Positions 1 through 64,000 of a stretch of DNA of 64,000 bases are shown here, piece by piece. The stretch covers positions 417,159 to 481,158 of the forward strand of contig NW_004797800.1 of assembly GCF_000002075.1 (NCBI RefSeq). The letters are read 5' to 3'. A program made the position numbers and the translations under genes. How positions within the stretch are numbered: position 1 is the first letter of the stretch; each line of letters starts with the position of its first letter. The notes below the pieces were generated by a model that worked only from the letters and a program-made list of their open reading frames with translations, had not been told where the DNA came from and ran no database searches. The stretch is from Aplysia californica (taxonomy: Eukaryota).

Positions 1-225
1 GAGAGAGAGAGAGAGAGAACGTGGCGTGGAGGAAGGTGTTTTTTGTTTTTCCAGTAAAACAGAACAAAAACTGTACTGATGATCAGGTTAAAGAAACGGA
101 TTTCAGTTTCATTGCTGTACATGTACCTCCCTAAAGGTCAAATCAAATTTGTAGACAATCAAAAAGTAAAGTAAACGCCTATTATAAATGGTTATTGTAT
201 CACAAAATTAAGAAAACAACATTAC

Positions 226-341
226 CTTTAGCAACAGTATGCACAGTCTCTGACGAGAACATGCCCATACTGCCAACATATTCCAGGAACCCTTCAATAC
301 TCCCTCCAACTCCAAAATAATACGATTTTGCAGCAAGAAGT
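226..341 (-). CDS. METTL18: METTL18 exon 8
   Basis: LLAAKSYYFGVGGSIEGFLEYVGSMGMF; acceptor tttcacag, donor AAG|gtaat. Confidence 0.9.
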
Positions 342-3300
342 CTGTGAAACAAAGCTAAGGAAAAGTGTTGAGTAGGACAATGAGAAAAACTATGAAGACC
401 TATTACAGAGCATCACTAAATGAAAACAGCCACTGAAACAATTAGTATGGATACCCTGTGGGCTTTAGTGCTGAGAGGAACTGAGCACTTATGGACCTGT
501 CCGGTGTGCAATGAAGTTGTTGCCCAGGAAAAGTAAGACAAGTAAGACAAAATGAAAAGAAACTAAGAAAGATTATAATTTACAAAAAACCGTATGATTT
601 ATAAAAGCTTGTGATCTGATTTGCTCCCCACCAACTGCAATAATGGTAAGACTGGAGGGACCTCTAGGAACCCCCCCCTCCCCCCAGCGTTTTTTTCTGT
701 AGTTTCGACTAACTAATTCAACATGTGATTCACAATGGACTCTAAGGGCATTGAGCAATTCAACTATCCCTGTCATAATTATCAGTGTTACGTAACATGA
801 AGACATGACTTATACTCACGCCCTTTACATTGCAAAAGTGCACTGATGTATTTTAGACAATAATAATCATGTCATATACATTTACATTATATTCATGTTT
901 TAAATATATATCCATTGTGTTTCACTTTCATCTTTGCTTTCCTATTTTTTCCCCATTCCATGGGCATTATTGGTATCCTTGTTACTTGCCTGTATAATGC
1001 TTTTCAAAGGGGAGGATGGATGTGAAACAAAATAGTAAAACACTGCTGTCTATCCAAAATATCTTCAGGTGTACCATGCAGCTTTTCTTCATTGGAATTT
1101 AAAATAAAGATTAGTTTTAGTAATAGTTTTACAGCACTTGCAAAAGAATAAGGTCACATAAGTGCCGAAGATTAGAGGTGTTACAAGAAAATAACAAACA
1201 AAAAAAAGAAGGAGGGGAGATAAAGACGATAGCCTACATGTTTGACAGGAAAGAAGAAGCAAACCACACCAGAGCACCCGCCAACCACCCACTTAAATAA
1301 GGATACATGAAACCATTTTCTTTGAGCACAGCATCAAACAAAGCATGAAGTTTTGAGTAATTTTCCTCATTGTAGATGGTTTCAGCTGTGAGAATGATGT
1401 CATATCTGAAAATGAGAAGATTACAAAGATAGCATTCATACATTAATGTATGATAAAAATTATTTGAAAATACTAGACAGCCCTGACTTAAAGCAGTCTA
1501 AAGTATTGTTGTAAAAATCCCATCAACAGAGAAGCCAATAAAATACTGCTCTACAGAAACACAATCTCCATCAGTTATAAGAAGTCTACATTCTCTCTTA
1601 AAACAGTTCACTACCAAAAGAAAAAAACAACAAAAAGACTGGATAAGAGAGGTGTGATACAATAACATGAAAACAGTCAGTAAAACATTTTCAAATAAAT
1701 TCATGAACACAATTACAGTCGACCCTACTTTTGGTGAACTTGCTTGAATTGATCATCAGTTAAGTTGATCTTTTTGTCAGGTTCCAGCCCCTCTAGTTCT
1801 TTACATTTGTTCAAGTCAAGTGGTTAAGTTCAGTTCAGCATAACTTTAAAAATGTATGAGTTGAAGTGCTTTTTTTACCTCCAACTGCAAGTATGCAAAG
1901 GTTGAATTGTTTCCCCCCCCACCCCCTCCGTGTAATGTCAGATGCTTCACAGCAGTTTTGACACAAGAGAAACTTAAAGTAAAAGAACAATTATATTGTA
2001 GAGCTGATCAAGCAGCCATAATAGGCTTACATATTATCTTAATGAAACAGTGAAGGGAGAGCAAGAGAGGGCGTGCATGTGTTTGACACTACGTCGCAAT
2101 AACCACGCCCGTTGTTGCTTCCTCTCCCCTGAAGGCCAAAGGAAATGGTACACGGCAAGGCCATGAACAATATAGTAAAACTTCGAATAAAAATAAATAC
2201 TCAGCTGAAGGAATGAACAAATATTGCTCGGTAAACTTTCCTGTCGTCACCATTTTTACCACAGTTGCTTACTAGATTTAGAATTCAAATTATGAGCAGG
2301 GAAAAAGATCTTGTTATGTCCCTTGGTTTTGAGGTCTCAACGGTCAAGTTGAACTTCAGAGAAGTTGATCTCTATTTCATTCCCCAGACGACATTGACTC
2401 ATCCGCAGTCGACTGCATTGCACATTGTTGATAAAGTAAAAAGAACAACCCACCTTACTGTCAAAATCAAGATACAAATATTAACGTGACACCTGGGTAA
2501 TTCTCTGTCTTGAATCATGTAGGAATGCAGAGAATAATTTAATATAATATGGTTGCCATTAAGTTAAATAAAAATTTCAAATTCAGGAGTCATTGTATAA
2601 AGAAACTGAACAAAAACAAACATTTTGTCCCTACTATAGAGCAAATCATAAACTTATAGATCTTTTTACAAGACAGTGAACAGCACTGGGTAATAATTAA
2701 GGAGTGCACAACTTCTTTACCCTTACAAACACTAACTTCAACTTTTCTCTGTCAGACAAATCAGAAAATGAAGACCAGTCTCCAGCAAAGTATCTGCACC
2801 GTTCCTCAAGGTCAGTATTCTCTGTGCTCAGTCTCACATTGACACACGTCAGCAGTTTGAGGACTTCTTCATTCTGCTCAAAATGTGTACAGAAAAAATT
2901 ATGAATTTATTAGAGTACCACCACACAGAAACATTTCTACTTGTTATTCAGCCTTTCAGGACCTGTTAGACAGCTTCAAGTTGGTAGTGTTGTTGATAGA
3001 GTTGAATCTGATGAGATTAGTATTGGTATTCATCTATCAGTAAGTAATAATCTTCACAGTGAGTATTAAAAAAAAAGATTTTATTTTGAATGTACATAAT
3101 GACGTTAATATTTAAGACTCGCTTCAACTAAAACAGCAAATAATTATAAAGCATTAAACAGAACATGAGAATATAGGCCCAATTAAATTCATTTACCATT
3201 TTCCTTCTTAAAAGGTTATGAGGAAGTCTTACCATGTCCAATTGTGTTAGGGCATAATAAATAGATCTACTGAACACCAGCACGAAGTGATTTGCTTTGA

Positions 3301-6300
3301 AGTTCTCCTCTGCTGAGTTTTCCTCCTCTCTCCTTTTTTCCCCATGGGGTCAAATGCTTCACCTTCTACTTCTAAGAGACCAAAAAATAGCTAAGAGAAG
3401 GACATTCCACTTTATAACTGAACCAAACCCTACAAAATACCTTAGACTATATTGCATAGGCAAAAAGGTCACACATGTGCCTCCTGAAAGTCATTTACAG
3501 TGAAGAAACGTAAAGGATAAATTATCACTGTATGTGACAAAACTCTAGAGAACTACATACAGAAACACTAACTGCTTACATAGTCTTGAAAATGCACTTG
3601 TTTTGCACCACTTTTCAGACAGAACAAAGCTGGCAATCCAGCTCCACAGCCAAGCTGAAACAAAACAATTGGAAACATGTGATTGTTCCTTTGATTTAAT
3701 GAATTGTTCTTTGTCACTATGGGTAGATTGATTTAGAAAAATTCTGTGAAAAAATAAATAATCAAAACAACATTGATCTTCATGATAAAAAATAAATAAT
3801 ATATAAAAAATTAATATTTTGCCAGAAATTGACATTAGACAAGATACAATCTGACTGATAACATGGAATGACTTAATGTTGCTAGACTTAGTGGTACAGT
3901 GACCTTGTATTTGTTAATTAGAGTCAAAGAAATATTGGACTCACAGAAAGGAAAAGGAATTCCCATTAAAATCATTAGCCTCCGAACCAATAAAATATTT
4001 TGCCTGCAAACATTCCAATCTGATATGTCTAAGCATCTGATGATGTGCCTAAATGTGGATCCCACATCTGAAACATGTACATGTATATTTTACTTTGTGA
4101 TGATGTACCAGACACACAGAGTCATTTTGTACGAACAATCTAAAGTCTTCTTTCACTGTGGACAGCAGGTCAAAAGTTTCAAGGGCTTAGATGAACAGCA
4201 GAGGTGTACAAGTTTAGTGTGTGCTACTGTCATAAATACTATTCTCATGCAGTGAACAGAGATAGAGACAATGACTGTGGGAAGGTCTGAGGTGCCAAAA
4301 CGTGTATCTTGCTGTCTTGGCCTCTTGAGGTATTACACAAGTACATCATTGCCTTTTGAGTTTTCTCTACGGGTTATTAAACTGTTTTTATGAGAAATGA
4401 AGGTGCTTTTTAAAATGTAGTAATTACCTCCGACCTACAAGTAGCACTAATGATGCTTCATTGTGCACTTTTTCCCTCCCAGGTAATTTCTGATTTCACA
4501 CTCTTGATTACCAATGTACTAATCTTGTGAGGGAAAATGCACTTGTCAACAAGCATAGTGAGAAATTTCTCCTCTCTTTTGAGAGAATGACTCAACAAGT
4601 TTTAAGAATTTTTCATTTGACAGGACATTATGGTATGTCCAGTATATTTAAAATAAGATCTTGCTGCAGTCTAATAATAATAAGTCTTACACATGCCTAA
4701 TGGTATTTGGAAAATAAAACTCATACACAACTAAACTACATTCAATTAAAGAAGCCAAAACTGGCACAAAGTATAGGACTTGATGCAATAAAGGAATTAA
4801 CGCTGGATATTACCGAAGAACTGTTGTATCTAAAATTATGTTTGTTTGATTTTGCTTACACCTAAATCATTGACTCAGAGAAATTGAACATCAGATATGA
4901 CAAATTCACTGAACATGAGGTTAACAGTGCCATAAACTGAATTTGTTTGCCTGTTGCATTCAAACAGCTCTCTGGCAATGACCATGGTCGATCAGATGAA
5001 AAGACAACAACTTTCAAAACAAGGCTTACTTCTAGCACTGATTTATCTTTTATGCCAAGGGACAATCCTTGCAGTTTTGTACTTAAAAACTCTGTGAGAT
5101 CAAAGGCACACTCCCATATCTTTAAACCTCCTGAAACAAATGAAGAAAGAATGTGGAGTGAAAAATTCAGGTGCATCATGTAGTAAAGACATTATAACAC
5201 AACGAAAAATTACTTTTTTCCTTCTGCAATGAGGTTGTAACAGTAATCATGAGCAGATTACAAAATACATTGTAATACATATTTTTTTCAAACTTGCCAA
5301 TACACACACTGTATGTATATATATTATATTATATATATATATATCAACATCTTCACACCTGAGCATCAAGTTGAATCCAATACAATAATTAAAAGATTTA
5401 TATTTTTAGATTATACAGTGTTCACTTTACATCAAGAGCGGAATTCAGGGAACTTACCCACTACAGCATAACATAAAGTTTTCCCTTTATTACATGACAG
5501 TAATCGAACGACATTAGAAACACAAGGTCATATTCACCTCCATTTAAAATATAATATTACCTTCATAGGAGCCAGAGACAAGATCACTATGGGAGCAAAC
5601 AGCCTGTAAGACATGAGAAGTGTCCAAAAGTTTCTGTAGTTCTTTGTCATTAAGAACCATCTGTTCCAGGCAACTGGTGTCAACAATTCTGAGCATGCAG
5701 TCACCAAATTCAAGTGACTTCAGGGTTAGCTGTGAAATAAATTACCAGAGTTGTGTACAGTCGGTCCTGGCTATCGCTGGGACTGACATGAATACTCAAA
5801 GATCATTACCATTGCCAAAACAGACTCTAAATAAGTATTTCAAGTAGTAAAAGATTCAAATTTATAAACGAAACAGAAATTTTGACAATGTTTTATAACT
5901 AGAATTGGGTTTTCTTTTAGAGGGACAAGCGCTTTCCTGATTGTGACATCTCTGAAAAGTATAATTAAAAATAAAAAGCTGCGAGACTGAATGAAATAAT
6001 TGACTGAGGGATGTACAATTAATTATAAGACTTTCAAGTTAATTACTTTTTTGATAGTCCAGTTCTGGTCTTCCTCCATTTCACCATAAACAAAAGAAAA
6101 ATGACAACTTACCGACGGACACAAACTCTTTTTTCCCTCTGAATGGATCAATGTCATCCTGTTTGCCAGAATTCTATTCTCTTTAAAAATTTCAAACAAA
6201 AACTCATTGCAAAATTTAAAAACAATTATACCTTTTTAACAATTTCCTCCCCATAAAACTCTTTCATTTCAACCGTGGGTTTCCTTTTAGTCTGGCTGCC

Positions 6301-9300
6301 ATGATCTGAGAGACTTTCTTGGTCTGTGAAAAAAAAGGAACACACAAAAAGTATACGTAAAATTTTATTACTTTTGACTTTGACACATTAAAAAAACCTA
6401 AAGGTTGAATTTCCTATTCAGGGTAAATGAATGAGAAAAAACACACCAAGGAAACCATATGGCAAGTGCGCACGGCTAATCCAATTCAGTCGAATTGAGT
6501 TGGGGCTGGCCAGATTTTATTCATGGAGGGGCAAAAGCTACCATTGTGGCACAATACGACCGAATTCGATTGTGACTGATGTGACTTTAAAAAAAAACAA
6601 CATAGTTTTTCAAGGCTATGAAATGAACAATCAGATGTTTACTGCAAATCATAAGGCTTGTAATCTACCAGTCCACAAGGTCAGGGTCATTATTTTTTGT
6701 TTGCCTGTGCAGAATGTGGTATTGGAAAATGTAGATTTGTAAAGGATCAATACTAATATTTAGAAAGCTATTACATCCCCCCCCCCCCCCCCCCCATGTC
6801 TGCAGGAATCAAGAACCTCTCAACACAGCAACCGCAATATGTGGTAGTCAGCACTTGAAGCCATTTATGGAAAGAAATGGGTTTCTGAACAGTAAGTTTT
6901 GGATAAAATAGCAACACACACATCAGTCGAAGTTTTCTATTCTTGTCAGATTTGACACAACAAGGGGGTGAGCACTGAAGCTGCCATAAATTGACTCAAT
7001 CCCGCTAACGGGCACCTGGTATTGCAATGTTGAGTAAGACCTTTTTGTTTCTGTATCAACAGATTAACAAAGTGTGGAAATCGTGAAGAGAGAACAAAAG
7101 AAAAACGACCCCTGTATCTCATAGCTGAGAGTGAATCACAATGATAGCTATTAATTAGTCTTGTTATGACGTTGCCACACATCACATGCCTAACCCTATA
7201 TCCTTTTCTGATTCCTTCACAATTTACAAGCAACAGTGTTCTAAACGTAGATAACGAAAACAACTGTGAAGTCAAGATTCAGCCTATGTGACAAAGGCTT
7301 ATCCTGTTATGTAGGTCTAGATTAAACAAATTATAATAAGCGTGCGTACCTAAAGAAAGGTACCAAAAGTCGCCGCAGACCATTTTGAGCTACAGGCTGA
7401 TAATGATAAAAAATTACTTTTTTGACAAAAATGTGTTTCAATTTATATTTAAAGAATGATAGTTCCACCATTTTTTAACAATGCGTTAAAAGAGTTCTCA
7501 TTGATTTGACTTCTAAATATTTTATTTTGAATTATTTTGAGGGTAGGGTATGTTTTAAAAAGATAATGAAAACTGCTTTTAAAAGGTTTTAAAATCTATT
7601 CTTGAAGCACATTTTCTCTTTCCCGCTATGTTTTACCATTGAATTCTATTCACGATATTGGTGTCAACTGAACATTGAATTGGAAATGAAATTTGAGTAA
7701 AAATACATTAGAAACAATTGAATCATTGCTTTTTTAAAGTTGTGTTCTAAACTTAAAAGCTAATTTTCTCAAAATTAGATCTTTATACCCTACCTCGCAA
7801 AATGTGCAATATCTCAAAAATCTACTTGAGATATATTGGAAATTCAAAAACCACTGTGCTCAGCATTGAATGTTCTATTAGGTACAACCCTTAACTCAAA
7901 ATGGTTAAAATCCAACTTTTGGTACCTTTTTTTTTGGCACACACACACACACATACCTCAAATCTCAGTGGTTTCCCCATCTCATTATTATTATTTAAAA
8001 AAAGAGGGGGCGGTTACAGTAGTCTATGGCTATAGATGAAAATGATCGCTTTTCTGTCCTGATTGAGGCGATTGATTATCGGAACTTGTGTTACATTAAA
8101 TTACTTAACTGTATACAGTAGTCTCCGCTTAAACGCACGGTGCTCGGGATGGCTCCGTAGCATGTGTTTATACGAAGCGTGCATTTACATGAACCTTTGC
8201 ATAGGGAGGAAGGGACGCAGTCATCTCATGGCCTTGATATTCTAGTGACCTCCCTTGGGGGTGGGGGTCACTTTGGGCCGCAGAAAGACAGACTTGAAGC
8301 AATGAATGCGCCATAAAAAGTCGGGAACAGATAGCCTAAAAAGAAATTGTGATAGTCATAGAGACGACCGGCAAGCCACGTGGCTATCCAAGCGACCATC
8401 CCCGACCGTAAATTCATGAACGAGCATTCTCGCGCGTTGTGCATCATAGGCTTCGGTCTAACTAAACATTAGTTAACACGCAGTCACTCAAACACCAGTC
8501 AGAAACCTTCTCTCAAAGAGATGCATTTCCAGTGACCAATCAAATAACGTTTCAGTCCCCCAACCCCCGAACATTTCACCAACCAGTCGAGGACCTATGT
8601 GTCAGTGGAAAGTTGGATGTGATAACGCTGTCCATCACTCTCTTTGTTCAGCATAAGGGGCAGTCTCACCAAATATCCGTTTTCTAGGCTAGCTATGCAG
8701 ATCGTACAGCAGTCGTAGTGAAAATTTCCCTTAGTCAAGCTTTATCTGTTAGCGTGTTTCGCAGATCTGAGCGTGTGTTTAGAATGAGTGACCGTGCGTT
8801 TGTACGTCTAAATTATAAAGTAAAAAACCAGTCAGATGATGAAAGCGTGCGTGTGAGCGGAGCGTGCTTTTGTATGGCATGCGTTTAGGCGGAGACTACT
8901 GTAAAAGAATTGAAATTAACAAGACAGAACGATAATATTGGTATTGGATCACAAAAAATGAAGCAAAAGTCTTAGAAAGTATCACAGTTTGGAAATATGG
9001 TAAATTTTTACTTTCATTCCCACACAATGCACTGCTTTGGATGGGGTCAAACCACCTGAAACCCCCTGCCCGATTGGGCCAAGGCGCAGAAATTACAACG
9101 CAATTAGGTTTAGTGTGATATAGAACTACAGTCAAACCCGCCATGACGGCCACCTGTACAAACGGCCACTTTCCATTCCCCCCCCCTTGCGTTTTTTATA
9201 TATAATTTAACTGTGTGAAACGGGCACCTGTCCAACGCGGCCACCATATTTTAACACACAACACCTATCACACTAAACAATAACCCCCGTCTTAGGGACT

Positions 9301-12300
9301 CCATTACGTTTTTTCATAAATCATGCATTGGCTCCTGGCGTTGTGGGCGAGCCGTCATAATCCAATCACCTGTCGTTGTTAGGTAGTCCCTCCAACTGAT
9401 CATGTTGCATAGGCTCCTCCCACTGTTGACCAATAGGTAACAAATTTTCAGCTGCTGGTGAGTTAAGCGTGTGATCCCTCATAACCCACAAGCCCCGCCC
9501 ACAACTCATACACAAAACGTAACTGAGACGAGTGATCACTGTTTACCCAGTCTGTCACAAAGTAACAATGGACGTCAACATGAACTTGTGACAAAAGTGT
9601 CGCCCGTTCTCCGAGTGGTGGTGACCCACGTGTTTGTTTTACCATAAAAAGCAACCGGTCCTCCTGGTCTGACACATTTCGTTCTATTGTCACCCTTGTA
9701 AAAAATTAGCAACAAACTAAATAAAAAGAAGAACCCCCCCCCCCCCCCAGCGAAAGCAACAACTATATATAACAATAACAATGACAACAATGTGGCGACC
9801 TCAGAAAGGAAGGGTTTGCTTTCTTTATCTTGATCAGTCCTGCCTAAGACAGCGACCTGTCTTATGAGGCCCCTTTTCTCCTTGACAATGGGTAGCGTCT
9901 TACACTGGTTCGACTGTAATTCGATTAACAATGATCAAATATTTTAAAAACTAACAATTATTTAGCAATGGAGATTAAGTTGATATAATTTGTGTTCAGC
10001 ACATCAATATTATCATCCGTACGCCCCCTTGACCGTATTTTGAAGTCATTTGTAACTTCAGCGTAATAAGAGTTTGTTTCCGGCCCTCCCTCAGTTTTAA
10101 CAACTCACACTGATAGGTCAACTTGAGCCATTTAATTAAGTATACTCTACTTTGAATGTGAGCGATAATTAATCTTGATGAACAAAATAGGTGTTATGGG
10201 CTGTTGGTATTCTTTTCAAATAGGCTCCCAAATCATAAATGCCATTTTCAACCCTCTAAAAGTACTAAATTTCAATTTCTTCGGGGGCTTCGCCCCCTGG
10301 ACCCCTGCCCCCGGCAGAATTTTCCTTACTTTTCCTTTTCAGCTATTGTAAGCACAGAATGGCAAAGAATGAAAGGGGAGTCTCATGTAGATACCCAACA
10401 GCAAGACAAAATACTATTTGATTACAAAACATATTGGGTTGAAATTGATTTTTGAAAGGGGTAACACACCCTCAAAGAGTACACTAGTACATCGTAGATC
10501 TTGTAGGCCTACAATTAAACTTTTATCAAAAATTGTCCTACCTAACTAAAAAAAGACATAGTCGGTAGCAGTACACCTTCATCAAGATTTCATGCACTAC
10601 CAAGACTGATAGTACACTTAACAATCTTCTGCTGCAGTTGCACAATTGTAAAGGCACTTTAGAGATACATGTAAATTTATTTGATAAGATAGGATAGATA
10701 CGAACCCAAACATCAACACTTTCACCTAGATTCGCATCCCACAATCGTATTCAGACATTTTAAACATTCTCTTAAATCTAGTATTAACTCCTAAAGCCAG
10801 GAGCTTCGTTAAACTAATCGTTTTCCTCCAGTATCTTTTCAAAGTCAAAGTCCAGATGCATGCAATTCTGCGTATGGTCACCAAGCCTTTAAGCACAAGG
10901 AGGGCGTACGTCCCATTGCGCCAATACTTGGGGGGGCTTACGGTCACCTAAGAATAGCCCCATGAGGGCGTACCGTCCTCTAGCGCCAAGCACTTGGGGT
11001 GCGTACGACCACCTAGTGCCAAACACTAGGGGGGCGTATGGTCCCCTAACAATAACATCAGCCAATTTAATAACTAGTTAAAATAGTCCAGCTAACTTTA
11101 ACTAGAGTAGAGTGTGAGACGGGAGGGAAAGTAAAACAATACGGTAGCGTCAACTGCAACAGAGTGACGTGATGACAGCTGAGGCTGACGTCAATTACCA
11201 CAGAGTCTATCTGCATCAATGGACCAAGATTTTAACTCTTATTGTCCTGTGTCCGAGCGGAGACGCCAATCTTTTCAGCAACTTCTTACTCTAAGGTGTC
11301 CAACAAGCGCCCCCCCCCCCCCCAGTAGATTAATTTTCAGTTCTTTAGGCCCCCCCCCCCCCCCCCGGATCCTTATTCCATACCCCCCGTTTATTATGTC
11401 CAGTTTGCCACGACCGATGATCATGTGAAACATTATAATCATAGTTATATCTACTAAAATAGAATCTAGATATATCTGAATAAAACTTCTTTTTTTCAAA
11501 AAATGGCAAATTAGGCAACCCTCAGTATTAGTACTGGTACCCGGTTGGCTACCTCAATTTTCTGTGCATTTTAAAAACATTTGTACATATTGGTTTATAT
11601 TTTCTTATGAAACTGGTTTGTTCCTAAATGGGAAAAGTTGTCTCAGTTAACTTTAAGCTTACTAAAATTTGGTAGCCAGTCATTTTGTCACACCCCAATT
11701 GTGTGGGACGAAATGACTTCGCTTATTATATAGGCCTATCTCTTCAAGTAGAGTATTGAAGGATCAGCCTAAAGCTTTTTTCGTTAAATCTTCGTCCAAA
11801 CTGTTCCATAGTTGAATATAGGGGCTCTCGTGGCCTCGAGGTTAAGGTGTTGGCCTCTCATTCAAAGGTCCCGGGTTCGAATCCGGGTAACGACCAAAAA
11901 ATTTTCTTCTCTAAAATCGTCTCCTTTCACCTCCTTTCCTGCTCTCTAGCAATGTTCTGTTGTCTGCTTTCATTTCCACTTTCTGCCCCCACCCCCTCAC
12001 CTCCTTTGCCCCCTCCTCTGAGCTCCTGATTCTTTCTGCAAGCCTTTCTACTGCTACTCCTCGGCTCTCCTTACTGCTGTCTTTCTGCCACACCCCTGAT
12101 CTTTTGGTAGGAAAGATCTACACCTAGCCTTTTCAGACAAGGGCGAAAAATCTCGGAGGGCCCGTGTGCAAGTTGCGCATGTCAAAGATCCCTTGGTGGT
12201 CTAAAATCGATAAGAGTAGGCTTCGGCCGCCACCTGGGCAAAAATCAAAACTGAAAATCTTAGGTGTGTCCCGCGCGCTCATATGACCGTATGCAGTTGC

Positions 12301-13801
12301 GAGTGCCGTAAAACACTTTACAAAAACAAAAAAATAGTTGAACATAGTTTAAATTCAAGGCAAAAACAATGTCTGGTAAAGATTTAAAATTTAAGGTTTT
12401 ATGTTCGAAAGTAAGGATCTAGCTTTTAGCACAATCGCAGTACGTACCATACACTTCTATTATATTTATTTTTAACAGAACTAATATGGTCTTGCCAATT
12501 ACACCTTTCATCAATAATACCTAAAAACTTTGTTGATCTGATTTCAATATCATCAATACATATTTATGAACGGTGTAGCTGATCAGGTAGGCACGATGAC
12601 TCGCACAGCCACAGCCGTCCCCTGTCCCTCGACAAACAGCCCCAACCCTCCCCCAAAAATCGTGATTTGCGATTGCCATGACAATGCGCGTTTGGCAAGT
12701 GAGACCCCAAGAATTTGACAATAATTTGTTTTGCAATTAGGTTTGATAGGCAATCTTTCCATCGGCTAGCACATCAAAAAGTAATCACTTCTAAGACTTA
12801 GAGCCAGAAGTAATTGTCGGTGGAGTCAAAACTTATCCCCAAACGGGACCCACATTCTTAACTAGTACCATTAATTTTTGACCACTTGTCCGCCCTCCCT
12901 CTTTTATTCAATACCTTAGAGTACCGCAAATTAACTCGATGGTAATTGACATCAGCATCACTTGTCACTGTCACCACGTCACTCGGTGAAGTGACTTTAC
13001 TAAAGTACTACAGACTACTGTAGTGACATTATGCTTATAACTTTAAAATAGCACGTTAAATTCCCAGTCTACCTCCCCGACTCCACTCAGACCTTCAAAA
13101 CTTTGAACTGGGCCTAAAAATGCGCAAACTACCGTAAATTTGTCATGAACAGATGGTATAACAGTGGTTTTCGGTCTTCCATTGTGATTTTGGAAGCCAG
13201 TAAGTATAATCTTGATTAGATCTAGATATCTAGATTATAGATCTAGATAGATCATGTTTTATTAAAGTGGTCGCTCCTTACAGAAAAGGGAATAAAATCA
13301 ATTGAAGAATTTAACGTGCTAAAGTTAAACTTAAAGCGGCGATTTTGTAGTTTCGTTCGTTAAAGTCAAGAGTAGGGGGGTTGCAGGGGGGCTTGCCCCC
13401 CCTGACCCTGACCTAAAAAAGATATGGTGGTGGGGGGGTTCAGGGGGGGCATGCCCCCCTGAATTTTACCCTAATTTGATGCTTTGCAGTTAGATTGCAT
13501 CCCTGCTCTTTGTGCAGCCTATTTCAAATAGTATTTGGTCATCAAGACTTCTGGATTTCTTCTCTGGATGTAAACAAATGGATCGTGGACTTAAAACGAA
13601 CGGAACTACAAGATCACCCTTAATTGCCTTAAAGCTAAAGGCTAAAGGCTAAAAAGTATAAGATCACCCAGAAATATTAAGGAGGACCGTGTACTGTTAC
13701 AATGCATCTCCATCACCTTTTTTATGAGCATTTTCAACACGCAGCGAGCCCTCGACGGAGCATTCACTATTTGGGTCTTCGAAATTGAAAGCAAACGACA
13801 T
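226..13801 (-). CDS. METTL18: Histidine protein methyltransferase 1 homolog (RPL3 His methyltransferase); 8 coding exons in window, final exon outside to the left
   Basis: Exons in transcription order: 13801-13717, 6323-6232, 5729-5561, 5130-5030, 3654-3580, 2873-2737, 1405-1307, 341-226. All have GT-AG junctions and consistent phases. Translation shows METTL18 hallmarks: MSFAFNF start, SDLVSGSYEGGLKIWECAFDL, SAM motif I VLELGCGAGLP, VHFQDYNEEV, YFAGDW, YDIILTAETIY, LLAAKSYYFGVGG. Confidence 0.93.
342..1306 (-). other. U12-type (minor spliceosome) GT-AG intron in METTL18
   Basis: 5' splice site GTATCCTTA at 1306-1298; branch-point-like TTCCTTAGC about 10 nt upstream of the AG at 343-342. Confidence 0.85.
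1115..1292 (-). repeat. Dispersed ~180-bp repeat (ggtggttggcgggtgctctggtgtggtttgct...gcaagtgctgtaaaac)
   Basis: Related copies at about 18400-18480(-), 21588, 39000-39175 and 63587-63745. Confidence 0.65.
1307..1405 (-). CDS. METTL18: METTL18 exon 7
   Basis: YDIILTAETIYNEENYSKLHALFDAVLKENGF; donor is U12-type GTATCCTT. Confidence 0.92.
1716..2415. mobile_element. Probable old pogo-like MITE
   Basis: ta-CAGTCGAC ... GTCGACTG termini with repeated aagttga motifs near both ends. Confidence 0.45.
2737..2873 (-). CDS. METTL18: METTL18 exon 6
   Basis: NEEVLKLLTCVNVRL...RCRYFAGDWSSFSDL; cag acceptor, gttagt donor. Confidence 0.88.
3580..3654 (-). CDS. METTL18: METTL18 exon 5 (SAM-binding motif I)
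   Basis: LGCGAGLPALFCLKSGAKQVHFQDY; tttcag acceptor, gtaagc donor. Confidence 0.92.
5030..5130 (-). CDS. METTL18: METTL18 exon 4
   Basis: GGLKIWECAFDLTEFL...KSVLE; ttcag acceptor, gtaagc donor. Confidence 0.92.
5561..5729 (-). CDS. METTL18: METTL18 exon 3
   Basis: Open frame ending HSDLVSGSYE(G); tttcacag acceptor, gtaata donor. Confidence 0.85.
6232..6323 (-). CDS. METTL18: METTL18 exon 2
   Basis: Open frame (D)QESLSDHGSQTKRKPTVEMKEFYGEEIVKK; strong polypyrimidine acceptor; phase fits exons 1 and 3; poorly conserved region. Confidence 0.72.
7350..7935. mobile_element. Probable MITE with subterminal inverted repeats
   Basis: Perfect 15-bp inverted repeat aaaggtaccaaaagt (7356-7370) / acttttggtaccttt (7915-7929). 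Confidence 0.55.
9129..9916. mobile_element. pogo/Tigger-like MITE; same family in the introns of genes B, C and D (~42085, ~49285, ~60346)
   Basis: TA-CAGTCAAACC ... GGTTCGACTG-TA; shared internal gagccgtcataatcca block. Confidence 0.72.
10865..11050. repeat. Degenerate ~31-bp tandem repeat (gggcgtacg..cc..gcgccaa..acttggg)
   Basis: About 6 diverged units visible. Confidence 0.55.
11821..12325 (+). mobile_element. tRNA-derived SINE, near full length (~500 bp)
   Basis: Pol III A-box-like TGGCCTCGAGGTTAAGG and B box GGTTCGAATCC, pyrimidine-rich body, tail ctcatatgaccgtatgcagttgcgagtgccgtaaaac plus A-rich end; at least 7 copies in the window. Confidence 0.85.
13717..13801 (-). CDS. METTL18: METTL18 exon 1
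   Basis: MSFAFNFEDPNSEC matches the typical METTL18 N-terminus (MxFxFNF); phase-1 donor AAG|gtgatg. Confidence 0.82.
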
Positions 13802-14279
13802 CTTTGAAAATTCAATGAAAATGTGTTTACATTGTCTTCTAGGCTTATTCTACTTTTACTTTTGTATTCATCAGACTTCCGGTGCAAAATTTAAAAAGCT
13901 GTACTCCCAAGGATTGAAATAATGTATATTTTCATCTAGCTTCTGACCGAAAGTTACGTCTATTTTCATCACATAAACTCTGAATGGTTGACAATAAATG
14001 TGAAAAAAATAATTTTGATAAATTGAATATATTTTGAGTTTTTGTTATCCTCTGTAAATACCTAGACCTAAGCCTAATATTGACTTGCTGAATATGCACT
14101 TGAGATCTAAAACTGTGATTAAAAAATATTAACTGCAGCGGTGCAGCGAATTTCGTTTCGTTCGTAAACATGGACGGCACGTGTTGACAGTCAACAGGAG
14201 CAGTTGGACATAGGAAGGCTGTGGTTGAAAATCGAAGTGTACGCCGTGTTTGAACAAATTAGAATTTATTTAAGCAGTC
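13802..14279. promoter_or_regulatory. Putative bidirectional promoter region between METTL18 and RRP12
   Basis: Divergent ATGs at 13801(-) and 14280(+); ETS-type CCGGAAGT on the minus strand (13875-13882); E-box CACGTG (14178-14183). Confidence 0.7.
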
Positions 14280-14475
14280 ATGAAAGCTCGACCGAAGGCA
14301 CCTGCCCCGAAAAGTAAGGGCAAAATGACACACAAAAAGAAACTTCCAAAAAGTGCTTCGAGCAACCCGACTACTAAGAAATTCAGGGAAGCTGCAAGAA
14401 GATCACAAACGTTCAGTGGCGGATTATCAAGCTCGGGGTCAACGTTTGGGTCGTTTGGAAAAGGTTCAAATCCAG
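14280..14475 (+). CDS. RRP12: RRP12 exon 1
   Basis: MKARPK...SSNPTTKKFREAARRS; CAG|gtaatg. Confidence 0.88.
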
Positions 14476-17400
14476 GTAATGAGTCTGCCCATGTATTTCA
14501 CCTTAATTATAGATCTAGAATCTAGATCTAAGTTTTGTTAGGTAAAGTTACCTGTCGGTCCGATGAGTCGGATCTGTCAGGGGGCCCCCGTCCAAGATAA
14601 GTGTTGCCTCGTCGTGGTCCTGAGTTCGACTGAATATCTCAATGAGTCTCTCAGACGATGTCTGCCTATTTCGCGCCGGACCCTTGACGTCATGAAGGGC
14701 GTGCCACTCCCCTTAATTATCTTGTCCCCACAGTAAAGATAAGAGTCATGTCCCTTGACATCACAGGCCTACAATACAATGTTGAATGGGTCCTAATTTC
14801 TGGCCTACTAGATCTCTCTGTCTCTTTCTGAATACTGTCTATCGGTGTGGACGATCAAATTGACCAAAACAAAGTTAAAAAATGATGTTAAAACACAAAA
14901 GTAAATTAATTTGGTTGTCTACAAAGATGCTACGGCTATTTAACTTTTCGAATCGAGCCGAACTACGCGGGTCGCCATTTTGTTTTGTTCTCTCTCTCAC
15001 TCTCTCTCTCTCCCCTGCCCACAGACAAAATTGTACGCTTTTAGTAGGCTACAAGTACAGTTGTAATGGAACGTTTGTTCACAGCACAGAATTCTACAAT
15101 TTTTCTCTTATCACAGTGTAGAATTCTGTGGTTTAGGGTGAACGCAAAATTTGTTGACACGCGCACCGGGTGAGAATAGCCACAAGACCCGCCTGCACTA
15201 TTCTCACCCCGGGTGAGAATAGAGGTGGCCAAAGATAAGAGTCATGTCCCTTTACATCACAGGCCTACAATACAATGTTGAATGGGTCCTAATTTCTGGC
15301 CTACTAGATCTAGAATCTAGACCAAGATCTAGATCTAATTGCCATCCGGAGCCGTCTAGATCTAGATCTAGCGCACATGCGATTAAACGTAGAAAGATGC
15401 AAACTGTTTTTAGGTAGGCCTAAGGCGCCCATCTTGTTTTACGTCAGACCAGGATACCCCTCCAATCACATGAGTACATCTAAGTAAGTAATCCAACCAC
15501 ATGGCACCAACCAAAGAAAGAGGGAAGTGTCTATGTATATATAATGCTTACGGAGTGTCTACGTACACGGTAACCGGGCACGTAGCTTCAGTGTCTACGT
15601 ACACGGTAACCGGGCACGTACGGTAGCCTCAGTGTCTACGTACACGGTAACCGGCAACTGGACGTGTAGTCTCAATGTCATGTACACGATAACCGGGCGC
15701 GTAGCCTCAATATCTACGTACACGGTAACCGGCAACCGGGCGCCTCTCATTATCTACGAACACGGTTAGCGGATATTTAGTTTCGTAGGGGAGGGGGGGG
15801 TCTAGAGCTAGGTGCACTGTTACTGCTTTGCTCCTTTCATGACGTTGACATTAATTTTTCCTTTTTCACCGTGTGGTCTCAATGTCGCATACACCAGACC
15901 TGCCACTCTATGAAACCTGAAAATCAGGATCTCAGGGAGAAAAAATCGGGATCAACAGCAAATCACCAAGGTGACTGCCAAAGCTGACTTAGAATTTTTC
16001 CAGGGGTGTCCATAAATTACTTGGCCTGTATGCCCCCTGAGTGTCTTTGTTTGCGGGCGCGCGTGTGTGTGCGTGCGTGCGTGCGAGTTATCATTATTTT
16101 TTGTAAGTCCTGAAGCATCACGTCAAGCACTCCTAGTCCAAGTGTCTATACCCCCCCTCCCCACCCCAACCAATAAGTCCCGAAATACATGAACTTAAGT
16201 TGACCCCGACATGCAGAAAGAACTCACACGGAGATGCCATGTCACGTGACGCGAATGCGCAATTGAAACAATTTTATTAATGGGTCCGACTAACTGCGAG
16301 TTCACACAAAACTCTCAGATGAGCGACAGTCGTTCCACTTCTAGTACTCTAGGATAACGACGACGGCCGACCGACCAATTGTACCAACAAATCTCTTATC
16401 CCTCATATGCGTTCAGACTAAAGCAACGACATCAGCCGTATGTTTGTCTTGTCAGCGCAGTTACATGTTAGTAATTGTGTAAGGGTTAGAAAGACAGTCG
16501 CTCGTCCGAGTGTTTGGTGTGAACGCACAGTTACCAGACCTCGGACAAGGTTTGTTTTGAAAGTAGCAGCGGAACTACGAATATTATCGATTATTTGTAT
16601 GTCCCAAATTGTAACAGTTACCAGGCTATCATCGGAGAATTCTGAGTGCGGGCAAAGATCACACACAACTTAGGGCGAGTCAACTACTAATTGCGGCATC
16701 GATATTTCGGGAAATAGTGCTCTGAGTTCCTACTGACAAAAAGTTCAACGGGTGCTTCCCGCGATAAAGGAGAAGGCAGAGTACGTTTTAATAAAAATCC
16801 GATACAACAGCAGACTGGGACAAAAAATCGGGATGCTTGAGATTTGGAGCAAAAAATCGGGATATCCCGACTAAATCGGGATGAGTGGCAGGTCTGCATA
16901 CACGGTAACTGTGCGCGTGGCCTCAATATATACGTACACGGTAACCGTATACTTAGTTTCAGGGTGTGTGTGTGGGGGGGGGTGTGCGGAAGGGGGCTTC
17001 CGCTTGAGCTAGGTGCACGCACGGTAACTGCTTAGCTCCCTTCATGGCATTGACTTTTTTCCTTTTTCACCGTGTAATCTCAATGTCACACACGCGGTAA
17101 TCGGGTGCGTAGCCTCAATATCTACATACACAGTGACCGGCATCTGGGCGCCTCTCATTATCTACGACCACGATAACCGGGTATTTAGTTTCGAGGGGGG
17201 GGGGCTTGAGCTAGGTGCACGGTAACTGCTGTGCTCCCTTCAAAACGTTGACCTTTTTGCTTTTTCACCGTGTGGTCTCAATGTCACTCACACGGTAACC
17301 GGGCACGTAGCCTCAATATCTACGTACACGGTAACCGGACGTGTAGTCTCAATGTCACATACATGGTAACCGAGCACGTAGCGTCAATATCTATGTACAC

Positions 17401-20400
17401 GGTAAGCGGGTATTTTGTTTCGTAGGGGAGGGGGCGCTTGGGCTAGGTGCACTGTAACAGCTTTGCTATTTTTGTGTGTTGTGAGCGGGTGGAATGTAAT
17501 CCCAAAAATGATCCCAATCTACCCCCTGTCATCTTTCCTAAGGGAGAGCAACATGCAGTGACACTGAAAATCTGCGAATCTGGAACAGAAAGCTAAAATA
17601 TAGATGTTTACAAAACATGTAATACTATCACGAGGAGAGAGAGAGAACGAGACTCAGAAAACAGAGAGAGGAAGAGAGAGAGAAAGAATAAAAAAGTATG
17701 CACTTGATGAGGTCATACCTCTCTTAAAACAAAGGACAATGAAACAAACGCACTATCACCAAGGAGATCCTTGACTATCACCCATCCAATGAAACGCGGG
17801 CCTTTTGGTTAAAAAACACGGCTTACTAGGTGTGAGTATGACGGATCCCAATTCCGTACAGGGCTTGCACCAATGCACGCTTTTCCGTAGCACTAGCAGG
17901 AAACTCTAATAATAATCAAAGTTCTAAATACTAAAATTTGCTTCCAAGTTCAGTTTTTGTCATCCGATGTTGCCTTCCCCCCCCCCCCCCCCACAGTACC
18001 TTTTAAAAAACCCAATAATTCCCCCATTCTGGAGCCCCATATACTTCGCGCAGCGCACACTTTGAATGAACTTTGGTGACCCCAACGATCACTGGTACTC
18101 ACAATGTGATGCGAAGGTACATGTTCACTGACCGGTCATGATGTCGAGCCCGACAAGACGCTTGCATAACTTTTTTTTTCCGCAAGTGAAAGCACAGGAC
18201 AATGATTTATTTTCATGGCAACACAGCGTTTGTAAAGCACAACCTGTATGTTACAAATGTTGCGTTAATCAGACTGCTACTGGCAAATTTCTGGGTGGTA
18301 AAGAAAGCGATAGTAGATTGAGCTTCGGTACCGCGCATACACTTACGATTGCCGCCAAAGCGCCCTGTTCATACCTAAAACTATCTTTTGTTTTGGAAAG
18401 AGTTAGCACTTGCAACTCAATAAGTTCATATAAGTGCCGAAGATTTAGAGGTGTTAGTGTTACAAGAGAGTAACAAACACATGCAGAATTTGTCTTCTCA
18501 AAAGATTAAAGAAGAGGTCTCAAAACAACTCTTTTGACATCTATAGGCCTACTTCAGACAAGAACAGGAACATTTGTTGAAGAGGTCTCTTTCCTGAAGT
18601 GTTTTAGCTCGGATGTAATGTGCTTTTGTTGTTGTTAACATGTTAATCATCTTGTGGTTAAAAGTATAGATCTTGGACCACTGTAATAAATAATTAACAA
18701 GAAATCTTAAACTTGAGATTTTTTAAATGTTGTGTGAACTTTAGGACTTTATGATATGTTATGTTGTGTAGACTCACGGTAATGTGGTCTGTACTCTAAA
18801 ATTATGTTTCAGATCAGCAAGGTGGTTTGACTCTTGAAGCCCTTGAGAAACACAATGAAGCCATGGGCGGTTTTACTGAAGCTGGGCTTGATCAGGACGA
18901 TGCAACGTCTGTTGGCCACAAGACATTTAACACCTGGGCAACCAACATGACTGGATGTACAAATGTGACTTTTAACCGAGTGCACAGATACATTAACTCA
19001 AACTCTTTGATGCAGAAAGAGGTAATGTATCATTCAGATTTAAGTTTTGTCCTTCTCCTCTGTTGTCTTCCTGTTGACTATTGTTCAGCTGTTGGGCTAC
19101 AGTTGTTTCCAATACTGAAATTTGGAAGTGCCTGGAAAATCACTTGGTAGTTCTCATATCAACTCTAAATATTAACATTAACATAAACATTAGTCTGTTT
19201 GGACTTTTTACATGGCAAGTTTTCGATATAAACAGATATATATATATGCCTATGTGAAAACCGTTCCCCCTGAGGCGAGGTGATACAATAACTTATTGTG
19301 TGTAAATTGTTCCTTCTCGACTGGGGTTCGAGGATCCTGTGTCGGAATCTCCGCAACTTCATGTTTAAATAAGACTCGAAAGGAATAAATGGGGTTATTG
19401 GTCAGGGAGTAGAGTATGAGTACTGTATATTATTAAGTCTATAACGTGGTTTGTCAACTTGCTACCTACAACCCCTTACGAAATCCTCAACATATCTGCC
19501 ACTGTACTGTCTGCCTGCTAAGGTCCTCTCTTCACTTGTCTTGGCCAGCTAGAATAGGCTGATACTAACAAGGTCACCTTAGCAGAGTCTGTGCCCACCA
19601 TTTTGGAACTTCACAGTGACATTAAAGATTGTTCCGGTAGGGAACGGGATAGTGGGTGCCCACATCCCTTTTGTCAGGGCAGAGGAAGATAGGACTAATG
19701 CTAACTTTAAAAAAACCCCAAACTAACAGAGCATGTCTTCTTAATAATTATATTCATAAACACCATCCCACCTCATCTCTTACCGCCACCACCACCGTTC
19801 ACTTCTAAAATCATCATTGCTCTCAGATCCTTCTCAAACATCTATAATTATCTTGAACATAACAGTTACATGTTATAACAATTATACATAATTCACTATT
19901 GGACACTATCGTATGCACATTTTTCTATTAATCAGATGGTGTCAATATAGAAATGGGCAAGGGACAAAAAAAAAAAGAACATATGTGTGAAAATAACTTT
20001 TACTTTTGATTTTCCTTCTGTATTTGACTTATAATTTATCTCTGGTTATGTCAACTTGGTGATGTTTGCTAATCCAGTAGCTCATTTAGTGGGTGGTTGG
20101 GGGGCGCCACTAATAGGTCGTACTTCTTTGCTTTCCCTCTGTTGTTTCTGTCTGTCTGTCCCAGCACTAAGTGACCATTTTGTGTCAATGTGCTTCTCTT
20201 TACTCAAACAAAGTAGCTTCATAATTTTAAAAATATAGGTTTTGAATTTTAAAAATTTTGTGCAATTTGAACATTATCATGACCATAATGATCAGGTCAT
20301 GAAAAAGAAATTAGTGGAGTATTTATTTAGATCAAATTTGAGTGAACTGTGAATGTTGCAATCAGTTGTCCATTCATTTTTTAATCCAATATAAAAATCA

Positions 20401-23400
20401 TGTTAATAGTATTCCGTTGTTCTTTATTCTAATGTTTTTTGTTATGTTTGTTTTGTACTGTATATGTTTTGACCTTTTCATTTTGTGCAATATATGTTTC
20501 TGGTTTATCCCATAGCTATGTCTATGTATAATCTGTACTGACACAAAGTGCCACTTTTAATTTTTAGATCTTGGCTGTTTTGGCTGCCATCACTGAAGTC
20601 ATTAAAGAAAAAGGGGGACAAGGGAGTGATGTGCAGTATTTTGCTGTATTGGTAAGTATGATGACCTACAGAATCATTTACTCTCTACCAGAGAAATATT
20701 TTATGTAATCTTTACACTGTAACATCATGTGTATAAATATATATTTTTACGGGAGTACACCCCCCTGGGCGATGCCACTGACTGAAATGTCTTTAATAAT
20801 AATGATAAATAGCATTTGTATAGCACATGTCCCCGCTCAACAGCAGGCTCTATGCGCTTTACACTATATTATTACCCCTGCAGACCATAGAACACTCCGA
20901 AACATTCTCAGCTTCCTTTACGCCATTCCGAAAGGGGGGACATTTTTTCGTTCTTATGCACAGTAGAATTGTAAATGGGCTGATTCAACAATGTCACGCT
21001 CATAACTGTGCCTGAACTACAACAGGGAACTGCTGCTTTTTCTTTCCTAGTCCTTACTATCGTCATTTTCCTCCTCTTCTTTTGTATGTTTGTCACACTC
21101 TTGTGACCCGCTATTTGCGGGGTGCCTTGATAGTCGAAGCAGACTTTGTGCTGTTGAAGCTAGAGAGGTGAGCAGAGTAAGCCCGATTCCCTGTAAAGAT
21201 TTCTCTGTTGACATCCACCCTTGGCGCTCATATGACCTTATGCAGTTGCGGGCGGCGTAAAACCTCTACTATAAAAAAACCACTTTTTTTTTCAAAAGTT
21301 TTGGTTTCACTCTATTAAGCACATGAATTTGGGTGGGACAGTTTGTGCTTTTGTGGGGTCTGCTGTTCTATTGTTTTGTTATTGAGTTCCTTTGTTTTTA
21401 AATCGGATTTAGTGCCTTTCTTGTTTAGTCAATTTAGAAATGTTCAAACGGGATAATGTCTTTTGAACTGAAATATGTTTAGTTCAGTATGTTTGATCCA
21501 CGCACAGAGCTATTTTTTTTCACTCTCTATGAGGTGTTAATAAATCCAGCTTTTTAAAAGAAAGTTTTTTCGACTGCTTTTATCAGTGGATGGTTGGCGG
21601 GTGCTCTGGTTTGGTTTGCTCCTTCTTTCCTATAACACATCAATCGTCCTTCTCACTATCGCTCTACCTTAAAAATTCCAACGGACCTTAGTTTCCTTCT
21701 ATGACAGACACAGTACAGATACATTGGTCCTATTCTTTGCTCCCCTGTCTCCCAAACAGGGCCCCAGGAACCTCTCTGGAGAAATGATTATACTGTCCTT
21801 AATATGTATCTTTTATGCGCTTGACTGAGCTAGAATAGGTTTCTCAGTTATGGAAAACTTTTTTTCCCCTTCACTATGCAGGTCTCAAGTTTACAGGAGG
21901 CAGAAAAAACAGAGACAATGACAGCCATGGCTCATCTTCTGAGCATTGTCATAAAAAAGTAAGACTGGCATGACAATGCACTGAATAAATGTGTTGTAGC
22001 TCTACATATTTTCATTTGTGTGTGTGTGTCTGGTGAAAGGTACCTTATGGTGCATTTCGTGTAATTGCATATTATTGCATTTTTTGGTACAAAAATCATT
22101 TCTGAACCACTTGTTTTTTTTAAAAAGATAGCTTCAGTGTTTTTGTGAGATCTGATTTATATTGTCAGATAGAGTGCGGAAACAAAGTTTTGAAAAAAAT
22201 GGGTTTACAGTTTCCCTTAGATCTGGATCGAGTTTTACTCGATGTGAATATGGATCTTTCAGCCGGCCGTGTTGTTAGCCTCCAAAACCCTTAACAACAC
22301 TGTCACTTCTCGAAAAGTGTCGTTACAACGTTTGAGAGCAAATTCACATTTAAATAGAACTGGAAATTTCACAAAATACTAAGTGTGGGAGGGTACATGT
22401 ATGAGCAAAGTCTCCCTTCCTTTACAGTGTCAATAGTCAATGTATTCGTGCGCACTAAGTACTATGAGAAAGCACACAGGCTGACCTAATTTTCATATTA
22501 TGTGATTTGAAGGGGTTGATTTTTATGAATGAGTCGAAGGAATCATCGTAAATAACAATGCTAGAAATTTAAAAGTGACTTTGCTTTGCTCATGAACTGG
22601 AACAGGGTGCAAATGTGCAAAACCTGCCATCCTTTACTGTTTTGTTAAACTCATGCTGATCGAGATAGGTCACAACCTGACCTAAATTTTGGTGTGCAAT
22701 ATGATGGAGGTTTGCTCTCATGATTCAGTCATCAGTGACAGCATATGTTCCCCCGCAGTCTTTGTTATTATGTAAGATGAGTGTTGTTAAAATTATATCT
22801 TTCTCCAAGCTTGTACACATTTATTGTTAATGACGTTAGGTTTTTCATTATCAAGCTCAAAGAAATAGTCTTCCATGGCAAAGGTTGCTGTGTTTGGCGA
22901 TTCTGTGTCTTTTTCATCGTTGTGATGACAAAAAAGAGGCTAAAACAGCACCTGGACATGGATGGCTGGTGCCTCTATAAATAAATCATTGATGGTCAGG
23001 TCAGGTCAGTCATCATGGTGTCTGTAACAAATGTGTCACAACGTGGTGGAATCAGGCGCTCGTAAATTTTTCGGCATATGGAGTTATTGGTATCATCTTA
23101 AAGTCTGTCCATTTGTCTTGGTTTTGCTGAAAAAATATCCAGTTATCTTGGAAACAAGTCAAGATATTGGTGATTGAAGGAGGTTGGGATCACCTGGTTT
23201 CAGAGTAAAATTATCGAGAAAATACCTGCCAAAGTTTAGTTTTTTCCCAGGCTTGAGAGTCCCTGGAAACCTAAAACTTACATCTTTTATTCCTTTAATC
23301 ATTGTTTTTCAGTAAAATCCCCACAGAAATGTGTTCTATAATAGGCATGATTGGTGTTGAACCAAAAAATAAAAAGTCGATAAAAATTCCCAGACCTGCG

Positions 23401-26400
23401 GGAAAATGCCAGTTTCTTCAGTTTCATTATTTTGACGAGCGCCTGATTTCACCACGCTGCCTCACATATATTTATATAACATATTACTTGAAAAAAACAT
23501 CCTTTGATGGCATTCTCTAAGTTTGCATAGCTACAACTTTCATAAACTTTCTTCATATCTTACGGTAAAACTTTTCAGTGTGTTTGGGGAGGGGAAGATG
23601 GATTGGTGCCTGGTGGTGGTTTATTTCTTTTTTCTTTCTAACTTTCACATGTTTTGTTCTTTTAGGGTCCCTGTTGCTGTCTTACAGAAACAGTTCTCCC
23701 AAGTGTCAAAAACCCTGGTTGGCATAATCACTCATTGTGCTTCCAACAAGGAAATCTTAGCTCCTCTTAAGCCAGTAAGTATTTTCTTGTGGAATTTATT
23801 TCTAAGAGAATGGGTTAAAAGATTTTGTAGGTTTATGCTAGTGCTTTATCAAGCACGCTCGTTACTCGCGAGTGGCATACTGCTTGGTACACTGCCGCTT
23901 GAGCGAGAGACGGAGATGCCAACCAGTACGATTTTACGTATTTTAGTACGATTTTTGGCCGAAAATACACGAATACAACTTTTCATGAAAAAATATGCAT
24001 CCTGGAATGCGAAAAATACGAGATTCAGCTTGGGCGGGTAAACCTAATTATCTCAAGTCCCTTCTTTTGTCAAAATAGTATCAGTATCGCAGAACTGGAG
24101 TATTTGAAAACCAAGTCCGATGTGGTCAGTAAGTTAAATTTTGCCGGTCGCGATCGTATATTCATTCAGCTTTTCCCCGTGCGGAGAGTACGTTTCACTT
24201 TCACGCGAATAGGCAGCTATGGCGGAAGCGTATGTGACACCGAGGCTCGATGGAGAAAATCAAGATCTACTTTCGCTTTCGTTACCACCAAGAAGTTTGC
24301 CAGCAGTTGTCTGATAACGCAACATTTGTGGCATGCAGGTTGTGCAGTATAAACGCAATGTCGCCGTGCAAATTAAATGTAAGAAATACTCGGACTCGTC
24401 GCTCTGCTGTCACTTGTGGGGNNNNNNNNNNNNNNNNNNNNNNNNNNNNNNNNNNNNNNNNNNNNNNNNNNNNNNNNNNNNNNNNNNNNNNNNNNNNNNN
24501 NNNNNNNNNNNNNNNNNNNNNNNNNNNNNNNNNNNNNNNNNNNNNNNNNNNNNNNNNNNNNNNNNNNNNNNNNNNNNNNNNNNNNNNNNNNNNNNNNNNN
24601 NNNNNNNNNNNNNNNNNNNNNNNNNNNNNNNNNNNNNNNNNNNNNNNNNNNNNNNNNNNNNNNNNNNNNNNNNNNNNNNNNNNNNNNNNNNNNNNNNNNN
24701 NNNNNNNNNNNNNNNNNNNNNNNNNNNNNNNNNNNNNNNNNNNNNNNNNNNNNNNNNNNNNNNNNNNNNNNNNNNNNNNNNNNNNNNNNNNNNNNNNNNN
24801 NNNNNNNNNNNNNNNNNNNNNNNNNNNNNNNNNNNNNNNNNNNNNNNNNNNNNNNNNNNNNNNNNNNNNNNNNNNNNNNNNNNNNNNNNNNNNNNNNNNN
24901 NNNNNNNNNNNNNNNNNNNNNNNNNNNNNNNNNNNNNNNNNNNNNNNNNNNNNNNNNNNNNNNNNNNNNNNNNNNNNNNNNNNNNNNNNNNNNNNNNNNN
25001 NNNNNNNNNNNNNNNNNNNNNNNNNNNNNNNNNNNNNNNNNNNNNNNNNNNNNNNNNNNNNNNNNNNNNNNNNNNNNNNNNNNNNNNNNNNNNNNNNNNN
25101 NNNNNNNNNNNNNNNNNNNNNNNNNNNNNNNNNNNNNNNNNATGGATACATGTATATTGTACGCGTGTGTGCTCCCTTTTTCGAGCTGGTGAGCTAGTAA
25201 TTTATTTTCAGGAAATATTGCTGGACACCCTGAACATTTTACTATTACTGGTTAGTCGGTGGGTCGTGGGGAATACACATTTTCCCCTGAAAATACACAT
25301 TTTCATGTTTCCCAATACTCATTTCAGTTTTCTGTGGTTGGCATCTCTGGAGAGAGGTGTTGGTGAAAGAAGCACTTTCATAGCGGTATTTAGGGGGGAA
25401 AAAATATTTGAAAAAATCTCCCCTCCATTTATACCTCTCCTCCCCTCCTGTCACTTAGATGTTACGTCAATGTGCAGTGTGTTTTTCTTATGCAGCACTA
25501 TAATGGGTTGGGGTGAGGACGGTGGGTAAATTCGCTTGGATTGTTTTTATTTCATTGAATAGCAGGCAGTGACATCAAAGTGTATAGGCCTGAGAGTTAA
25601 TCTCCTTGGGTTAGTCGGTAAATTAGGTTACTTTTAAAGTTATGTGTCGGGCAGATGTACTAGTACTTGTTCTTAGCGTCTTTTTAAAAAATACTCTTTT
25701 TGCTCAAGTTAATCATTTAGAGGACTTTATGTGTGTGTAGTATGTAGTGAGTCATGACACCAGGAAAGAGCTTTTGTTTTTGCTCTGAATTAAATGTTCC
25801 CTACGAAAGTATTTATTATGTTTGTACATAGTATTTGAATAAATGGAACTGAAGCGCAAAATAAAATAATAAAAATAAACAGATGCATCAAAGAAAAAAC
25901 AAAACTAAAAAGAGAATCCAGAGGAGAGGCTGATGCAAATAAGGCCCCTTTCGAAGATCCATACTCCCCCCTTCTACACATTTAGCTGATTAGATTGCCT
26001 CCCTTGAAGTTCATCCTGCCCTGTGACAAGTAAGAGCGTTTAACTCTATTTAGTAGCGTTCCTTAGCTCAAGTGCTCGAGTAGTATCAAGCCTTGCATCG
26101 AGCGTGCAGTAGAGTATCGAGCAGTGCACAGCACTAGTTTATGCCCAATGTGGAACCTTATATAATGAGTACCTGGGGTGTCTATCCATTACAGACTTTT
26201 GATATTGCAATGATACATTGTAACACCCTAACATTTCTTTTAAGAAGTTAATAAGACCAAGTGAACAATTTTTTTCATTGTGATCTCTCTTTCGTAGATG
26301 CAAATGTTCTTTCAATTACAAAAAGTTTTTGGGAATTCAATCGTTCACCTTTATGTGTTGTCGTTTAGATCAATCTGCGTCTGCTTTTAGTAATGGTGTT

Positions 26401-29400
26401 TGAATTGTCTGGATAAGTCTCGAACTACAGTGTGACACAAAACTTTTTTCCAGGTGTTGTCATGTCTTGCAAGTCTTCTAAGGGTGATTGATACGAGCAC
26501 TTGGTTGGAACCTTCCACTGAGCATGTGTACAAAGCCATATTGCTTTTCATATCTCACAGCAAGCCAAAGGTAAGTGTTTGATCTTTGCTCTCTGTTTGA
26601 ATGTTTTATTGTGTTGTTGAGAATTGCATTTTCAAGCTAGACTGAGAAAAGAAGCTTGTTTTGTGGTAAAGACGTGAAATTGCCTTTGCTCCCTTGTTTT
26701 GTACCCACTGAAGAACCCTGCTTGTTCCAGACTGTGGTCTCTGTTTTTTTTTGTTAACTAATGAAATAAATCGCGGGTAATGTGCTGAACCCGAAAATTA
26801 TGACAAATTTATTTACTGCTCTTTCTCAATCTGTAATATTGGTTGCATTTGCTCAAGAAATATTTTGTTGCAATTCAAATTAAGAATTAGAAAAAAGCAA
26901 CACAAAATAAGTTTTGTTGGTATAACTGTTAAAAGAACGACAGTTTTTTTCTCTCTCCTGTTAAAGTGTGGTTTCTTGGCTTAGTTCTTTTGAGCAGCTG
27001 CCGATGAAATGTCCTCTTCTACTAATAGAAAAACTACTGTAACATTTTTATGTGATGTTTAGACACTTTGAATTCCATAAATACATTTTAAAATATACTT
27101 TTATTATGTGTCATTGTCTTATGACCATACTTTTTGTCTTTGCATTTGCAGCTTCGTAAAGCAGCCCAGACTGCTGTTAAAGTCGTGCTGCGTGGCAGTT
27201 TGATGATGCAGCAGGAAGAGTCGTCCCGTCCTCCCTATCACCCAGCAGCTCCGGTCACTGCTCAGTGGTGCATTGACACTATTGAGTCTGCCAGAGGTTA
27301 GTACGTTCTCACGCTTGGTGTCTCCACGATTCTTTTTTCTTTTGGTCCCTGATCCTAAACAGATGTGGGCGGTCATGGTTCACTATATGTTTCTCTGCCA
27401 CCACGCTTACCTCCTCTTAACAAAGAACTCTGTTTTTGTGCGAGTTGTGAGTTTTCTGTACCGAAAGTTACTTCTTTGATGTAGAATGTAGGGATGTCAG
27501 TCTTGTGCAATGTGATAAGCTTGCTTGATGCTTGAAGACTTTATATCGTGGAATTGCTTGATGCTTGAAGACTTTATATTGTGGAAAGATCTCGGGACAT
27601 ATGGTGATTAAGGCCACACTGGGGAGATTATTTTTAGATTTATATTTCTGCTTCAGTAAAGAGTTATTATATTGTTATTGTTAAGTTGCAATTATTTGTT
27701 GATGTTCTACCAATGACAAAAACATGGTGGCAAATTCTGTGTATGTTTTATCAACTTTTTAAAACATTGGATGAGGTTGACAATGAGATGCTGTGGCTGT
27801 GGAAAATATTTTTAAAAAATCCTTGGCTGTACTGGACCAATGTACACCATTCGGACAGTATGTATCAAAGTGCTATCATGGGTTAAAATCTGCTCTGAAG
27901 TACAAGGGTCGTTGCAATTCCAGGGCTGCCCATCATTACAAATTTTCGTAAACGTTCGATTTTTTGGCTTTAAAAAAAAAAAATACAACCGGATTCTGGT
28001 TTTTAAAAATGTATTTGCCTTTTGACTACCCCAACCCATCCCCACCCTCCTAGTGTATAATATAAGGAAGAAAAATAATCAGACCCTGATGGTCAAGCTA
28101 AGTCACCACATCCCATGCAGCTTTCAAACCTTTAATGCCCTCTGTGCACTGAACCCTAGTAGTTGTTCATTGCCCCGTTGACCTTAGAAAAACGTTAGTT
28201 GTGTTAAAACCTGGAGTAAGGCAAACATTGGTTTGACAAGATTTTTAAAAATTCCTTTGTTTCTGTTTAATAGTTTATTCTTAAACCTACAACCCCGTCC
28301 TTAACACTCCCTTTGGTGTGAACATTGAAGACTATCCATGGTCATATTTTGAATTTTAAGGCCAGATTAATAATTTTTACTTAATTATTAAAACATATGC
28401 CGGTGGTCGGGCAGTTCTGCAATTCTGGCTGAATATTTCTAGTATAAAACAAGACTGATTACTGTACCTATATTATTTTCTTTGTTAATTTCTCAACTTG
28501 AAAAACACCTTATTGGATCAAATGCCCATGCTACACAGGTGCTATGCGTGATGACAATAGTACTTTGTGTTAAATGAACAATGTGGGCTTTTTTTTTTTA
28601 CGACAGTAAAAAATTTTCAAAGGAGAATCATAATGTTATATGATTTCTGTCAGATATGGGGTTTAGTAGTCAATAATCTTTTAATGATAAAAGTCAAATA
28701 GTTGTTTTTAGGAGTCCTGTCTCTAAAGGTCTGAGAGATGATAGTGGGGACATAAAATCTAAGAAACAGTAACCTGTTATAATTATTTGGGCCATTTCAT
28801 TTTCTGCCCTTCTCAAGTGGAGACAAACATTGGACGATTGAGCCTGTAAAACTGTAAAAATCTGGACAAGAAGGCTTTTCAATTTTCAATTCATACAAAG
28901 AATTAGATTTTGAAATGGCTTAAAACATTTTTTATAGTAAGTTCAAAACAATGCTGCTACATGGCAAGAAATATTTTTCATTTCAACCCCTCTTTAGGCC
29001 AATCCAACAGAGTGGACATTCTGCACACCTTGTCCATGATGAAGGACTTGCTCAGTGTTTTCCCCCACAAGCAAGTCAAGTCTGGCTGTGAAGTGCTTCT
29101 CAAGTTGATGACTTTGACTGATCCGGTAAAGACATAACTTATGTTATATATGTTATTGTGTGCTGGTCACTTTTGTCTCTTTTCTTGTCTTAAAATATTG
29201 AGGCCAGAGGTTCAAGTTGGAGTGAGAAATGAGTGAAATGGTACAGGTTCAACACTGTTTGGTAATTTATGAGGTGGCACTCTTAAGATCATCTTACACC
29301 CAATTCAAACCATGGCCACCTCAGTGTAGGTCAGCTGGTGTTTATATTATGAATGATGGCAGAGTGATCCAGTACTGCTGAGAGATGTTGAATGAGCTTA

Positions 29401-32400
29401 TTAATTGACAAGGATAGTGGAGAAGAAGCTTTTGAAAGTAGTGCCTAATCTAGTAATATATATGCTCGTGGAATAAAATGAGATTGTCTTTCAGATGATA
29501 GTGACAGGAATTAAAGTTAGATGTTGTTTCCTCAAAGACACTTTGTGTGGGAGATAGATCTATACCTGTGAGAGGGTTGGGTGGTCACTAGTGGTAAAAG
29601 AGAGCGTGGTCCTGCGATTGGTCAATGTATACGTGCAATGGAAAGGGTTCTGAGAGCAAAAACTAATTAGCTGTAGACTGAGGAATTCTCACAGATTATC
29701 CTAAAATCCTTAAGTAGCATTTTCACTGGTAAAATACAAATTTTAGCTTGGAAGTTCCAATAATTACTTGGGATGGGGAATCTACTCCTGTCAAATGTAC
29801 TTGGTAGGAAATGGGTTAATGCTATGTGCAGGGAGTTGGGAAGACCATCACTCTGGAAATAATTATTTTAATGAAAGAATTTGAGTGCTATGTACTATTT
29901 TTTTTCTCTAAGCTGCATGATGTATGGGAATAATGATAACATGTATCTTCCCTAAGCTGAGAACTCAGCTCACACTTTTATATTTTGATGAAAGTTCAGA
30001 TAATTGATTACACTGTGTTTCTGGCTGTTTCAGGTGGTGCGCTCGTCATGTCTGGAAGTCATGTATAGATTGTTTGTAGCAAAACCCAGTGCGAAAATAG
30101 TGCCAGGAGAAATGAATGCTCAGATCATCATGGTAAGTCTTTTGGTTAAAATAGTATGTTGTACTATGATTTGACACTAATGTTGGAATGAAATGCATAT
30201 ACGATGTCTTCCTAGCATACTTGATAATAATAATAATAATAACTGCTTTTATATAATGCATATCCATGCTCTACTGCCTGCTCGATGAGCTTTACAATTA
30301 TTACTTCACAGGGGAAGGGTGACATGAGTATGAATGGTCTACTGTTCTCACCGTTCCACCAAAAAAGGAAGCTTCTTTCTTTTTGACGGGTTGCTATTTC
30401 TGTCTCATTAGATCTCTGGTGGTGTGGTAGCATAATTTCCCTGCCCATACTAGCTTGTGTCATTTTCCTGCTCACTTTCATGCCTGTCTATCGAATGAGG
30501 GTCTGGTTTTGAAGAAACTCCTTGAGACCTTCCAGGGTGGGACTGGACTCTGAAACAACATGCATGTGATGGATAGTTTGAATACCTGCAGAAGCAGAAC
30601 CGGTTATTTCAGTCGCATGTTTATGATTTTTATGTTTTTGTTGTTTTTAAATTTCCTTTTGCCTGAGTTGGGTTTCGTTAATCTGTGGATGTTAGTGACA
30701 AATTATGAATATTTAGTGGTTACTTGATACAAGCCCAAGAGCTTGTGTCAGCAGGAATAATTTTTTATGTTGGTTATGACATCTTGAATCAATTAGCATT
30801 TTGATTCATTTGCATAAGGTGGGCTGATATTGATTTTTTGAACTGGCAATGCAATGGTAGGTTAATTTTTTTTAATCCCCCCTAGGGAAACTTCCTTTTA
30901 TGACCGTTCATAAATTTGATAACAAGGATTAAAGAGACTTTAGGTTTCAGTTTGCTCAAATTATTCTTGCTCTTTAAAACAGGAAGGGACCCAGAAGATA
31001 CATAATAAACAGCCATCACATGTGGCACACTGATGAATATTCTTGAGAAGTTGAGAATGCTGTAGAACTATAGAATGGATATGAAGACTGAAGTGGTCTC
31101 ATGACTTTAGTTTATTATCTGACATTTTAAAAAATTATTTATTTTTTGGAAGGTGGGGAGGAGGGAGTAGCTGTTACAGTGTACTGTTGAGTTGTTTTGT
31201 TACTGTTGGGTTTCTCATTTAAAAGTCCATGTGATCATCCATTTCCAAGTATCCATGTTGTGTGGAATAAAGGCTATTTAGTGAAGCAAACTTAATATTC
31301 ATAACTTTTGAAGGCTTATTTTAAAAAATTTAATTTGAGCAGCTACATGGGGGGCATTGACGTCTGTAGGTCTTCCTATAAGTTTGCTTTCTCTGGCACT
31401 CTGACAAAAATACTGTCACACAACAAATGTCACCTTTTTAATGAGACAGTTGGGAGTACTTATGAATAATAAAAGACTAAAGTTTGTGTTTCAAACGGAA
31501 TTTATAATTTTTAAAAATGAGTTCCTGTAAAAACATTAACCAATAAAACAATTCTAGGATTGCTGTGTTAAATTGAAAGTTGTAAAACACCTATATCTGT
31601 ACTGTTGTGGGTGGGTTTTATAGAAATGATCTGCATTATTGATATTAGCAGAGGTGTCAAAATCCATCTTTCACTGCTCTTAAAGATTTTTATTCTAGTC
31701 AGTATTTGATGTGGGTGGTTGGAGGGTGCCACTGGTTGGTCTTGCTTCTTTACCTTCTGTCTGTCTTGCTTGCTTTTTTCCCCGCACTAAATGACTATTA
31801 TTGTGTTCATGTGCTCTCGTTACTCAGTCAAACAATCAGTATATAAAGCCACAATGGACTGAGGTAAATTTGAAAGCTCATTTACAGGGGCGCCTGATTT
31901 ATGGGTTCATCATATTTCATTTCTTGAGGCTTGATATTGTAGTCACCTTCGGACTTGAGGTAGTGACTTACTGGAAATGGCCTGCTTTACCTATTTGTCA
32001 GAGGTATTATATTTTATTATGAAAGAGCACTAGGTTGTATTATTTTTAGTTTTAAGGATTAAGTGATCCACTGCTTCTATATCAAACTTATTCTGGTTTA
32101 TGAAAAGTGTGGAATAAATTTCCTTGCAGTTTATTAAATTTTTGTGTGCCTTCACTATGAATTGCAGGCTTTGTATGACCACCAGCCATCTGAGAAAGAC
32201 AGCCAACCCATGGGAGCCTGGCTCAGGGTCATGGAAGCTGCCGCTTGCAATCTAGCCAGGTAACAGTTGGCAAAATTTGTACAATTAACAAGTAGTTAAA
32301 AATGTTTTAGATGGCGGGTAATGGCTGATAAGATGTAAGCATTTTGAATTTAAGTTTTTAAAGATAAATGGTGTCTTTGAAGATGTTTCATCTCAATTCA

Positions 32401-33809
32401 GCTTGTACCTGTGGGCCTCCCTTGACCTTGATCTTGACCATCAATGATTTATCCTGTGGGCCTCCCTTGTTTATTTGGTAATGAAATAATGACCTGTTGG
32501 TGATACTGGCATCTGAAGGAAGATGAACTTCTCTAAAAGAAAAGCAACCCTATGTGTGTGAGTGTCCAAATAAATACTTTTTTTTGGTGTTAGTGTGTGG
32601 AATTCATTGCTCGCCAATCATTGTCCCTTTACCTTCTTCCAGGCAGAGTATGGTAAACAGTTCAGAAAAGTTATTGCACTCAACTCAAATGGGTTCTTAG
32701 TCAGAGTTTCAGATTTAGATAGGCTCTTAGGCATGCAAATTACGGGCAAAAAAATTCTGTGACGTGGTTAAAGAGGGTATTTAGACGGGTTGGGTTCTTA
32801 AGCAGGGTGTTTTAGGTGGGGACCACTATAATATGTTTATGCTAGTTTTATGGAATAACAGTAATGTTCTACTCTGGGGTATTTTCAAATTCATGGTAGG
32901 GTCCAACAAGACTGGTAAGTTTTGTCTCATAAGGAGGAACATGCAAATAATAAGTCTGTATATTTTACTCTCTTCATGCAGTGATAGAAGTTTTAAAAAA
33001 TTATTTATTGTCCCCAGAGTTGACACCAACCTGTGTGTGAGTCACGTGCCTCGACTGTTCTCTGTCTGCATAACCTGTTTGTTGTCAGATCGCGAGGAAG
33101 TGGCCAAAGCAGCTGTACAGACGATGAAGGTGATGTATATATATATAAACCTTTGATGAAAAAATTACGGTTTTGATTGATTAAAAAAAAATTAATTTGC
33201 GTACCTTTCTTAAGAGACACTGCAAGAATTCAGATCAAGTGCTCGTTAAAACAAGCGATTGAAGTTACATTTTGGCTGCATAATAGCTTTCAAAGTAATT
33301 ATTCTTTTATGCCTTCCCAAAAATGGATCCGCGAAAGGTAATTATTGATGGCATTAAGTTTGCTGCTTTTAGACAAGTTGCAAGCCTCTCTCTCCACACC
33401 TTTCTCCACGTGCATGATGCTGACTGCCAACCACTCTGTGATCAAAAGTAGACGTTTAACTCGGAATCCTCCATTGTTAAAGGAGAAGTCAGTTCACGCA
33501 GACTTTTGGTTTAAGGCCCCCAGAAGAAGGGCAAGTATTTTTTTGGATCATTTGGTCATCTGAATATACATTTATCGACCATCCTCAAGAAAAAAATTCC
33601 TTCTGGTTTTATTGTTTTTAAAAAATGTTTTACAGGCTCTCTTGCATCAGTGTGTTGAGCCCTTTGGAGAAAACTTAACAAAAGACTCCGCTAGCAATCA
33701 AGCTATGACTTCGCTGCAGAAAATCGTGAAAACTCTGGAAACTGGCCTCAGCTATCAATTCCATTCTGTGTGGTCGCTTGTCCTTCAGCTGTGGTCCTCT
33801 GCATTTTTG
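14280..33809 (+). CDS. RRP12: RRP12-like ribosome biogenesis protein, N-terminal 514 codons (12 exons); incomplete in window
   Basis: Exons 14280-14475, 18813-19021, 20568-20651, 21882-21958, 23666-23774, 26454-26570, 27152-27296, 28998-29125, 30034-30132, 32168-32259, 33018-33129, 33636-33809. All GT-AG, total 1542 nt, open frame. Motifs collinear with vertebrate RRP12: SSNPTTKKFREAA, CTNVTFNRV, EILAVLAAITEVI, VLSCLASLLR, KPKLRKAAQ, MNAQIIMALYD, GLSYQFHSVWSLVLQL. Confidence 0.94.
14735..15311. repeat. 81-bp direct repeat pair (14735-14815, 15231-15311)
   Basis: One mismatch between the copies. Confidence 0.85.
15555..17460. repeat. Minisatellite (~34-bp unit with core ctacgtacacggtaaccggg) in higher-order blocks, split by the hAT element
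   Basis: More than 12 copies of cacggtaacc-like cores on both sides of 15895-16896. Confidence 0.8.
15895..16896. mobile_element. hAT-like non-autonomous element inserted in a minisatellite
   Basis: 14-bp TIR CAGACCTGCCACTC / GAGTGGCAGGTCTG; flanking direct repeat (G)CATACAC; subterminal aaaatcggga repeats. Confidence 0.8.
18813..19021 (+). CDS. RRP12: RRP12 exon 2
   Basis: LTLEALEKHN...CTNVTFNRVHRYINSNSLMQKE. Confidence 0.92.
20568..20651 (+). CDS. RRP12: RRP12 exon 3
   Basis: ILAVLAAITEVIKEKGGQGSDVQYFAVL. Confidence 0.92.
20920..21275 (+). mobile_element. Second retroelement family sharing the SINE/LINE 3' tail
   Basis: Highly similar to 49990-50360; ends ctcatatgaccttatgcagttgcgggcggcgtaaaac. 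Confidence 0.72.
21882..21958 (+). CDS. RRP12: RRP12 exon 4
   Basis: VSSLQEAEKTETMTAMAHLLSIVIK. Confidence 0.88.
23666..23774 (+). CDS. RRP12: RRP12 exon 5
   Basis: VPVAVLQKQFSQVSKTLVGII...LKP. Confidence 0.88.
23839..26136. mobile_element. hAT-type DNA transposon remnant in RRP12 intron 5
   Basis: Perfect 8-bp TSD GTTTATGC (23831-23838, 26137-26144); termini TAGTGCT / AGCACTA; internal N gap. Confidence 0.78.
26454..26570 (+). CDS. RRP12: RRP12 exon 6
   Basis: VLSCLASLLRVIDTSTW...SHSKPK. Confidence 0.92.
27152..27296 (+). CDS. RRP12: RRP12 exon 7
   Basis: LRKAAQTAVKVVLRGS...HPAAPVTAQWCI. Confidence 0.92.
28998..29125 (+). CDS. RRP12: RRP12 exon 8
   Basis: ILHTLSMMKDLLSVFPHKQVKSGCEVLLKLMTL. 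Confidence 0.92.
30034..30132 (+). CDS. RRP12: RRP12 exon 9
   Basis: VVRSSCLEVMYRLFVAKP...EMNAQIIM. Confidence 0.9.
32168..32259 (+). CDS. RRP12: RRP12 exon 10
   Basis: ALYDHQPSEKDSQPMGAWLRVMEAAACNLA. Confidence 0.92.
33018..33129 (+). CDS. RRP12: RRP12 exon 11
   Basis: VDTNLCVSHVPRLFSVCITCLLS...AAVQTMK. Confidence 0.9.
33636..33809 (+). CDS. RRP12: RRP12 exon 12
   Basis: ALLHQCVEP...LETGLSYQFHSVWSLVLQLWSSAFL; TTG|gtaagt. Confidence 0.92.
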
Positions 33810-34116
33810 GTAAGTGACATGTATTTAAATGACCCTTGAATGCTTATCGAAAGTGTTATGCTCTTAACCGTGTAAATGATTTCTTGAATATTCTTTAACA
33901 GGCAGGGAAGATGCTTCTAATTTAATTGATAAGACAAGACACAAGTTATAACATAGTATTTTTATACCAATTACTATGCTCATTGACCTCACCAATGGGT
34001 GTAGAACAAAAAGAGTTGACCTGTTGCTTCCAGTTACACAGTTTGGGCATAACAATATCCTCATGTGTATTTTTATAGCTTACATTTTTAGAAATGCAAA
34101 AATTTATAATCATGGC

Positions 34117-35275
34117 GGGGGCTCTCGTGGATTAGAGGTTAAGGTATTCGCCTCTCATTCAATAGGTCGCGGGTTGGAATCTGGATAGTGACCTAAAATT
34201 TCCTCCTTTCACATCCTGTCCTGCTTTCTGAAAATATTCTGTCGTCTGCTTTCGTCTCCACTTTCTGCCTCCCCCTCCGGGCCTCTAACTCTTTCTGAAG
34301 CCTTTCTACTGATACTCCATGCCTCCCTCTTTCTGCTGTCTTTCAGTCACACCCCTGATCTTATGGTAGGTGAGATCTACGCCTGGACTTCTTGGATAAG
34401 GGTGAAAAATGACGGATGTCGCGTGTGCAAGTTGCACATGTTAAAGATTCCCTGGTGGTCCAAAGTAGGCTTCGGCCGCCACCGGGCATTGAGGACTGGG
34501 GTGTCTGTGGACTGCTTGCCCACCCTGAGAGGGGGCCATGCACGTTGAGGGTACAAGGGTTTTCATGAGGCTGGAAAGACCTAACTGCCCTGTGACCGTG
34601 TAATTCCGGTAGGGTTCACTTTGCCCATTCCCCGCCACCAATGACTACTGGCTATAGTTGTCTACTCTTGCATGAGGTTTCGGCCAAGTGAGAAAGCCAT
34701 TGGATCGTCACGTCCTGGGTCGTTGTGCCTTTACTAAGAGGTCCACTGTCAGAAGGCAAGTCAGGCACTCCACTCGATCCATCCTTGCATCCAGACCTCC
34801 CCAGACTGGCTGGTTCCTTCTCAGCCACAGAGGGTGTGTTGATAAAGAGCAGTAGGGATGTTAGGCAGATTAGACACCCACTCAAGGGAGAGTAGGGTTA
34901 GTGAGGAACATAGCGTCTACCACACATCGGTGGGTTATGCCTCCTGCACCTTGTGGGGCCACACCTGCTCCCATCCTGTTGTTTTAACTCCTCTAGGAAA
35001 TGGGGGGGTTGGTTTGTTGGCGCCAACAACTCGCCAGAGCCGTGTCTGTGGAAACAGGGACTACCACGGGCAGGTACGGTTGGCTGGATTGGGAGAAGCT
35101 GTTTGAGACGCTTAAGCATTTCTCAATATTTAAATGAGACCCATCACCAGTCCGTGATCCCCTAATAATTGGAAAAAATTTTCAAAATTTTGCCACCAGT
35201 TGAAGAAATGTTAATGTGTCCCGCAGGCTCATACGACCGTATGCAGTTGCGGACGCTGTAAAACACTAACCCCCG
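34117..35275 (+). mobile_element. SINE copy interrupted by a ~680-bp unidentified insertion (about 34488-35165)
   Basis: Head and body match 11821; the tail resumes at about 35170-35270. Confidence 0.75.
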
Positions 35276-35741
35276 AAAAATAATTAATAAAAAATAAAAT
35301 CATAACTTGGGTACCAGTTTCTTTTGATAAGAATGTTAATAAATGAGGAAGCCATTCTGTACCAGTACAACAAGAAGAAATTAATATTGACATTGACCGA
35401 AAAGTTGGATCTGACTTATCCACGGATAATGGCTGATGTAGTCTTGACCTGGAAGTGGATCCCAGCAAGCGATGTTTGTTGAAAGGATGTCTGAACAGGG
35501 AACTGCTCCGGTTGCTAAAGATTTAGATTGAATTTCCACATCTAAAACAAAATAATGAGGACCGTATTTCTACTCAATGAAAGACATGAAAGGAAACATT
35601 TTTTTCCAAATTTTATTTTATTTTGGATTTCAACTAACTTCACAAGTTAATCGTTGCCAATTCATGCGATATAGTGTTCCAAAGTTTTATGTTTTGGGGC
35701 CGTGTCTATGACTTTATCCGAGATTCTATGGGACTTGTTGT

Positions 35742-38700
35742 TCATGGGGTATTAGCTACGGCAAGTTGCGTCAGACTAATGAAGACTTGACCCAAAGCTT
35801 GCTGGATGCTCTGGACGATAGTTTTGCTAAAGCATTTGACATTACAGGTTGATGCGCAGACAGACATTCGGCTTGTGCAGACAAGCTGGTTGAGGGTGTG
35901 TTTATTTTTGGCCTCACAGTCCGTTTTGGAGGTCACGCAATTGTTGAGACACGTGGACTGGCATTCGCAGGTCGGTCGGCAGATACTCTTGCATGTGGCC
36001 TTAAAGGTATCACAGCTGAGCAAGGGGTTCACGTCAATGCAGAAGGCACCTAAGGTGTCACACATCATGCTACAGCCATCTCCACAGACTGAGCTGCCTG
36101 AGGCCTGATCCTGAGCTAGGACAGCTCCGACCAGAAGAGCAGTGCAGAGAAACACAGTGGCTGTGGATGGGGAAAGAGGGAATGAGTTTGGTTTCGCATA
36201 ATGAAGTTTTTGGCTTCTCATCAACCTTGATTTATGTGCAAGAGGGAAAAGAAATGGATTCAAACATGATGAGACATTGGGTCACACCACAGGTTCTATT
36301 TCTATTTTATAATTTATTTGAGATCCACTGTTCTTCTTCTTTGTGTTCACCTGCTAGATATCAGGGGTAGTCAACTGCTGGTTCTTCAACCTGCAGTACA
36401 ACTGATTTGTACATATCTGACCAATTTTCCTACTTCATAGGGCTCCTTGCCTTGAGACAGCTACATTCCGAATTCAAAGGCACTCTGTATGTTTTTTTAA
36501 ATAGGACTAGAGTATTTTCTGTTTTGGTTGGAATTTTGCTCGGATGGTGGCCGAAGTCAACTCTTGTTTTTATAACCACCAAGGGATCTATTAATGTGCA
36601 GTGCGCAACTTGCACACAGGACCTACGAGATTTTTTACCATTATCTGAGAAGGCTTGGGATTCAATATTACTTTCCAAAGATCAGGTGCGTGGCTGAAAG
36701 ACAGCAGTAAGAAGGAACCGGGAGTAGCAGTAGATACAGTCGGGAGTAAGGAGGGGAGGAGCAACCCGTGGGGGGGGGGGGGGGGAGAGAAGAATGCAGA
36801 TGACATGACAGGTCTAGAGAACAAGACGAGGTGAAATGAGATTATTATTTTTTTTTTTGTAAAAAAAAATTTTGTTGGGTTGCTGTCCGGTTTCGATTTT
36901 GGGACATTTTGAATGAGAGGGGAAGACCGTACCTCAAGACCTCGAGAGCTCCCGCACATTCATTTGATAAAAACAAACTTCGTAGTCTCTATACACTACA
37001 GTGAGGGTCCTTTGGGTTTTAACTGTTCCCTGTGCTGTCTGTCCAATTTATGTTCCTTGAATATGGCTCACAAAGTTTTTGTTAATTTTTAATATAAGTG
37101 GCATTGTCAGAAACAGTCACTTTTTCTTTGTCTATTTGGGTTTAATTATCGCATCTGACACATTTTTAGTGTTGATGCAGAGTAAGTAAAGATGGTGGAG
37201 GGCAGTAAAATAATCTTCTGTTCAAATTAATCGACATAGTCCGGCAAGAACTTGTTAATTGCATTAGTGCGAATGTCACCCACAGGTGGTTTCTGTTGAA
37301 TTTGTTAATACAGTAGGTTTTTTTTTGTCATTTAAGTTTGAAAATTACCATAGCTGTGTTTGCATGCTAGTGTTTATTAAGTTTTCAGAAAAGAATCATA
37401 TTATACTGTGTATTGTCATGTTCCAGGCATGCAGGGAGGGAGGGAGGGGATAGAAAGATAACTTAGTAGAAGCAGAACCCTCTCTAATGATGTGTTATAA
37501 AAAGATTGAACGACTGAGATGGGATGTTCCAATTTTGTCTAATTCAGCAAGTGTCTTGCTTACCGTCGCCCCCTCTGTTAAATGCAGAATCATAATATCA
37601 TGTCTGGCCAAGATTACAACTTTTGTACTTGGAATTAAAATAGGTGATTGGCCAATGAATGAAATGGTGTTTCAGAAATAAAGTTATCAAATAATGGTCG
37701 GTTCTGATTTCGTCACAGTAGTTCCAATTTTATCTTTTGCTGATTGCAATTTTGATGCATGCCTTTGAATTTGGTGTAGAAATCCAGGGTGGAGTACAGT
37801 GGTACTGTTGAGGCTCTTTTTTCTTGGGGGGGGGGATGTGTTTAGTATCAAGGTGATCATCTTGTGTTTAATTTTTCAAGTTTATTTCCTATATTTTCAA
37901 ATCCCCAAGTTGTTTAGCTGATAACAATTGCAATATTGTCAAACCTGTCCATAATGGTCACTCAGGATCACAGAGAGAGGGACCATTGTAGACATGTGGT
38001 CTCTATGGACAGGGTCGCATGTTGACCCATCCCACCACTAAATGAGTTTGCTCTAACAACCCTATTTCTGAAACTTACAAACCAAATGCCTTTCCGTCCC
38101 GACTGCCTGTGCTGCTAACTCTTTTTTTTGGGTTTTTTTTTGAATCCGGTGTCCTTCCTTACTTCTTGCAATATCACATTAACTTTTTACTCATTGCATA
38201 TGCATGTACGCCACAGTGGCTGTCATTTGGTAAACACAAATTTTGTTTTTTCTCATCATTTTGGTCTCAAAAAGCAATGTCGGACTAAAATTATGTACCC
38301 ACTTTTCCAAACCATGCAGAAGATGGTAGTTTCATTGCCAAGGGAGAATTTTTATCGAGTATGTCCATCTCTCTACTTGGATGTTGTATCCCTTTCAGCT
38401 CAGGTTGGCCTGACAGGCAGGGTTGAAGAAGCCAACCTTCAAAATAATCTAAACTGAGTTGACGAGGGTATAAATCTTGTGCAATTACAATTGTGTAATT
38501 ACATGGTGGAATCAGGCGTCAAGTTTTTGGGCATATTTGGTTTTGGTATAATCTTAAAACGTGTTTATCTATCTTGGTTTAAAAAAACAACAAAAAAACA
38601 CCCATCTCTCTTAAATAGAAGTCAAGATATGTAATTGATGGAGGTGGGGTTCATTTGGTTTCAGATGTAATATTAAAAAGAAAATAGCCGTCTACGTTTA

Positions 38701-39307
38701 GTGACTTCCAAAGCTGTAGTGCTCACAATAATTTGTAAATCACCGTTGTACAGAGCAATTACTTATGAAAGATTTCTTACAATGGAACTGTTTTTGGTTG
38801 TCGGCTTAGCAATACTGCAATTAAAGTGCTGTCTAGAATTTGGCTTGATAAACAATGGCCTGTGTTTTGTCAGCTAATGTGTTGAATTTTTGATTGGCCA
38901 GCGAGACAGGTGATTTCGTGTGTTTTTTAGTCATTTGACTGGGCAGAATTTTTGGTCTATTTTGTATAAAAGTTGGGGAAAGGATTTTACATGGGTGTGT
39001 TGGTGGTTGGGTGGGTGCTCTGGTGTGGTTTGCTCCTTTTTTGGTATGAAACATCTACTGTCCCTATCTCTGCTTCTTCTTCCTTTTCTTTTTTTTTTTG
39101 TTTTTTTGTTACTCTCTTGTAATATCTCTAATCTTCGGCATTTATATGACCTTATTGCGTTGCAAGTGCTGTGAAACGCTAACTGAAAGAAAGAATATGT
39201 TGGGATGCAATTGGAACACCCTACCTAATTACCATGTATTTCTAATGCTCAATTAGAAATAACAAAACAAGCAAACGGGGCTAAAAGAACTCACCGAATT
39301 TGTTCAT
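35742..39307 (-). CDS. Secreted 16-Cys protein, copy A (divergent paralog), 143 aa, two exons
   Basis: Exon 1 39307-39295 (ATGAACAAATTCG|gtgagt) plus exon 2 36160-35742 (ctttccccatccacag|CC). Gives signal peptide MNKFATVFLCTALLVGAVLA then QDQASG and 16 Cys. TATAAATA 39384-39377; AATAAA near 35612-35622. Confidence 0.88.
36520..36955 (-). mobile_element. SINE copy in the intron of gene A
   Basis: Reverse complement matches head and body of the 11821 element. Confidence 0.75.
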
Positions 39308-39376
39308 AGTGCTTAGTGGATGAACTGGTCCCTTGTAAGATGCCAAAAAATGTGCAAGGAATCAAAGTTATCTGGC

Positions 39377-51459: not shown

Positions 51460-51850
51460 AACATTTTCTTCTCTCTAAGATTGTCTCCTATCACATCCTT
51501 TCCTGCTTTCTAACCATGTTCTGTTATCTGCTTTCGTGTGCCCCCTCCTCTGGGCTCTTTGCGCTTTCTGCAGCCTTCTACTGCTACTCCTTGGCTCCTT
51601 CTTACTGCTGTCTTTCAGCCTGAACCCTTGATCTTATGGTAGATAAGATCTGAGACATAAACTTCTCGGAGAAGGACGAAAAATCTTGGAGGTCCCGTGT
51701 GCAAGTTGTGCACGTTAAAGTCGATAAGAGTAGGCTGCGGCTGCCACCTGGGCTAAATTGAAGATTAATTAATTCCTACCAAAACTGAAAATGTTTAATG
51801 TGCCCCGCGCCCATATGACCTTAAGCAGTTGCTAGCGCCGTAAAACCCCT
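51460..51850 (+). mobile_element. SINE copy (unit C)
   Basis: Body and tail match the 11821 family. Confidence 0.75.
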
Positions 51851-53079
51851 GAGCCAAAAAAAGATTTTGAGGGGAGACCTGGCGTGACTCTTCCAGTTGT
51901 TTGGGGTCGATGACCCCCGTTTCCTTGTTATTCAGTCAGTCTTCCAAAATAAATGCGCAACGCCCCCCACCCCGCCCCTCCCTGAACTTCTGGGGTGAGG
52001 GTAGCAAAATAGCCCAAGGCTCACCAACAGAAATTGTGTGAACTCTTCTAGTGGGATCACTCCGTGAACGTCTCTGCTCAGGTGTCCAGATAATATTTAC
52101 TTGGTACCCATCTTGATGGCTTTGAGTGCTGGACAGTCACTAAAGACTAAAAATAAAATATAAACAACAGAAATGTGGTTTTTGGAGACTGCTGAGAATA
52201 TCGTGGAAGAAAAAAAAGTAAAATGAGGTAGTACTTTTGAGAGGCCCATGTTGGCCGCTCGCTGATAATCATTGGAAAAGAAAAATGCTGTTTTTTGAAT
52301 CACCTGGATTCAAGACATAAAGGCGTTGAACATCTAGCTCTCACTGGAGTGACAGGGAAAGATCAGGTCTCTGATGTGAAGAAAATAAGTACATTGCGTA
52401 GTATTTTTTAATTTCTTGGTGTGTTCATTTGTTTTGTTTTGTTTTTGTTCTGTGTTTGTGGATGTTTTTTGTTGTTTTTTTCCGTTTATATAGAGCGTAA
52501 TGTCATTTAAATATGCGTTATGTTAGAGCTTGTCTCCACCAAAACCGAACACTAACACTGGCAGGCCCCTTATGTGTGATTCCATAGTCTAAAGTGATAT
52601 CCTGTACTTTTTGTTGAATTACACACGTTTAGGGTTAAAACGACCAATTTTCGGATAGGTAGACACACGCCCTATTTATTAATTTTTGTGTTTGTTTATT
52701 TGCGTTTTCTAAATATGATTTCATTCTGTTGTGAAACCTACAAATGATATTCTGGATGCTCAAAACAGAGCACAAGAAATTCTGGTGCTTTAGATTAAAC
52801 TACCTCTATCAACATATTGCTATATACGTTTTCACAGAGAGTTGAAAGCTTGACAATTAATGGCAACTTTTATGGCAGCTTTTGCCATTTTTTGACAAAT
52901 TTTGGACCAAAAAAATAGCAACAAACGCAGATGCTAGCTCTACTAAAACAAACAAAAGATCAGGCTGATCAGGGTAATGTAGCTTTTTTAAAAGAGCATC
53001 CGAGCAAAGGAATGAATGGAGAACCATGTTCGCCGATGTCTGTCGAAGATGACATATCTCTTTCTTTTTTGTCGCTATT

Positions 53080-53860
53080 TTGTAAAAATCTATATCTCCA
53101 GCTGAAGAAAATAGGGAGCATTAGAAAATATCTATCTGTTGGTGTCACCAAAACTTTAATAACATCACTTATATTGTCAAGGATTGATTATTGCAATTCC
53201 TTACTGGCTGGTGTACCCGATGAACAGTTACAACAACTACAAAGAGTACAAAATATTGCTGCCAAAATAATTACAAAAAAACTAAAGCATGATCATGTGA
53301 CTCCTATTTTAAAAGCATTACACTGGCTCCCAGTGAAAGAGCGTATCATATATAAAATCTGTTTAACTTGCTACAAGTGCTTAAATGATTTATCACCGGA
53401 CTATCTAAAACAGCTTTTAACACCCTATGTGCCTCCTAGAACGCTCAGATCATCAAGTGACAAAACAACCCTTGTTAAGCCTAAAATAAATTACAAATCA
53501 TATGGCCAACGCTCTTTTTCGTATTTTGCCCCACTTGTTTGGAATAGGCTTCCAAAATCTATCAGAGAAGCAGAAAATCTAGAAATTTTTAAGAAGAAAC
53601 TAAAATAATTTCTATTTTCATCATATTTAGATTAGACAGAATGCATCCAAGCTGTAGATCGTTGTGAGTTTGTATGTGCGTATGTGCATATGTACGTATG
53701 TGTGTGTGGTGCGTGCGTGAGTGAATATGTGTTTGCATGAGTATGTAACACTATGTACCTTTAAAATTGATTTGTAAATCCATAATATGTATCATGTTAA
53801 GCGCATAGAGCATTGCATAAGTGGATATGCGCTATATAAATGCAATCCATTATTATTATT
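53080..53860 (+). mobile_element. 5'-truncated L2/CR1-group LINE (ORF2 C-terminus plus 3' UTR)
   Basis: LILSRIDYCNSLL...LQRVQN...HVTPILKALHWLPVKERIIYK...RSFSYFAPLVWNRLP...FKKKLK; tail gcgctatataaatgcaatcca(tta)n. Confidence 0.9.
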
Positions 53861-56204
53861 TTCTTTCACTATTGAGCCAAGTGCTTTGCATTTGAAATAA
53901 CACGCTTTCAGCAAGTGGTGAGGCGAAGATGTGTATCAAACCTTTAGAAAAAATTATTATACATGTGCATGTGTCTCTTCCAAGCGTCTCATGATCTTAG
54001 TGGAAGGCTTATTTTGTTTTGTTTTTTACTCTTCAGTACGCCAGTTTGATTTAAAGATTAGATACGTTCTGTTTTTAATACCTTAACCATGCAGCTCTGC
54101 ATGAGAAGGGAAAGTTCTATCTGAAATCTGAATTATTCCAGTCCTTCTATGTTGGCAATCTTGTGTTGCTTTGCTGTGTTCTTCTCTGAAATTTACGATT
54201 ATTCTCGGCAATAAGTTGTTAGAAACTGCCAGATTGCGCACTTCGCACATTCGACTTTTTCCCCCCTGTGCAATAAATGTTCACGTGCGAACCGGCAAAA
54301 ATCTGGTTTTCTTCCCCCTACCTTTCATTCAAGCTTTCTCTCTATCTTAAGGTTTTTGTTGCTGCTGAAAAATCTGAATTGTAAATGTTGAAAGAAAATC
54401 AATATCAGAACAAAACTTTCGCAAATCTGTCTAGATCAAGAGAATCGGCCATTGGGTCGTACCGACATTATGATTTTACGACCGCGTTGCAAGAAACTGA
54501 TGCTTAAAAAGTAAACAAACAAAAACACCAAAAAACTTTATTTTTTCGACATGGGGACATTCGACAGCCGAGCGCGTAGATGAAGGAAAATTAAAGTACA
54601 GGCTTGGTGGTGATATCGTCAAGATCACTGTTCACGGAGTTGCTTACTGTCAATTGTGCTATGACAAATTGTATAGTGGCAATGGAGAAAAAGCCATTTT
54701 CAAACCCCGGAGAGCTCTAAATTTCAATATTTCCCAGGGCTTCGCTCGCCGATACCCCACAGAACCTTGCTGGGGGTCTATGTTGGGGGAAAAAAGAAAC
54801 ATCTTTTTCAGATGCATTTGAACTTGAAGTGCCTGACGCAATGCCGGCGGATAAGGTCTGGAAACTAAATTTTATTATTAGAGCACTGTGCGGCATAGCA
54901 CCCATGTTGGGTGCCTATGCATCATGATGGCTTGTTACTGATTAAAACGGGTTCTGTGATTTAGCATTTTTAAAAACATCAATACTAAGTCCATGATGCA
55001 GCGATTGCCAGATTTTCAACATCACCACATCCCACGCTCTCACAGTCCTTCCAGTCCCGGTTCTCAGTACATGCTCTCTTCTTCTAATGTCTCTTTTTGC
55101 TCTGCTGTGAGCCTAACTATAATGTTTTTCTTTAAATAAGTTTGGTCTTGCATGCTTTTAAAAATCTGTAAATAGTGAAACCCAAATATGGTTTTCCAGT
55201 TGATGTGGTGCCCTTTCCACAAGCCCTGATCAGGATTTATTTATCATTATTTTTAGACGTGAGCTAGTTAATATGTCTGTCATACCTAGTTCACACAGAA
55301 CTTGTCAGTGCTCTATAGGTACGCCATTGTCTGCACTTAATTCCACATTCAATAGTGGTTGAGTAGGTGCCTTAAACGACAGTCCATAATGCTTTTAAAA
55401 ATTCGTCTAGTTTCACCTGTTCATCTTCACTTATACACGCCCAAACACCCCCCCCCCCTTTCCCACATACATAAACACNNNNNNNNNNNNNNNNNNNNNN
55501 NNNNNNNNNNNNNNNNNNNNNNNNNNNNNNNNNNNNNNNNNNNNNNNNNNNNNNNNNNNNNNNNNNNNNNNNNNNNNNNNNNNNNNNNNNNNNNNNNNNN
55601 NNNNNNNNNNNTTCTGTATTTTTAAGGATATCCGTACTTATTGACAGTTCCATTCTTGCTCTCCCATCATTATCAAAGTGTAACAAAGTATAGTAGCGTT
55701 ATGGCTACTGAAATTCCGTAGCAAAGGATCCGTACTGGCTTTCGTATTATCTTGTGTTTGGTTCCGGATATTTAAGGTTATTCTCTAGTCAAAAGTTAAT
55801 AGAAACCTGCCAGATCGCGCACTTCCTGTAATCGGCTATTATGTATTGCATTCATTGTGTATTGGTCGGGAATGCATTTATAACTCCAGATTGGTCCAAA
55901 TCTGGCTAGGCTTGATCGCGTAACTGTTGTGCAAATTCACTCCTTTCTTTCATTCACTCCATCTTTCTGTCTTCGGATTGTTGCCGCGACTGGAAAATCT
56001 GAGCGTTGATCAAGTAAATTGACTCGCGATTCTAGAAAGCAGATCACTATCAGAAAGATACTTTTGCAAATTTTTCTTGACCCAGAGAAATTGTTAGTGC
56101 GAAGTGGTGTTTCGAAATTGTGACATTCGACATTCAAACGTAAATTGGAGGAAAATTAGGGCATACACTGGGTCACGCTATTCTTTATCGCCAAGGTACA
56201 TTTC

Positions 56205-56870
56205 GGGGGCTCTTGTAGCAGAGAGGNNNNNNNNNNNNNNNNNNNNNNNNNNNNNNNNNNNNNNNNNNNNNNNNNNNNNNNNNNNNNNNNNNNNNNNNNN
56301 NNNNNNNNNNNNNNNNNNNNNNNNNNNNNNNNNNNNNNNNNNNNNNNNNNNNNNNNNNNNNNNNNNNNNNNNNNNNNNNNNNNNNNNNNNNNNNNNAAGG
56401 TGTTGGCCTCTCATTCGAATCTGGGTAGCGACCGAAAAATTTTCTTCTCTAAAATTGTCTCCTTTCCCCTCCTTTCCTGCTCTCTAGCAATGTTCTGTCG
56501 TCTGCTTTCGTCTCCACTTTCTGCCCCCACCTTTCACCTCTTTTGCCCCCTCCTCTGGGCTCCTGACTCTTTCTGCAGCCTTTCCACTGGTACTCCTTAG
56601 CTCCTTCTTACTGATGTCTTTCAGCCACACCCCTGATCTTCTGGTAGGAAAGATCTACACCTAGCCTTCTCGGACAAGGGCGAAAAAACTCGGAGGGCCA
56701 GTGTGCAAGTTGTGCACGTTTAGGATCCCTTGGGTATCTAAAATCGAAAAGAGTAGGCTTCGGCCGCCACCCGGGCAAAATTCAAAATTTCCTGCCAACT
56801 GGAAAAGTTTAATGTGTCCCGAGCGCTCATATGACCATATGCAGTTGCGGGCGCTTTAAAACACAAAAAA
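56205..56870 (+). mobile_element. SINE copy, close to the 11821 copy (contains an N gap)
   Basis: High similarity to 11821-12325. Confidence 0.8.
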
Positions 56871-58174
56871 GGTACATGTCTATTCATTATTCCCAGGTTT
56901 GCCTTCTATCAATGAGGCGATGACACAATAATTGAATTATAGATCTACATGTAGGTAGCAATGGCTATGGGAACCTTCATATAAACATTGCCAGCAATGG
57001 AAAGTTTGTGAGAGTAATCCAACAAGACTACATCTTGGTGAAAAAGAAAAGTGTTTTGGGTTGTTGACAATTTCTTCGAATAGACTCCCTTATGTCATTT
57101 TCAACTCCCTGAAAGCACTAAATTTCAATTTCATGCTCGGGGGCCGGCCTCCACGGCCCCCAGACCCCTCGCAAGATTTTCATTATTCTTTAGCTGCAGC
57201 TNNNNNNNNNNNNNNNNNNNNNNNNNNNNNNNNNNNNNNNNNNNNNNNNNNNNNNNNNNNNNNNNNNNNNNNNNNNNNNNNNNNNNNNNNNNNNNNNNNN
57301 NNNNNNNNNNNNNNNNNNNNNNNNNNNNNNNNNNNNNNNNNNNNNNNNNNNNNNNNNNNNNNNNNNNNNNNNNNNNNNNNNNNNNNNNNNNNNNNNNNNN
57401 NNNNNNNNNNNNNNNNNNNNNNNNNNNNNNNNNNNNNNNNNNNNNNNNNNNNNNNNNNNNNNNNNNNNNNNNNNNNNNNNNNNNNNNNNNNNNNNNNNNN
57501 NNNNNNNNNNNNNNNNNNNNNNNNAATTACCCTAAATCGCTCGATGGAAACTACGTGTACCGGGGCAACGGTAAGATTTTCCACCCTTCTTTGTCTTTGT
57601 ACTACCTGATTTTGGGCCTAAATACCTGAAACTGATAATGAATTTTCCTTGTTTTTTGGTATTTATGAGCTTTCTGATTTCCACCTATATCTATTGTTTG
57701 ATGATCTCTTTGCTTAGTAAGTTTTCTTAAACAGCTGGTAAAAAAAAAAAAAGTTCCTGTAGCTTTTTAGAAGTTGTAAATGTCCGTCCGTGTTTGTAGA
57801 CCATGGAGCGGTACGATTTGGACCCTGGTGTCGAAAATGCTTGTCCTGGGTTTTGTTGCTGTATACCCTGACGTCCATGTTTCTTAGTTGTGTGAAAGCA
57901 CCTCTTGCCTTGCCTATTCTTGTCTTTACACCTGCATCTGTTCCTTCAAGCTTATCTGTAATTCTACTTTTGTAAGATGGTAACATTGGGTATGGTTAAT
58001 ATACCCTCCGAGACCACAGAAGAAAGGGTTGGTAAAAGAGTGAAATTGAACATGCGTCGTTTGTAATTAGAGGTGGGTAGGGAGTTAGGCGGATGTATTG
58101 GCAAGCAGATGGAAATCTTGTCATCGACAAAGTATTGGGGGAGTAAGCTATGCCATTGATTTCGGAGTAAATTA

Positions 58175-58760
58175 CAGACTTCCGTGGCAGACTGTCCTGA
58201 TTTTTAAAAAAAAATCTATTTTTAAGAAAAGACGGCAAGGGATGTTTCAATTATTAAAAAATTGTTTGCTCTGAAAATGTTAATGGGTTACCAATGCGTA
58301 CTGCAATGCTTTCTAAAGGGGGAAAAATCATCGCGTGCTGCGCCGGAAATCCTCGGGAAATATTTAGCCAAATTTGATGTTTTTTATTGACTTGTGTGCA
58401 ACACCACGGACATTCCTCAGTTTAAATTCCTGGTGCATGTCATAAACGGACATACGGTCTCGAACTGTGCTCACTTTGGTGGTAATATAAGCCGCCGTTT
58501 GCGCAAAATCCCGTTTCACATCAACGTGCCACCAAGACGAAACTGAGAGACTTACATCGTGCCAGGGCATGGCTGCATGATGGAGTTGGAGCCCGAGAAG
58601 TTGTCCGAAGGCTTGCAGTGTCACACTATGTCATTGTCAGCCTGAGACAGCGCCATCAAGCTACTGGATTTGTCCAAGAACGCCCACGTGCAGGTCGACC
58701 CAAGAAGACCACTCAGACTCACAGTGTTTGCAAGTGGTTCTCAACTTTTGTTGAAGTCTC
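58175..58760 (+). mobile_element. Internally deleted Tc1/mariner element
   Basis: TA on both sides, termini CAGACTTC / GAAGTCTC, empty site in unit C; encodes the HTH remnant AWLHDGVGAREVVRRLAVSHYVIVSLRQRHQATGFVQERPRAGRPKKTT. Confidence 0.78.
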
Positions 58761-59076
58761 TATTTCGTTTGAGAGGATGTATGGACATTTCTCACATGAA
58801 ACCCTCTAACCTGGCGGGAGAGTGAGCAATGTTCACAAGCAGTAGCTGCTTCTGGCCCCTGGGGGAGCGGCGGTATACTCCCTCATTGCACGCGCCTTGT
58901 CTGAATCATACTATTGTATGTGNNNNNNNNNNNNNNNNNNNNNNNNNNNNNNNNNNNNNNNNNNNNNNNNNNNNNNNNNNNNNNNNNNNNNNNNNNNNNN
59001 NNNNNNNNNNNNNNNNNNNNNNNNNNNNNNNNNNNNNNNNNNNNNNNNNNNNNNNNNNNNNNNNTGCATGGGACGG

Positions 59077-59116
<40 letters not shown>

Positions 59117-59625
59117 GGGATGAGACAGATAGTGAGTAAGAAATAGGGAGAGAGAAGAGAACGATAGATATGGGATTGAAATTGAAGGTGAATGATTGGG
59201 GGGGGGGGGGGTCCGAAGAAATATTGTTTGGGCTTATAAATAGGGGGCTGAAGAGTTGGTTATTTTACTTGAGCTTGCCATTTTTTCCCCCAACATAAGG
59301 CGTCATATCCAGCTACAGGAATTCGCAATATGTTAATTTCTTGTGTACGCAACGTTCACCTGATTGGATATTATGTCATACTTCTGCTGGTTTTATGTAC
59401 CATATTGAACTTGTATTAGATTCTGCCACACATTGCCACTCTACGAGAAACAAGAAAGGAAACTTAATTTAAAAAAAAACACAAGTGCTTTTATTTTGGA
59501 TTTCAACTGACATCACAAGTTAATCGTTGCCATTTATTGTGATACAGTGTTCGACACTTTAATGTCTGGGGGCCGTGTCCTTGTCTTCGTCCGGGATTCC
59601 GTTTGACTGGTGTTGTTGATGGGGT

Positions 59626-61988
59626 TTATGCTGCGGCGGCGGCCTTGGTCACACCGGCGAGGGCTTGACCCAAAGCTTGCTGGATGCCCTGGGTGATGGC
59701 TTGACCAGCGCAGGTGACAGGACAGGCTGATGTGCAGACAGACACTTGGCCTTTGCAGATGATCTGGTTGAAGCTGTTCGCGTTTTGGGCCTCGCATGCG
59801 GCGTTCCTGCTGTGGCAGTTGGCGAGGCATTTGGCGTTGCAGGAACAGGTCTGTCCGCAGGCACCGTTGCAGGCAGCTTTGTTGGCAGCACAGCTGATCA
59901 GGGGGTAGACATCCACGCACAGGGAGCCAATGGTCTCACACAACAGGCTGCATCCGTCTCCACAGAGTGCGGTACCAGCGTCTTGAGCCATGACAGCTCC
60001 GACCAGAACGGCGGCGGATAGAAATACAATGGCTGGGGATGGGGAAAAGGGCGAATGAGTTTGGTGTTGCATAAGAGAATACATTTTTGCCTTTTGATGG
60101 GTATTGATTTATGTTGGGGAAAAAAGACCCGAATTTAGCTAAAATAAGACAATTGCTCGTGCTACTTGTTCTTTTTTCTAGTTGGATGCTTTTGTAACGT
60201 CTCAGAACTTTGTTACCTTCGTTGTTGGTGGTTGGCGAGTGTTATGGTGTGGTTACGAAAAGAAACACATCGACTTTGTGTCTATACATTTTATACTGTT
60301 AAATCGCCAATCTGATTATTTAAAGATAAGATACCTTGGAATGTAATACAGCTGAGCCTGTCAAGACGGCCACCTTTCAACCCCCCCCCCTTCCAATCCC
60401 CACCCTGCGTTTTTCCCTTTATAATTGCACTGAACAAAATGATAACCTGTCCAACGCGGTCATGGTCATTTAATTATTTTTTTTACCAGCAGCCCAAAAC
60501 TTGTCTAAGATGACATGCAAACTTCTCACCCCCGATGCTATGCCATAGATTGTTATATCGACCCAGACGCTGAGGACGAGCGTCATAATCCATTCACCCT
60601 GTCTTTATTGTTAGTCCCTCATGTTCGCTCCCACTGTTTACCCAACTTGACCAGTCGGTATCGAATTTTCAGGTGCTTGTGAGAGAGGCGTGTGAACCGT
60701 CATAATCCATTAAACCGCCCTTAGCTCTAACCATATACGAATCATAAAGGGCACCAACATGTAATTCTGACAGAAATGTGGGGGCGACCAATTTATTTGT
60801 TTTACCATGACACTCTGCCGTCTTCGTCTAACGCATTTGGTCTTGTTTTACGCTTGCACACTCTCTTCTTCGTCTGATACACGTCGTGGAATTTAACTTT
60901 CACAGCAGCTGTGAAACATCCATTTCCACCTTTTCCCCAAAGGGAGAGACAAAACCCCCGAACATTCTAATGGGCTTTACGTCTGTCTTAAGCTTGCTGT
61001 CTCCGGTGGCGACACCAGAATGGAATGTTTTTTGGTGGCTTTTTTTTTTCATTTTGATCAGTCAAACCTGAGACGATAACTTGTCTAAGACGGCCACTTC
61101 CCAATTGCATTGTTGTACAAACAAGACATTGACGTCACTAAACGTGCATTGGAGGCTCCTTTTCCTGTTGTATAAAACCCTATCTCTCGATAGGTTTACG
61201 CTCAAATTTGTCTGCCCCCTATGTACTTTATTAATGGAAACGACCTATACACTGACTCTTTACGTTACAGAGGTGTTTTCTCGTTTGTCTTTGTCANNNN
61301 NNNNNNNNNNNNNNNNNNNNNNNNNNNNNNNNNNNNNNNNNNNNNNNNNNNNNNNNNNNNNNNNNNNNNNNNNNNNNNNNNNNNNNNNNNNNNNNNNNNN
61401 NNNNNNNNNNNNNNNNNNNNNNNNNNNNNNNNNNNNNNNNNNNNNNNNNNNNNNNNNNNNNNNNNNNNNNNNNNNNNNNNNNNNNNNNNNNNNNNNNNNN
61501 NNNNNNNNNNNNNNNNNNNNNNNCTGTCGGTCCACTTTTTTGTTCTGTGAATATCGTCGGCGAAATTATTATCATGAGTTGTGACTGTAATCGCCATCCC
61601 CTGAATTTTGGCGGATTGTTAGAGGGCACTACTGGTACGGTCTGTTCCTGTTCTTTTCGTCTGTTGTTTCTGTTTATCTGTCTTTCTTCTTCCCTGCGCT
61701 ACGTGACCGTTATTGTGTCCACGCCCTTCTATTTACTTAAGGAAATCCCTGAAAGTAAGTTTTCCCGTCTCAATTGAAATATAATTTTAGCTACTAATAT
61801 GTTATCAGTGGGGATGTAGATTGAGTAAAAGAGGTGCAAGGCAGTCGAAAAGTCTCTTGTTCAAAGTAATTTAAACAGTCGAGTAACTTAAAGGAACTCA
61901 ATTTTTGTTAATATCATTCGTGTTATTGTCACCCAGAGGTGGTCTCCGTTGTCCCATTTGTTGAGAGAGAGAGGGGGGGGAGGAAAGG

Positions 61989-62024
<36 letters not shown>

Positions 62025-62375
62025 GAGAGAAAGAGAGACAGAGACAGACGTTAACAAAGTAGCAAAGTAAAGAAAACCCTTTCTGACTATTTAAAAAAAC
62101 AACTGAACACTTAGGGTTGGACGTCCCAATCCCGTTAGAATCAGTTGAGTAAGTGTATTGTTTACCCACGCTCCATTGTATATGCCAAATTACAGTTTGC
62201 GTCCCTCCTCTATTACAACTTTTTGAAAAAACCCTCAAAATAGCTGACAGTTGTTTAGTGAACCCTCTCTAAAGATGTTTGGTTTTTGTTTTAGATTGAA
62301 CTACTAAATCAGAATTTTCGGACAGAAATGAGAAAATAACAAGTAAAGTTAAGAGAACTCACCGAATTTGTTCAT
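59626..62375 (-). CDS. Secreted 16-Cys protein, copy D, 139 aa, two exons
   Basis: Exon 1 62375-62363 (ATGAACAAATTCG|gtgagt) plus exon 2 60032-59626. TATAAATA 62480-62473; AATAAA 59495-59490. Confidence 0.9.
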
Positions 62376-62472
62376 GGTGCTTGGTGGATGAGCTGGTCCC
62401 TTGTGAGATGCCAAAAAGTGTGCAAGGAGCGTAAGATGCCAAGAAGTGTGTAGATAGCTTGAGTGGTCTGGG

Positions 62473-62520
62473 TATTTATACCATCGTCCGCCGAGTTTAG
62501 TAATTGTTTTTTGCATAGTG
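62473..62520 (-). promoter_or_regulatory. TATA box of copy D
   Basis: TATAAATA about 98 bp upstream of the ATG; flank homologous to A and B. Confidence 0.7.
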
Positions 62521-62929
62521 TAAAATTAAGTCCACCCATGCATTTTTCTCTTTGAGAACTCCTGATCTTAATGAATTTTAATTTTTCCATTCTTTTGTAG
62601 TTTCGAGTCATGTCCGTTGCAATTTATTGCTTTTTGTGATCCATACTAATGTTAATGTGATATTGTTGGGTTCAAATGTCCGAGCACTGAATCAGGATTT
62701 GAGAGACTGCATCTCTCAGCTAATTTGTCTGGAAGCCCACATAAAAAATATGNNNNNNNNNNNNNNNNNNNNNNNNNNNNNNNNNNNNNNNNNNNNNNNN
62801 NNNNNNNNNNNNNNNNNNNNNNNNNNNNNNNNNNNNNNNNNNNNNNNNNNNNNNNNNNNNNNNNNNNNNNNNNNNNNNNNNACAAAATTATCGAGTAAGC
62901 ATTTCGTTTGAAACCAGACAGCGACATAA

Positions 62930-63325
62930 AATGTTTTAGTCTCCTTTTTTCTCCTTTCACATCTTTTCTTGCTTTCTAACCTTGTTCTGTTATCTGCTTT
63001 TGTCTCCACTTTTGCCCCCTCCTCTGTGCTCCCCGCTCTTTCTGCAGCCTTCTATATTTCTTGGCACCTTCTTACTGCTGTTTTTCAGCCACACCCCTGA
63101 TCTTAGGGTAGGTAAAATCTAACAACTATTCTTCTCGGATAAGGACGAAAAATCCTGGAGGTCTTGTGTGCAAAAGTTGTGCACGTGAAAGATCCTTTTG
63201 TGGTCCAAAATCGATAAGAGCAGACTTCGACTGCCACTCGTGTAAAATTAAAAATGAATTCCAACCAAAACTGGCCAGCTCGTATGACCGTATGCAGTTG
63301 CGAGCGCCGCAAAACACGCACCTAA
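62930..63325 (+). mobile_element. SINE copy (unit D)
   Basis: Body and tail match the family. Confidence 0.72.
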
Positions 63326-64000
63326 ACAAAAACCAAGATTTTGAGGTGAGACCTGGCGTAACTACCAGTTGTTGAGGTCGATGACCCCCCTGTTTCTATG
63401 TTATTAAATCAGTCTCCATAAAATACGTCCCCCCCCCCTTACACCCCCCCCCCACCAAATCCAAACTTCTCGTGTGAGGGTAGCAAAAAAGTCCAAGTCT
63501 CACCAACAGCAAGTGTGTGAACTATTCCATTTGGGATCACCCCGTGAACGTCTATGCTCAGGACTTGTGTCCAGGTAATATTTACTGGGTGGTTGGTGGG
63601 TGTTCTGGTGTGTTGCTCCTTCTTTTAGATGAAACATCTATCGTCCTTATCTCCCCTCCTTCTATTTTGTGTTTGTTACTCTCTTGTAACACTTCTAATC
63701 TTCAGCACTTAAATGACCTTACTGTGTTGCAAGTGCCGTAAAACTCTTCCTAAAACAATAAAACAATGCTGGACTATCACTGCTGAGAATATCTTGGAAG
63801 GAAAAGAGATCAAATGATGTAGTACTTGAAGAAGCCGACGTGGGCCGCTCGCTGATAACAAAAGCCGGATAAAGTCAAATACAGTTTTTTTGGACACCTG
63901 AAAAGACACATAAAGGCCATTGAACATATTATTATTGCTTTCATGGGAAAATTGAAGGTAAACGAGGCAAGAATTGTCTCTGAGCAACCTACGTGGAGAG

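What the first reader, a model, noticed from the sequence alone, without database searches (positions are those of the whole stretch)
35840..36090. Mirror-symmetric cysteine code predicts two disulfide-laddered helical hairpins
Seen: spacing is C-x3-C-x3-C-x6-C-x8-C-x6-C-x3-C-x3-C, then x1, then C-x3-C-x3-C-x6-C-x12-C-x6-C-x3-C-x3-C. This is an internally duplicated 8-Cys module, and each module is a palindrome around a loop. Established: i+4 and i+7 spacing places Cys on one helix face, and nested disulfides staple helical hairpins in plant alpha-hairpinins, Aplysia attractin (C-x6-C-loop-C-x6-C core) and sea anemone acrorhagin I. Inference: C1-C8, C2-C7, C3-C6 and C4-C5 bonds per module, giving a four-helix protein. 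An alternative is free-thiol metal binding, as in bacterial Csp copper-storage bundles.
Basis: partly seen in the sequence, partly recalled or inferred. Interest (0 to 1): 0.8.

Follow-up and report, generated by a model that had tools for sequence, protein, structure and literature searches.

The report
Sea-hare secreted double disulfide-ladder helical protein
The stretch is part of a real sea-hare gene for a small secreted protein, one of an unnamed sea-slug and snail family, that is predicted to be a rod of three long helices held together by two four-rung ladders of disulfide bonds; its biological role is still unknown.

Summary
On the minus strand, 35832-36086 encodes 16 cysteines with exactly the reported mirror spacing.

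- **Gene:** this is exon 2 of a two-exon gene. The product is 143 aa with a signal peptide, identical to an unnamed database protein.
- **Family:** the genome is Aplysia californica, by match to a named RefSeq protein, and holds at least 27 related loci, four of them in this window. Named relatives come only from heterobranch gastropods (Elysia, Plakobranchus, Physella). Unnamed ones come from ocean metatranscriptomes. There is no Pfam family and no solved relative by sequence.
- **Fold:** AlphaFold2 with 43 family sequences gives a confident all-helical model (pLDDT 86.8) with helices 6-22, 33-68 and 72-119. The two hairpins share one continuous central helix, so this is a three-helix rod rather than a four-helix bundle.
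- **Disulfides:** every natural family member that lacks two cysteines lacks a mirror pair: C4+C5, C10+C15 (lost twice independently), C11+C14, or C12+C13. That fits nested ladders.
- **Metal binding:** it is unlikely, but no assay was possible.
- **Function:** it is inferred only, as a very stable extracellular protein. I could get no expression data.

It is a new variant of the disulfide-stapled helical hairpin. The scan had noted this stretch once before.

The parts
39295..39307 (-). Exon 1 coding part: ATG plus 10 bases (M-N-K-F and the first base of the Ala codon), followed by a GT donor at 39294-39293
   Evidence: Pattern search. Joined to exon 2 it reproduces the N-terminus of database protein P0001.
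36161..39294 (-). Phase-1 intron of about 3.1 kb, from the GT donor to the cacAG acceptor
   Evidence: Sequence read, exon 1 position, and agreement with the 143-aa P0001.
35742..36160 (-). Exon 2 coding part including the TGA stop (35742-35744). It encodes the rest of the signal peptide and the whole mature protein.
   Evidence: It is 100% identical to P0001 over 138 aa.
36114..36160 (-). Exon 2 share of the 20-residue signal peptide, which ends ...AVLA before Q-D-Q
   Evidence: Read from the translation. The n-region, hydrophobic core and small residues at -3/-1 are judged by eye; no predictor was run.
35967..36086 (-). Module 1, C1-C8: helix A, the 8-residue loop with the invariant Pro, and the first half of the central helix
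35832..35963 (-). Module 2, C9-C16: the second half of the central helix, a tight turn, and the first part of helix C
35745..35831 (-). Cys-free amphipathic C-terminal continuation of helix C, with a conserved hydrophobic stripe at 3-4 residue spacing and a nearly invariant Gln
41344..41826 (-). Paralogue B: open frame holding exon 2 (Cys modules at 41428-41682). Its candidate exon 1 is at 43862-43876.
48746..49255 (-). Paralogue C: open frame holding exon 2 (Cys modules at 48830-49084). Exon 1 was not located.
59626..60108 (-). Paralogue D: open frame holding exon 2 (Cys modules at 59710-59964). Its candidate exon 1 is at 62361-62375.

Best explanation
The stretch is the main coding exon of a real two-exon gene of the sea hare Aplysia californica. 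The gene encodes a 143-aa preprotein with a 20-aa signal peptide and a mature chain of about 123 aa. It is the most divergent copy in a tandem array, and belongs to an unnamed family found so far in heterobranch gastropods.

Shown or computed here:
- The gene model, the family and the invariance of the 16 Cys.
- A confident all-helical prediction with three helices (6-22, 33-68, 72-119).
- Pairwise loss of mirror-partner cysteines in natural relatives.

Inferred:
- In the endoplasmic reticulum the 16 Cys oxidise to eight disulfides. C1-C8, C2-C7, C3-C6 and C4-C5 tie helix A to the first half of the central helix. C9-C16, C10-C15, C11-C14 and C12-C13 tie the second half of the central helix to helix C.
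- The rungs sit at equal heights of 0, 6, 12 and 22.5 A on the partner helices.
- The two Cys stripes on the central helix are about 70 degrees apart, so the Cys-free amphipathic tail of helix C can fold back beside helix A. One half of the rod would then be a small three-helix bundle.
- The result would be a very stable, protease-resistant extracellular scaffold whose non-Cys surface is free to diverge between paralogues.

Biological role is a guess. Most likely it is a soluble secreted factor acting outside the animal's cells. My single best guess, at roughly one in three, is a water-borne or mucus-borne cue of the attractin kind. A defence or matrix role is about as likely.
For: **Gene and product**
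- The minus-strand frame is open, with an AG acceptor at 36161.
- Exon 1 with a GT donor lies at 39307-39293.
- The spliced product equals database protein P0001 at 100% over 138 aa.
- dN/dS against paralogues is 0.44-0.57, and 0.10-0.40 among the other copies.

**Family**
- 15 matches in the genome with the single protein, and 29 exon-level matches (at least 27 loci) with the profile.
- 38 representatives among 1.84 billion proteins.
- Named members are A. californica XP_012944359, Elysia chlorotica, E. crispata, Plakobranchus ocellatus and Physella acuta. All are labelled uncharacterised or hypothetical.
- XP_012944359 maps to this genome.

**Fold**
- AlphaFold2 gives pLDDT 72 with 14 sequences and 86.8 with 43 sequences, with the same three helices both times.
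- Inter-Cys residues are 40-62% G/A/S/T, as close helix packing needs. The tail has a conserved amphipathic stripe.

**Nested pairs**
- In a 43-sequence alignment plus 13 added rows, every full-length member lacking two family Cys lacks a mirror pair.
- C4+C5 is missing in P0020, P0027, P0030 and P0044.
- C10+C15 is missing in P0019 and P0025, which sit in different clades.
- C11+C14 is missing in P0031 and P0038.
- C12+C13 is missing in P0033 and in a whole second Aplysia subfamily of at least 11 loci.
- That is at least five independent events. The chance that a random pair is a mirror pair is 8/120, so about 1e-6 for all five.
- The rungs line up geometrically.
Against: - No disulfide was observed. 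AlphaFold2 does not model the bonds, and I could not read the coordinates to measure S-S distances.
- C1-C8, C2-C7 and C3-C6 have no co-loss support.
- Two relatives carry an odd 17th Cys in the mature part (P0028, P0035), so some members may have a free thiol or form dimers.
- One representative, P0006, lacks C6, C8, C9 and C16. Its cluster mates P0039 and P0040, at 90% identity or more, have all 16, so I take these losses for read errors.
The function is unsupported by any direct evidence.
- Net charge is near zero or weakly acidic. This argues against a classic cationic antimicrobial peptide and does not point to any role.
Confidence: 0.75

Rival explanations
1. Free-thiol metal store. The 16 Cys stay reduced and line a helical bundle that binds Cu(I) or another soft metal, as in bacterial Csp copper-storage proteins or metallothioneins.
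For: Cys stripes on helix faces at i+4 and i+7 spacing also occur in Csp proteins (my knowledge of the Csp1/Csp3 structures). Csp3 (5nqm) appears among the weak Foldseek rows.
Against: - The protein has a eukaryotic ER signal peptide, so it folds in an oxidising compartment.
- The Csp3 match is at noise level (E = 1.2, TM 0.26).
- The model is a three-helix rod with no enclosed four-helix core.
- Cys are lost only in mirror pairs, and full-length members nearly always keep an even count of 16 or 14. Disulfide partners behave this way; metal-cluster ligands do not.
- No Pfam family matched, which includes the Csp-type family.
Confidence: 0.05
2. Disulfide-rich, but not two nested ladders. The bonds could be crossed, inter-module or intermolecular, or the fold could differ from the AlphaFold2 model.
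For: Three of the eight pairs (C1-C8, C2-C7, C3-C6) rest on symmetry alone. The model's coordinates were not inspected. Some relatives carry an extra Cys.
Against: - Four pairs are shown directly by co-loss, and each is a mirror pair.
- Two AlphaFold2 runs agree on the helices, and confidence rises with alignment depth.
- The axial heights of partner Cys coincide exactly for antiparallel helices.
Confidence: 0.1
3. Rival on function: an abundant structural or matrix component (mucus, egg-cordon jelly, shell or periostracum matrix) rather than a soluble signal.
For: - Copies B, C and D are kept 99-100% identical in the coding exon while the flanks have diverged. That suits a demand for high dosage of one product.
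- The surface and tail are rich in small residues, and some tails end in poly-Ala.
- Transcripts are common enough to assemble from ocean metatranscriptomes.
Against: There are no repeats, no cross-linking motifs and no strongly acidic or basic character. The protein is small and looks monomeric. No proteomic evidence was available.
Confidence: 0.25
4. Rival on function: a host-defence or anti-predator effector (antimicrobial, protease inhibitor or channel-blocking toxin), like plant alpha-hairpinins and the scorpion and cone-snail Cs-alpha/alpha toxins.
For: The family shows a fixed Cys framework, divergent inter-Cys residues (25-48% identity to this copy) and tandem expansion. That pattern is typical of defence and venom peptide families. 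Known stapled hairpins are antimicrobials, trypsin inhibitors or K+ channel blockers (PMC7191063).
Against: Net charge runs from -4 to +3 and pI is mostly 4.6-7.6, so the proteins are not cationic. dN/dS is below 1 in every pair tested. The protein is three to four times longer than known hairpin toxins.
Confidence: 0.25
5. Not a functional gene: a chance open frame or a decaying pseudogene copy.
For: Copy A is the fastest-evolving member of the array (dN/dS 0.44-0.57). I have no expression data for it.
Against: The frame, the splice sites and the signal peptide are all intact. All 16 Cys and the loop Pro are retained. dN/dS is below 1. An identical 143-aa protein is present in a public protein collection.
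Confidence: 0.02

Closest known systems
Aplysia attractin (water-borne pheromone)
   Same: [quoted passage not shown] It is a helical hairpin stapled by nested disulfides I-VI, II-V and III-IV (structure and connectivity from my memory of Schein 2001 and Garimella 2003; not checked here).
   Different: Attractin has 58 residues, 6 Cys and three disulfides, and is encoded by a single-copy precursor. This protein has about 123 mature residues, 16 Cys, two four-rung ladders on a shared central helix and a Cys-free tail, and at least 27 related loci. No sequence or Pfam relationship was found, and no structural hit.
Alpha-hairpinins of plants and animal Cs-alpha/alpha toxins (kappa-hefutoxins, OmTx, Conus flf14/vil14a)
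   Same: They have a helix-loop-helix with a C-x3-C ... C-x3-C motif and nested C1-C4, C2-C3 bonds (PMC7191063). The same motif sits inside each module here.
   Different: Those are peptides of about 22-50 residues with two disulfides and one hairpin. Here each hairpin has four rungs (x3, x3, x6 spacing), two hairpins are fused through one helix, and the charge is near neutral. No homology is detectable.
Cerebratulus lacteus neurotoxin B-IV
   Same: From memory, it is a 55-residue helical hairpin cross-linked by four disulfides. That makes it the nearest precedent for a four-disulfide hairpin.
   Different: It is a single hairpin and a basic toxin from a nemertean. It was not tested here beyond the negative Pfam and PDB sequence searches.
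Twin-CX3C / twin-CX9C proteins of the mitochondrial intermembrane space (small Tims, Cox17, CHCH domain)
   Same: They are helix-loop-helix hairpins held by two nested disulfides between mirror-placed Cys motifs (established knowledge).
   Different: Those are imported into mitochondria and oxidised by Mia40. This protein has an ER signal peptide, four rungs per hairpin and no Pfam match.
Bacterial Csp1/Csp3 copper-storage proteins
   Same: They are all-helical, with many Cys arranged in stripes along helix faces.
   Different: Csp proteins are four-helix bundles with reduced thiols lining a core. Here the model has three helices, the protein takes the ER secretory route, and Cys are conserved and lost in pairs. 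Foldseek against 5nqm gives E = 1.2 and TM 0.26.

Membership tests
Unnamed heterobranch 16-Cys secreted family (defined here; no Pfam entry) | Significant profile match over the whole mature domain | tested here: met
   P0001, the window's product, scores E = 2.1e-37 against the paralogue profile. 38 representatives pass E <= 1e-3.
Unnamed heterobranch 16-Cys secreted family (defined here; no Pfam entry) | Two mirror 8-Cys modules (x3, x3, x6, loop, x6, x3, x3) joined by one residue | tested here: met
   Members with 14 Cys lack one mirror pair.
Unnamed heterobranch 16-Cys secreted family (defined here; no Pfam entry) | N-terminal signal peptide and a Cys-free amphipathic C-terminal helix | tested here: met
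   The signal peptide was judged by eye, not by a predictor.
Alpha-hairpinins | Cys motif XnC1X3C2XnC3X3C4Xn forming a helix-loop-helix (PMC7191063) | tested here: met
   The motif is present as a sub-pattern of each module. The helix-loop-helix is predicted.
Alpha-hairpinins | Exactly four Cys with two nested disulfides in a short plant defence peptide | tested here: not met
   There are eight Cys per module and 16 in all. The mature protein is about 123 aa and comes from an animal.
Attractin family | Sequence membership (Pfam model); about 58 residues with six Cys | tested here: not met
   No Pfam family passes for any of the 43 members, and only five chance-level hits appear at E <= 1. Size and Cys count also differ.
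Csp copper-storage proteins | Sequence membership and a four-helix bundle with a Cys-lined core | tested here: not met
   There is no Pfam hit. The model has three helices. Foldseek against 5nqm gives E = 1.2 and TM 0.26.
Csp copper-storage proteins | Reduced thiolates that bind Cu(I) | not testable with these tools
   This needs Ellman and ICP-MS assays on protein. The signal peptide and the paired Cys losses argue against it.
VWF C8 domain / ShKT domain (automatic UniRef names of two relatives) | Match to the domain model | tested here: not met
   UniRef labels P0020 as C8-like and P0034 as ShKT. The Pfam scan of all 43 members at E <= 1 finds neither.
Twin-CX3C / CHCH mitochondrial proteins | Pfam match and no cleavable ER signal (intermembrane-space import) | tested here: not met
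   There is no Pfam hit. A hydrophobic N-terminal signal peptide is present.

The most novel reading that the evidence does not exclude
The family founds an undescribed architecture: a double-ladder three-helix rod with eight nested disulfides in 85 residues and one helix shared by two stapled hairpins. It would have arisen in heterobranch gastropods and would serve, in parallel with attractin, as a diversified set of water-borne or mucus-borne chemical cues. Tandem copies would give either dosage (B, C, D) or new specificities (copy A).
Probability: 0.25. Interest if true: 0.7.

Novelty: new variant of a known kind. Interest (0 to 1): 0.55.

Why it matters
Most disulfide-rich small proteins are beta-rich or knotted. 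All-helical ones with more than two or three staples are rare. To my knowledge, a hairpin with four evenly registered rungs, repeated twice on a shared helix, has not been described. No solved structure or Pfam family matched it here.

If the ladders are confirmed, the family gives a natural, highly regular and probably hyperstable helical scaffold. That is of interest for peptide engineering and for understanding how helices can be stapled.

It would also add a sizeable, lineage-restricted secreted gene family (at least 27 loci) to the biology of Aplysia, a model animal whose known protein pheromones are built on the same principle. The natural 14-Cys variants already indicate which rungs are dispensable.

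Tried and rejected
- **Word-index protein searches:** the single-protein search found only the protein itself. With the alignment it found 7 proteins.
- **ESM Atlas by features:** no usable hit.
- **PDB by sequence:** nothing with the single protein, and only E >= 0.28 noise with the profile.
- **Fold searches on both models:** only generic long-helix matches. Foldseek PDB gave E >= 0.6, VIA-align wide gave a best Z of 7.6, and the Atlas gave TM 0.58 or less. I do not read these as relatives.
- **Internal duplication:** the test on non-Cys residues was negative.
- **Literature:** searches by accession and locus tags found nothing. Topical searches found no paper describing the family. Two attractin structure papers were not held, so attractin's fold and connectivity are quoted from memory.
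- **P0006:** its apparent loss of C6, C8, C9 and C16 was rejected as evidence, because cluster mates at 90% identity or more have all 16 Cys.
- **ORFs at 24250-25529:** they are artefacts of an assembly gap. Other long ORFs in the window have no Pfam match.
- **Exact look-ups:** The look-up of encoding contigs found no record for P0001. For three relatives it returned only short metagenome or metatranscriptome contigs with no context.
- **Exon joining:** The full-length product was taken from the database entry P0001.
Full report
**1. Observation**

The minus strand of 35742-36263 is an open frame. Its translation carries 16 cysteines spaced exactly as reported: x3, x3, x6, x8, x6, x3, x3, one residue, then x3, x3, x6, x12, x6, x3, x3. 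A six-frame pattern scan puts module 1 at 35967-36086 and module 2 at 35832-35963. The only other places in the window with this pattern are three paralogues.

Mirror symmetry of 8 Cys with fixed ends has a chance of 3.5e-4 for module 1 and 2.5e-4 for module 2. Reuse of the same half-pattern is a further 1 in 1330. Conservation settles the matter: in 14 paralogues that are 25-48% identical to this copy, all 16 Cys and one loop proline are invariant.

**2. The gene**

- The open frame is entered at a cacAG acceptor, and exon 2 starts at 36160.
- Exon 1 is ATG plus ten bases followed by GT, at 39307-39293. This leaves a phase-1 intron of about 3.1 kb.
- The spliced product is identical to a 143-aa protein in a public collection, P0001, which has a UniParc entry and no name. 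I used that entry rather than joining the exons myself.
- The first 20 residues look like a standard signal peptide, ending AVLA before QDQ. I judged this by eye.
- An AATAAA lies about 120 bases past the stop.

**3. Organism and family**

The assembly has 927,310,431 bases in 4,332 contigs. The distant family member P0011 is RefSeq XP_012944359 of Aplysia californica. It maps exon by exon to contig C830 of this genome at 83-97% identity, with the lower values at exon edges. So the genome is A. californica or something very near it.

- The single protein finds 15 places in the genome, nine of them in tandem on the window's contig and all on the same strand.
- A 43-sequence profile finds 29 exon-level matches, which is at least 27 loci.
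- These include a second subfamily of at least 11 single-exon genes: five on C212, two each on C759 and C162, and one each on C625 and C19.
- A profile search of 1.84 billion representative proteins gives only 38 hits.
- Those with names are from A. californica, Elysia chlorotica, E. crispata, Plakobranchus ocellatus and Physella acuta. All are heterobranch gastropods, and all the proteins are labelled hypothetical or uncharacterised.
- The remaining hits are open frames from ocean metatranscriptomes and metagenomes.
- No Pfam family matches any of the 43 members. No PDB sequence matches either.
- Two automatic UniRef labels, C8-like and ShKT, are not reproduced by the Pfam scan.

**4. Fold**

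AlphaFold2 with 14 paralogues gave pLDDT 72. With 43 family members it gave pLDDT 86.8 and pTM 0.68. Both runs gave the same elements: helices 6-22, 33-68 and 72-119, and no sheet.

C1-C4 lie on or at the end of helix A. C5-C12 all lie on one continuous 36-residue helix. C13-C16 lie on helix C, which then continues Cys-free to residue 119. The two hairpins share their middle helix, which gives a three-helix rod and not a four-helix bundle.

Simple helix geometry:
- Partner Cys sit at identical heights of 0, 6, 12 and 22.5 A.
- The two Cys stripes on the central helix are about 70 degrees apart.
- The tail of helix C can therefore lie next to helix A.

Composition agrees with this:
- Inter-Cys residues are 40-62% G/A/S/T, which suits tight packing.
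- Helix A keeps a few large hydrophobic residues.
- The tail has a conserved hydrophobic stripe at 3-4 residue spacing.

The docking of the tail is my inference, because I could not read the coordinates.

Fold searches with both models gave only generic long-helix matches. Foldseek gave E >= 0.6 and the best VIA-align Z was 7.6, below the level the tool itself calls meaningful for helical proteins. Csp3 scored E = 1.2 with TM 0.26.

**5. Disulfide connectivity from natural variants**

In the family alignment, every full-length member that lacks family cysteines lacks exactly two, and the two are always mirror partners.

| Missing pair | Members |
|---|---|
| C4+C5 | P0020 (E. chlorotica), P0027 and P0044 (Plakobranchus), P0030 |
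| C10+C15 | P0019 and P0025, in different clades |
| C11+C14 | P0031 (Physella), P0038 |
| C12+C13 | P0033 and the whole second Aplysia subfamily |

That is at least five independent events. A random pair is a mirror pair with probability 8/120, so the chance of all five is about 1e-6.

This fixes C4-C5, C10-C15, C11-C14 and C12-C13, and leaves C9-C16 by elimination. C1-C8, C2-C7 and C3-C6 follow only from symmetry.

The one apparent exception is P0006, which lacks C6, C8, C9 and C16. Each change is a single base away from a Cys codon, and all four Cys are present in its cluster mates at 90% identity or more. I treat it as read error.

**6. Disulfides or metal**

The ER signal peptide, the paired losses, the near-constant even Cys count and the lack of an enclosed core all favour disulfides. 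Two relatives have a 17th Cys in the mature part (P0028, P0035), so occasional free thiols or dimers are possible. Metal binding cannot be excluded without chemistry, and I put it at about 5%.

**7. Internal duplication**

Apart from the cysteines, the two modules are no more alike than position-shuffled controls (p = 0.50 for the first helices and 0.24 for the second). The repeat may be an old duplication or a convergent structural repeat. The data do not decide between these.

**8. Evolution**

- dN/dS is 0.10-0.40 among most copies and 0.44-0.57 for copy A against the others. Copy A is therefore constrained, but it is the fastest-evolving member of the array.
- Copies B, C and D are 99-100% identical in exon 2 (dS 0.02-0.04), while the flanking intron and 3' sequence is roughly 65-85% identical, counting gaps.

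**9. Function**

I obtained nothing direct.

- The proteins are near neutral to weakly acidic. They are not cationic as typical membrane-active antimicrobial peptides are.
- By analogy with attractin, which PMC3484142 describes as a 58-residue Aplysia pheromone with three intrachain disulfides made from a signal peptide plus a single product, a stable secreted extracellular factor is the most economical reading.
- The stapled hairpin toxins and defence peptides (PMC7191063) point the same way.
- I rank a chemical-cue role slightly ahead of defence or matrix roles, with low confidence in any of them.

**10. Verdict**

It works like them but is not a member. It is best described as a new, more elaborate variant of the disulfide-stapled helical hairpin, in an uncharacterised gastropod family.

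Noticed in passing
window 41344-60108 (paralogues B, C, D): Exon 2 of the three copies is 99-100% identical (dS 0.02-0.04). The flanking intron and 3' sequence is only about 65-85% identical, counting gaps. This fits exon-limited gene conversion or very strong selection on the coding part.
   Followed up: partly
L022-L032 (G000 contigs C212, C759, C162, C625, C19): This is a second Aplysia subfamily of at least 11 loci. The genes are single-exon, with the start codon in the same open frame. They have 14 Cys and lack exactly C12 and C13. Five copies are clustered within about 26 kb on C212, in both orientations.
   Followed up: partly
L016-L018 (G000:C830:294450-310254): The distant paralogue XP_012944359 (P0011) is split into three coding exons, with an intron inside the Cys domain. 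The window's subfamily keeps the whole domain in one exon. A second copy lies about 14 kb away on the opposite strand.
   Followed up: no
P0006, P0008, P0009, P0017, P0025, P0026, P0032, P0040 (metatranscriptome relatives): Many planktonic relatives end in basic residues, and some have a Gly just before them (...G-R-K, ...R-R-R-K, ...G-K-R-K). This resembles carboxypeptidase trimming or amidation signals of regulated secretion. The Aplysia copies in the window end in poly-Ala or ...NTP instead.
   Followed up: no
window 24250-25529: Several overlapping long ORFs on both strands are artefacts of an assembly gap (a run of N), not genes. The window holds 3,762 N in all.
   Followed up: yes
P0006 and P0041 (one 90% cluster): Single-base Cys-codon changes (to F, G, S, R, W) appear in some metatranscriptome members but not in their cluster mates. 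They are probably read or assembly errors, and they would mislead any automatic cysteine-pattern survey.
   Followed up: partly
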